Shown: one piece after another, positions 1-44,078 of the stretch
How positions within the stretch are numbered: the stretch's first letter is position 1
Layout of the letters: every line of letters begins with the position of its first letter
Assembly: GCA_029838195.1 (NCBI GenBank)
Contig: JALGVJ010000052.1
Location: 1-44,078 of the forward strand
Source of the DNA: Promethearchaeota archaeon
GTDB taxonomy: Archaea > Asgardarchaeota > Lokiarchaeia > Sigyniarchaeales > SOKP01
DNA length: 44,078 nucleotides
Direction: 5' to 3'
Position numbers and translations under genes: made by a program
Notes under the pieces: generated by a model
What the model was told of the DNA's origin: nothing
Databases searched by the model: none
The model's input: the letters and a program-made list of their open reading frames with translations, nothing else

Positions 1-726
1 GGTTCTGCTTCTATTGATGGTATTAATATTCTAAAATACCCCCAAAAAGTAAAAAATAAAATTGGGTTAATTTTAGGAAGTGATATGATTTATTACAGGA
101 TGACGGGATATGCCAATTTAAAATTTTTTTGTAAAATTTATGAAATTAAAGATTATAAGAAAAAAATCTTGGAAGCAGCGAGAGAATTTGAATTAGAGAA
201 TTGGTTAAATGAATATGTAGAAAAATACTCGACGGGAATGAAGATTAAATTATCTTTATGTAGAATCTTTCTAACGAATCCTAAGATATTATTTTTAGAT
301 GAGCCTACTTTAGGATTAGATGTAAAAACTACGAATTACATTATTGAAAAATTAAAACGATTAAATCAGACTATTTTTATAACGAGCCATAATATGAATG
401 TTATCGAAAAATTATGTGATAGAGTTGCGTTTATTGAAAAAGGTTGTATTAAAAAAGTTGGAAACAAAAAAGATTTGCAAAATTTGATTCAAAATGAAAT
501 TAAAATCTATATTGAACCCTTTAAAAATCATAAAGAGCTCAAGTTAGAATTATCAAAGCAAGAATATATTACTAAAATAGAAGAGAATAAGAAAGGACTG
601 TTTATATACCTTAAAGAAAAAGAGAATTATAAGGATTTATTTTCTGTTTTACAACATCATTCAATTTCAAAATTCCAAGAAATTGATATGAACATCGAAG
701 AGTTATTTTTAAAAATTATTGATTAA
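1..726 (+). CDS. ABC transporter ATP-binding protein (CcmA/drug-exporter type), 5'-truncated by the window edge
   Basis: Frame is open from base 1 (GSASIDGINILKYPQKVKNKIGL...). Signature-like YSTGMK, Walker B/D-loop ILFLDEPTLGLD and H-loop TSHNM are present; Walker A lies outside the window. Confidence 0.9.
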   Translation, partial: GSASIDGINILKYPQKVKNKIGLILGSDMIYYRMTGYANLKFFCKIYEIKDYKKKILEAAREFELENWLNEYVEKYSTGMKIKLSLCRIFLTNPKILFLDEPTLGLDVKTTNYIIEKLKRLNQTIFITSHNMNVIEKLCDRVAFIEKGCIKKVGNKKDLQNLIQNEIKIYIEPFKNHKELKLELSKQEYITKIEENKKGLFIYLKEKENYKDLFSVLQHHSISKFQEIDMNIEELFLKIID

Positions 727-938
727 TGAACTGTATTTTATAAATTAAAGAAAGAGCATGTAAAAAAAAAACATCTAAAATTCAGTTTGGCCGTGTATTT
801 TTTTATTGTGAAATACATAAAAATTTATTTCATTTAATATAATAACCCCTAAATTTTCTTGAAAAAGCAACTTAGATCTATTTTAAAGAAAATAAGACCC
901 TTATAATATTAATATCATTTTTTTCATTTACATTCATC

Positions 939-2198
939 ATGAATATCGTTGTTATCACAGATGATTTTCCACCCAAAAAGGGAGGGATTGCTCATACTCT
1001 TTGGAATCTTTATATTTTTTTTGAATCAAAAAATATTGATTTATATATTTTAAATCCTTTTCAAGAAAATAAAAATATTTTTAGAAGAATTAACAATACT
1101 CAATTCAAGACCAAGGATTTAGCTTCTTTTTTATTAAAAAGAAGATTTTATTATTTATTTTTATCATTTTGTTTGCATGTTTCGAGAGATAGAAGAACTT
1201 CCTTTACTGATAAGCTCCACGTAATCTTATATTTTATTTTAAAACCAAAAATTCTCATGAGTCTCATTGTTAATATGAATAAATCCTGTTTTATATTAAG
1301 GAAACTTGAATATGATGCTTTTTTAAGTGCTCATGGGGGATGGTTATTGCCATTCACTTATATTTTATCAAGAATTTTTAACAAAAAATTAATTACCATG
1401 GCACATGGCAATGATTTTTTAGTTCAGAATCCATTATCCTTAAAATCCTATTTCTACAAAAACGCAGATAAAATAATTATTAACAGCCATATCATGAAGA
1501 ATTTACTTAAAAAAATTCATCACTTGGATCCTCATAAAATAGAAGTTATCAATCGAGGAATTGATCTTAATAACTTAGAAATAGAAAAAACTAAAGAACA
1601 ATTACGAAAAGAATTCAATATTCCGGAAAATCAATATGTACTTTTAAGCGTGGGAAGGCATATCACTCGTAAGGATTTTGCCTTAGTAATTAAAGCAATA
1701 AAACAAATCAATGAAAAATTTCCTGATTTAAACATCAAATATTACTTGATTGGAGAAGGAGAAGAGACAAATAACTTAAAGAATTTGGCAAGGACATTGA
1801 AAATTGAGGAAAAAATTTCATTCTTAGGTGCGTCTGATGAGTTTAAAAGAAATAAATTTTATAAATTAGCGGATGTATTTGTCATGCCCGTAAAACCTAT
1901 AAAGTATGATTTAGAGGGATTTGGAATTGTATTTTTAGAAGCAAATTATTACAAGCTTCCCGTTATCGGAACCAAAACAGGAGGGGTTCCAGAAGCAATC
2001 GAGGATAAAAAAACAGGATTATTGGTTAAGCCGAATGATTTAAATGATTTAATAGAGAAAATATTGTTTTTATATAATAATCCTGAGATTCGACGAGAAA
2101 TGGGAGAAATTGGCCATGAGCGAGTCATTGAGCAATTTACTTGGCAAAAAATTGGAAATGATTATTTAAAAGTTCTTGAAGAAATTCTAAAGAATTAA
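939..2198 (+). CDS. Glycosyltransferase family 4 (GT-B)
   Basis: N-terminal DFPPKKGGIA, SVGR, EGFGIVFLEA (Ex7E) and PVIGTKTGGVPE motifs. Confidence 0.93.
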   Translation: MNIVVITDDFPPKKGGIAHTLWNLYIFFESKNIDLYILNPFQENKNIFRRINNTQFKTKDLASFLLKRRFYYLFLSFCLHVSRDRRTSFTDKLHVILYFILKPKILMSLIVNMNKSCFILRKLEYDAFLSAHGGWLLPFTYILSRIFNKKLITMAHGNDFLVQNPLSLKSYFYKNADKIIINSHIMKNLLKKIHHLDPHKIEVINRGIDLNNLEIEKTKEQLRKEFNIPENQYVLLSVGRHITRKDFALVIKAIKQINEKFPDLNIKYYLIGEGEETNNLKNLARTLKIEEKISFLGASDEFKRNKFYKLADVFVMPVKPIKYDLEGFGIVFLEANYYKLPVIGTKTGGVPEAIEDKKTGLLVKPNDLNDLIEKILFLYNNPEIRREMGEIGHERVIEQFTWQKIGNDYLKVLEEILKN

Positions 2199-2373
2199 TT
2201 TTTAATTTTTTGTAATAGAAGGTGTTTTATAAACGCAGAGAGAATTTCTAAAAATAGAGAAAGCTACTTATTCAATATGGAAAAAGATGATCTTCATGAA
2301 GGTGATCCAGAACATTAAGAAATAAACCCAACATTTTAGCACCTTACGTTTATAAAGTACTATTATTTGTTTT

Positions 2374-2883
2374 TCATTTTTTTACCCGTTTAAGCCTCTC
2401 TTCTACAAGATTATAAACATCAGCCGATAAATACATGAGGGAATTTAATTTTTTTAGATATTGAAGAGACCTTTCAAGGTTAATATATCCTTCCTTATAT
2501 AAATCAATGAGAATTCCTAAAGTACCTTTCACTTTAAGATTCATTGTTCTTGCAAAAATTCGTGCTTCTTCATCATCCAATAAAATGATTTCAATTTTAG
2601 AATCAAGAGCAAGTCTAATAGCATCGAATTCTCCTTGGTGTAACTTAGAATAAAAATATTTATCTGAGTTCTTTTTAACTCGTTTAACTTCAATTTTCTT
2701 GTCCTTTATAGCTTTTTCAATAAGTAATGCATCGGGAAATTCCTGTTCTTTCCCCCTAATCACCGTTTCTTCATATACGGATTCGGGAATTAATATTACG
2801 TTATAGAGATAAAATAAAAAATCTAGTAGTCCTGTACTTGCAAGGTGGATTAAAGGACCTGAATTACTTATTGCAGCTTTCAT
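2374..2883 (-). CDS. PIN-domain protein (DUF3368/VapC-like toxin)
   Basis: SNSGPLIHL, IPESVYEE, LHQGEFDAI, LLDDEEAR and GTLGIL match the DUF3368 PIN pattern. The gene overlaps its upstream partner by 20 nt. Confidence 0.85.
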   Translation of the reverse strand: MKAAISNSGPLIHLASTGLLDFLFYLYNVILIPESVYEETVIRGKEQEFPDALLIEKAIKDKKIEVKRVKKNSDKYFYSKLHQGEFDAIRLALDSKIEIILLDDEEARIFARTMNLKVKGTLGILIDLYKEGYINLERSLQYLKKLNSLMYLSADVYNLVEERLKRVKK

Positions 2884-3166
2884 TTAATTCACGTGTCAAT
2901 TCTTCACTTGAAAGGGGAAAAGGAATGTTTTCTTCGCGCAAGATCCGTAAAAAAGAGCGATAAGATTCCTCACAATATTGAGCTGCTTTCCAAATAGTCC
3001 ATTTTCTTAATCTTATATTTTCTAACGCTTCTATTCTTTTTAATTGTTTAATACCTAATTCAATAGCCTTGCGTGCAGCAGTAGACTTGTCTGTTTTCAT
3101 CCTCTTTGCGATAGAATCTAGTTCTTTATCTTCCTCCTCATCAATTCGGACGGAAAGTATTTTCAT
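2864..3166 (-). CDS. Antitoxin, ribbon-helix-helix plus UPF0175-like domain
   Basis: N-terminal beta-strand ILSVRI then helices (KSTAARKAI); C-terminal TIWKAAQYC..SYRSFLRIL...IPF is typical of UPF0175. Coupled to the PIN gene. Confidence 0.8.
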   Translation of the reverse strand: MKILSVRIDEEEDKELDSIAKRMKTDKSTAARKAIELGIKQLKRIEALENIRLRKWTIWKAAQYCEESYRSFLRILREENIPFPLSSEELTRELNESCNK

Positions 3167-3174
3167 GATTCATG

Positions 3175-3236
3175 TAGACAATATCTTATATTGTATATAA
3201 ACTTATTTTAAAATTTAAATACAAGCATTTAAATTT
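3175..3236 (-). promoter_or_regulatory. Putative TA promoter with operator palindromes
   Basis: ACAATAT-ctt-ATATTGT (3178-3194) abuts a minus-strand TTTATATA box (3194-3201) about 28 nt upstream of the antitoxin ATG. A second inverted repeat AAATTTAAAT-n6-ATTTAAATTT lies at 3211-3236. Confidence 0.5.
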
Positions 3237-4029
3237 ATTTTTTGTTCTCATAACATGCTGATTGAATTTAAAAAAATTAGCATTAATATGGGTCGAAATC
3301 ATTATATTTGAATAAAAGTTAGTACTTAACTTAACGGAGGGGCTCTAATTTCTAAAGAATTAAGAGATTTATACCTTTCCCCTTTTGAATCCCTATTTTT
3401 ATACGGATAAAGAAAAAGTATTTATACATGAGAAATCATAAAACCGTTTTATTGAAAGAGTTATGATTTTCTATCGTCCATCTCATGAAAGAAAAATCTT
3501 TTTATTTAAAGGCATTGCTTTCAATCATACTTGTTCTTAAAAAGCCACCAGAAAGTCCGAACATTGTTTTTTCCTGCCAGAAAATTTATAGATTTTGTTT
3601 ATAAATATATCATTAAGATACAGCTAAATTTAAGGACTTTAGAAATTTGAACGATTACTAAATTTGCTATAACTATGAAAAACAAGCCCTTAATCAAAGG
3701 GACGCTTATATCATCTCATTTTTCGAAATTGAACAAATTCATAAAGAATTTTTCATCAATAAAACCCGATGAGAAACCTATTTAAAGTAAATAGGAAGGA
3801 GGGTGTTTATGAAAGAAATTATTACCAAAAGACTAAAAGGATTTTATTTTCATATAATTTTAAAGTTTGACGAGAGAAGGGAAAATTTGACCATAAGTAA
3901 GTAATTAGAGAACTTATTTGAAAGATATTAGATACAATTTATATAAAAATTTTTGAAGATGTTTTAAAAAAATAAGTACTTATTATAATTAACATCATTT
4001 AAAATTAAATGGAATTATAGAAAATAAAT

Positions 4030-5211
4030 GTGAATTTTATAGAAACATTTTTGAATAGTATTTTTTCGCTTAATTTTATATTTTTACTCTTGTTAATTAC
4101 TATAATATATCATCTTTTGTTATTTATTTGCAGGGATTTTAAAAACGGGAAAAATTTAAAAAAGCAGAGAGAAACCCAAAAAATAGAAATAAAAGAATTA
4201 AAAAAATATCCATTAATAAATATTATAATACCTGCTTGGAATAAGGAGAAAACCCTTCTTTCATGTATACAATCGATCAAAACGTTAAAATATCCTCATA
4301 TTCGAGTGATTATTAGCGCGGGAGGTTCTGATAAGACTATACAAATAGCAAATTCATTTAAAAGCGAAAAAAATTTTGTAATTTTGTATCAAAGATCTGG
4401 AGGAGGAAAGATTAAAGCGATAAATGAATGTCTTGAGCATGTTTCTGAGGGTTTAATCTCTATAATTGATGCGGATATTATTTTAACTGATAAAATATTG
4501 AACCTAATGATTCAAGCTATTAATATGCAAGATCAAAATATAGTAACTACAAATGTAAGACCTTATGATTCAATAAGACACATTGATCTGGTAAAATATA
4601 TACATATCAATCGAACCGTGTCCTTGAAACCTAATTTTAAAAGAAATACTATTTTGATAGGACAAACTTCAATCTTAACGCAAGAAGTAATTAAGTCAAT
4701 TAAAAGATTTCCTGAAGGTGTTTTTGCTGATGATGGATTATTAATGGGAGCTTGCTTAATTTCTAAGGGATATAAAATATTTAAACTTCACGAGATTTCT
4801 GTCGAAATGGAGTATCCTATTAAATTAAGGGATTATATCCGCCAAAATTTAAGATGGATTGAAAACACTTTATTTATGAAAAATTCTCATTATCTTTCCA
4901 AACGAATAAAATTTTTTTGTTTATTTTTAGTTTCACTCTACATTTTTATATCTTTTATTCTATTGCCGATAAATATTTATCTATTTTTAATAGGAGTAAT
5001 TTTTTTTTTCAGTTTCTATTTAAAAAGATTTCGAAAAATTGTATTTTATAAATTATTTTTAGAGGAACATTCAATCAAATTTAGATATACTTTTTTCATC
5101 AAGATGATTGGTTTCATTTTAATCGATTTAATAATGAATTTAATTGTTGCTTTTGAGATAATGTTTTATAAAAAAGCTTATAAAAAGAGAAAAAATCTAA
5201 TTAAAAATTAA
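4030..5211 (+). CDS. Membrane-bound glycosyltransferase family 2
   Basis: IIIPAWN, GKIKAIN, IDAD (DxD), ADD and QNLRW (QxxRW) motifs, with N- and C-terminal hydrophobic segments. GTG start. Confidence 0.9.
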   Translation: MNFIETFLNSIFSLNFIFLLLLITIIYHLLLFICRDFKNGKNLKKQRETQKIEIKELKKYPLINIIIPAWNKEKTLLSCIQSIKTLKYPHIRVIISAGGSDKTIQIANSFKSEKNFVILYQRSGGGKIKAINECLEHVSEGLISIIDADIILTDKILNLMIQAINMQDQNIVTTNVRPYDSIRHIDLVKYIHINRTVSLKPNFKRNTILIGQTSILTQEVIKSIKRFPEGVFADDGLLMGACLISKGYKIFKLHEISVEMEYPIKLRDYIRQNLRWIENTLFMKNSHYLSKRIKFFCLFLVSLYIFISFILLPINIYLFLIGVIFFFSFYLKRFRKIVFYKLFLEEHSIKFRYTFFIKMIGFILIDLIMNLIVAFEIMFYKKAYKKRKNLIKN

Positions 5212-5506
5212 CAAATATTAATAGAATTTCATAAATCAAATATAATTATAATTTCTTGCAGACAAAAAAGGATATATGAGGATATTATTCCCATTAAGAA
5301 TTTAATAGGAATTTAATAGAAACTCTCTCAAATTTCCTCATCACGCCAAAAAAAAGTTTTAACTTTAAGGAAAATTTTAATTTTACAACACTTAAGATAT
5401 AATTTGATTTTTAATGTATGATGTTTATTTCCAAAAAAATATAAAAAAAATGTCTAAAAAAAAAATAACATTAGAATAATAATATAGATTTATTAAACCT
5501 CTTATT

Positions 5507-6628
5507 TTATAAATCATATCGAGCAGGATTATATTTAGAGAAAATAGCAATTTTCTTATGAAATTTGGGATAACTATATCTATTACAATCCTTACAAACT
5601 TCTGGTATATATCCTTGACTCCAATCTTTTAGAATTTTTTGTCCTTTCTTATTAGTTATAATATCATAAAGTGTGTTATTTAAAATGTTTCCTATTACTA
5701 ATTCATCATATTCTGTTTTTTTAATTCTGCAACCACACAATCGTACATTGCCGTTTGGTAATATGCTTATCTCCCAAAGACTAGAGCAAGGATATTTCCT
5801 TAAGAGAGGTCCTGTTTTTAATTTCATAATTCCAATTAGATCTTCTTTTTTAATATTTCCACACCAATTGTCATATTCAGTATTATATTTTATATGAAAT
5901 GCTTGTTTTTCGTAATAATATTTAAATTTTGAGCTCTTTAGGGAGTTCCATATATTCCTAAAGGATCTTTTTGCCCTGAGAACTAATGTAATATTTATTT
6001 TTGAATTCTTTTTTAATTTGTAGTCTAACAATGAGAGAATTCCAATAATTTTTTGGTAAGCTGATTCTTTAGAAATACCAAAAATTTCTCTTTCGTGATT
6101 TATTAAAATATCGCCAATGCTTATAAATAAATCATCTATTCCAGAATCAATAATTTTCTTAAAATTATTTTGTTTATTTAAAAGAATTCCATTAGTAAAA
6201 ACATAGACAGAAAATCCTTTCTCTTTCGCATATTGAACTTTTTCAAAAAAGGTATTATCTAATAAAACTTCACCAATGGTAGGAGATAACATTATTTTTT
6301 TCCCTCCTAATTCTTTGTATTCATTAATAATTTTTACGAATATTTTTAAGGGCATTTTCTCTTTTTTATATTTTAGAAATTTATAGGCGCAAAAAACACA
6401 TCGAGCATTACAAGCATTTATTGGAACAATTGTTAATAATTTAGGGGGCTTAGGAATTTTTAAATGAAGGTTAATTTTTTTCCGAAAAAAATAATAATTT
6501 ATTAAAGTATTAAGATCTGCTTTAAATGATGAAATATATTTATAATAAATACTTATCAAAAAACTAAAATAACATAAAATAAATGGAAAAACCCTATATT
6601 CCAAAAATTTTTTCTTAAAAAACATCAA
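5507..6628 (-). CDS. Radical SAM protein with SPASM/twitch domain
   Basis: CNARCVFC (CxxxCxxC), GE and TNG motifs; C-terminal PC...VRLCGC...IGNI...CKDC. Confidence 0.9.
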   Translation of the reverse strand: MMFFKKKFLEYRVFPFILCYFSFLISIYYKYISSFKADLNTLINYYFFRKKINLHLKIPKPPKLLTIVPINACNARCVFCAYKFLKYKKEKMPLKIFVKIINEYKELGGKKIMLSPTIGEVLLDNTFFEKVQYAKEKGFSVYVFTNGILLNKQNNFKKIIDSGIDDLFISIGDILINHEREIFGISKESAYQKIIGILSLLDYKLKKNSKINITLVLRAKRSFRNIWNSLKSSKFKYYYEKQAFHIKYNTEYDNWCGNIKKEDLIGIMKLKTGPLLRKYPCSSLWEISILPNGNVRLCGCRIKKTEYDELVIGNILNNTLYDIITNKKGQKILKDWSQGYIPEVCKDCNRYSYPKFHKKIAIFSKYNPARYDL

Positions 6629-6754
6629 GGCTAAAAACTTAATTCTTTAAAAAATTAGTATTAAATTTAATAATCATTAATTGAGGGTATTTTAAAGTTT
6701 ATAATTTTGCTTGCTTTTTAAATCTTTTAACTTTAGGAGCGACAAAAATCGAGA

Positions 6755-7198
6755 TTATGGCAATCGCAAGTTTGTCGGCTCTCGCTTGTAGTCCGGTAAA
6801 AGAATCTGAAATCCATCCTTGACGGCAACCTCGGGAAAAACCGAATAAAAATCCATACCCTTCATCGTGGTAAAAATGCTCGTTTTGCCGATCAAGTCAG
6901 GCTTGCCCACTTTATAGGCCGTGAGGATCTTGAGAAGGTCCAAAATTAAAATTAAATAGCGGTGCTTGGATACCATTTCGAGACCGCGCACGTTTGCCCG
7001 TCTCGCATGGTATGCCACTATATCGTGTGAAAATTGCCGCTCGATTTCTGTCCTAATGTTCATCAGCTTGATTAAATCCTCCTTAGTCCATTCGGAAGGA
7101 ATGAAATCCATGTTAAGACAAAAATTTTCCTTATTCGGACGGCATTTTGTTTTTTCACGGATTTTCGTGAATTGATCAAGGGAGCGATGGCCATTTCA
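6755..7198 (-). mobile_element. Degenerate DDE transposase C-terminal fragment (IS4/IS5/IS1182-like), probably frameshifted
   Basis: Visibly higher GC than the flanks. LMNIRTEIERQFS resembles the (Y)xxRxxIExxF C1 motif. Upstream coding-like sequence (MAIAPLINSRKSVKK...) is in a different frame and the N-terminal part is absent. Confidence 0.6.
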
Positions 7199-7212
7199 AA
7201 CAACCACACTAA

Positions 7213-7716
7213 AATATCATTATTGGTTTTATTAAGTTTTATTATTGTTATAAAATAATTCTTTTTCCTGAAAATAAAAAATATTCTATATTATACATAA
7301 TTTCAGCTGTATTTCTTTTATATACGGATTATTTAGGTATTTTAGTTATCTTCATTCATACAATTTATACTTTTTTAAATCTCATCAAATTTAGGTTATT
7401 AAAAAATTCTAAAAATAATAAAAATTTGATGCTCATGAACTATGTGATTATCATTTTATTTTATTTACCTTGGATTCATAATCTTATTTTTACCTATCAA
7501 AAAGGAGGCGCAAGATGGATGGGATCGCCATCAGTTTTTGACGGTTATATTGTTATTTTAAAGTTTTTTGGTATTCTTAATTCAGAAATATTAGAGCTTC
7601 TAAATATACGATACATTGGAATTTTCAATTTTTTAAATGTACAAATCATGTTTTCATTAATTTTTCTTGGATTTATTTTTATTTTGATAATAATAATTAT
7701 TAATAAGATTGAATAA
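7213..7716 (+). pseudogene. Internal fragment of a polytopic GT-C (PMT/GT39-83-like) glycosyltransferase
   Basis: Frame is open from 7213 without a start codon: ...FYYCYKII...SILYIISAVFLLYTDYLGILVI...ILFYLPWI..., a pattern seen in PMT_2-type proteins. It begins right at the IS remnant boundary. Confidence 0.55.
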
Positions 7717-7833
7717 AAGATTTATCCGCATATTTTATTATCAAATTTCCAAAATAAATTTATTTTGCTTTATTGAATGAATCAATTTATCATTTTAAAG
7801 TAAAGTTTTAGGAAATTTTTAATTATAAATAAT

Positions 7834-9123
7834 TTAAACCTTAATAATATCTAAAGGTTTTCCCTTTAAATATGCAGGAATTGGTTCTGCAAATAATTTT
7901 AAAAGAGTTGGAGCAAGGTCTTCATAATTAATGAGGGGCAAGCATCCTTTTTTAATATTTTTACCCCAAGCTAAAAAAATACCTTTCTGAGAGTGGTTTA
8001 TTGTGTTTCTTCCCCTAATTACAAAATATGACGGTTTATGATTAAACAGATACTTTTCATTTAAAATGACAATTATATCAGGAAAGCCTTCTTCATTTTT
8101 TAATTCTAATGCTTTTATCCGCTTTTCTTTCCTCATTTTTTCGATAATTAGGTTTGTTTTGTTTTTATCAGATTCATTTAAGAAGATACCTCCGGTATTA
8201 CCTAAAAAGCTCATGACTCCGCTTCCCTTTATCTTATTTTCAAGTGAACTTGAATCGTCAATCATATTTTTGATAATATTTTTAATTTTAAAAAAGGTTT
8301 CATAATTTATTTTTATCTTATTCCGAAATAATCCATAATACAGTTTTCCAATTATATTATAAATCTTATATATTTGAGATTTATTGATGTATAATAGACC
8401 TTTTTTTTCCAACCATCTACGCATGCTAAATTCTTGATCGTAAAATTTTAGCCCATGATCACTTAAAATAAAAAGGTTAGTGATTTTTTTTGAGAGAATT
8501 TTACCTATAAAGTTATCAATTCTTTTATATCCTAAATCAAGATAATTTTCTAAAATATTTCGTGGTACATGAGAATGATGGGATAAGGAATCTGGTAAAC
8601 GAATTACATATGTCATTAGGTTAAAATTTTCATTGAATTTTTTTAAAAATAATGTGGATTTCATTTCAAAAGCTTTAAAACTGTTTTGAATTGTTTTTCC
8701 ATCAATAATCCAGTCTTTATTTAGAAAAAACTTTAATTCAGGGGGATAACAATTGATCGTGGGCGACAGCATCCCTGAGATCATTTCACCATTTATTTTC
8801 CAAGCGGGAAAAGTACCCGGTACATTTAATATGAACTGTTTTACTTTTAATATGGTAAAAATAGATTTATCCCTCCAAACAGAAGAATTAAATAATCCCT
8901 TAGTAGGATGTGTAAAAAAATAATACCCTAATTGTTCTGGCGTTAATCCTGAAAAAAGACATGGCCACGATGGAATGGTCACGGGGGGAATTGTCACTTG
9001 TAATGGGGCAAAAAACCCTTGTCTTAATATTTTTTCGAAATTTGGTAAATACCCTTTTTCGATTAAAGGCTGTATGAATTCAAAACAACCTCCATCAATA
9101 CCTAAAATTATATTCTTCTCCAT
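7834..9123 (-). CDS. Alkaline phosphatase superfamily protein (nucleotide pyrophosphatase/phosphodiesterase-like)
   Basis: GIDG, PPVTIPSW (Thr nucleophile region), PDSLSH, SDHG, NH and DLAPT motifs. Confidence 0.88.
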   Translation of the reverse strand: MEKNIILGIDGGCFEFIQPLIEKGYLPNFEKILRQGFFAPLQVTIPPVTIPSWPCLFSGLTPEQLGYYFFTHPTKGLFNSSVWRDKSIFTILKVKQFILNVPGTFPAWKINGEMISGMLSPTINCYPPELKFFLNKDWIIDGKTIQNSFKAFEMKSTLFLKKFNENFNLMTYVIRLPDSLSHHSHVPRNILENYLDLGYKRIDNFIGKILSKKITNLFILSDHGLKFYDQEFSMRRWLEKKGLLYINKSQIYKIYNIIGKLYYGLFRNKIKINYETFFKIKNIIKNMIDDSSSLENKIKGSGVMSFLGNTGGIFLNESDKNKTNLIIEKMRKEKRIKALELKNEEGFPDIIVILNEKYLFNHKPSYFVIRGRNTINHSQKGIFLAWGKNIKKGCLPLINYEDLAPTLLKLFAEPIPAYLKGKPLDIIKV

Positions 9124-9154
9124 GAATAAAATTTCTCTTTCTGTGCGTTTTATT

Positions 9155-10360
9155 TTATTTAGAGGTGCTTTTTTTTATTGGTAAAAATTTCCTTTCAAAA
9201 AAATCACGAAATTGATTAATTTCATTTGTTAGGGAATAATTTGATAAAGCATGAACACGAGCATTTTCTTGTAATCGTTTAAATGTTTGAAAATCTTTTT
9301 TCCATAATTCATGTACTTCAGAGATTTTCTTTTTTATGGCCTCTGGGGTTAATTCTTTTAAGAAAAAGGCAAATTCTTTTCCTTTTAAAATTTCTATAGA
9401 ACCAATTGTTTTGGTGCATATTATTATCATTTTTGATGCGAGTGCTTCAACTAATACCCTTCCAAAAGGTTCCTTTCGAGAAGAAAATAATAAAACATCA
9501 TTTTTTTTATAAATAAAGGATAATTTTTTGGTATCGATAAAACCATGGATTTTGATGTGAGAAGGAAATTTATTTTTTAGGTTTATTAGCTCGGATTCTA
9601 ACGGACCTTTTCCACAGAATTCAAAAAAGATATCGGTATATTCATGTTCTGATAAGAACTGCTCGATACCATTTAATAATACTTTAAATCCTTTATGTAC
9701 ATCATCAAAAGTTCCTACATAAAGAAAATTTAGAATATTATCTCTTTTTGTTTCTTCTTTTTCCTTAGAAAGAAAATTTGAAAGATCTAATCCTTCCCTT
9801 ATCAGTATTATTTTGTTGGAATTATAAAAATTTTCTAAAAATTTTTTAGCGTGAAGAGAAAGGGCATGATGATAAATGTTATGATTAAATAATTTAAAGA
9901 AAAGAATCGTCATTCGATATTTTAGGTTATATAAGGAAACTCTTTTATCAGAATGAAGGGGTTTATGGTACCCTATAATGAACGTTTTATTAGGTAGCAA
10001 AAGGCTAAAAATCATAAATAGAAATTCCGTTTTAAACGTGCTAATGAGAATATAGATGATATCACGTTTCTTAACCTCTTTATATAATTTAATAAGCTCT
10101 TTAGGAAAAATGATATCAAAAGAAGCATTAAAAATTCGAAATGTAGCAAAATTAACTCTTTTTAAATTATTAATTTCAAGAATGCTTCTTTTTTTCATCA
10201 ATCTAATATTTTTCTCTAGAACTCTATTCGTGTCAATTAAGGAAACATCATAAAATTTTTGTAATCCTTTAGTTAATTCGAGAGAAAAAAATTCTCCCCC
10301 TCTTTTATTCTCTAAAGCAAAGGGAGTAAATATTAAGACTTTATTCATGAGATGGAGCAC
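9155..10360 (-). CDS. Glycosyltransferase family 4
   Basis: GGE near the N-terminus, YVG...HKG and EPFGRVLVEA. Confidence 0.9.
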   Translation of the reverse strand: MLHLMNKVLIFTPFALENKRGGEFFSLELTKGLQKFYDVSLIDTNRVLEKNIRLMKKRSILEINNLKRVNFATFRIFNASFDIIFPKELIKLYKEVKKRDIIYILISTFKTEFLFMIFSLLLPNKTFIIGYHKPLHSDKRVSLYNLKYRMTILFFKLFNHNIYHHALSLHAKKFLENFYNSNKIILIREGLDLSNFLSKEKEETKRDNILNFLYVGTFDDVHKGFKVLLNGIEQFLSEHEYTDIFFEFCGKGPLESELINLKNKFPSHIKIHGFIDTKKLSFIYKKNDVLLFSSRKEPFGRVLVEALASKMIIICTKTIGSIEILKGKEFAFFLKELTPEAIKKKISEVHELWKKDFQTFKRLQENARVHALSNYSLTNEINQFRDFFERKFLPIKKSTSK

Positions 10361-11618
10361 TATAAAAATATTTCAATTTAATATATTTTAGCACTTTCAA
10401 TTTATTTAACTTTTCATGATATATAATAATCAAGGAAAATAATGAAAGTAAAAGTAAAAAAATCCAACGAAGATTTACCAGTAATCCCATTAAAGAGTCT
10501 TCCGAAAATGGCAAATATTTAAAAATTGTAAAATGTGGAAACATCATGTAAATCCCAAATAGCGATAAAATTCCAATAAAAAAAAATAATTTTTTAAATA
10601 AATTTTCTTTTTCCGAATTTCTTATAAGAAATCCTGGTAAAAATAATAGATATGATAATGGAATAATAACGGTAAATGCTTTATGTGCCCAAGCTCCATA
10701 GAAAAGATAACCATAAGAAAAAATTGCGAGTTTATACTCAATTGAGAAATTTTTAGATAAAATTAAAATTATGGTTGTAATGCTTAGCATAATAACTGAA
10801 ATGGCAAAATAAATTGAATTATTTTCTACATATAACCATTCTTTAGTATAGCAAAATGGGATGGTAGATGGTCTCTGAGTAGAATTATTTCTTTCGTAAC
10901 TATTTAAAAAATCATAAATGTAATGAGGATGGACGAGAAACATGAAATTCTGTAGTAAAAAAGCTAAACTTGCCAAACCATATAGTTTAAAACTGTTTAT
11001 ATTTAATAATTCTTTCAAGGGAATGGAATAGAAGAGATATATAAAAATGATGAAAACGATTTGGGGGATATTTGCGATCGCTAACCATAAACAATTAAAA
11101 TTAATAAAATAAAACTTTAGAGACTTAAATTTTTCATCAAGGGAATATTCAATTTCTCTCCGTAAAACTAATAAAATTAATAGAGAAGATACGAATTTAA
11201 AATTATTATGATAAAAATTGGCGAATACTACATATCCATTAGAAATTAAAAGTAAAAATGTTGTTCTATGAAAGTTATTTTTAATACCTTTTAAGTAGAG
11301 AATTTTATCATATTCCCATACGTTTAAGATTAACATCAAGACATTTATTCCGAAATAAAGATATTTTGCCGTTATCAGAGGCAAAAGAGAAAATGGAATT
11401 AATAAGAAAGTTGCAAAACTAGGTAAATAATAATATCTTATAGTATATAATCTAGAAGGTTCATGTAATAATAAATAACCTGCGAGATGACGATCATCGA
11501 AATCAACACCAGGAATGTTAAAATTATATTTTAGTAATAAAAATAACGCCCAGAATAATACACACGAGAAGGAACTAATAAAATGAAAATGGTTTTTAAT
11601 ATATTTAATAATTATCAT
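10341..11618 (-). CDS. Polytopic membrane protein, GT87/DUF2029-like GT-C glycosyltransferase
   Basis: About 10 hydrophobic segments; DF then YYYLPSFA..L.PF after the first TM helix, as in GT87. Overlaps the GT4 gene. Confidence 0.6.
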   Translation of the reverse strand: MIIIKYIKNHFHFISSFSCVLFWALFLLLKYNFNIPGVDFDDRHLAGYLLLHEPSRLYTIRYYYLPSFATFLLIPFSLLPLITAKYLYFGINVLMLILNVWEYDKILYLKGIKNNFHRTTFLLLISNGYVVFANFYHNNFKFVSSLLILLVLRREIEYSLDEKFKSLKFYFINFNCLWLAIANIPQIVFIIFIYLFYSIPLKELLNINSFKLYGLASLAFLLQNFMFLVHPHYIYDFLNSYERNNSTQRPSTIPFCYTKEWLYVENNSIYFAISVIMLSITTIILILSKNFSIEYKLAIFSYGYLFYGAWAHKAFTVIIPLSYLLFLPGFLIRNSEKENLFKKLFFFIGILSLFGIYMMFPHFTIFKYLPFSEDSLMGLLVNLRWIFLLLLSLFSLIIIYHEKLNKLKVLKYIKLKYFYSAPSHE

Positions 11619-12097
11619 AATTTATCATTTTTTTTTAATTTCATTAAGGGAATGTTAATATTATCATCATTTTCTAATCTTTTATAAATTCATCTTTATT
11701 TCTAAAGTTTTTCAAAAGATATATTTAAATTATTGAAAAAATCATGATCTTAGACATAACAAGCCTTAGTAGAATAATTCCTAATTTTATTTTTTTATTA
11801 ATATTTTTATTTACTTATTAAAGAATGAGGTTATTTTTCTTATATTGATGATGAGTTACATCAAAAAAGGTAAAGAAAAAGCGAATTTAATTTTATCGCA
11901 AGAATGATCATTCTACATGATAAGAATCTCATTAAATTTTTGTCATTAAAAGCATGGCTAAAAGAAGTAATTTGAAAGTGAATGGAATAATGTAATGTTT
12001 TAAATATAATCCTCCTAAACCAGAAATTTATTTATTAAAATCAAATAAAATAATTAATAAATAACTTAAAAATTAATCTACGATTCATAAAATTAAC

Positions 12098-13249
12098 ATG
12101 AACGAACTCATTCCAATTGAACAGGTAATTGAACGGAATCCTCGAGTAGAAGAGCTGGAATTACAAGGATTTATCATTAAACCGGATAAAATAGATGAAT
12201 ATTTAAAAGATTTCAAGAACAAGACATCAGCTTTACCAAAAAAAGAATTTTGGCAAGAAAAAAGAGTGTTAATTACAGGTATTAGTGGATTTGCCGGGAG
12301 TCACTTGGCGGAACAATTATTAGATTTAGGTTGTGAGGTTCATGGTACCATTCGACGGCATGCAGTGCCCATGCATGAAAATATTGAACATTTAAGAGGC
12401 AAGATTCATCTCCATGAGGCAGATATTACTAGTGCTGAAAGGATCTTGAAAGTATTTGAAAAAGTGGAGCCGCATGCGGTTTTTCATTTAGCAGCAGAAT
12501 CATTCGTGCCTACATCCTTTCGCGAACCAGCTCGAGTAGCATATAATAACATCATCGGGACGATTAAAATCTTTGAAGCGGCGAGAAGATCGGACAACAC
12601 CTTGGAAAGCATTCAAGTAGCGTGCAGTAGTGAGCAATATGGTTTAGTTAATCCACAAGAAGTACCCGTGAGCGAAGATTTAAAAAAAAATCCTTTTCGT
12701 CCCAGAAGTATTTATGGCACGACTAAAGTAGCAACGGAACAAATTGCGTGGCTATATCACAATTCATATGGTGTACCCAGTATTATTACCCGTGGATTTA
12801 ATCATGAAGGCCCGAGAAGAGGAATTCAATTTGTAACGAGTGTTGTACATAGGCAAATTGTTGAAATTTTAAAAGGGAAGAGGGATAAGATCGTTATTGG
12901 TAATCCTAATGCGATACGTGATTTTACTCACGTAAAGGATACTGTCAATGCTTACATTTTGGTTAGTGAAACCAAGAAATTTGGTGATCCTTATAATGTT
13001 TGTTCAGGAAAAGGTATTTCAATCGCAGATTATGTAGAATTAGCAAAACGATTACATGATATTTCTGTTAAGGTTTACGTGGACCCAAAAAGGTTGCGTC
13101 CTAGTGAAGTTCCATTGCTAATAGGAAAAAATGAAAAAATAATAAAAGATACCGGATGGCATCCAACGAGAACAATCTTAGATATCATTCGAGAAGGCGT
13201 TCAATATTTTCAAGAACATCCTGAACAATTAGGTATAGAAGCCCATTAA
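12098..13249 (+). CDS. gmd: GDP-mannose 4,6-dehydratase (extended SDR; Rmd-like not excluded)
   Basis: GISGFAG, HLAAESFV, SSEQYG, YGTTK, FNHEGPRR and RLRPSEV, plus an N-terminal extension of about 50 aa. Confidence 0.8.
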   Translation: MNELIPIEQVIERNPRVEELELQGFIIKPDKIDEYLKDFKNKTSALPKKEFWQEKRVLITGISGFAGSHLAEQLLDLGCEVHGTIRRHAVPMHENIEHLRGKIHLHEADITSAERILKVFEKVEPHAVFHLAAESFVPTSFREPARVAYNNIIGTIKIFEAARRSDNTLESIQVACSSEQYGLVNPQEVPVSEDLKKNPFRPRSIYGTTKVATEQIAWLYHNSYGVPSIITRGFNHEGPRRGIQFVTSVVHRQIVEILKGKRDKIVIGNPNAIRDFTHVKDTVNAYILVSETKKFGDPYNVCSGKGISIADYVELAKRLHDISVKVYVDPKRLRPSEVPLLIGKNEKIIKDTGWHPTRTILDIIREGVQYFQEHPEQLGIEAH

Positions 13250-13274
13250 AAATAGAAATAAAGAAAGAGAGAGT

Positions 13275-14003
13275 TTACAAGTTCAATACTTTTTTTTGAA
13301 TATCTATTAATTCTAAAATTCCTTTTTCTGCTAAATTAATTACTTGATTTAATTGATCCTTGCTAAAGACAGCACGCTCAGCGGTTCCTTGAATTTCGAT
13401 TAAATTTAAGTTTTCATTCATGACAACATTGATATCCACATCCACGCTTGAATCTTCTTCATAGTCTAAATCTAAAAGAATTTGATCATCTTTTATTCCT
13501 AAAGAAACAGCTGCCGTAACAACATAATCAGGAAAAGAGCTTATGCGATGTTCATTGTAAAGATAATTGATGGCATCAAAAACGGCAACAAAAGCACCCG
13601 TGATGGAAGCACATCGGGTACCCCCGTCAGCTTGAATAACATCACAATCTATTTTTATTGTATGCTCTTCTAATTTCTCGTATTCAAAGGCAGCTCTCAT
13701 GCTTCGCCCAATAAGGCGTTGAATTTCCATTGTTCGCCCTTTAATCTTACTTCTTTCCCTTTCTCTCGTATTTCGTGTTTGAGTTGCCCTGGGGATCATA
13801 TTATATTCAGCAGTTATCCATCCCATTCCTGTATCTTCTAAAAATTTTGGCACGTTATTTAATACGGAAGCCGTCACGATTATTTTTGTATTTCCTTGTG
13901 TAATTAATACAGATCCTTCAGGATATTTTAAATAGTTTCGCTGAATCGTTGTTTTCCTAATTTCATTATATTTTCTATTGTTTGCTCTAATTATACTGCG
14001 CAT
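13275..14003 (-). CDS. rph: Ribonuclease PH, bacterial type
   Basis: GWITAEYNMIPRAT, GRTMEIQRLIGR, DCDVIQADGGTRCASITGA, LDLDYEEDS and EIQGTAE. Confidence 0.93.
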   Translation of the reverse strand: MRSIIRANNRKYNEIRKTTIQRNYLKYPEGSVLITQGNTKIIVTASVLNNVPKFLEDTGMGWITAEYNMIPRATQTRNTRERERSKIKGRTMEIQRLIGRSMRAAFEYEKLEEHTIKIDCDVIQADGGTRCASITGAFVAVFDAINYLYNEHRISSFPDYVVTAAVSLGIKDDQILLDLDYEEDSSVDVDINVVMNENLNLIEIQGTAERAVFSKDQLNQVINLAEKGILELIDIQKKVLNL

Positions 14004-14253
14004 ATTTTTTATACCATATTAATAAAAAATTCAATGATTTTTATCTATGTAATAACGTAATTTAGTTTTAAATTTATTTTAAAAAACAATTTTGCATTCT
14101 TAATCTTATTTTATAAGTTAACAAGTAAAAGTTTTATCAAGCTCTTCTTGTAAAAATATAATTAAATTATCTAAATAATTTTTTAAAATTTCTCCTAATT
14201 TTTTTTACCTTAGAGTTACTGGAATAAAACTTCATGTGTAAAGCTCTCTCTTT

Positions 14254-15333
14254 TTATTTATGAGGATATGAGCCTAAAATTTTATACCATATAACATTAT
14301 TTTCCATCTCTTTCAAAACTGCTTTAATTTTTTCACTTTCTCTTGAGCCTTCAAAATCCATTAAGAAAATATATTCCCATTTTCCTTTTCTTCTTGGTCT
14401 TGATTCAATTTTAAGTAAATTTATGTTAGCTTCTGCAAATAATTTAATAACACGAAATAAAGCTCCCGGCACGTGCTTTGTCACGAAAACAATGGATGTT
14501 TTAAATTTATCTCCCATGAGCCTTGATTCATTTTTTGATATGATTAAAAATCGCGTGTAATTCGAAGGTTCATCTTCAATATTGGAAGCTAAAATTTTCA
14601 TGTCATATAATTGACTTGCTATCTGAGGACCTATGGCGGCATTAGAACAATCATCCAATTCTTTAACTTTTTGAACAGCTTCAGCTGTAGAATTTACATT
14701 AATTAATTGAGCATTGGGAAAATTAGCTTTTAACCATGAATTTGTCTGAGCGAACGCTTGGGGATGGGAATAAATCGTTTGAATATCGGCTAAATTAGTT
14801 TCTTTTAGAGAAATTAGATTTTGAATTATTCGAAGCTCTATTTCTCCATAAATCAAAAGTTCTTTTTGAATCAGTAAATCTAACGTTTCCCGAACAGTTC
14901 CGTGTAAGCTATTTTCAATGGGAACTACTCCATGGCTTAAAACATTCTTTTCAATATTTTCAAAAATTTCTGAAATCGTTTTAAATGAGAAAAATTCCGT
15001 ATTAGTCATGGGGAAAAAATCTAAGGCTGCTTGGTGAGAAAAAGTACCTTTTGGTCCTAAGAATCCTACTTTATTTTTCATTTCTTGAACTGCTTTACAC
15101 GCCCCCATGATTTCTTTCCAAATTGCCTCAACTTGGGAATCATTTATCCATTTGGATTTACGTTTTAAGCGATCTAAGATTTCAACTTCTCGAGAAGGTT
15201 GAAAAATTTCCAATTTTAATGCGTTTTTAATTTTCCCGATTTCTTTAGCTAATAAAACTCTTTTTTCAATTAAATTTAAAATTCGATCATCAATTTGATT
15301 GATTTCTTCTCTTAATTTTTCAATATCTTTCAT
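14254..15333 (-). CDS. pheA: Bifunctional chorismate mutase/prephenate dehydratase (P-protein)
   Basis: AroQ domain LREEINQID; PDT motifs FLGPKGTFS, VPIENS, SHPQAFAQ and NYTRF; ACT domain PGAL...IESRP. Confidence 0.95.
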   Translation of the reverse strand: MKDIEKLREEINQIDDRILNLIEKRVLLAKEIGKIKNALKLEIFQPSREVEILDRLKRKSKWINDSQVEAIWKEIMGACKAVQEMKNKVGFLGPKGTFSHQAALDFFPMTNTEFFSFKTISEIFENIEKNVLSHGVVPIENSLHGTVRETLDLLIQKELLIYGEIELRIIQNLISLKETNLADIQTIYSHPQAFAQTNSWLKANFPNAQLINVNSTAEAVQKVKELDDCSNAAIGPQIASQLYDMKILASNIEDEPSNYTRFLIISKNESRLMGDKFKTSIVFVTKHVPGALFRVIKLFAEANINLLKIESRPRRKGKWEYIFLMDFEGSRESEKIKAVLKEMENNVIWYKILGSYPHK

Positions 15334-15357
15334 GATACTTAATTTTCAATCATGTTT

Positions 15358-17046
15358 TTACGTGAATTTATTTAAAAATTTTTCAAGTTCAATCTCAAAC
15401 GCTACTACCGGAAATTCTAGTTTAAAATTTAAAAGGATTTCGGGATGTATTTCACCTAATTCTCCAATTTCTTCTCCATTTACTTTAATTTTACCAATTC
15501 GTCCGGAGATGTATGTAGGATTTTCCCCCGCAATAATATCATAGTGATTGTGATACCCTAAAGAAGTCAAGAGGAAATCGACGGTAGATCTTATTTCAGT
15601 ATAATCTGCATCCTCATGATAAGAAACTGCTGATAAATGAAGTTTTCGACTTGTTCCGGTCTCTTCTTTTGGTTCTAATTCAATAACATCTCCTACTTCA
15701 AAGATCCGAATAGGTTTTTCTTCAGAACGATTATATTGTAAGGTTTCCATTAGTTTTGGTAAGATTTTGGTACGTACCGTATCAAATTCTCTTGAAATAG
15801 GATTTTCTATTTGAATTACATTTTCTGGTTTATACTCTTGCTTCATGAATTCATAATGACGTTGGGAATTAGACAAAATGAAATTCATTACTTCTAGATA
15901 ACCAGCACCAATCATTATTGTTCTTATCTTGTTAGAAAGTCTTTGAGCAAGATGATATTCTCCTATACAACCTTCTCTAATTGTTGTTGGTAAATTGAAA
16001 TATCCATATCCAATAGCACATTCTTCCGTGAAGTCCACTGGATGCATGATATCGCCTCTATATGCGGGAACTAATATTTCGATGTATCCCCTTTTTTTAG
16101 ACCTTTTTGCTTCCATTCTTACTTTTTTAAAGCACTTGATCATTTTGCTTGTTGATAGTTTGATACCAATATAATCGTTAATATAATTTTCTTTTACCTC
16201 CCATTTTTTAGGAGTGAGATCGGGAGTTATTATTTTTTCTCCATCTTCATAATTTACATTTACAGCTTCGATCTTTGCGCCCATATCCGCTAAGGTGGTA
16301 GATAATATGTTTAAGGCCAAATTTATTGCTTTAAAATCGGTACCCGTGATATCTATAAATAGATTTTTTGTATCATCCGTTACCGTGGTCAATTCTCCGT
16401 TTATTATGGGAGGAAAAGATAATACTTCCTTATTTTTATCAAAAATGATAGGATATACTTCTTTTCCTTGAAGGATGTGAGCGTATTCAATACCTTTTTC
16501 ATGCAATAAGAGAATTTCTTCCAAGTTCATGGGATATCCATCTCCGTGTAAAGGAATAAAACTAACAGACTCTGGTTTCACCGCAGTATATCTAAAAGGG
16601 GGGGTTACTTTATCGAAATCATGTACTCCAATGGCCACTTTTTTACGATCCCTTCCTACGGCCCAATGTAGTTGTTCTTGTATGTTCATTAAGGTAGCAA
16701 CCTCCTCCTCATCCAAATCAATGTCTCTAATAATACCACAAACAATAAATGGTCTAACCTTCTCAATAATTTTCTCTGCTGTAAGGATTATTTTTGGAGG
16801 AGCAATTTCATAATTGGGAAGCCCCATTTCTATTTCATAATAGCCCTTGAGAGCTCGGGCAATGCCTTCCGGACTTGAAAAATCGGGTCTATTGGGATTG
16901 TATTCTACCTTAATTGATTGCTCTTCTTCGTCAATATCTTCTAAATCCAAACTGATCCATTGAAGATCATATTCTAAATCTTTAATTTCTAACTTTTTCC
17001 CGACCAATTTTTCTAATCTTTGAATTTTAAGGTCAATTGTAGGCAT
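15358..17046 (-). CDS. pheT: Phenylalanyl-tRNA synthetase beta subunit (archaeal type)
   Basis: MPTI start, NRPD..SPEGIARAL, RKKVAIGVHD, LSFPPIIN and GEIHPE. Confidence 0.97.
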   Translation of the reverse strand: MPTIDLKIQRLEKLVGKKLEIKDLEYDLQWISLDLEDIDEEEQSIKVEYNPNRPDFSSPEGIARALKGYYEIEMGLPNYEIAPPKIILTAEKIIEKVRPFIVCGIIRDIDLDEEEVATLMNIQEQLHWAVGRDRKKVAIGVHDFDKVTPPFRYTAVKPESVSFIPLHGDGYPMNLEEILLLHEKGIEYAHILQGKEVYPIIFDKNKEVLSFPPIINGELTTVTDDTKNLFIDITGTDFKAINLALNILSTTLADMGAKIEAVNVNYEDGEKIITPDLTPKKWEVKENYINDYIGIKLSTSKMIKCFKKVRMEAKRSKKRGYIEILVPAYRGDIMHPVDFTEECAIGYGYFNLPTTIREGCIGEYHLAQRLSNKIRTIMIGAGYLEVMNFILSNSQRHYEFMKQEYKPENVIQIENPISREFDTVRTKILPKLMETLQYNRSEEKPIRIFEVGDVIELEPKEETGTSRKLHLSAVSYHEDADYTEIRSTVDFLLTSLGYHNHYDIIAGENPTYISGRIGKIKVNGEEIGELGEIHPEILLNFKLEFPVVAFEIELEKFLNKFT

Positions 17047-17069
17047 GATTAATTAATTCCTCACGTGTA

Positions 17070-18602
17070 TTAATACGATTGAGTCCTCAACCATTTAATT
17101 GGATTAATATACAAATCTCGGATATCCGACCTCTGATAACGTAGCATTGCTAATCTTTCAAGGCCAAGACCCCAAGCAAGAACGCGAGTAGGGTTTCGTA
17201 TTCCCCATGGATATGTTACTTCAGGTCGAAAGATGCCCGATCCGCCCATTTCCAGCCATTCTCCTAATTTATCGTAATAGACGGCAATTTCCATACTCGG
17301 TTCTGTATAAGGAAAAAATCCTGGGCGAGTAATTATTTTTTCAAACCCCATTTTTCTATAGAATTCAGATAAAATCCCTCTCAAATCGCATAATGTAACA
17401 TTTTCATCAATGACGATACCTTCAATTTGGGTGAATTCCGCTAAGTGTGATTTGTCAACTTTTTCATTTCGAAACACTCTATCAATGGAAAATACTTTTA
17501 TGGGGGTTTTATCATTATTCATGTAATATTGGGCCAACCTTCTTATAGTAGTTGCCGTAGTATGAGTTCTTAATAATGTTTTTTGGGCAATCTCATATTT
17601 CCAATCATACCCCCAGCCTATCGACCCACAATCTCCTCCATTCTCATGGGTTCGCTTCACTGCTTCCACGCGATCTTTTTGAGGTAATTTGGCTATTTTA
17701 GGATTTTTTAAATAAAAAGTATCGTGTAATTCTCTGGCAGGATGATCTTGTGGTTGAAATAACGCATCAAAATTGAAAAAGGCACTTTCAACTAGGGGGC
17801 CTCTTATCTCCGTAAATCCCATGGAAATGAAAATTTCTCTAATTTCATTAATAATGGTAATTAAGGGATGTATTTTTCCTCCTTTTAACAAGGGGCCGGG
17901 TATTGAAACGTCAAAAGGTTTTAATTCCATGTTTTTCCATGACCCCGTTAAAATCATTTCCGAAGTAATCTTGCTTACCTGTTGCAATGTTCCTATTTCT
18001 GAAAGAGAAATGGTTTTTCCTTTTTTAGTAAGATAAATTTCACGCTGGGTCTTTTTTATTTTTTTTAATAATTTTCTCTTATTTAAAATTTCTAAATATT
18101 TCAAATCCTTTTTTGATAAAGTATCAATGTTGAGTACCGGCCTTTTTTTAAATTTATTCAAAAATTGTTCTAATTCAGTCGGAGGAAATTCTTCTTGGAT
18201 TAAAAAAATTTTATTTTTGCCGGACGCCTTGCTTTGGGCTATCCAGCGATTTTTCTTCATGTTAGAGAGACCTACATAAAAAATATTTGGTTCTAATCGT
18301 GATTTTTGTAGTAACTCATCTATAGTGATTTCCTTGAGATTTTCATTTAATAACAGATTTAATAATTGACGCTCCGGTAAACCTTTTTCTAAATAAGATA
18401 ATCCTTCCTCATTAAGGCTAACTTGATGGATCTCGCGTTCTTTAAATCCTCCTAACTTATAGGCAATTAAATCATTAACAGCGGACATTAACACTATATA
18501 ATCAATGTTCAATTCATTGGCTAATTCGGAAGCGATACAATTATCCTTCTTTTCTTGAAGTACCTTTAAAATGTCTTTTACTTGTTTTTTAAGTTTAATC
18601 AT
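17070..18602 (-). CDS. pheS: Phenylalanyl-tRNA synthetase alpha subunit (archaeal/eukaryal type)
   Basis: NFDALFQPQDHPARELHDTF, LRTHTT, RVFRNE, FFPYTEPS and AWGLGLERLAM, with a long N-terminal extension. Confidence 0.97.
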   Translation of the reverse strand: MIKLKKQVKDILKVLQEKKDNCIASELANELNIDYIVLMSAVNDLIAYKLGGFKEREIHQVSLNEEGLSYLEKGLPERQLLNLLLNENLKEITIDELLQKSRLEPNIFYVGLSNMKKNRWIAQSKASGKNKIFLIQEEFPPTELEQFLNKFKKRPVLNIDTLSKKDLKYLEILNKRKLLKKIKKTQREIYLTKKGKTISLSEIGTLQQVSKITSEMILTGSWKNMELKPFDVSIPGPLLKGGKIHPLITIINEIREIFISMGFTEIRGPLVESAFFNFDALFQPQDHPARELHDTFYLKNPKIAKLPQKDRVEAVKRTHENGGDCGSIGWGYDWKYEIAQKTLLRTHTTATTIRRLAQYYMNNDKTPIKVFSIDRVFRNEKVDKSHLAEFTQIEGIVIDENVTLCDLRGILSEFYRKMGFEKIITRPGFFPYTEPSMEIAVYYDKLGEWLEMGGSGIFRPEVTYPWGIRNPTRVLAWGLGLERLAMLRYQRSDIRDLYINPIKWLRTQSY

Positions 18603-18778
18603 GATGTTCCAAATCTAATGATCATGTAAAATTCACTTTATACTTTTTTAAATGATGCAAAAATTTAAATCTTTTCGTTAAAATCTCGAAAAACCGCAAC
18701 GAAAAATATTCTAAATTGATTTAACATGTTCAAAAATTCAAAATATCTTACATGATTTTCATGTTATTAGAATCTAAT

Positions 18779-18849
18779 AAAAAACCCGCAGCCAAGGGAA
18801 TAAATTCTAAAGAGAAATGAGGGTTTATTCCCTTGGCAGATTAAACCCT
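18779..18849 (-). promoter_or_regulatory. Putative attenuator: competing hairpins and U-tract in the pheS leader
   Basis: Perfect 14-bp inverted repeat GCCAAGGGAATAAA (18791-18804)/TTTATTCCCTTGGC (18824-18837). Overlapping alternative 8-bp stem at 18820-18827/18842-18849. T6 run on the minus strand at 18779-18784. Confidence 0.6.
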
Positions 18850-18887
18850 TTAAAAAACTTATTATCGAGAAAAATGAAGGAGCACAT
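18825..18887 (-). CDS. Putative Phe-rich leader peptide (PheM-like), 20 aa MCSFIFLDNKFFKGFNLPRE
   Basis: Read manually. 5 of 20 codons are Phe, including tandem TTT TTT. GGTGA lies just upstream, the stop codon falls inside the 5' arm of the 14-bp stem, and the ORF is co-oriented with pheS. Confidence 0.6.
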   Translation of the reverse strand: MCSFIFLDNKFFKGFNLPRE

Positions 18888-18976
18888 GGTCACCACTTTA
18901 GTCTCATCCACGTAAGCTATCAAATGTAAGGTATGTATTAATTATAAAATCTTAAATAAAAGATTTTTAAAAAATT

Positions 18977-19420
18977 TTATTTAAGTAAAGCTTCTCGAAT
19001 TGAAGTGGAACTAATTTGTTGACTAAATTCATTTTTTATCATGGGAATTACAACAAGAATTAATGGTTTATATCCCTTTTTTTCCCTTATTTCGTTTATT
19101 TTGAGCCCATTAGGATATGTTTCTTGACTTACCACGAGAGCTTCGAATTCTTCTTGATGAATGGGAGGTCCATAAGGATCATGTAATTCTACGATCTCTA
19201 CTTTCTCTAATGCAGAAAGAGAGCTAATATAATCTCTTAAATTTTTCTCCCGAATCGCGTAATCTTCTAATATTTCAACATGTTTTTTATTTTTCAATAA
19301 CTTTTCCGTGGTTAAACCGATTATCAATTTTTTAGAAATAGAAAGAGCAACTTTAATCAAAAACTTATGCCCTTCATGTAAATGGTCAAAGGTCCCTCCA
19401 CATCCCGTTAAATTAAACAT
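18977..19420 (-). CDS. coaD: Phosphopantetheine adenylyltransferase (archaeal/eukaryal type)
   Basis: GGTFDHLHEGH, DPYGP, LVVSQET, INEIR and ISSTSIR. Confidence 0.93.
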   Translation of the reverse strand: MFNLTGCGGTFDHLHEGHKFLIKVALSISKKLIIGLTTEKLLKNKKHVEILEDYAIREKNLRDYISSLSALEKVEIVELHDPYGPPIHQEEFEALVVSQETYPNGLKINEIREKKGYKPLILVVIPMIKNEFSQQISSTSIREALLK

Positions 19421-19432
19421 CGTTTGAGATTT

Positions 19433-19873
19433 TTATTTTTTTGAACCATTTTCTTTTTTCTTTGGGGACTCTTTCTTTTCTTCAATTTTTACATTTTTTT
19501 TAAGTTTTACGGAATAGATTTGCTTGATCTGTAAAGGCTTGTGGCATTTTTCGCAATTATCTTCTGTTTTTTTAAATACAAAATCTCCTGCTTGAAAATT
19601 TCTTACTTTAGTAATTCCACAGATGTTGCATGTCAAAATAGTCAACGTTTGCCTTAAAGGCTCTTGCATTCTTTTTGGTAATTGCAAGATCGTAGTTCCA
19701 ATGCAAATTAAAGTAAAACCTACCATGAAATTTGTCATTTGATCAGGAAAAATTCCCAAATAGATAAATAATGCTCCAATGATTATTAGAATAATTATCA
19801 CAATATTTTTCAGCACGCTCTTGAAGGAAATCTTTTTTTTTAAAATTTCCTCCTCATCTTCTTCATCTATCAT
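19433..19873 (-). CDS. Two-TM membrane protein with C-terminal zinc ribbon
   Basis: Two hydrophobic helices followed by CNICG..RNFQAGDFVFK..CEKC..IKQIY. Confidence 0.75.
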   Translation of the reverse strand: MIDEEDEEEILKKKISFKSVLKNIVIIILIIIGALFIYLGIFPDQMTNFMVGFTLICIGTTILQLPKRMQEPLRQTLTILTCNICGITKVRNFQAGDFVFKKTEDNCEKCHKPLQIKQIYSVKLKKNVKIEEKKESPKKKENGSKK

Positions 19874-20111
19874 GAATACATGACTTATCTTTATAAAATT
19901 TAGCTATAATTAACAAATGAAAAAGAACATAAAAAATTTTTTTATTTTAAAAAATTACCTCAATGCTTTTAACAAAATTAGAAAATGCATGGAAATTCAT
20001 TCTCAATTTAAAGAAAAAATATATTAATCGGAATTTTTTACATCTAAAAAAGGTTAACTCCAAGAATTTTATCATCGTGTAAAAATTTTAAGTGGCTAAT
20101 ACGTGAACATT

Positions 20112-21761
20112 TTAATTGTTCGTTTTTTTCTTTTTTTCCTCCATTTCCCTCAATTCCCTATGGAGAACTTTGCCCACAATCGTTTTAGGAATCTCATCTA
20201 TGAACTCTACAAATCTAGGATATTTATCATAAGACATATTATCCCTTGCCCAGTCAATAATCTCTTGTTCTGTCGTGTTTTTCTTGTATTCCTCTTTTAA
20301 TACTACATAAGCTTTTATGTTTTCTTTTCCTTCATCATCAATAATCCCTATAACAGCGCAATCTTTTATTTTTTCATTATAAAATAAGAGATCTTCAACT
20401 TCCGTAGGATAGACCGAGTGCCCCTTATACTTAATCAAATTTTTTAATCTCTCTTTGATGACAAAATAACCCTCTTCATCCATTAAAGCTAAATCGCCCG
20501 TCCATAACCAGCCATCTCTTATGGTATTTTTTGTCTCTTCCTCGCGTTTATAGTATCCTTTCATCATTTGAGGGCCTCGAACAACCAGTTCTCCTACCTC
20601 ATTAATGCCAAGAGTATTTCCTTGGGGGTCACAGATCTTGCATTCTGTATTAGGAAAGGGCATTCCAATGGTACCTGGCTTGTTATTTTCATCAAAAGGA
20701 TTAGCTGTAACGGCGGGCGACATTTCCGTGAGACCATATGCCTCTCGAAGACTTGCTCCTGTCAGCTTTTCGAATTTTACTTTTATATCATTGGGCAACG
20801 GTCCGGCAGAACTTAATGCATATTTCACGCTGGACAGATCATGGTTTTCAATTCCCTCATGATTATTTAGATTGTTGAACAATGCAGCTACTCCAGGAAT
20901 TATTGTTGCCTTGGTCGTTTCAATAACTTCAATGACTTCATGAGCTTCTCGGGGATTGAACACGCACGCAATTTTTGCTCCTAAATGAATGCCCAGATTC
21001 ATCATAAACCCCATGTAAATGTGATAGAATGGAAGAGCTGCTAAAAATACTTCTTTTCCCGGTTCTTTATCAACAAACCAGGCTTCTGCTTGAAATACAT
21101 TTGCTACAATACTTCCATGCGTGAGCATGGCTCCTTTGGGATAACCTGTCGTTCCGCCGGTATATTGTAACATGGCTAAATCATCAGTAGAAATTTCTAC
21201 GTTCGGAGGATTTGGTTTTGTTTCTCGTATTAAATCCTCAAAAGTAGGAGGACCTTCCGTGGGAAATTGCGGTGGCGCCATCGGATCTGGAGATAAATAA
21301 GGTGCTAACCCGCTATAAAATTTGTGAATCACCCCCGTTTTTTCAATGATGGGATCTACAATTCCGGAGAATCCTTCCCATCCAATATATGCCTTGGCGT
21401 CGCTATCGTTTAATTGTCGTTGGATTTCCAGTCCTTTGAATAAAGGAGATATTGCCGTTACAACGCCTCCTATTTTGAGAATGCCATAATAATAAGCAAT
21501 AAAGGCCGGATTATTTGTAAAATGGATTGCGATATAATCTCCTTTTTTTAATCCCAATTCATGTAATTTGGTAGCAGTACGATATACGATATCTAATAAT
21601 TGAGCGTAGGTGAGTTCAAATCCCATGAAATATGTTACAATATTTTGAGGATAGGTTTTAACGGAATCTTCGAGGAAATCAATTAGAGTTTTTTTAGGAA
21701 TTTCAATTTCCTTAGGTACTCCTTTAGGCCATTTTTTATAATAGATTTTTTGATCATTGAT
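20112..21761 (-). CDS. Long-chain fatty acid-CoA ligase (FadD-like); true start probably about 45 codons upstream of the ORF-track ATG
   Basis: YTGGTTGYPKG, YGLTE, GPQMMKGY and TGD motifs. The in-frame upstream sequence (I)NDQKIYYKKWPKGVPKEIEIP is the typical N-terminus of this family. Confidence 0.88.
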   Translation of the reverse strand: MNDQKIYYKKWPKGVPKEIEIPKKTLIDFLEDSVKTYPQNIVTYFMGFELTYAQLLDIVYRTATKLHELGLKKGDYIAIHFTNNPAFIAYYYGILKIGGVVTAISPLFKGLEIQRQLNDSDAKAYIGWEGFSGIVDPIIEKTGVIHKFYSGLAPYLSPDPMAPPQFPTEGPPTFEDLIRETKPNPPNVEISTDDLAMLQYTGGTTGYPKGAMLTHGSIVANVFQAEAWFVDKEPGKEVFLAALPFYHIYMGFMMNLGIHLGAKIACVFNPREAHEVIEVIETTKATIIPGVAALFNNLNNHEGIENHDLSSVKYALSSAGPLPNDIKVKFEKLTGASLREAYGLTEMSPAVTANPFDENNKPGTIGMPFPNTECKICDPQGNTLGINEVGELVVRGPQMMKGYYKREEETKNTIRDGWLWTGDLALMDEEGYFVIKERLKNLIKYKGHSVYPTEVEDLLFYNEKIKDCAVIGIIDDEGKENIKAYVVLKEEYKKNTTEQEIIDWARDNMSYDKYPRFVEFIDEIPKTIVGKVLHRELREMEEKKKKTNN

Positions 21762-22025
21762 ATGTTTATCTTAATTCTTTCAATTTTTCTCGTGCTATTA
21801 ATCCTTAAAATTAATTAGATGAATAATTAAAAGTTAGGTTTTTAAATTTAATTATCAAAAACAATTTAATTAAAGCTTAGACCTATATTTCTATATTTTC
21901 TAGAACACGTGAGAAAATAATAAAAAATGATGTATTTGAATGAATTTCTTTAATGGAAAAGATTTTATGCGTATTCCAATTATTACTTTATAAAAATATT
22001 TTCTGCGAGGAGATATAAAGAAAAA

Positions 22026-23205
22026 ATGTACTCAATATATCAATTAGGACAGCAACAGCAGACCGATCCTTTTGCTCTCATCTTGAACTTGCTGTTTTTC
22101 CTGTTAATCTTTACATCAATGTTTTACGGACAAATTGGGATGGTATAATCCCAATTCCATAAAAAGAATACAAGCATGGAAAGCAGCAAAGGAGATTGAG
22201 CAAGGATTAAACGATTTAGAAAAATGGAATGACGAATGCAAGCAAATTCTCCTAAATAATTTTAAGAAATTCGCTGATAAAAAGGAAACTGAAAAAGATT
22301 TAATGATAAAATTAGAAGATTTCATGACATTTGTCACTATCCCCCCTGTACAACTCGATCCTAATGGAATCATCCCTAAATTTGACCACATCCTTAATAT
22401 TAGAGATACCCGTTTCGAGGAAGAAGTTAAAGCGCTCGCCCCCATGGCGGATGACACGCAACAAAATAACATGGAAAATTTACTAGAAGCCGCCATGGCT
22501 GTGGATTATGTATATCGATTAGTCAAGCATTTCTTAATCCTGGGAAAAAAAACCAAGTCTATGATTTTATTGCTCCAACTGTCCATGCAAATGGGAATAA
22601 TCATGGCCATGGCCAAATCCTATTATAGGGCCGCTAAAGCCTTTTCTGAAGGAAGTCCTATTGGCGATGCTTTAGGTCCCATGGTAGCCGGAAGTTTTAT
22701 AAGAGAAATTGTTAAAGATGGGACTGTTGAGCCCAAAGAAGTCGAAAAAGATACGATAGTCCAAGAGGTTGCATTCGAAGATAGAACGATTTATGTCATT
22801 CGAGCAAAAGGTCCTGGAGGCACTGTGGGAAAACCGGGAAAAGCCATCAGAAAAATAATTGAAGAACAAGGGGATGCTATTTCTCGGATAATCATGATTG
22901 ACGCAGGGCTGAAGCTTAGCAGTGATAAAACAGGCTCCTTAGCAGTTGGAGTTGGTGCTGCGATTGGAGGCGTTGGCGTGGAGAAATTTTATATTGAAGA
23001 ATCCTCTACTCATGAGAAAATCCCCATTGATGCTCTGATATGCAAGCAATCGTTAGAAGATGCTATAACAACGATGAAAAGAGCGATAACGTTATCCGTA
23101 CCTAAGATAGTGGAAAAAATAAAGATGATCATTCGGAATAAAACCGATAAAGGGTCAAAAATTATTGTTGCTGGTATAGGAAACACTATTGGGATTGGAA
23201 CTTAG
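22026..23205 (+). CDS. DUF1512 family protein, interrupted by a ~31-nt frame-breaking insert near codon 36
   Basis: ATG 22026 (GAGGAG upstream) encodes MYSIYQ...LFFLLIFTSMFYGQ (TM helix) and the +1 frame continues RIQAWK.... The body has PVQLDPNGI, PIGDALGP, KGPGGTVG, IDAGLK and GIGNTIGI. Confidence 0.8.
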
Positions 23206-23661
23206 TTTTTTTTAATTCTTCTTTTTCTTATAGAAAAACATTCATACAATTATTTTTATTCGGTTTTCAGTGTAATTATTTCATTCTTATTTTTAATATT
23301 GAGAAAAGATCATCACATGAATTTATTCGAATTGGTTTTTTTCTTGGTTTTTAATTTTGGTGGTATCAAAAAAATCATTCATCGTGAGTAAAATAATTGC
23401 CTTTGATTGGCAGGGAGAAAAAATCGAAGAAAAATCATAAAAGACTACGAAATTTTTAATGTTTTTTTATTACTTCCGAAAAATTTCCCCCATCAATAGA
23501 AATTGAAAAGCCTTTTTCTTGTTCTAACCGATATTATGGATTAGATTCAAATCTATCGCTTGAAAAATAAAATTTAAATTAAATGAAAGGAATTTAAAAA
23601 TAGCTATTTACTAAAACGAAAATAAATAGAACTAAAATTATAACAAGAGGCGTAAGAAAGC

Positions 23662-24120
23662 ATGCCAAAATTTGGAAGTGATGAGTGGGCTAAAGCATTT
23701 TGTAAAGCCGTGAATGAAAATAAAAATTATGCAGAAGCCGCGTCATGGTGGGAGGGAGATTTTATTTTTGAGATCCAACCAAGCGGTAATTTAACTAAAA
23801 AAATAAAAATGTTCGTAGGACTCTACCACGGCAAATGTACTGGCGCTAAAACTCTAGCAGATGATGAGGAATATGAGGTTTTACCACCCAATTCTCCGCC
23901 CCGGCCTTTAAAAGAGGGAGAAAAAGTAGGGGTGGAATTTGTTTTTTCAGGAACATATGATAATTGGATAAAAGTCTTGAAAAAAGAACTGGATCCCATT
24001 CAAGGGCTCATGGCGGGGAAATTTAAATTAATAGGAAATATGGCTAAAGTCATGAGGGCCACGAGAGCGGCTCAAGAACTTGTAAATAGTACCACGATGG
24101 TTGAAACGGAATTTTATTAA
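23662..24120 (+). CDS. SCP2 sterol/lipid-binding domain protein
   Basis: FGSDEW...VN.N..Y...A..WEGDF at the N-terminus; LDPIQGLMAGKFKLIGNM at the C-terminus. Confidence 0.85.
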   Translation: MPKFGSDEWAKAFCKAVNENKNYAEAASWWEGDFIFEIQPSGNLTKKIKMFVGLYHGKCTGAKTLADDEEYEVLPPNSPPRPLKEGEKVGVEFVFSGTYDNWIKVLKKELDPIQGLMAGKFKLIGNMAKVMRATRAAQELVNSTTMVETEFY

Positions 24121-24198
24121 ATGGTTTCAAAACGCATTACATGAAACCTTTTTTTATTTCTATTCTTTTTTTCCTTAAATTATTCTTTATTAATTGAA

Positions 24199-25005
24199 AT
24201 GGTATCGAGCGAACAAGATCTATTGAAAATTTCCAAGAAAAAAGCCTTCTTTCTTGATTTGGATGGCACGGTATATTTAGGAAATAAAGTATTTAAAGGA
24301 GTACATGAATTTATAGCACGTTTAAAAGAACATGGCAAGTATTATTTTTTCCTTTCTAATAATTCAAGTTTATCTACAGCTCAATATCTCACGAAATTAA
24401 AGAAGTTAAATTTAGATGCTACATTAGAGAATATAATTTTATCTCAACATCCAACCATTGAATATTTAAAAAAACAAGGATTTAAGCGCATGTTTTTATT
24501 GGGAAACAGTGCTTTAAAAGCGGAATTTCAAGAGAATGGATTTCAGTTGGATGAGGAGCACCCAGAAGTACTGGTGTTGGCATTTGATCAAGAATTAACC
24601 TACCAGCGATTACTTAAAGCTTCAGAATTTCTTCAAGAAGGAATAGCTTATATTGCGACTCATTTAGATAACAGGTGTCCAACATTAAATGGATACATTC
24701 CCGATGCAGGAGCTATTGCCGCGCTTCTATATAAAACTACTGATCGGCTTCCCGATAAAGTAATGGGAAAACCTAATAAAGAAATGATACTATTCAAATT
24801 AAGAAATTTAAACATTTCCCCTGAAGAAGCAATCATGATTGGTGATCGTCTATATACGGATATGTGCATGGGAATCGAAGCGGGTGTTACAACATGTTGC
24901 GTTTTATCAGGAGAGAGTACCTTGCAATTAATAAAAGAAAGTAAATATAAACCGGATTACATAATCACCGGGATTTGGGAATTAGTAAACTTGAAATATG
25001 ATTAA
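24199..25005 (+). CDS. HAD-IIA (NagD-like) phosphatase
   Basis: DLDGT, LSNNS, GKP and IGDRLYTD motifs. Confidence 0.92.
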   Translation: MVSSEQDLLKISKKKAFFLDLDGTVYLGNKVFKGVHEFIARLKEHGKYYFFLSNNSSLSTAQYLTKLKKLNLDATLENIILSQHPTIEYLKKQGFKRMFLLGNSALKAEFQENGFQLDEEHPEVLVLAFDQELTYQRLLKASEFLQEGIAYIATHLDNRCPTLNGYIPDAGAIAALLYKTTDRLPDKVMGKPNKEMILFKLRNLNISPEEAIMIGDRLYTDMCMGIEAGVTTCCVLSGESTLQLIKESKYKPDYIITGIWELVNLKYD

Positions 25006-25161
25006 AACCACCATTTTACTGAAAATTTTCAAAAATTTTATCTCTTATCGGAAATTTTTTTTATTAAAGTAGTTTAATGTTTTTTTGGTAAAATATTAAA
25101 ACTTTTTATGGTATTGAATTTTTAATTACTATTATTCCTCAGTAAGCTTGGTATTATTAAA

Positions 25162-27861
25162 ATGTCTGACGAAAAGTTGATTTGGGACTTTAAAGAAGGA
25201 GGTAAGGAATTAAAACACGTGCTCGGCGGAAAGGGTGCGAATCTTGCAGAGATGACTAAATTAGGTCTTAATATTCCTCCTGGTTTTACAATTTCTACTC
25301 AAGCATGTCTTGAATATTTTAAGGATCCAAAAGGGCTCATGGAAAAAATTAAACCGAATGTGTTGGAACATTTAGAGCGATTAGAAAAAGAAACCAATAA
25401 AAAATTCGGTGATATTGAAAATCCCTTATTGGTCAGCGTGAGAAGTGGTGCTCCAATTTCCATGCCTGGAATGATGGATACCGTTCTAAATCTTGGTTTA
25501 AATGACAAGAGTGTAGTAGGATTAGCGAAGCAAACGAATAATCCGCGTTTTGCCTATGATTCGTATCGACGATTCATTCAAATGTTTGGAGATGTGGTCA
25601 TGGGAATTGACGATGAAAAATTTGAGAGGATATTGACTAAATACAAGAGAGAAAAAGGGAGAAACACTCAAGATACTGATCTTGACGTGTCAGATCTTCA
25701 GAAAGTGATTGCAGACTATAAAGCCTTATATGAAAAAGAAATTGGCGAAACTTTTCCTCAAGATCCATTTGAACAGTTATTCTTAGCTATTGAAGCTGTT
25801 TTTAAATCATGGAATAACCGAAGAGCAATTACTTATCGAAAGATAAATAATATACCTAATTATGGAACAGCGGTAAACATTCAAACCATGGTGTTTGGAA
25901 ATAAAGGATGGAATTCAGCCACGGGAGTTGCATTTTCGAGAGACCCATCCACCGGAGAGAAAAAAAGGTTCGGAGAGTATTTAAAGAACGCACAAGGAGA
26001 GGATGTAGTAGCGGGAATTCGAACTCCTAAAAAATTAGAAGATATGAAAGAGGACTTCCCGGAAATTTATGATGAATTGATAGAAACAATGGAGAAATTA
26101 GAAAAACATTATAGAGACATGCAAGATATCGAATTTACGATTGAAGACGGCGAATTATTCATTCTTCAAACGAGAAATGGAAAGAGAACACCTTCCGCTG
26201 CGGTGAAAATTGCGGTTGATATGGTAAAAGAAGGTCTCATCACGGAAGAGGAAGCCATTTTAAGCGTGGAAGCTAAAAAACTTTCAAAATTATTATTTAA
26301 GAGTATAGATGAAAATGCCATAGTGAGAGTCCTTGCGAAAGGAATTAATGCATCGCCCGGAGCTGTTTCTGGAATTGCCGTGTTTGATGCTGATACGGCA
26401 GAAGAATGGGCACATCAAAGAGAAGAGGATATAATTTTAATACGGCCACAGACCAAGCCTGAGGATGTTCATGGGTTATACGCTGCAAGTGGCGTATTAA
26501 CTCAATTTGGAGGGAAAACATCTCATGCTGCTGTAGTTGCGAGGGGAATGGGAAAACCAGCAGTAGTGGGAGCTCAAGATGTGGAAGTAGATGTAGAAAA
26601 TAAACAATTTCGCGTTGGAGAGATTGTAGTACGCGAAAGAGAATATGTTACCATTGATGGCACTACGGGAAGAGTCATAGAAGGAAAAGTTCCTCTGCTT
26701 GAACCCGAGATCAAGGGAGAGTTTTTAGAACTCTTATTAATGGCGGATAAAATTAGAAAATTGGGTGTAAGGGCAAATGCAGATACTCCAGAAGACGCCC
26801 GAAAAGCGCTTGAATTTGGTGCTGAGGGAATAGGACTATGTCGAACGGAGCACATGTTCATGGCCCAAGAAAGGCTTCCCGTCGTTCAAGAAATGATAAT
26901 GGCACGAACAAAAGCACACCGAAAAGAGGCACTTGATAAAATTTTGCCCATGCAAAAGAGTGATTTTTATGAAATTTTTAAAATAATGCGGGGAAAACCT
27001 GTTACCATTCGTTTATTGGACCCTCCCCTTCATGAATTTCTGCCCGAACTCTCTCTTGTTCAACAAGAACATTTAGAATTAAAAATGACAAATGTGCTCT
27101 CCAATTCGCTCTTAAAAATTAGCCCGCTAGATGACGAAATTAAGAAAAAAGAAAAAGTGATTTCTCTAATTCGGTCTCTTTCGGAGCAAAATCCCATGAT
27201 GGGGTTGAGGGGATGCCGTTTAGGGATAGTGTGGCCCGAAATTAATGAAATGCAGGTAAAAGCCATATTTCAAGCGGCGTGCGAATTAAAACAAGAAGGA
27301 ATTGATGTAATTCCGGAAATAATGATACCTCTCGTCGGCATGATTTCAGAATTAAAGCATGTAAAGAAAGAATTGAAAAAAATTGCTGAAGATATCATTA
27401 AGAGTTATAATGTAGATTTGAAATATCAATTTGGTACGATGATTGAAATTCCACGTGCTGCTTTAACTGCTGATGAGATTGCTACAGAAGCAGAATTTTT
27501 CTCATTTGGTACAAATGACTTGACCCAAATGACATTTGGATTCTCTCGCGATGATGCTGAGGGCAAATTTCTTCCGGTTTATATAAGCAAGGAAATTTTA
27601 GAAGAAAATCCTTTTGAAACGATTGATCAAAAAGGAGTAGGAAAATTAATGAAAATAGCTATCGATTTAGGAAAAAAGACACGTCCAAATTTGAAACTAG
27701 GCATTTGCGGGGAACATGGCGGAGAAGAAAAATCCATTAAATTTGCGCATGATATTGGTTTGGATTATGTCTCATGTTCGCCATTCCGCATTCCTGTTGC
27801 TAGAATTGCCGCAGCCCAAGCAGCCATTTTAGAGAAAAAGAAAAATGAAGCAAGTCAATAG
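25162..27861 (+). CDS. ppdK: Pyruvate, phosphate dikinase
   Basis: LGGKGANLAEM, SVRSGA..SMPGMMDT, TSHAAVVARG (phospho-His), GLCRTEHMF and GICGEHGG. Confidence 0.98.
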   Translation: MSDEKLIWDFKEGGKELKHVLGGKGANLAEMTKLGLNIPPGFTISTQACLEYFKDPKGLMEKIKPNVLEHLERLEKETNKKFGDIENPLLVSVRSGAPISMPGMMDTVLNLGLNDKSVVGLAKQTNNPRFAYDSYRRFIQMFGDVVMGIDDEKFERILTKYKREKGRNTQDTDLDVSDLQKVIADYKALYEKEIGETFPQDPFEQLFLAIEAVFKSWNNRRAITYRKINNIPNYGTAVNIQTMVFGNKGWNSATGVAFSRDPSTGEKKRFGEYLKNAQGEDVVAGIRTPKKLEDMKEDFPEIYDELIETMEKLEKHYRDMQDIEFTIEDGELFILQTRNGKRTPSAAVKIAVDMVKEGLITEEEAILSVEAKKLSKLLFKSIDENAIVRVLAKGINASPGAVSGIAVFDADTAEEWAHQREEDIILIRPQTKPEDVHGLYAASGVLTQFGGKTSHAAVVARGMGKPAVVGAQDVEVDVENKQFRVGEIVVREREYVTIDGTTGRVIEGKVPLLEPEIKGEFLELLLMADKIRKLGVRANADTPEDARKALEFGAEGIGLCRTEHMFMAQERLPVVQEMIMARTKAHRKEALDKILPMQKSDFYEIFKIMRGKPVTIRLLDPPLHEFLPELSLVQQEHLELKMTNVLSNSLLKISPLDDEIKKKEKVISLIRSLSEQNPMMGLRGCRLGIVWPEINEMQVKAIFQAACELKQEGIDVIPEIMIPLVGMISELKHVKKELKKIAEDIIKSYNVDLKYQFGTMIEIPRAALTADEIATEAEFFSFGTNDLTQMTFGFSRDDAEGKFLPVYISKEILEENPFETIDQKGVGKLMKIAIDLGKKTRPNLKLGICGEHGGEEKSIKFAHDIGLDYVSCSPFRIPVARIAAAQAAILEKKKNEASQ

Positions 27862-28001
27862 AATATTTAACAATCTAAAAGAATTTATCATTATAATTAT
27901 GAAACACTCAATCACTACCCAATTTTAAGAATTTCTTTTAGCTATTAATCATGTTCATTACTTTCAATTTTATTAGTAATCATTTTAAAGTGAATTAATT
28001 C

Positions 28002-29117
28002 ATGAGTCTTCCTTTAGAGGAGAGAATTTCATTATTAAAAGAAGTAGGAGAAGAAATAATAGAAATAGAAGAATTAGCTGAGATGATTAAATGGAAGGAA
28101 GAGCATGGCCAACCTATTTATGCTTATGATGGATTTGAACCTTCCGGAAACATTCACATCGCCCAAGGGATTTTAAGAGCAATCAACGTTAATAAGCTCA
28201 TAAAAGCAGGGATTAGATTTAAATTCCTAGTAGCAGATTGGCATGCAGCCGCTAATCATAAATTTGGAGGAGATTTACAAGTTATCAAGAAAGTTGGAGA
28301 TTTTTTTATTGAAGTTTGGAAAGTTTGCGGAATGGAGTTGGATAAGGTAGAATTTATTTATGCATCAGATTTAGTTAAAGACCCAAAATATTGGGAATTA
28401 GTATTAAATATTGCCATAAATACATCTTTAAACCGAGTTATAAGATGTACTCAAATCATGGGGCGAAGTGAAACCGATACATTAACAGCCTCACAAATCC
28501 TTTATCCACTCATGCAAGCTGCTGATATTTTTTATCTCCCCGCCGATATTTGTCAACTTGGAATGGATCAGAGAAAAGTCAACATGTTAGCTCGAGAAAT
28601 CGCTAAAAAATTAAATCGCCCTAAACCTATTGCCATCCATCATCACATGCTCATGGGATTAAAAAAACCTCCCATATCAGATTTAACGGGAATGGAGCGA
28701 AGCATTCAATTAAAGATGTCAAAATCTGACCCCGATTCGGCAATTTTCATGTTAGATTCCCCAGCAGACGTGAAGCGCAAGATCAATAAAGCCTATTGCC
28801 CTCCTAAACAAATTGAAGAAAATCCCATTTTAGAATATTGCAAATACATCATCTTTCAAACTAAAAAAACGTTCTTTATTAAACGCCCTGAAAAATATGG
28901 CGGAGACATTGAGTATGAATCATATGAGGATTTAGAAAGAGATTATCGGCAAGGTAAATTGAATCCACCTGATTTAAAACCTGCTGTAATTAAAAGTTTA
29001 AATGAGCTTTTAATTCCTATAAGAACTCATTTTGAGAAAAATAAAAAGGCAAGAGAACTTGCAGAATTTGTTAAAAGAGAATATGAAAAATACATGAAAA
29101 AGAAATCTCCTAATTGA
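28002..29117 (+). CDS. tyrS: Tyrosyl-tRNA synthetase
   Basis: YDGFEPSG, HIAQG (HIGH variant), YPLMQAADIF, GMDQRK and KMSKS. Confidence 0.96.
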   Translation: MSLPLEERISLLKEVGEEIIEIEELAEMIKWKEEHGQPIYAYDGFEPSGNIHIAQGILRAINVNKLIKAGIRFKFLVADWHAAANHKFGGDLQVIKKVGDFFIEVWKVCGMELDKVEFIYASDLVKDPKYWELVLNIAINTSLNRVIRCTQIMGRSETDTLTASQILYPLMQAADIFYLPADICQLGMDQRKVNMLAREIAKKLNRPKPIAIHHHMLMGLKKPPISDLTGMERSIQLKMSKSDPDSAIFMLDSPADVKRKINKAYCPPKQIEENPILEYCKYIIFQTKKTFFIKRPEKYGGDIEYESYEDLERDYRQGKLNPPDLKPAVIKSLNELLIPIRTHFEKNKKARELAEFVKREYEKYMKKKSPN

Positions 29118-29266
29118 TATTTTCTTTATCCATTCTTAAACTTTCTATTTTATGAGGGATTCGATTATTTCATAATAAGCACGATTATTTTCTATTAACT
29201 ATTGTTATGAATTTTTGTCCAATCAATAAGATTTTTGAAAAATGAAAAAGGGTAATATATGAAATC

Positions 29267-29887
29267 ATGATAAAATTATTAATGATTGGAGATTCACATA
29301 TTCCTAGGAGAGCTTCAGAAGTTTCACCCCAGATCTATGAAAAATTATCTGAATCAGGAAATTATGAGTATACCTTTTTTACAGGAGATTTAATCCAAGC
29401 GCCAAAATTTATCAGATTCTTAAAAGAAAAGACAGATCGAGAAGTTTTCAGAGTTTTAGGCAACATGGATTATTACAACGGCATCACGGATCTTCCCCTT
29501 TATCACGAGCTTAAACTACCCATGAGTAGAGGAGGAAATTTAAGGATTGGATTAACTCACGGAGCTCAAATTAATCCCAGAGGAGATATTAAGCAAATAG
29601 AAGCCTTAGCACGAAATAAGAGATTTAATGTTATTATTATTGGTCACACGCATAAAGAAGAGATATCTCTAATGTCAAGCGGGATATTAATGTTAAACCC
29701 AGGCAGCGTGACCGGAGCGTGGTCTTTTTTAGCAACCGGCATTCCCTCTTTTATAATCATGGAAATAGATCAAGAGAAAAATATCATGAATACTTTTTTA
29801 ATGCGATTAAATAAAAGAACTAAAGCATTTGAAGAGATATCCTATCAATTTCAATTCATGAAAAATAAAATCCAAAGAATCAGGTAA
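29267..29887 (+). CDS. Metallophosphoesterase, YfcE/Vps29 family
   Basis: GDSHIP, GD, GNMD, HG, GHTH and NPGSVTGA. Confidence 0.9.
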   Translation: MIKLLMIGDSHIPRRASEVSPQIYEKLSESGNYEYTFFTGDLIQAPKFIRFLKEKTDREVFRVLGNMDYYNGITDLPLYHELKLPMSRGGNLRIGLTHGAQINPRGDIKQIEALARNKRFNVIIIGHTHKEEISLMSSGILMLNPGSVTGAWSFLATGIPSFIIMEIDQEKNIMNTFLMRLNKRTKAFEEISYQFQFMKNKIQRIR

Positions 29888-30083
29888 AATTTTTAAAAAT
29901 AGCATTATACTTTAGTAGATAACGTTCTATTCTAAAATTTTAAGGAGCTGATGATTAAAAAGAATTTTTTAAGATTTTTTCTCATTATTTTTGTACCTTA
30001 TCTGAATTAAATAAATGAGAAGGAAATAAATCCTAAAAAAAATTTTTGAGTTAATTTTTAAATGAATGAATTATAATCTCGTT

Positions 30084-31040
30084 CTAAAAATTTGAATATA
30101 TCATGTATTTTTCCTGAGAACCTATGGAATACACTTCAAATTTACTTCCCCGCTTGGATTCGCAGAATAATTGTATCATGGGAAAAAGAAAGATATTCGA
30201 GACGATTTGGACGCTCTTGTCCTTTTCATAACTTTTATAATCACTACTTGCACTCGCAATGGTCTTCTTGATTTCCTTATTCCAATAACCTAAGGAGGCT
30301 TCCGCTTTTTCCTCTAAATCTTTAAAATTTTTGAAGCGAATACCCTCCACTTCTTCAATTAATTGATGGAGATCTCTTTCAATTTCTTTTTCATATTTAG
30401 TTTGAGCCGAACTATGTAATACAGGGATCCCTGTTACCACCGTTTTAAAGGGAACTGGAAGAATCTCATATTTATACTTATTTTGATACCCTCCACACTC
30501 CCCGCACTGACTTTTTAATTTTCCTGTTCCATGGCACGTTGCACAAGGATAACTAAAAGGTCTTTTTTCCTTTTTTTGAGCCGCTCCTATCAAAACGGTG
30601 CATTGTTCCGTAATTTTTCCTTTTCCATCACATGTCTTACATTTACTTTCAACATAGCCGGTACCATGACACTTTGAACAAGGAATTGCTTTAATGCTTT
30701 CAAACATCGGCACTTTTTCTTTTCCCTTCCATTTCTCCTTATCTACTTTTTCACCGGATTTAAAGGAATAAAACGTTTCTTTTACTATTTTGGGTGCTAA
30801 CACTATATTTTCATCTTTACCCTTAACGGGTTCTACTATTTTTTTTATTGCAAAATAAATTGCCGCCTCTTTTTTTATATCTTTAACAGTTTCTGCCGCG
30901 GAAATATTATCAATCGAAAAAATGGCTCCTTTCGTGCCGAATTCTTTTTCCATTTTTTTTTTGTTTTTCCTTACTGCCGTGGTTTTCCATTTTTCAAACA
31001 CGTCATCTGAATTAGGAGATTTAATTCTTACATCAGGCAA
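30084..31040 (-). CDS. Protein with DnaJ-type CxxCxGxG zinc-finger repeats and no J-domain (SSUH2-like architecture)
   Basis: CSKCHGTG, CKTCDGKG, CATCHGTG and CGECGG; no HPD motif; TTG start with GAGGT upstream. Confidence 0.75.
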   Translation of the reverse strand: MPDVRIKSPNSDDVFEKWKTTAVRKNKKKMEKEFGTKGAIFSIDNISAAETVKDIKKEAAIYFAIKKIVEPVKGKDENIVLAPKIVKETFYSFKSGEKVDKEKWKGKEKVPMFESIKAIPCSKCHGTGYVESKCKTCDGKGKITEQCTVLIGAAQKKEKRPFSYPCATCHGTGKLKSQCGECGGYQNKYKYEILPVPFKTVVTGIPVLHSSAQTKYEKEIERDLHQLIEEVEGIRFKNFKDLEEKAEASLGYWNKEIKKTIASASSDYKSYEKDKSVQIVSNIFLFPMIQLFCESKRGSKFEVYSIGSQEKYMIYSNF

Positions 31041-31185
31041 GATTTCAACCTCATTTAATGAATTATTTAATGGTATAGTTGTATGATAAAAGATTAATTA
31101 AAAATAACAATTTATATTTTTTGAATAACTATAAATTGTTAAAATATTATAATTAGATTAAAAATTTATCGTAGAAAAAATAAAA

Positions 31186-31353
31186 ATGTCAGAAGAAGAA
31201 AGACAAGCTTGTGAATATTTTATCCAATGGATGACTCCCAATGGAGGCGGATTGGCTCAATGGGTTGAACATTTTCTCAATCAAGGAGATGAGCAAAAAT
31301 TACAACAAATTAAAGATGTATACGATAAAATTAAAAGAATTTTTGGTTTCTAA
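31186..31353 (+). CDS. Small hypothetical protein, 55 aa (MSEEERQACEYFIQWMTPNGGGLAQWVEHFLNQGDEQKLQQIKDVYDKIKRIFGF)
   Basis: Read manually; absent from the ORF track. Coding-like composition in an otherwise very AT-rich gap, followed by a T-rich tract. Confidence 0.75.
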   Translation: MSEEERQACEYFIQWMTPNGGGLAQWVEHFLNQGDEQKLQQIKDVYDKIKRIFGF

Positions 31354-31537
31354 TTTTATTCTCTCATGAAACAACATCCTATTTTCTTAATTTATATTTT
31401 ATAAAGATAACCTAGTTTAATTCTCTTACATTGATAATCCATGAAATATAAGATAAGAATTAATTTCCAAGATACGTGAACTATTTGTATTAATTATTTT
31501 TATTGAATCTTTATCTATTTAAGTTAAAGGAGCTCCC

Positions 31538-34231
31538 ATGGCGATTAAAGATCTAATTTTAAAAGATTTTTTCATCGTTTTAGATAGAAATGTAAATTTC
31601 GATAAAGAATTAAGATTTAATGTAAGTTTTTTTTATTTAAAATCATTTAAATCCGCTAAAAAAGGAAAAGGACAAAAATTTTCCTATGTTAAAACACCCT
31701 TTTTCCGCGGGGATATCTTATTTGGTTTTGAAGAAAATAAAATTAGACCTCTTAAATTTGATAAAATTAATAATGATGGCTCTATGACACCCATCAATCC
31801 TCGTCTTTTTAAAAAATTCCTTCTAAATGAGAGGAATAAATTTGTATCCTTTTCAGATCAAGCAAATCCTGAAGATATAACACCCATTAAAGCGATGTTA
31901 AGGAATTTTCATGTTAAAGAAGAAAATATTTTAAATCTAACTTTCTGTAAAAATTGCCTGGAAAAGAAAGAATTTACCTTGTTAAATAATGCAATTAAAA
32001 TAAAATCTACTTTAAACCAAATAATCTGTCCCGATTGTGCTTTAGATCTCGTTATTAATAATGCTAAATTTTCCGGAGCAATTCCAAACGAGGAAATCAA
32101 TCCTAAATTAAAGAATTTTTTCCGTCATCTCCTTCTTAAATTTAAAGATATCGATAAGGTATTAACTTATTTTAAAGCCGATTTTAATCCAGTTAAAAAC
32201 AGGAACATGACTCAATATGACATTGAAGGAGATCAGCCAATCAATAAGAAATATTTAAACTATAAATTAGACAACGTTGATATTCCTAAATCATTAAAAA
32301 TGTTATTCAAGGACCTTAATATTAAAACATTACTCCCCATCCAAGCAATCTCCATTGAAAATGGTTTGCTTCACGAATACTCGGATCAATTAATAATGTC
32401 TCCTACATCGAGCGGCAAAACATTAATCGGAGAAATAGCAGGCGTCTCAAAATTGCTAAATAACAAGAGTAAGAAAATGATTTATTTAGTTCCTATTGTT
32501 GCTTTGGCCAATATTCGAACTGAAGAATTCATGCACAAATACTCCGCCCTTTCATTAAAAATAGTAAAAAAGATTGGGGAATCCCTTTTGGAACCTAGGA
32601 CACTTGATGATTTAGAGGACATGGCAGATGCAGATATTATTATCGGCACTTATGAAGCTTTAGATTACATTTTAAGAAGTGGTAATAAAAATAAAATAGG
32701 AAATGTTAGCACGATTGTTATAGATGAGATTCAAACGTTAACTGAACCTGAAAGAGGTCCTATATTGGATGGGCTCATTTCCCGTTTAAAATTCCTTTTC
32801 CCTTCTGCTCAATTTTTGTATTTAAGTGCAACCATAGGACAACCGGAAGAATTATCTAAGAAATTGAATGCTAAATTGATTCAATACAATAATAGACCAG
32901 TTCCAATTGAGCGGCATTTATTATTATGTCCGAATGATAATGTCAAGAAAAGATACATGGCTGAACTTGTACAATCAGCATTTCATTCCAAATCGAAATA
33001 TAAATTTAAGGGGCAATCAATAATTTTTACAAATTCCAGAAAAAAATGCGAAAATCTCATGCAATATTTTCAAGAGCGAGGGATCAACGTTAGGGCTTAT
33101 CATTCCGGACTTTCTCATGAAGAAAGAAAAATTATTGAAGGTGAATTTCAAGCCCAAAAAATTGCTGGAGTGATTGCTACTTCCGCACTTGCGGCGGGCG
33201 TGGATTTACCGGCAAAACAAGTCATTTTTGAAACCCTAACAATGGGTATAAAAACTTTAACTATGGCAGAATTTGAACAGATGTTAGGACGAGCTGGTAG
33301 ATTAAAAAAACATGAGAAGGGTTTGGTTTATTTACTGGTAGAACCAGGTAAAAAATATTTTTCGGAACATGATGAAACAGAGGACGAAATTGCGATAAAG
33401 CTTTTGAATGGAAAGATTAGGGATTTTGAGTTAGAGCCAAATGAAGATCGATATTTAACTGAACTCCTTGCATTTATCTCCATTAAAGAAGAAGGCATGA
33501 ACCTCCTAAAAATTTTTCAATTTCATGAAAATTTGATTAACAATCAACATGATATAGTGTTGTCATTAAATAAATTAATAGAATTGGGTTTAATTGAATA
33601 TCATGATACTGATGAAATCTATCGAGCAACGAACATGGGGAGAGCGATTGCGAAATCGTTTTTACCAATAGAGAAGTGTTTGGAGATAATCCATGAGGTC
33701 AAAGCAGATTCTAAGCCTCTTATTGGAATTGCCTTAGATTTAAAGCCTATTAAAAATGTATATCTTTCAAAAAAAGTAATAGCGAGTTTATCGCGAAATG
33801 TAAATATGAAATATTATAGTAATAATTTCTTCTCTGCCAGCACTCTTTCTTTAATGAATGCGGAATACGTGAAAAAGCGAAAAAAATTTTCACGGGATTT
33901 TATTGAACTTGTCCTTAAGTGGACCAAGGAAATTTTTAATTGTAAATGTAAGGATAACCCCTTTTGTGATTGTGGAAGAACAAAATTTCAGGAAATTTTA
34001 CTACATCTAAGAATTGAAGATAAATTGTCGTTGGAACAAATTCAAGAATATTTGGAAGATAATTATAGTATTCTTATATTTAAAGGCGATTTGATTGATT
34101 ATTATGAAAATTTAATATATTCTTTGGAAAGCTTGAAAAACATTGTAGAAGGATTGGATGAGCTTAGAAAAAGCCATCTTGAAGAATTGAAGCAAATTCC
34201 TCATGTAATTGACAAGATAAAAAGGATTTAA
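31538..34231 (+). CDS. Ski2-like SF2 helicase, archaeal ASH-Ski2/DUF5814 type
   Basis: PTSSGKT, DEIQ, LSAT, YHSGL and QMLGRAGR, with N-terminal CxxC...CxxC and C-terminal CKCKDNPFCDCG. Confidence 0.9.
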   Translation: MAIKDLILKDFFIVLDRNVNFDKELRFNVSFFYLKSFKSAKKGKGQKFSYVKTPFFRGDILFGFEENKIRPLKFDKINNDGSMTPINPRLFKKFLLNERNKFVSFSDQANPEDITPIKAMLRNFHVKEENILNLTFCKNCLEKKEFTLLNNAIKIKSTLNQIICPDCALDLVINNAKFSGAIPNEEINPKLKNFFRHLLLKFKDIDKVLTYFKADFNPVKNRNMTQYDIEGDQPINKKYLNYKLDNVDIPKSLKMLFKDLNIKTLLPIQAISIENGLLHEYSDQLIMSPTSSGKTLIGEIAGVSKLLNNKSKKMIYLVPIVALANIRTEEFMHKYSALSLKIVKKIGESLLEPRTLDDLEDMADADIIIGTYEALDYILRSGNKNKIGNVSTIVIDEIQTLTEPERGPILDGLISRLKFLFPSAQFLYLSATIGQPEELSKKLNAKLIQYNNRPVPIERHLLLCPNDNVKKRYMAELVQSAFHSKSKYKFKGQSIIFTNSRKKCENLMQYFQERGINVRAYHSGLSHEERKIIEGEFQAQKIAGVIATSALAAGVDLPAKQVIFETLTMGIKTLTMAEFEQMLGRAGRLKKHEKGLVYLLVEPGKKYFSEHDETEDEIAIKLLNGKIRDFELEPNEDRYLTELLAFISIKEEGMNLLKIFQFHENLINNQHDIVLSLNKLIELGLIEYHDTDEIYRATNMGRAIAKSFLPIEKCLEIIHEVKADSKPLIGIALDLKPIKNVYLSKKVIASLSRNVNMKYYSNNFFSASTLSLMNAEYVKKRKKFSRDFIELVLKWTKEIFNCKCKDNPFCDCGRTKFQEILLHLRIEDKLSLEQIQEYLEDNYSILIFKGDLIDYYENLIYSLESLKNIVEGLDELRKSHLEELKQIPHVIDKIKRI

Positions 34232-34449
34232 GGTAAAAAAGTAAATATTAAAAAATTTAAATTGTATTTTTAAATTAAATTTTAGAGCCATATTTCATTA
34301 TATTTAATTGGATAAAGGAATTAAAGAATAACACCCCCCTACCTAATTTTATACTTGAATTGATTTATAAATCGTAAGGAAGGAAATATAAATAGGTAAT
34401 TGAATATATCATTAAATGAAAATTTACAAGAAAAATACGGTGTTTTACA

Positions 34450-35400
34450 TTGATTTACACTTTCTTTATTTATGAAAAAGACTCAGGCTTGATGCTTTAT
34501 AACATTAATTTTCAGTATATTAACTCAGAAAAAGTAGCTTTATTTTCTTCTTTTTTCGGTGCCATTAATGCATTTATATCTCAATTAATGCTACGTGGAG
34601 CAAAAAACTTAAAAAACATACAACTTGGAGATTACATCGTAATTATATCATCCATTCTTAAATTAAACGTAGATTTAGTAATCATTGCTGATTCTACTGA
34701 TGAAGAAATAATAACTAGATTATTACCGAAATTTAAGGAAGTTATTCTTGCTCATGGTGATTTGTTTTTAAACAACAAGGGCGATTTAAACACTTTTAAA
34801 GTATTAGATGAGCCCATTTCAGAGATCATAACGGCCCGAAAAAAAAAGTCTGTGAACGGTCAAGTAAAAGAAGGTAAAGAGAATTTTTTAACAGCAATTT
34901 ATTCAAAAACTGACCAAAAAACTGAGGAAGATTTTCATTATACTCATGAAAAGCTATTGTTATTATTGGATTACAATAAAACCAATAATCTCATTAAAAA
35001 AATTTCTATCGGGAAAAGAATCATCGAACTTTCAGAAAAATTGAATGATGAAGCCATAAAAATAGAGTTCCAAGATAAAGTGAAAGAATTAGAATCGAAT
35101 TTAGAAAATTCCAAGATTAAATTACGATATTATTTAGAAGAAACAAAAAAGGCAATTCATGAAGTAAAAAATAGTTTGGTAAATCGCCCCTTAAAAGAGG
35201 GCAATTTTCGAGATGCTTACATGAATCTATATTCTTTTAGTTCAAAGTTGAAAAAAATAACAGATTCCGAGAAGCATGAAAAATATAAACAATTGGCAAC
35301 TCATTTAATAGAAAAAGAAAACTTGTCTGAGACCGAGTTTGCTAAAATAATTGATACTATTCTCAATTTAAGTGAAAACATTGAAGATTATTTTAAGTGA
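34450..35400 (+). CDS. Longin-like N-terminal domain plus helical C-terminal region
   Basis: beta-beta-alpha start FFIYEKDSGLMLY...LFSSFFGAINAF, followed by beta strands, as in Asgard longin-like proteins. Helical/coiled C-terminus. Confidence 0.6.
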   Translation: MIYTFFIYEKDSGLMLYNINFQYINSEKVALFSSFFGAINAFISQLMLRGAKNLKNIQLGDYIVIISSILKLNVDLVIIADSTDEEIITRLLPKFKEVILAHGDLFLNNKGDLNTFKVLDEPISEIITARKKKSVNGQVKEGKENFLTAIYSKTDQKTEEDFHYTHEKLLLLLDYNKTNNLIKKISIGKRIIELSEKLNDEAIKIEFQDKVKELESNLENSKIKLRYYLEETKKAIHEVKNSLVNRPLKEGNFRDAYMNLYSFSSKLKKITDSEKHEKYKQLATHLIEKENLSETEFAKIIDTILNLSENIEDYFK

Positions 35401-35456
35401 AAAAAATTGAAGAATATTATTATTATTATTATTACCACCATTGCTTTCAACTAAAG

Positions 35457-36638
35457 TTATATCGTGTGAATTTCAATGATATCATTATTTTGGAGGCGGT
35501 ATTCTAAACCCACGCGCTTTTTTTTCTGCTGGGCACCTTCTCTTATTAATATGGCATGATCAAATAACTCATAAAAGCTTTTATGGATTTTTAGCGCCAC
35601 ATCTTTTACCGTACAATTCTTATTCATTACTAAAGGTTTTTCAGCAATTTTTCCGGCATTCCTCGTATATATTTTAATTTTATTAAGAAATTTAAGAACA
35701 ATCGAGCCAAAATTATCCGGAAACATGTTTTTTTCTATACTTGTACCTAAAATTATGGGAAATTTATGTGAATAGTGGTCCTTAAGAAATTGAAAAGATT
35801 CAGAAGTATGCGGTAAATCTCCCTTTGTTCCCAAGAGGATTGCTTTTAAATAAACGAGTGAAGGATTTAATGCATCTACTATTTGGGAAAGAGAGATTTT
35901 TCCATGTATTTTTACAATACAATTTCGAATTCCATTTTCTCTAATGATTTCTTTAATTTCTTCAGCCATGTGGGCTTGTTCCCGTGCTTCTGAAGTTAAA
36001 AAAAACAATTGAACTTTATTTGCTCCAGTTTTTTGTATTTCGATTGGAGGAGGTTTTTCATTAATGCGAATAGAAGCATTGTTAAATTCAGATAACAATA
36101 AATCCACTTGAGGTTTAACATCGCGGGATAAATCTATACAAAAACACACCAAATCACTGGCCCGAATTTGAGAAAGGATTTCTTTTCCATTTCCCACGCC
36201 TTTTGAAGCTCCTTCCATTATTGCGGGCATGTCTACTATTTGAAATTGAATGTTATCGTGAAAATAAGCACCAACTTCCGGTAAAGAGGTGAAACAGCCT
36301 ATTTTCTCTTTAGCAGCTCCCGTTAGATAATTTAAAATAGAAGTTTTGCCCGCACCAGGATTATAATAATCACTAACTAAGATTATTTGGATACCTTCCT
36401 TCTTAATCGAAAAAGGGCTAACTACTTTCGCAGCTGAAGTACTTCTTTTTCGATCTTCTAATTCACGCTTTAACTTAGCTAACTTGGATTTATTTAATGC
36501 TACGATTCTTTCAGTAGCTTTATGTTTGGGAACCAGTGATAAAAATTCTTCTAGTCTCCTAATTTTTTCTTCTAAGGAACCGGCATCCAAATATTTTTGA
36601 TATGCTGCTTGAGCTTCTGGACCAATATTCGAGCTCAT
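35457..36638 (-). CDS. DRG/Rbg-like OBG-family GTPase with TGS domain
   Basis: PKHKATE, GAGKTS, FTS, DMPAIMEGASKGVGNG, and TGS TVKDVALKIH...VGLEYRLQNNDIIEIH. Confidence 0.88.
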   Translation of the reverse strand: MSSNIGPEAQAAYQKYLDAGSLEEKIRRLEEFLSLVPKHKATERIVALNKSKLAKLKRELEDRKRSTSAAKVVSPFSIKKEGIQIILVSDYYNPGAGKTSILNYLTGAAKEKIGCFTSLPEVGAYFHDNIQFQIVDMPAIMEGASKGVGNGKEILSQIRASDLVCFCIDLSRDVKPQVDLLLSEFNNASIRINEKPPPIEIQKTGANKVQLFFLTSEAREQAHMAEEIKEIIRENGIRNCIVKIHGKISLSQIVDALNPSLVYLKAILLGTKGDLPHTSESFQFLKDHYSHKFPIILGTSIEKNMFPDNFGSIVLKFLNKIKIYTRNAGKIAEKPLVMNKNCTVKDVALKIHKSFYELFDHAILIREGAQQKKKRVGLEYRLQNNDIIEIHTI

Positions 36639-36664
36639 AACCCTCCCCGCTCATTCAAAATTCA

Positions 36665-37120
36665 TTAAAATAAGGATCTAAACCGATCTTCAGTTTTTAG
36701 TTTAAGATCTCCCAAAATTTCATTAATTCTTTGATGAAATTCTTTAAAATGTCTCTTTTTTTTTGTAAAAATAGTATTAATTGAATATCTATTAAGAAAG
36801 TGCTCATTAATTTCTTTTAATTGTTCTTTAACAATATCAGGATCCGTATTTTTCTCTATAATCGCATAATATAATAATGGTTGGGTATTATTCTCTTTTC
36901 CGTCCGGAAAATTCACCATCTCACAATAACAGACAAGTTTATATGATGCTAATGAAACTACATTAATATCATCGCCAAATACTTCCGTAGAAAATGATTC
37001 TAAAGCTGAAAGAAAGCCCGCTCTGAGGTTTGGATCTAAAATGTTATCTGACGAGGAATAATATTGAATCTCTACTATATTTCGAGTGCCTAAATTTATT
37101 CCAATTTCGAGAATTGCCAT
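36665..37120 (-). CDS. Stand-alone longin-like domain protein
   Basis: DPNLRAGFLSALESFSTEVFG helix, then strands YKLVC and LLYYAII, and a terminal helix L.EI...F..RY. Confidence 0.6.
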   Translation of the reverse strand: MAILEIGINLGTRNIVEIQYYSSSDNILDPNLRAGFLSALESFSTEVFGDDINVVSLASYKLVCYCEMVNFPDGKENNTQPLLYYAIIEKNTDPDIVKEQLKEINEHFLNRYSINTIFTKKKRHFKEFHQRINEILGDLKLKTEDRFRSLF

Positions 37121-37194
37121 GAGTTAGGGATTAGAATTTTTTCGTATTTTTTATTTTATTAGATTAGTTATTAATTCTTATTGTAATAATTAAT

Positions 37195-38106
37195 CTATGG
37201 TATTTTATTTTTTTCTATCTCCATACCCTTACTTTTCATATGAATTTGATAACAAGTAAAGCAATTACTCATGAGACTTGCGACGGTCATGGGGCCTACT
37301 CCTCCGGGGACTGGGGTGATTTTATCACATTTAGGTAACACATCGGTGAAATTAACGTCCCCGTAAATTTTACCATCTCTTTTACTGATTCCCACATCAA
37401 TTATGATGACTCCTTCTTTAATCATTGTTTTATCTATAAAATTGGGAATTCCTACGGCTACAATTAAAATATCGGCTTCTTTCACATGAGATTGAAGATT
37501 CACGGTGTAGCTATGACACACGGAAACGGTTGCATTTCGCTTTAATAGCATGAAGATCAACGGTTTTCCAACAAGATTAGACCGATTAATTATTACGACA
37601 TATTTTCCTGTAATGTTAACATCATAATGTTCCATTAAAGTAATAATGCCTTTTGGTGTACAAGAAGCTAAGGTTTCATCATAATTGAATAATTTTCCTT
37701 GATTATAAGGATGCAAGCCATCCACGTCTTTATTGGGAGATATTTTACTTAAAAATTCATTAGTAAATTCTTTAAGATGTTCCGGCAGAGGTAATTGAAG
37801 AAGAATTCCATGAATAGTATCATCCTTGTTTAATTTTTCAATGTTTTCTAAGAGTTCATTTTTTGAAACCTTTTCAGTCAACTGGATTTTAAAAAATTCA
37901 ATACCTATTTCATTACACGTTTTAGCTTTAATGTTAATATATGTTTCTGAGGCAGGATCATTACCCACTTGAATAGTTCCTAATTTGGGTTGGATTCCAG
38001 TTAATTCACGAGCAGTTTTTATACAATTTTTCAAACGAGAATTTAATTGTTCAGCTAATTTTCTTCCATCTAGAATTTTATTCATGTATTCATTTCCAGG
38101 AGACAT
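37195..38106 (-). CDS. folD: Bifunctional methylenetetrahydrofolate dehydrogenase/cyclohydrolase
   Basis: HGILLQLPLP, KDVDG, CTPKG, RSNLVGKP and ITPVPGGVGPMT. Confidence 0.97.
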   Translation of the reverse strand: MSPGNEYMNKILDGRKLAEQLNSRLKNCIKTARELTGIQPKLGTIQVGNDPASETYINIKAKTCNEIGIEFFKIQLTEKVSKNELLENIEKLNKDDTIHGILLQLPLPEHLKEFTNEFLSKISPNKDVDGLHPYNQGKLFNYDETLASCTPKGIITLMEHYDVNITGKYVVIINRSNLVGKPLIFMLLKRNATVSVCHSYTVNLQSHVKEADILIVAVGIPNFIDKTMIKEGVIIIDVGISKRDGKIYGDVNFTDVLPKCDKITPVPGGVGPMTVASLMSNCFTCYQIHMKSKGMEIEKNKIP

Positions 38107-38167
38107 TTAAATTAAAAATATATCGGATTAAATATGATTTTATGTAACTTGAAGATAATTTTCACGA

Positions 38168-39286
38168 TTAAATTAATCGTCTTTTTCGTCTGATATAAAT
38201 AGAAATAGAAACAAGAGCACCGGCTATTATTCCTATAATTATTAAAACCCAATAATTAAATTCTACTTCATACACATCTTGTTGTAAAAAGGTTAAGTCC
38301 GCATCAAAGATTTTTAATGTTTCAAAAGCGTAGTAAGAAGCGGTAACTGATGAATAAGATGCGCCTGATTCCGTGTTTCGTTCAATGAAACCCCCATCCA
38401 AGGGATTTTGTTGATTTAATACCCAATTCGAGATGAGTTCTTTTTTATCATTCAATTTTGTACCATTTATTAATGAAAGGGCTTTAGAACAATAATAGGT
38501 GCTACTGAGAAGCGCTCGTTCTGCTCCTTCAAATGGCAAAAATCCCCCATAATTTTCTTGATTAGTATTATCATTAACGAAAGTTTCATTAAGATATTTA
38601 GTAGTTATATCTAAATTATCATATTTACTCAGATTATGCAATAAGGAAAGTGCTGATATTGCATAAAACGTGCTTGGTATTGAAGAGGGAGCAGTTCTAG
38701 TACCCCCAAATCCCCCATCATTGTTTTGACAAGATAAAATCCACTTTTCATGAAGTTCTTTATTTTCAATTTGTTTATTAATTAATCCATGTAAAGCTAA
38801 TGCATAGTACGTAGAAATGATATTAGCTGAACTTGTAGTATTTGAAGAGCTAAATCCTCCGGTAGCAATTGACAACTCATCTATATAATTACTGATTGAA
38901 TTGAGAGTTTCTTGCTCAATTGATATTTCTAATAAAGTAAGGGCTTTTACGAGATAATAAAGCTCGTAGATCAACACCACCTTATTCTTTAAGTAATTAT
39001 TGAGAGAAGAAGTCAATGATTCTTCAAATAATGTAATATTAATTTTTTCATCATAGTTTTCTTCTATTGCTATAAGCATCTCAATAGCATGTGCTGTAGC
39101 CTCAAACGATATTTCATTAGATTTTTGAACCGAATCTGAAAACCCTCTTTCTTCAATTTTACAGTCAATCAAGAAATCACTAAGATACTTTTGACGGGTT
39201 TTAGCAAATACGATAGGAATGGAATTTGAAAAGAGAAAAAAGACCATTAACAAAAGTGAAATGATTTGTATTTTTTTTATTTTCAA
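38168..39286 (-). CDS. Type I membrane protein with prenyltransferase/squalene-cyclase (alpha/alpha barrel) repeats
   Basis: Signal-peptide-like N-terminus; repeats such as WILSCQNNDGGF, WVLNQQNPLDGGF and STYYAL; C-terminal TM helix followed by RRKRR. Confidence 0.75.
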   Translation of the reverse strand: MKIKKIQIISLLLMVFFLFSNSIPIVFAKTRQKYLSDFLIDCKIEERGFSDSVQKSNEISFEATAHAIEMLIAIEENYDEKINITLFEESLTSSLNNYLKNKVVLIYELYYLVKALTLLEISIEQETLNSISNYIDELSIATGGFSSSNTTSSANIISTYYALALHGLINKQIENKELHEKWILSCQNNDGGFGGTRTAPSSIPSTFYAISALSLLHNLSKYDNLDITTKYLNETFVNDNTNQENYGGFLPFEGAERALLSSTYYCSKALSLINGTKLNDKKELISNWVLNQQNPLDGGFIERNTESGASYSSVTASYYAFETLKIFDADLTFLQQDVYEVEFNYWVLIIIGIIAGALVSISIYIRRKRRLI

Positions 39287-39450
39287 TTTTACTAGAACCT
39301 TCTATTGATAATGCTCCAGTAATGTAATTTCACGTAAAATTAAAAATTATCGTTATCCGTAAATGAGAAAAATTATACGATAATGAGAAGAAAAGATTTT
39401 AGTGGGAAAAAGAAATGATATTCGCATTAAGAGGGCAGATTACATTCGTT

Positions 39451-40977
39451 TCATAAAATTTCACTAAAATCGATGTATAACACGTTAGGATTTTCTTGAA
39501 ATTGCTGGTATGTTATGAATAAACTCTGAAATGATGGTAAGCTTGCTAAAATAGAAGCACCAGTAAAAATTGCGTATTGAGGATTATCCGGCACGAAATA
39601 TTTTATAAATACTTCTGTAGGATCGATATAATCATGAAATTCTTCTGCTAATTTAATGCCCATCTCTTCGTCAGATTTCAATTTCTGCCCACAATAAGGG
39701 CAAAATGTGGAGGAAGAGTCTTTTATTTCCTTATTACAATGTGGACAAACAATAGGAGTTGTTTCATTTGTTTCTTGCGGTTTCTTTTTATTTAACTCTA
39801 TGGGAATTTTTGGTAATTTTAAACGACCCTTGCATTCAGGGCAAAATTCAAGATCTTCTGATACATCTAAAAAAGCACCACAATGAGGACAATTATCTTT
39901 CTTCTTTTTTTTCACGAACTCAACATTTTGAAGATTTTTAATCTCTTTTTTAATTTCGGTCGTTAATTTTGTGCCCCGTGATTTCAGTTTTTTAGAGGGT
40001 ATTGGTCCCAATTGAGGAAGAAGATTTGAAATTTCTAATTTAAATCTTTCCTCAAAACCGCTATATTGAATATTTCCTCCAGATAAAACAATATGAGAAA
40101 GGAGTTCTTCCCAATATTTCTTGTCAATGCTTTTTAAACTAGAAATTGTTGCTTGTGGCAAATTTTGAATGTTATATCCTAACATGCTTGGTTGGAATAA
40201 TACTTCGGGAGCCTCATAAATGATATGACTAGGAATGCTCAAATTAGAACCATCTGGTAATCGATAAATATAATCATCATCAGTTCTTGGGGGTTTGCTA
40301 GGATCTAACACGAAATAACAGTTTTTCTCCTTAATTTCCTTAATTATTTCATCAACAGCAGAGGAACTAATGGAGATTCCTTCTCTCATCAATAAAGATT
40401 TTAAATTATTATTCACATCCATACCCGCAAGATTTAATCTTTGAACGGCTTCTTGAACGATTTTTCCATTAATTATGGGAACTATCCATGTCGTTCCATC
40501 TCCGCTCTCAATCACCAAGCCCGTTGTTAAACCCACGGAAAACAAGGATAAAAAAGGAGTAGGTACAAAAATAAGACTTTTAACGCCATGAGTCTCAAAT
40601 AATACCCGAGCAATATATTCCTTGATATCAGGTTGAACAAATAAACTTTCAGTATATACCACGGGATATTGCGAAAGGTCCTCTATTCGCAAGAGGGAAT
40701 AAAAAAGATAATTAAGAATTTCATAATATCCTTCCCAATCTTTAATAACTCCTCTCTCAATGGGATACGATACTTTTAAAACACCCCTCATTTTCATGGC
40801 ATCATTACCAACGTAAAGATTTCGCGCTCCAACATCAACCATTATCGCTTTATATCTTTCAGTTCCGATCATAGTTGGGAAAACAAATCTAGGGGTAGGA
40901 TCTCCAGCAAAACCAACTTTGACATATGCAGAACCTAAATCAATGATAATGGGTGTACCGGGTAAGGGTATTGCCAT
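39451..40977 (-). CDS. Actin-related protein with an internal zinc-ribbon insertion
   Basis: IIIDLGSAYVKVGFAGD.PRFVFP, YPIERG, TTGLVIESGDG, IKEK, LPDG, PEVLFQP, IVLSGG and GASILASL.SF. Confidence 0.93.
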   Translation of the reverse strand: MAIPLPGTPIIIDLGSAYVKVGFAGDPTPRFVFPTMIGTERYKAIMVDVGARNLYVGNDAMKMRGVLKVSYPIERGVIKDWEGYYEILNYLFYSLLRIEDLSQYPVVYTESLFVQPDIKEYIARVLFETHGVKSLIFVPTPFLSLFSVGLTTGLVIESGDGTTWIVPIINGKIVQEAVQRLNLAGMDVNNNLKSLLMREGISISSSAVDEIIKEIKEKNCYFVLDPSKPPRTDDDYIYRLPDGSNLSIPSHIIYEAPEVLFQPSMLGYNIQNLPQATISSLKSIDKKYWEELLSHIVLSGGNIQYSGFEERFKLEISNLLPQLGPIPSKKLKSRGTKLTTEIKKEIKNLQNVEFVKKKKKDNCPHCGAFLDVSEDLEFCPECKGRLKLPKIPIELNKKKPQETNETTPIVCPHCNKEIKDSSSTFCPYCGQKLKSDEEMGIKLAEEFHDYIDPTEVFIKYFVPDNPQYAIFTGASILASLPSFQSLFITYQQFQENPNVLYIDFSEIL

Positions 40978-41093
40978 TTAACTCCACATCTTTAAAAGTT
41001 ATAAAAAAATTTATACCAATTTTTTATAAATATTATAATAATCTTAATAATTAAATGTACTTTCATGGGACATCCAATAAATAGATCTATTAT

Positions 41094-41537
41094 CTACTGA
41101 TTCATACCTAAACTCTTCTCTAAGAATGTTTTTAATGTTTTTAAAATGGTGCGTTCTAAGATTAATCCTACTAATTGATAATTATTATTTATAATGGGTA
41201 ACCGTTCAATTTGGTTATCAAAGAGTTTATCTAAAGCATCTTTAATCGTATCTTTTTCTTTTAGTACAACGGGATTTGGAGTCATTAAATCTCTCACGAG
41301 GGTAGAAGGGTTCTCTAAGGACATGGCGAACCGGGCTAATCTTATGTCTCTTTGAGTAATGATCCCAATGAGTCGAAGTTGCTTCTTATCATTCACGACG
41401 GGTAATCCACTAATTTTTTTTTTCAACATGAAGAGTTCAGCAACACTGACTTTTTCATCTGGTGTTGTAAATAATGGTTCTTTAATCATGATTTTACTAA
41501 TTGGAATTTTAGCAAATTCTATAAATTCATTCTTCAT
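41094..41537 (-). CDS. CBS-domain pair protein
   Basis: ISGLPVV...IGIITQRDI and IERLPII...LVGLI. Confidence 0.9.
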   Translation of the reverse strand: MKNEFIEFAKIPISKIMIKEPLFTTPDEKVSVAELFMLKKKISGLPVVNDKKQLRLIGIITQRDIRLARFAMSLENPSTLVRDLMTPNPVVLKEKDTIKDALDKLFDNQIERLPIINNNYQLVGLILERTILKTLKTFLEKSLGMNQ

Positions 41538-41632
41538 TAATGCTACCCAATTCTTAGATTTTTTTCTTTTTTCTTGAAAATAATTGAGGTAATTCCATCG
41601 TGGTTGGTAATTAATGTAAAAAATTCATTCAT

Positions 41633-42007
41633 TTAACTTAAGTTTTTTTCTGATTTTATTTCATTTTCTAAGGTTTTAACTTTAGATTCTAAATCTAAAT
41701 AGGTGCGAAGGAGAAATTTTCCCCATTCATTTAATTTTACGTGCCCTCCTCCTCCACGACCACCTTTGCTTGTTTTGACTGGAGTCATGCCAGTTCTTCT
41801 CTCGATTCTTTTTAAAATATTCCACGCATATTTATATGAATAATTACATTCCTTAGCTGCTTTAGTTAGGGAGGTGTCTTCATTTTTATCTAAATGTTTT
41901 AAAAGATTTGCCCATCCAGAGCCTAAAATGCTTTTATTATCAAATTCAAGCCAAAATTTTATCCGAAACTTTACCTTTGATTTTAGGATTTCCAAATACC
42001 CCACCAA
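41633..42007 (-). CDS. ModE-type winged-helix transcriptional regulator
   Basis: KFWLE...LGSG..LL...SLTKAAK...SYKYAW...GGRGGGG..LNEWG. Confidence 0.88.
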   Translation of the reverse strand: MVGYLEILKSKVKFRIKFWLEFDNKSILGSGWANLLKHLDKNEDTSLTKAAKECNYSYKYAWNILKRIERRTGMTPVKTSKGGRGGGGHVKLNEWGKFLLRTYLDLESKVKTLENEIKSEKNLS

Positions 42008-42209
42008 TGAGTATAATTTTATTTTTTTCAGTCATCCAATTCAATAGAAAACGATTTTATCCTAAAAGTTTTTTTTTTAACATGATGATAAATTTTCTAT
42101 TTTCATAAATCCTCGTGTTATTTTAAGTTAACGGATAATAATGAAAAAAATAAAAATTATAATTAAATGAATATTATCTTTCAAAACGTTAAATAATGGA
42201 AGAATTAGA

Positions 42210-42959
42210 ATGTTCGGTTTTGAAGGAACTAACACCAAAAGAGGAACAAAAGTAATTAATAATCTGTATTACTTCTCCGAAAATCAAATGCTAGATTGCA
42301 ATCAATTTGCAATTATTAATGAAAATTCGGAGGAAATCGCTTTATTTGATGCCGGTAACGGAAGGAGCCTTAAAGGATTATTTAATGGAATGAAAAAACT
42401 AGGACTTAATCCCGAAAATATCACTAAAATTTTCTTAACTCATGAACACGTAGATCACGTGCTTGGATTATACCCTTTAATGGAATATTTAAAAGAAGAC
42501 CCGCCCAAAATTTATGCTCATGGAGAAACTGCTAGGATTTTAACTCAAGGGGATGAAAACAAAATATTTCCGGGTGGTTTAGGAATTACAGCCCATATGT
42601 TCGGAGTTAAAATTCGACCTCTTATGGTCACTAAACTAATGGATGGTGATTTTATTACCTTAAATCAAGAATTTAAATTCAAAGTATTACATGCTCCTGG
42701 CCATTCTTTAGGGTCTGTCTGTTATTATTTTCCGGAACAAAAAGTGTTAATTCCTGGTGATGTCGTGTTTACGGGAGGAAGTTTTGGTCGTTTTGATTTT
42801 CCTGGAGGATCTTTACAGCAACTCATCAAATCGATTTCCATGCTCACTACTCTTGATGTAGTCTACTTGCTACCAGGACACATGGGAATTTCTGATAATG
42901 GAAACCAGCAAATTCAATATTCCTATAGGATGATTCAATCTTCCGCTGGCTTTTTTTAA
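42210..42959 (+). CDS. MBL-fold metallo-hydrolase
   Basis: THEHVDH, PGHS, GD and PGH. Confidence 0.93.
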   Translation: MFGFEGTNTKRGTKVINNLYYFSENQMLDCNQFAIINENSEEIALFDAGNGRSLKGLFNGMKKLGLNPENITKIFLTHEHVDHVLGLYPLMEYLKEDPPKIYAHGETARILTQGDENKIFPGGLGITAHMFGVKIRPLMVTKLMDGDFITLNQEFKFKVLHAPGHSLGSVCYYFPEQKVLIPGDVVFTGGSFGRFDFPGGSLQQLIKSISMLTTLDVVYLLPGHMGISDNGNQQIQYSYRMIQSSAGFF

Positions 42960-43072
42960 AATTCTTCATTATCGGCGTTCATGAAATAATTAATCTTACT
43001 TTCTATTAAAAAAAATCAAGAAAGAGAAGAATAAAAAAAGGAAAAAAAAAGTAAACATTTATTCGTGTAAAT

Positions 43073-43732
43073 TTATTCGTCTAATTCGTCTGGTTCTACT
43101 GAAATGTAGCTCAGCAAGCGGTCAATTTCTTCTACTTTTTTGTTAATGTTCAGCACGGTATTTAAATGAATGGTATCTCCCTTTCCAGGGATTAAAGTGA
43201 GAGAGCCAGCCCTTAAAATGAAATATTCGAATACATCAGGTATCTCTTTTCTAATACGTAAATTCGCTGTTGGAAATCTCTCAGCAGAAGCGAAAATTCC
43301 CTTTTTATGGTAAATTTCATTTCTCTCAATTTTCCAATAATCAAAGTAATTTCCAAGAATTACAAGACCTAAGATAATTGCTAATATTAAGGTAACTAAC
43401 AAGTAGAAGTCCGCCGGAAGTGCAAGATTTAATGAAATCCCCGTGCCAGGAAGTGTCACGTTAGGTAATACAAGAAAAACGATTAGTAGAATTATTACTA
43501 CGATGGATAAAAGAAGCACGAAAAATTTTGTCGTAGAGAAATCAAAGGCGGTGACGAAAAGATTTGCAAAAAATACAATGAACCAAATGTAGCCAAAAAT
43601 GTTGGAAGGGACAATAAATAGTTGTATGATCCATAGAATGAGGGACGTAAAAATTAGTGGGTAGAAAAAGATAACTTTTGGATACGTACGTAAATATACA
43701 TTTTCTGTAGTTTTGCTTGACATTTTTTTCAC
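43073..43732 (-). CDS. Membrane protein (4 TM) with C-terminal bacterial-PH-like domain
   Basis: Hydrophobic N-terminal two thirds, then YWKIERNEIYHKKGIF...FEYFILRAGSLTL. The start may be the ATG three codons into the ORF, since GGTGA overlaps the GTG. Confidence 0.65.
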   Translation of the reverse strand: MKKMSSKTTENVYLRTYPKVIFFYPLIFTSLILWIIQLFIVPSNIFGYIWFIVFFANLFVTAFDFSTTKFFVLLLSIVVIILLIVFLVLPNVTLPGTGISLNLALPADFYLLVTLILAIILGLVILGNYFDYWKIERNEIYHKKGIFASAERFPTANLRIRKEIPDVFEYFILRAGSLTLIPGKGDTIHLNTVLNINKKVEEIDRLLSYISVEPDELDE

Positions 43733-43851
43733 CTGTTAGAATTAATTTTTCTTAATTTTTTAACATGTAATAATTGCTTATAAAATTATATACAAACTTC
43801 TGTTTTTAAAATTTTGTTTAACGGATATTTTATTCGAAACTCTAACTATAA

Positions 43852-43873
43852 ATTTGGCCAAATTTGGCCAAAT
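43852..43873. repeat. Tandem palindromic decamer (TTTGGCCAAA)x2
   Basis: a-tttggccaaa-tttggccaaa-t is a perfect 22-nt palindrome at the AT-rich/GC-rich junction. Confidence 0.8.
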
Positions 43874-44078
43874 GTGGACCACTTTCCTCCCGTCGTTAGA
43901 GGAAACGGGAGGGTGATGGATGGACTACGGCGGCGGCGAGAGGCCACCGCATTCGAGATGAGCTTGAAGTAATAATGCCGAGAGGCGGGCGGAATTCGAG
44001 TGCCGCGTGAGATGAGGCTCGCTTGTCGTGCTGCGACCGCACGCATCGCACTTGAAATCATGGTAGGGAATGCCGTTC
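43852..44078 (-). mobile_element. 3' end of a GC-rich element encoding a TnpB-like C-terminus (IS200/IS605/IS607-like), truncated by the window edge
   Basis: Abrupt rise in GC. Minus-strand frame 44077-43925 reads NGIPYHDFKCDACGRSTTSEPHLTRHSNSARLSALLLQAHLECGGLSPPP*. A downstream hairpin CCTCCCGT/ACGGGAGG lies at 43886-43912. Confidence 0.5.

Follow-up and report, generated by a model that had tools for sequence, protein, structure and literature searches.

The window, that is, the whole stretch of 44,078 nt of Promethearchaeota DNA that was analysed, carries on its minus strand, from upstream to downstream, a coaD-like gene, a 374-nt spacer, pheS, pheT, pheA and an RNase PH-type gene. Pfam comparisons assigned the coaD-like gene (19420-18977) to the cytidylyltransferase-like proteins and backed the identities of pheS (18602-17070), pheT (17046-15358) and pheA (15333-14254), the last comprising chorismate mutase, prephenate dehydratase and ACT domains, in agreement with the pheS-pheT-pheA operon named in the original prediction. 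The order of this block (14254..18602) is retained in most relatives. All the spacer features described below are likewise on the minus strand.

The spacer contains a short leader frame (18825..18911) that can be read from a GTG at 18911 (long form, 28 residues) or from an ATG at 18887 (short form, 20 residues) to a TAA stop at 18827-18825. The short form is the frame originally predicted, and its 20 codons (18887-18825), five of them for Phe, are all present. The Phe codons nearest to the hairpin described below, at 18857-18852 and 18845-18843 (18843..18857), occupy the consensus positions -7, -6 and -3 before a Pro codon. Judging from the sequence, the true start may be the GTG rather than the ATG: it fits the family better, because it yields a 28-residue product and has a conserved T-rich box 63 nt upstream. 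A GGTGA word starts at -7 from the ATG, a spacing seen in none of roughly 50 cases of GGTGA before real genes, where it starts at -10 to -15; a short ribosome-binding spacing had been raised as a caveat with the prediction.

The T-rich box, of the form A4-T6-A (18968..18978), overlaps the stop codon of the coaD-like gene and is found in nearly all orthologs. We regard it as a candidate TATA-like promoter (P1) of the leader unit; alternatively, it could be the oligo-T terminator of the upstream coaD-like gene. The TATA-like word proposed originally does exist, 62 nt 5' of the ATG at 18887, but its coordinates were one base off (18942..18949 instead of 18941-18948), and it is not conserved in a relative of the same genus (L010).

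The frame runs into a perfect 14-bp hairpin (18791..18837; 5' arm 18837-18824, loop 18823-18805, 3' arm 18804-18791), the 5' arm of which contains the stop codon, as had been predicted. Folded alone, the stretch 18842-18785 reaches -21.3 kcal/mol. The hairpin is followed by the word TGCGG(G), of which TGCGG is conserved, and then by a run of six T (18784-18779; whole feature, 18779..18790). From this T6, pheS is separated by 177 nt, close to the distance of about 175 nt given at the outset.

Taken by itself, the window is statistically ordinary. In its genome, with 33% GC, about 1070 of 9673 small intergenic frames (ca. 11%) contain at least three Phe in eight codons, and three is the best value for the leader frame; Phe enrichment in the window alone is not beyond chance, and the early warning that Phe codons are common in T-rich DNA is correct at this level. 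Likewise, the fold of the 191-nt region is not unusual (z = -1.25), and an Rfam scan of the region retrieved only chance-level matches, with no amino-acid leader family, including Phe_leader, at E<=10. What makes the leader significant is the conservation of its frame, Phe codons, stop and hairpin in relatives. A search of the own genome for further copies of the element matched only the locus itself, and each relative also contains a single locus, which rules out a genomic repeat or a mobile element.

Elsewhere in the window, a 13-codon frame with four consecutive Cys codons (22081-22040, minus strand) lies 416-455 nt upstream of a gene for an AMP-binding enzyme; it is antisense to another reading frame and is probably due to chance.

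Conservation of the leader in one archaeal family

We collected pheS loci from 40 relatives. The spacer upstream of pheS measures ca. 370 nt in nearly every genome of the Promethearchaeota (Loki-type) family to which the window belongs, and the aligned spacers share four conserved blocks. These are the T-rich box right after the stop codon of the upstream gene; a purine word resembling a ribosome-binding site, with a start codon; a T-rich stretch leading into a hairpin built on GCCAAGG and its complement; and, 35-75 nt before the ATG of pheS, a BRE/TATA-like motif with a second A/T word.

A covariance model built on the T-rich stretch and the hairpin matched 107 of 135 family genomes, each at a single site and without exception upstream of pheS, with double matches only where the element falls at contig ends; at least one apparent miss is not a true absence, since locus L133 (G067:C1) reads as N at about 80-260 nt before pheS. 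The model had no match in 19 genomes of three sister families. The single locus per genome and the lack of matches in the sister families indicate that the element is neither a repeat nor a generic terminator.

Of 49 distinct orthologs, 43 keep the leader frame open over 26 codons or more, compared with 4 and 1 for the other two frames. The frame, its start spacing, the Phe codons and the stop are kept in about 45 of the 49, from 11 of 12 genera. The start codon is ATG in most of them and a conserved TTG in one genus; in 22 of 45 the length is exactly 29 codons. In 23 of 45, the T-rich box and the leader start are separated by 59-61 nt, a distance that falls in the interval of greatest frequency of TATA-like words ahead of real genes in the own genome.

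Conservation concentrates at the end of the peptide, which reads Gln-Asp/Glu-Ser-Phe-Phe-Phe-x-Phe-Phe-Ile-Leu/Pro-Pro-Arg-Glu-stop, while the N-terminal part is free to vary. In the codon table, Phe occupies positions -8, -7, -6, -4 and -3 in, respectively, 33, 28, 41, 36 and 46 of 47 orthologs. TTT and TTC alternate at these sites (27/14 and 11/25 at two of the positions), with only one or two instances of TTA or TTG, and the stop is kept in 43 of 47 (TAA in 37, TGA in 4 and TAG in 2). The last 15 codons hold 220 Phe codons in the leader frame; the other two frames give 119 and 117. In a genome of this GC content, the alternation of TTT with TTC, and of TAA with TGA and TAG at a site that does not move, points to selection on the translation of Phe codons, beyond mere U-richness.

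The alignment of pheS upstream regions suggested with the original prediction thus revealed a conserved Phe codon cluster. A short upstream frame enriched in the cognate codons of the downstream operon, as in PheM/PheL-type attenuators, is present both in the window and in relatives. The prediction depended on relatives having a Phe-rich upstream frame and covarying stems; the frame was found, and so was some covariation in the hairpin (stem B), but not in stem A.

A Trp-codon frame before trpB2

A scan for runs of one residue covered every small frame ahead of some 2400 long ORFs in the own genome (9673 frames). Exactly one contains four Trp in eight codons, and it lies 177 nt before a TrpB-like gene. 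This frame (contig C38, about 3017-2967, minus strand; L096:1638-1588) has four alternating Trp codons, and the downstream gene (trpB2; C38:2792-1380) encodes a TrpB-like PLP enzyme (NCBIfam, E = 1.5e-193). As with the Phe leader, an Rfam scan of the trpB2 leader gave chance-level matches only.

The Trp frame is also conserved: a frame of 16-18 codons ending in Trp-x-Trp-x-Trp-x-Trp is present in 16 or more of the 24 loci obtained from the family, and shorter Trp-x-Trp frames precede the TrpB-like gene in sister families, including single-contig genomes (family f2). A conserved TATA-like box of its own precedes the Trp frame by about 55-60 nt, and its stop codon lies in the arm of a hairpin of 6 bp in the family and 7-10 bp in family f2. 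The Phe and Trp leaders thus share a promoter-like box, a short frame, a cluster of cognate codons and a stop within a hairpin arm, as well as a spacer of about 170-230 nt to the gene, longer in one sister-family genome. However, their sequences are unrelated, the Trp codons lie inside the hairpin arm, and the Trp leader is spread across the order whereas the Phe leader is limited to one family. Chance is an unlikely source of two cognate pairs built alike within a single genome.

We did not find an anthranilate synthase-type (Chorismate_bind) domain in the own genome, which is 96.6% complete. For this reason, the TrpB-like enzyme may be the only Trp-forming enzyme of this organism, and Trp may be made solely from salvaged indole. 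In loci L103-L126, a long, near-perfect and conserved inverted repeat with a GAATTC-like core occupies part of the spacer that separates the Trp leader from trpB2, about 45-95 nt upstream of the start of the gene; it could be an RNA hairpin or the DNA site of a regulator.

Cognate leaders were also sought before six other synthetase genes (Tyr/Trp, His, Ile/Val/Leu and Met) and before the prephenate dehydrogenase gene, and none was found. The window itself contains a class Ib synthetase gene of the Tyr or Trp type (28110-29012, plus strand), with no cognate leader frame upstream. Other small frames with runs of rarer residues (His, Thr, Met, Val, Arg or Tyr) were discarded because their downstream genes are unrelated.

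Promoter-like motifs, hairpin pairing and alternative readings

The strongest conservation in the spacer corresponds to the BRE/TATA-like motif (18636..18677), situated 3' of the hairpin, with its core (18669-18662) ca. 67 nt before the ATG of pheS and the second A/T word at 18653-18636. Across the genome, this TATA word is most frequent 70-80 nt upstream of start codons. A TATA consensus derived from the own genome by 7-mer enrichment was uninformative because gene starts were called crudely, and the 15 tRNAs found have too few upstream regions to derive one. On sequence grounds, pheS very probably has its own promoter (candidate P2) downstream of the hairpin and, with this motif between hairpin and gene, it could be transcribed without the leader. 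The arrangement of PheM/PheL-type attenuators, a leader in the 5' untranslated region with no intervening promoter, is therefore not what we found, and the simple PheM-type 5' leader originally proposed, which by its own terms was incompatible with a pheS transcription start downstream of 18779, is disfavoured.

Further upstream, the alignment of 49 orthologs shows another conserved block (18702..18725), 35-60 nt upstream of the BRE/TATA-like motif and deleted in genus g6 (L016 and L024). It is possibly a transcription-factor site, in which case dual control of pheS would be implied. An outer inverted repeat around this block was looked for in the same alignment and is not maintained across orthologs.

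The downstream motif raises the question of whether the frame concerns pheS at all. It might belong to a small gene of its own, or to a small RNA, that specifies a hydrophobic micropeptide and ends at the hairpin and U tract, with pheS transcribed from the downstream promoter only and the adjacency of both due to inherited synteny. Such a gene would have its own promoter-like box at canonical spacing, it would be separated from pheS by a conserved promoter-like motif, and small Phe-rich frames are common in this T-rich genome. However, only the Phe cluster and the residues encoded by the stem are conserved, and not the N-terminus; the enriched residue matches the adjoining operon, with the same match for Trp at trpB2; and the unit never appears elsewhere in any genome. 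We consider this explanation unlikely, although the likeliest of the rivals.

The position of the stop codon within the hairpin suggests another possibility, namely, an arrest peptide that senses free phenylalanine, in which the ribosome halted at the stop holds the hairpin open. We masked a 27-nt ribosome footprint at Phe 6, Phe 12, Phe 15 or the stop: the hairpin remained intact at Phe 6 and Phe 12, kept 10 of its 14 pairs at Phe 15 and disappeared only at the stop. Tandem-Phe stalls in the window hence leave the hairpin intact in these folds, while a ribosome held at the stop would abolish it, and the C-terminal residues and the position of the stop are conserved. Ligand-sensing arrest at a stop codon is known from TnaC, which senses Trp, and from the fungal arginine attenuator peptide, which senses Arg; both resemble the Phe leader in having a conserved C-terminal peptide and stop in a frame upstream of an amino-acid-related gene, but they lack clusters of cognate codons. 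These clusters are a hallmark of tRNA-charging sensors and, to our knowledge, clusters of five cognate codons do not occur in arrest peptides. Besides, the conserved Pro-Arg-Glu cannot be separated from the stem sequence, because both are encoded by the same nucleotides, so any selection on the peptide is confounded, and some orthologs have other terminal residues or a displaced stop. Peptide arrest thus appears to us improbable.

The hairpin itself is well supported. Its upper helix, of 11-14 bp, shows 92% of cells paired across 21 orthologs, with a few compensatory changes, including a G-C to C-G change at the base in one genus, and its covariation score exceeds all 500 shuffles, which bears out the predicted stem. 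The model-fitted alignment (A3) was left out of these pair counts because it contains antisense matches. The stem sequence is conserved more than pairing alone demands, as might be expected if the hairpin were a protein-binding RNA operator or the DNA palindrome of a regulator, for instance in synthetase autoregulation, with the frame being incidental; indeed, genus g9 retains the hairpin with a truncated frame. Nevertheless, the loop varies in length from about 13 to 25 nt, which favours an RNA hairpin over a dimeric DNA site, and synonymous variation accompanies the conservation of frame, start spacing and stop. We therefore give little credence to an operator with an incidental frame.

Finally, it is very hard to sustain that the hairpin and T6 merely terminate the coaD-like gene and that the Phe codons are a product of chance in T-rich DNA: the window alone is indeed ordinary, but the leader and hairpin accompany pheS even in genomes that lack coaD or have a divergent upstream gene, failing to travel with the upstream gene as its terminator should, a T6 already exists right after the coaD stop, and the frame is conserved across genera. 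The possibility, contemplated in the original prediction, that the hairpin acts only for coaD is contradicted by the same observation.

Other elements of the predicted switch fared less well. The GCGGG word and U6 tract are present in the window, and the pairing of GGGTTT with AAACCC is possible there; however, no more than 19 of 49 orthologs have a run of at least five T that begins 15 nt or less from the hairpin, and the lower helix that GGGTT (18787-18783) can form with 18842-18838, by which the stem would extend as far as the U tract, is weak, with 66% of cells paired. A bacterial promoter and terminator scan called no terminator at the hairpin-T6, and its promoter matches carry no meaning in an archaeon. 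The RNA polymerase of archaea is known to stop at oligo-T with no need of a hairpin.

As for the antiterminator, the predicted stem A never appeared in the minimum-energy fold, either free or with the footprint masked at the three Phe codons tried or at the stop. In relatives, the upstream-mimic helix homologous to stem A can pair in 78% of cells, with covariation no better than that of shuffles (222/500). We did not find, then, a mutually exclusive antiterminator helix of the kind present in PheM/PheL-type attenuators. In some genera, a long-range pairing of the 5' leader with codons before the Phe cluster is visible by eye; it is absent in the window.

A possible Phe-sensing leader and its relation to known systems

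Considering all the evidence, we favour, with a probability of roughly 60%, that the element is a Phe-sensing regulatory leader peptide arranged in tandem before pheS-pheT-pheA. From the Phe-tRNA-sensing attenuation originally postulated, the conserved Phe leader, the hairpin and the linkage to pheS remain, now accompanied by a Trp twin, whereas stem A, a general U tract and a promoter-free leader do not. A mechanism based on termination is clearly less probable than the general reading as a Phe-sensing leader.

This leader could operate as follows. When charged tRNA-Phe is scarce, the ribosome would park on the Phe codons abutting the hairpin, with its footprint covering the hairpin base. Transcripts initiated at the leader promoter would then cross the spacer into pheS-pheT-pheA, adding to basal transcription from P2, a promoter that an essential synthetase could well be expected to have. 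If Phe abounds, the ribosome would reach the stop and depart, allowing the hairpin to form, joined in the window and in many relatives by the U tract, and the leader transcript would end or be otherwise silenced. This would be a two-state design based on direct occlusion, and not the four-segment switch of bacteria. In the masked folds, a ribosome on the last Phe codon opens the base of the stem, and one at the stop abolishes the hairpin. The result would be a compact sensor, with one hairpin and a stop codon in its arm.

Extending this to the order is an even bet: its Asgard archaea might couple amino-acid supply to expression through ribosome-mediated leaders rich in cognate codons, with Phe for pheS-pheT-pheA and Trp for trpB2. 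Leader-peptide attenuation is a textbook bacterial mechanism, and a full-text literature search retrieved bacterial descriptions only, with no archaeal leader-peptide attenuator. The Phe leader and its Trp twin offer two concrete, testable cases in Asgard archaea, which bear on transcription-translation coupling in this group, on regulated termination in archaea, and on how amino acids were sensed before eukaryotes split both processes. If our reading is true, attenuation-like control, and hence functional coupling of transcription and translation, would exist in the archaeal relatives of eukaryotes.

The closest known counterparts are the E. coli pheM-pheST and pheL-pheA leaders (Phe_leader in Rfam), which also have a short frame with a run of Phe codons immediately before the genes for, respectively, Phe-tRNA synthetase and prephenate dehydratase, followed by a hairpin and a U tract, the latter also found here in the window. 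In contrast, the element described here is from an archaeal host, has no Rfam match and no supported antiterminator, and carries its stop inside the hairpin arm; it also possesses its own promoter-like box and a second promoter-like motif before pheS, and its U tract is not universal. The Asgard Phe leader is thus akin to the enterobacterial PheM/PheL attenuators in the way it would work, yet it is not a member of those families, as indicated by the lack of a model match, the lack of an antiterminator and the different layout. Its two-state logic recalls instead the attenuation of E. coli pyrBI, where the ribosome translating the leader directly blocks the terminator hairpin. In both, a ribosome beside or on the 5' arm would prevent the hairpin from forming, although pyrBI is bacterial and its signal is UTP-dependent pausing of the polymerase, whereas that of the Asgard leader would be stalling at cognate codons.

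What the first reader, a model, noticed from the sequence alone, without database searches (positions are those of the whole stretch)
22119..22173. Self-complementary ~31-nt insert splitting a DUF1512 gene: mRNA intron, recoding signal or mini-element
Seen: the frame from ATG 22026 reads ...MFYGQ, enters ATTGGGA-TGGTATAA-TCCCAAT-TCCATAAAA and stops at TAA 22146-48 in the hairpin loop. Removing 31 nt (e.g. 22134-22164) gives ...MFYGQ-RIQAWK, matching the FYGQRIQ junction I recall for this family. Both halves are otherwise intact. The insert forms a 7-8 bp hairpin, and its tail TCCATAAAA pairs with upstream TTTTACGGA (one mismatch), leaving a 3-nt CAA bulge reminiscent of a bulge-helix-bulge. 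Established: BHB introns occur in crenarchaeal cbf5 mRNA and are cut by EndA. Limit: the canonical 4-bp register would excise 29 nt (out of frame); only a 3-bp GGA/UCC helix register (28 nt) or a 31-nt excision restores the frame. Alternatives are a +1 slip at GGG-A, a transposon footprint causing recent pseudogenisation, or an assembly artefact.
Basis: partly seen in the sequence, partly recalled or inferred. Interest (0 to 1): 0.8.

Follow-up and report, generated by a model that had tools for sequence, protein, structure and literature searches.

The report
tRNA-type mini-intron in Asgard DUF1512 gene
The only DUF1512 gene of this Asgard archaeon is interrupted by a 31-base hairpin insert that two related species keep under strong selection, so it is most likely cut out of the mRNA by the tRNA-splicing enzymes, which the papers I searched confirm for only one other archaeal protein gene (cbf5).

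Summary
The DUF1512 frame from ATG 22026 stops at TAA 22146-48 inside a hairpin, and the rest of the gene continues in frame +1.

- **Exact excision.** Removing 31 nt (22132-22162, or three equivalent registers) gives FYGQ|RIQAWK, the uninterrupted junction seen in the relatives without the insert.
- **Not an artefact or fresh pseudogene.** Two other species, from independent assemblies, carry the same insert at the same site. Both exons have dN/dS of 0.04-0.07 although synonymous sites are saturated.
- **The insert itself is constrained.** Its 23 non-loop bases differ at 0 and 2 positions. The 8-base loop differs at 3 and 4.
U22156 can pair with A22133 instead of A22130. A standard bulge-helix-bulge with standard cuts then removes exactly 31 nt.
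- **Enzymes and company.** The genome encodes alpha- and beta-like EndA subunits and RtcB. I confirmed two similar inserts elsewhere in the genome, in pyrG and in a DeoC-family aldolase.
- **Caveats.** There are no RNA data. The central helix has one mismatch. The two-bulge fold is about 9 kcal/mol above the minimum-energy fold. There is no compensatory covariation.

This scan had already flagged similar inserts in other genes of this genome. Verdict: probable tRNA-type mRNA intron, about 0.7.

The parts
21987..22013 (+). Likely expression signals ahead of exon 1: the TATA-like TTTATAAAAATA (21987-21998) and GAGGAGA (22007-22013).
   Evidence: Read directly; not tested. No comparable signal precedes the TTG at 22135.
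22026..22131 (+). Exon 1 of the DUF1512 gene. It encodes the N-terminal membrane helix and ends ...SMFYG + CA (first two bases of the Gln codon).
   Evidence: dN/dS is 0.07 against L002. P0003 residues 1-37 match it at 89% identity.
22132..22162 (+). The 31-nt insert, the proposed intron. Excisions starting at 22133, 22134 or 22135 give the same product.
   Evidence: Removal gives full-length protein in all three species. Non-loop bases differ at 0/23 and 2/23 positions against synonymous p-distances of 0.61 and 0.715.
22122..22125 (+). Outer helix h, 5' strand (UUUU, in exon 1). It pairs with 22164-22167.
   Evidence: paired in 12 of 12 cells. U.G becomes U-A in L003.
22126..22129 (+). Central helix H, 5' strand (ACGG, in exon 1). 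It pairs with 22157-22160. C22127 opposite A22159 is a mismatch.
   Evidence: 3 of 4 positions paired in all three sequences. The mismatch is C.A, C.A and C.U.
22130..22132 (+). 5' bulge ACA. The predicted cut lies between 22131 and 22132.
   Evidence: Canonical rule (cut after the second bulge base) applied in my scan.
22133..22140 (+). Inner helix h', 5' arm (AAUUGGGA).
   Evidence: 8 bp, paired in 24 of 24 cells. One G-C becomes G.U in L003.
22141..22148 (+). Hairpin loop. It is variable between species and contains the frame-0 stop at 22146-22148 (TAA, TAA, TGA in the three species).
   Evidence: 3/8 and 4/8 positions differ.
22149..22156 (+). Inner helix h', 3' arm (UCCCAAUU).
22157..22160 (+). 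Central helix H, 3' strand (CCAU, in the intron).
22161..22163 (+). 3' bulge AAA. The predicted cut lies between 22162 and 22163.
   Evidence: The A-run also allows an unbulged pairing that is more stable in silico.
22164..22167 (+). Outer helix h, 3' strand (AAGA, in exon 2).
22163..23205 (+). Exon 2 of the DUF1512 gene (A + AGA ATA CAA ... to stop TAG 23203-23205), carrying both Pfam domains.
   Evidence: dN/dS is 0.04-0.065.

Best explanation
The 31 nt at 22132-22162 are a tRNA-type (bulge-helix-bulge) intron in the mRNA of the single DUF1512 gene.

The gene is transcribed as one unit from signals upstream of ATG 22026. The junction region folds into:
- an 8-bp inner hairpin (22133-40 / 22149-56);
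- a 4-position central helix (ACGG 22126-29 / CCAU 22157-60, with one mismatch);
- two 3-nt bulges (ACA 22130-32 and AAA 22161-63);
- a short outer U/A helix.

The host's heteromeric splicing endonuclease (alpha-like subunit at C1:152152-152757, beta-like subunit at C8:28088-28684) cuts after the second base of each bulge. RtcB (C23:93378-94685) joins the exons. The result is ...GGA CA|A AGA..., which encodes FYGQ|RIQAWK, the family's normal junction. Unspliced mRNA would yield only a 40-residue membrane peptide ending at the stop in the loop.

Shown here: the insert, its exact in-frame removability, its conservation under selection in three species, the availability of the standard geometry, and the presence of the enzymes.

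Inferred: that cutting and joining actually happen, and at these bonds.
For: 1. Removing exactly 31 nt restores a full-length protein in the window, L002 and L003. The restored junction equals that of every relative without the insert that I read: FYGQ[KR][IL]Q with no extra residues, in P0003, P0005, P0009 and 18 loci from other genera. The other 111 family genomes with the gene give a single unsplit match.

2. The gene is single-copy. It is found in 34 of 36 high-quality family genomes.

3. All insert carriers keep both exons under purifying selection. Nei-Gojobori dN/dS is 0.07 for exon 1 and 0.04-0.065 for exon 2, with synonymous p-distances of 0.61 and 0.715.

4. The insert itself is constrained in the way an RNA structure would be.
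   - There are 0/23 and 2/23 differences outside the loop, against 3/8 and 4/8 in the loop. Fisher p = 6e-4. The binomial probability against the synonymous rate is about 4e-10 each.
   - Of the two non-loop changes, one keeps a pair (G-C to G.U in h') and the other sits at the already mismatched position. A further change just outside the insert, in exon 2, strengthens an outer-helix pair (U.G to U-A).

5. Synonymous codon identity peaks in the exon codons flanking the insert: 10/13 against 101/278 elsewhere, p = 0.006. This is expected if exon bases form part of the motif. Relatives without the insert vary freely at these same codons.

6. A scan coded with the standard rule (3-nt bulges, 4-position helix, cut after the second bulge base) picks this site with n = 31. 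Only 13 sites of equal quality exist in the genome.

7. The genome encodes a catalytic-type and a His-less EndA paralogue, plus RtcB. Published work assigns Asgard archaea the (alpha-beta)2 EndA with the L1 loop, which accepts relaxed motifs (PMC5829648).

8. Other genes in this genome carry similar inserts. pyrG is split by 31 nt. A DeoC/LacD aldolase is split by a 30-nt insert with a perfect motif, giving ...AVDHG|YFGN.
Against: - There is no transcript, circular-intron or peptide evidence.
- The central helix has an unpaired C.A (C.U in L003) in all three species.
- ViennaRNA puts the two-bulge fold at -5.9 kcal/mol, against -14.9 for a single-bulge fold in which the U-run pairs with the A-run without a 3' bulge. 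From that fold the same rule would remove 29 nt, out of frame.
- With three sequences there is no compensatory (two-sided) covariation.
- My genome-wide test (motif plus joining of open frames) showed no excess over controls with shifted cut sites. I therefore could not show independently that there is a large population of such introns.
Confidence: 0.7

Rival explanations
1. Split gene. The membrane-helix peptide (22026-22148, 40 aa) and the soluble part (from TTG 22135, 356 aa) are translated separately and may associate. The conserved hairpin would serve translational coupling or regulation.
For: - Gene callers annotate exactly this 356-aa product in all three assemblies.
- The TTG and a frame-0 stop are present in all three.
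- Purifying selection on both parts is also expected under this model.
Against: - All other family genomes encode one continuous protein.
- The TTG is conserved as part of the stem, so its conservation is not independent evidence.
- No ribosome-binding or promoter-like sequence is evident in front of it.
- The first nine residues of ORF-B change non-conservatively: GWYNPNSIK, GYCNPNSIK, GQHDLNSLK. Meanwhile the nucleotides that form the stem stay fixed.
- The model does not explain why the standard cut rule removes exactly the insert.
Confidence: 0.12
2. Translational recoding. This would be either a programmed +1 frameshift near AUU GGG A, adding ten residues, or a ribosome hop over the 31 nt as in T4 gene 60 or yeast mitochondrial byp elements. 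The hairpin and in-loop stop would act as stimulators.
For: A hairpin with an in-frame stop soon after the shift site occurs in all three species. Hopping elements are also short hairpin inserts.
Against: - The codon after GGG is AUG, AUA or ACA, so no conserved slow codon is present.
- The codons before the stop differ (GUA, CUG, GCA) and cannot re-pair in +1.
- The ten residues a frameshift would add are absent from all orthologs and evolve non-conservatively.
- For a hop yielding FYGQ|R, the take-off codon CAA and the landing codon AAA do not match.
- A-run slippage cannot help, because the frame-0 stop lies upstream of the A-run.
Confidence: 0.07
3. Dead or dying gene. The insert is a neutral insertion footprint that inactivated DUF1512 in the ancestor of this genus.
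For: The frame is broken, and annotation treats the N-terminus as lost.
Against: dN/dS is 0.04-0.07 in both exons across lineages whose synonymous sites are saturated. There are no further disruptions in three species. The insert stem is far more conserved than neutral sites.
Confidence: 0.03
4. Assembly or sequencing artefact.
For: These are metagenome-assembled genomes. G000 has 7.9% estimated contamination.
Against: Three independent assemblies (the window; GCA_054386595.1; GCA_964388035.1) carry diverged versions of the same 31-nt insert at the same codon.
Confidence: 0.01

Closest known systems
cbf5 pre-mRNA intron of Crenarchaeota (Desulfurococcales, Sulfolobales; PMC2738675)
   Same: A short insert (16-44 bp there, 31 nt here) in a protein-coding gene, with a bulge-helix-bulge or relaxed motif partly built from exon sequence. 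The host has a heteromeric endonuclease of broad specificity. Presence is lineage-restricted, with relatives lacking it precisely.
   Different: Different gene (DUF1512, not cbf5) and different phylum (Asgard/Promethearchaeota). Splicing of cbf5 was shown experimentally; here it is inferred. Several cbf5 introns keep the frame, whereas this one shifts it by +1.
Archaeal pre-tRNA and pre-rRNA bulge-helix-bulge introns cut by EndA and joined by RtcB
   Same: The same predicted geometry and cut rule, and a size within the tRNA-intron range (11-175 nt, PMC2738675). Asgard tRNA genes are reported to be heavily interrupted (bioRxiv 10.64898/2026.10.13.758758).
   Different: The substrate is an mRNA with no tRNA body. 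The central helix has a mismatch, and the two-bulge fold is not the minimum-energy fold.
HAC1/XBP1 unconventional mRNA splicing in eukaryotes (from my own knowledge, not checked here)
   Same: A very short, frame-changing intron is removed from a mature mRNA by an endonuclease. The exons are joined by the tRNA ligase (RtcB in animals), without a spliceosome.
   Different: The cutter there is IRE1, which recognises paired stem-loops rather than a bulge-helix-bulge. That splicing is a regulated stress switch; no regulation is shown here.
Translational bypass elements (T4 gene 60; byp inserts of Magnusiomyces mitochondria; from my own knowledge)
   Same: Short hairpin-forming inserts inside coding sequence that contain a stop codon and must be skipped for the protein to be made.
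   Different: Those need matching take-off and landing codons, which are absent here. They act at the ribosome, not on the RNA.

Membership tests
Archaeal bulge-helix-bulge (tRNA-type) intron | [quoted passage not shown] | tested here: inconclusive
   The geometry is available in all three species: ACA and AAA bulges, an 8-bp inner helix and a 4-bp outer helix. However, the central helix has 3 of 4 pairs, and the fold lies 9 kcal/mol above the minimum-energy fold. It fits a relaxed motif (central helix, one bulge, inner helix) without difficulty.
Archaeal bulge-helix-bulge (tRNA-type) intron | Cuts after the second base of each bulge give a precise, functional exon junction | tested here: met
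   The rule removes 22132-22162 (31 nt). The product FYGQ|RIQAWK equals the junction of the orthologs without the insert, in all three species.
Archaeal bulge-helix-bulge (tRNA-type) intron | The host encodes the splicing endonuclease and the RtcB ligase | tested here: met
   PF01974 hits lie at C1 (Y/H/K-bearing, 202 aa) and C8 (His-less, 199 aa), plus a fragment on C53. PF01139 RtcB lies at C23.
Archaeal bulge-helix-bulge (tRNA-type) intron | Helices maintained in relatives while loop sequence drifts | tested here: met
   Non-loop positions differ at 0/23 and 2/23; loop positions differ at 3/8 and 4/8. Of the three changes outside the loop (one just beyond the insert, in exon 2), two keep or strengthen a pair and one is at the mismatch. 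There are no compensatory double changes among the three sequences.
Archaeal bulge-helix-bulge (tRNA-type) intron | Spliced RNA and/or excised (circular) intron observed | not testable with these tools
   No transcriptome or read data are available.
cbf5 mRNA intron family | The intron lies in the cbf5 pseudouridine synthase gene of Crenarchaeota | tested here: not met
   The gene carries PF07431 and PF23542 (DUF1512). Sources name its closest homologs as Promethearchaeota, Hodarchaeota and Hermodarchaeota. It works like the cbf5 intron but is not a member.
Programmed +1 ribosomal frameshift | Conserved slippery codon followed by a slow or stop codon; the shifted product is conserved | tested here: not met
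   The codon following GGG varies (AUG, AUA, ACA). The ten added residues are absent in orthologs and vary non-conservatively.
Translational bypass (gene 60 / byp type) | Matching take-off and landing codons flanking the gap | tested here: not met
   The required pair would be CAA (22131-33) and AAA (22162-64), which do not match.
Multi-copy mini-element (MITE-like) | Further copies in the genome or in other genomes | tested here: not met
   There is no other copy with up to 3 mismatches in the genome, and none by blastn-short. Collection scans found only the L003 contig plus chance hits.

The most novel reading that the evidence does not exclude
The insert may be one visible member of a genome-wide layer of mRNA splicing by the tRNA-splicing machinery in Asgard archaea. 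It may also act as a switch. Unspliced message ends at the stop kept in the hairpin loop and yields only a 40-residue membrane peptide. Full-length DUF1512 would appear only when EndA and RtcB act, which would make this an archaeal counterpart of HAC1/XBP1-type unconventional splicing.
Probability: 0.12. Interest if true: 0.9.

Novelty: new member of a known kind. Interest (0 to 1): 0.7.

Why it matters
In the papers I could search, splicing of an archaeal protein-coding message by the tRNA endonuclease is confirmed for a single gene, cbf5, in Crenarchaeota (PMC2738675). The recent census of Asgard introns covers tRNA genes only (bioRxiv 10.64898/2026.10.13.758758).

- **Evolutionary interest.** A selected, frame-breaking mini-intron in an ordinary membrane-protein gene of an Asgard archaeon would show that the closest prokaryotic relatives of eukaryotes depend on RNA cutting and rejoining to express some proteins.
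- **Practical consequence.** Gene callers truncate such genes; here 356 aa are called instead of 382. Asgard proteomes are therefore systematically mis-annotated at these sites.
- **A good test substrate.** The motif is close to canonical and the host enzymes are identified, so a direct in vitro test is feasible.

Tried and rejected
- **Genome-wide motif scan plus open-frame joining test.** It gave 1161 hits, against 1231-1255 in four controls with shifted 3' cuts. Stricter structural filters gave no excess either. The test is swamped by adjacent same-strand genes. C8:18943 turned out to be two neighbouring thiolase-like genes, and C22:39909 low-complexity sequence. It therefore gives no count of introns.
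- **Search for more copies.** Pattern scans of 185,579 species genomes and of the JGI metagenome contigs returned only the known L003 contig plus unrelated chance hits. The family scan found the split only in the two species of genus g1.
- **Order of gain and loss.** P0003, which lacks the insert, groups with the insert-bearing P0004 (support 95/81). The AU test does not reject a clade of the three carriers (p = 0.157). Loss against later gain stays open.
- **Rfam.** No family matches 21900-22400 at E up to 1.
- **ARAGORN tRNA introns as a host-specific reference for the motif.** The intron calls were too unreliable to use.
- **28-nt excision.** It needs a register that breaks the hairpin, and it would add a residue that no ortholog has.
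- **Transcriptional slippage at the A-run.** Impossible, because the frame-0 stop lies upstream of the run.

Full report
**What is there**

The window is contig C70 of a 4.5-Mb, 33% G+C genome that is 96.6% complete. Sources name the closest DUF1512 homologs as Promethearchaeota, Hodarchaeota and Hermodarchaeota, that is, Asgard archaea.

From ATG 22026 a frame reads MYSIYQLGQQQQTDPFALILNLLFFLLIFTSMFYGQIGMV and stops at TAA 22146-48. A frame shifted by +1 is open from 22135 to 23205. It carries PF07431 from profile position 20 onward, plus PF23542. It is also unique in the genome.

**Orthologs**

A protein search returned thousands of DUF1512 proteins. Full-length ones are 379-385 aa and read ...FYGQ(K/R)(I/L)Q.WK without interruption.

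Two relatives were instead called as 356-aa proteins starting inside an insert: P0002 (91% identity) and P0004 (81%). Their contigs are L002 (GCA_054386595.1) and L003 (GCA_964388035.1). Both carry a 31-nt insert at exactly the same codon.

In a scan of 135 species genomes of the family:
- 113 have the gene;
- only G000 and G018 are split, and these are the two species of genus g1 (G018 is the L003 contig);
- the other 111 give single, unsplit matches.

The 18 junction sequences I read from other genera show no extra residues.

**Selection**

Removing 22132-22162 and the homologous 31 nt gives full-length proteins in all three species. Nei-Gojobori estimates:

| Comparison | Value |
|---|---|
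| dN/dS, exon 1 | 0.07 |
| dN/dS, exon 2 | 0.04-0.065 |
| Synonymous p-distance, window vs L002 | 0.61 |
| Synonymous p-distance, window vs L003 | 0.715 |

Neutral sites are therefore saturated, yet the gene has stayed functional in every lineage that carries the insert. A pseudogene is excluded.

The insert itself is constrained:
- The 23 non-loop bases differ at 0 positions (L002) and 2 positions (L003).
- The 8 loop bases differ at 3 and 4 positions.
- Fisher p is 6e-4. The binomial probability against the synonymous rate is about 4e-10 for each comparison.

Of the two non-loop changes, one turns a G-C into a G.U in the inner helix, and the other sits at the already mismatched position. A change just outside the insert, in exon 2, turns a U.G into a U-A in the outer helix.

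Synonymous codon identity among the three species is 10/13 in the codons flanking the insert, against 101/278 elsewhere (p = 0.006). Relatives without the insert vary freely at these same codons. This is what one expects if exon bases form part of an RNA motif.

**Geometry**

That holds only if U22156 pairs with A22130. It can equally pair with A22133, giving the 8-bp hairpin that RNAfold itself draws. The motif then becomes:

| Element | Coordinates |
|---|---|
| Outer helix | UUUU 22122-25 / AAGA 22164-67 |
| Central helix | ACGG 22126-29 / CCAU 22157-60 |
| 5' bulge | ACA 22130-32 |
| 3' bulge | AAA 22161-63 |
| Inner helix | 22133-40 / 22149-56 |

Cutting after the second base of each bulge removes 22132-22162, which is 31 nt, and joins ...GGA CA to A AGA.... 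I coded this rule blind to the gene and ran it over the genome. It returns this site with n = 31. Only 13 sites of equal quality with n = 31 exist among 9.03 million strand positions.

Caveats:
- The second pair of the central helix is C.A (C.U in L003).
- ViennaRNA rates the two-bulge fold at -5.9 kcal/mol, against -14.9 for the single-bulge fold in which the U-run pairs with the A-run without a bulge.
- Three sequences give no compensatory covariation.

The motif fits the relaxed class (central helix, bulge, inner helix) comfortably. Published work says the heteromeric endonucleases of TACK and Asgard archaea, which carry the L1 loop, accept that class (PMC5829648; PMC2738675).

**Machinery and company**

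The genome encodes a 202-aa EndA paralogue with the Y/H/K catalytic residues (C1). It also encodes a 199-aa paralogue lacking the His (C8), a fragment (C53), and one RtcB (C23).

I confirmed two other interrupted genes myself:
- pyrG on C56 is split by 31 nt between ...DQDFG and KHERFLG, with a relaxed motif.
- A DeoC/LacD-family aldolase on C90 is split by a 30-nt insert with a perfect motif: CATG/CATG central helix, a 10-bp hairpin, and the product ...AVDHG|YFGN.

Earlier notes of this scan list similar inserts in elp3, pyrG, rpl11, an E2 gene and others of this genome. I used them as leads only.

My attempt at an unbiased count failed. Joining of open frames at motif hits was no more frequent than with shifted cuts, because adjacent genes dominate the hits.

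**Rivals**

- **Split gene (0.12).** It explains the selection on both parts, but not the stem-versus-loop pattern, the lack of start signals before 22135, or the exact fit of the cut rule.
- **Recoding (0.07).** It lacks a conserved slippery or slow codon, would add ten unconserved residues, and has no matching take-off and landing codons.
- **Pseudogene (0.03) and artefact (0.01).** Both are contradicted by the data.

**History**

P0003 (85% identity, no insert) groups with the insert-bearing P0004 (support 95/81). A clade of the three carriers is not rejected (AU p = 0.157). A single gain is clear; a later precise loss is possible but unproven. No further copies were found in the two large collections.

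**Literature**

Seven searches found no report of mRNA introns of this type in Asgard archaea.
- PMC2738675 states that splicing was confirmed for no archaeal pre-mRNA other than cbf5.
- The October 2026 preprint on Asgard introns deals with tRNA genes only.
- The library is incomplete, so absence is not proof of novelty.

**Verdict**

This is a probable tRNA-type intron in the DUF1512 mRNA (0.7). It is a new member of the kind represented by the cbf5 intron, in a new gene and a new phylum, and it awaits RNA evidence.

Noticed in passing
G000 contig C56:72389-72493 (locus L038/L039): The single pyrG (CTP synthase) gene is split into two frames by a 31-nt insert between ...DQDFG and KHERFLG. 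GGTA is repeated at both borders. Only a relaxed motif is present: a 4-bp central helix with two G.U pairs, and no inner helix adjacent to it.
   Followed up: partly
G000 contig C90:21989-22018, minus strand (locus L051): A DeoC/LacD-family aldolase gene carries a 30-nt insert with a textbook bulge-helix-bulge (CATG/CATG central helix, 10-bp hairpin) and an in-frame stop. Removal gives ...MLAVDHG|YFGNIPG.
   Followed up: partly
whole genome G000: ARAGORN finds only 16 tRNA genes in a genome that is 96.6% complete, and half of them are called with introns. This suggests that many tRNA genes are too interrupted to be detected.
   Followed up: no
G000 contig C53:22036-22353, minus strand (locus L036): A 106-aa open frame is a near-duplicate of the middle of the beta-like EndA subunit on C8. 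It could be a truncated paralogue, a pseudogene, or sequence from a contaminating strain.
   Followed up: no
window 22146-22148 and homologous positions in L002 and L003: A frame-0 stop (TAA, TAA, TGA) is kept at the same loop position in all three species, although the rest of the loop drifts. This could be chance, or selection for early termination of unspliced message.
   Followed up: no
window 22165-22190: The first eight codons of exon 2 after the junction (ATA CAA GCA TGG AAA GCA GCA AA) are identical at every synonymous site in three species with saturated dS. This reaches beyond the bases needed for the outer helix, and no structure was identified for it.
   Followed up: partly
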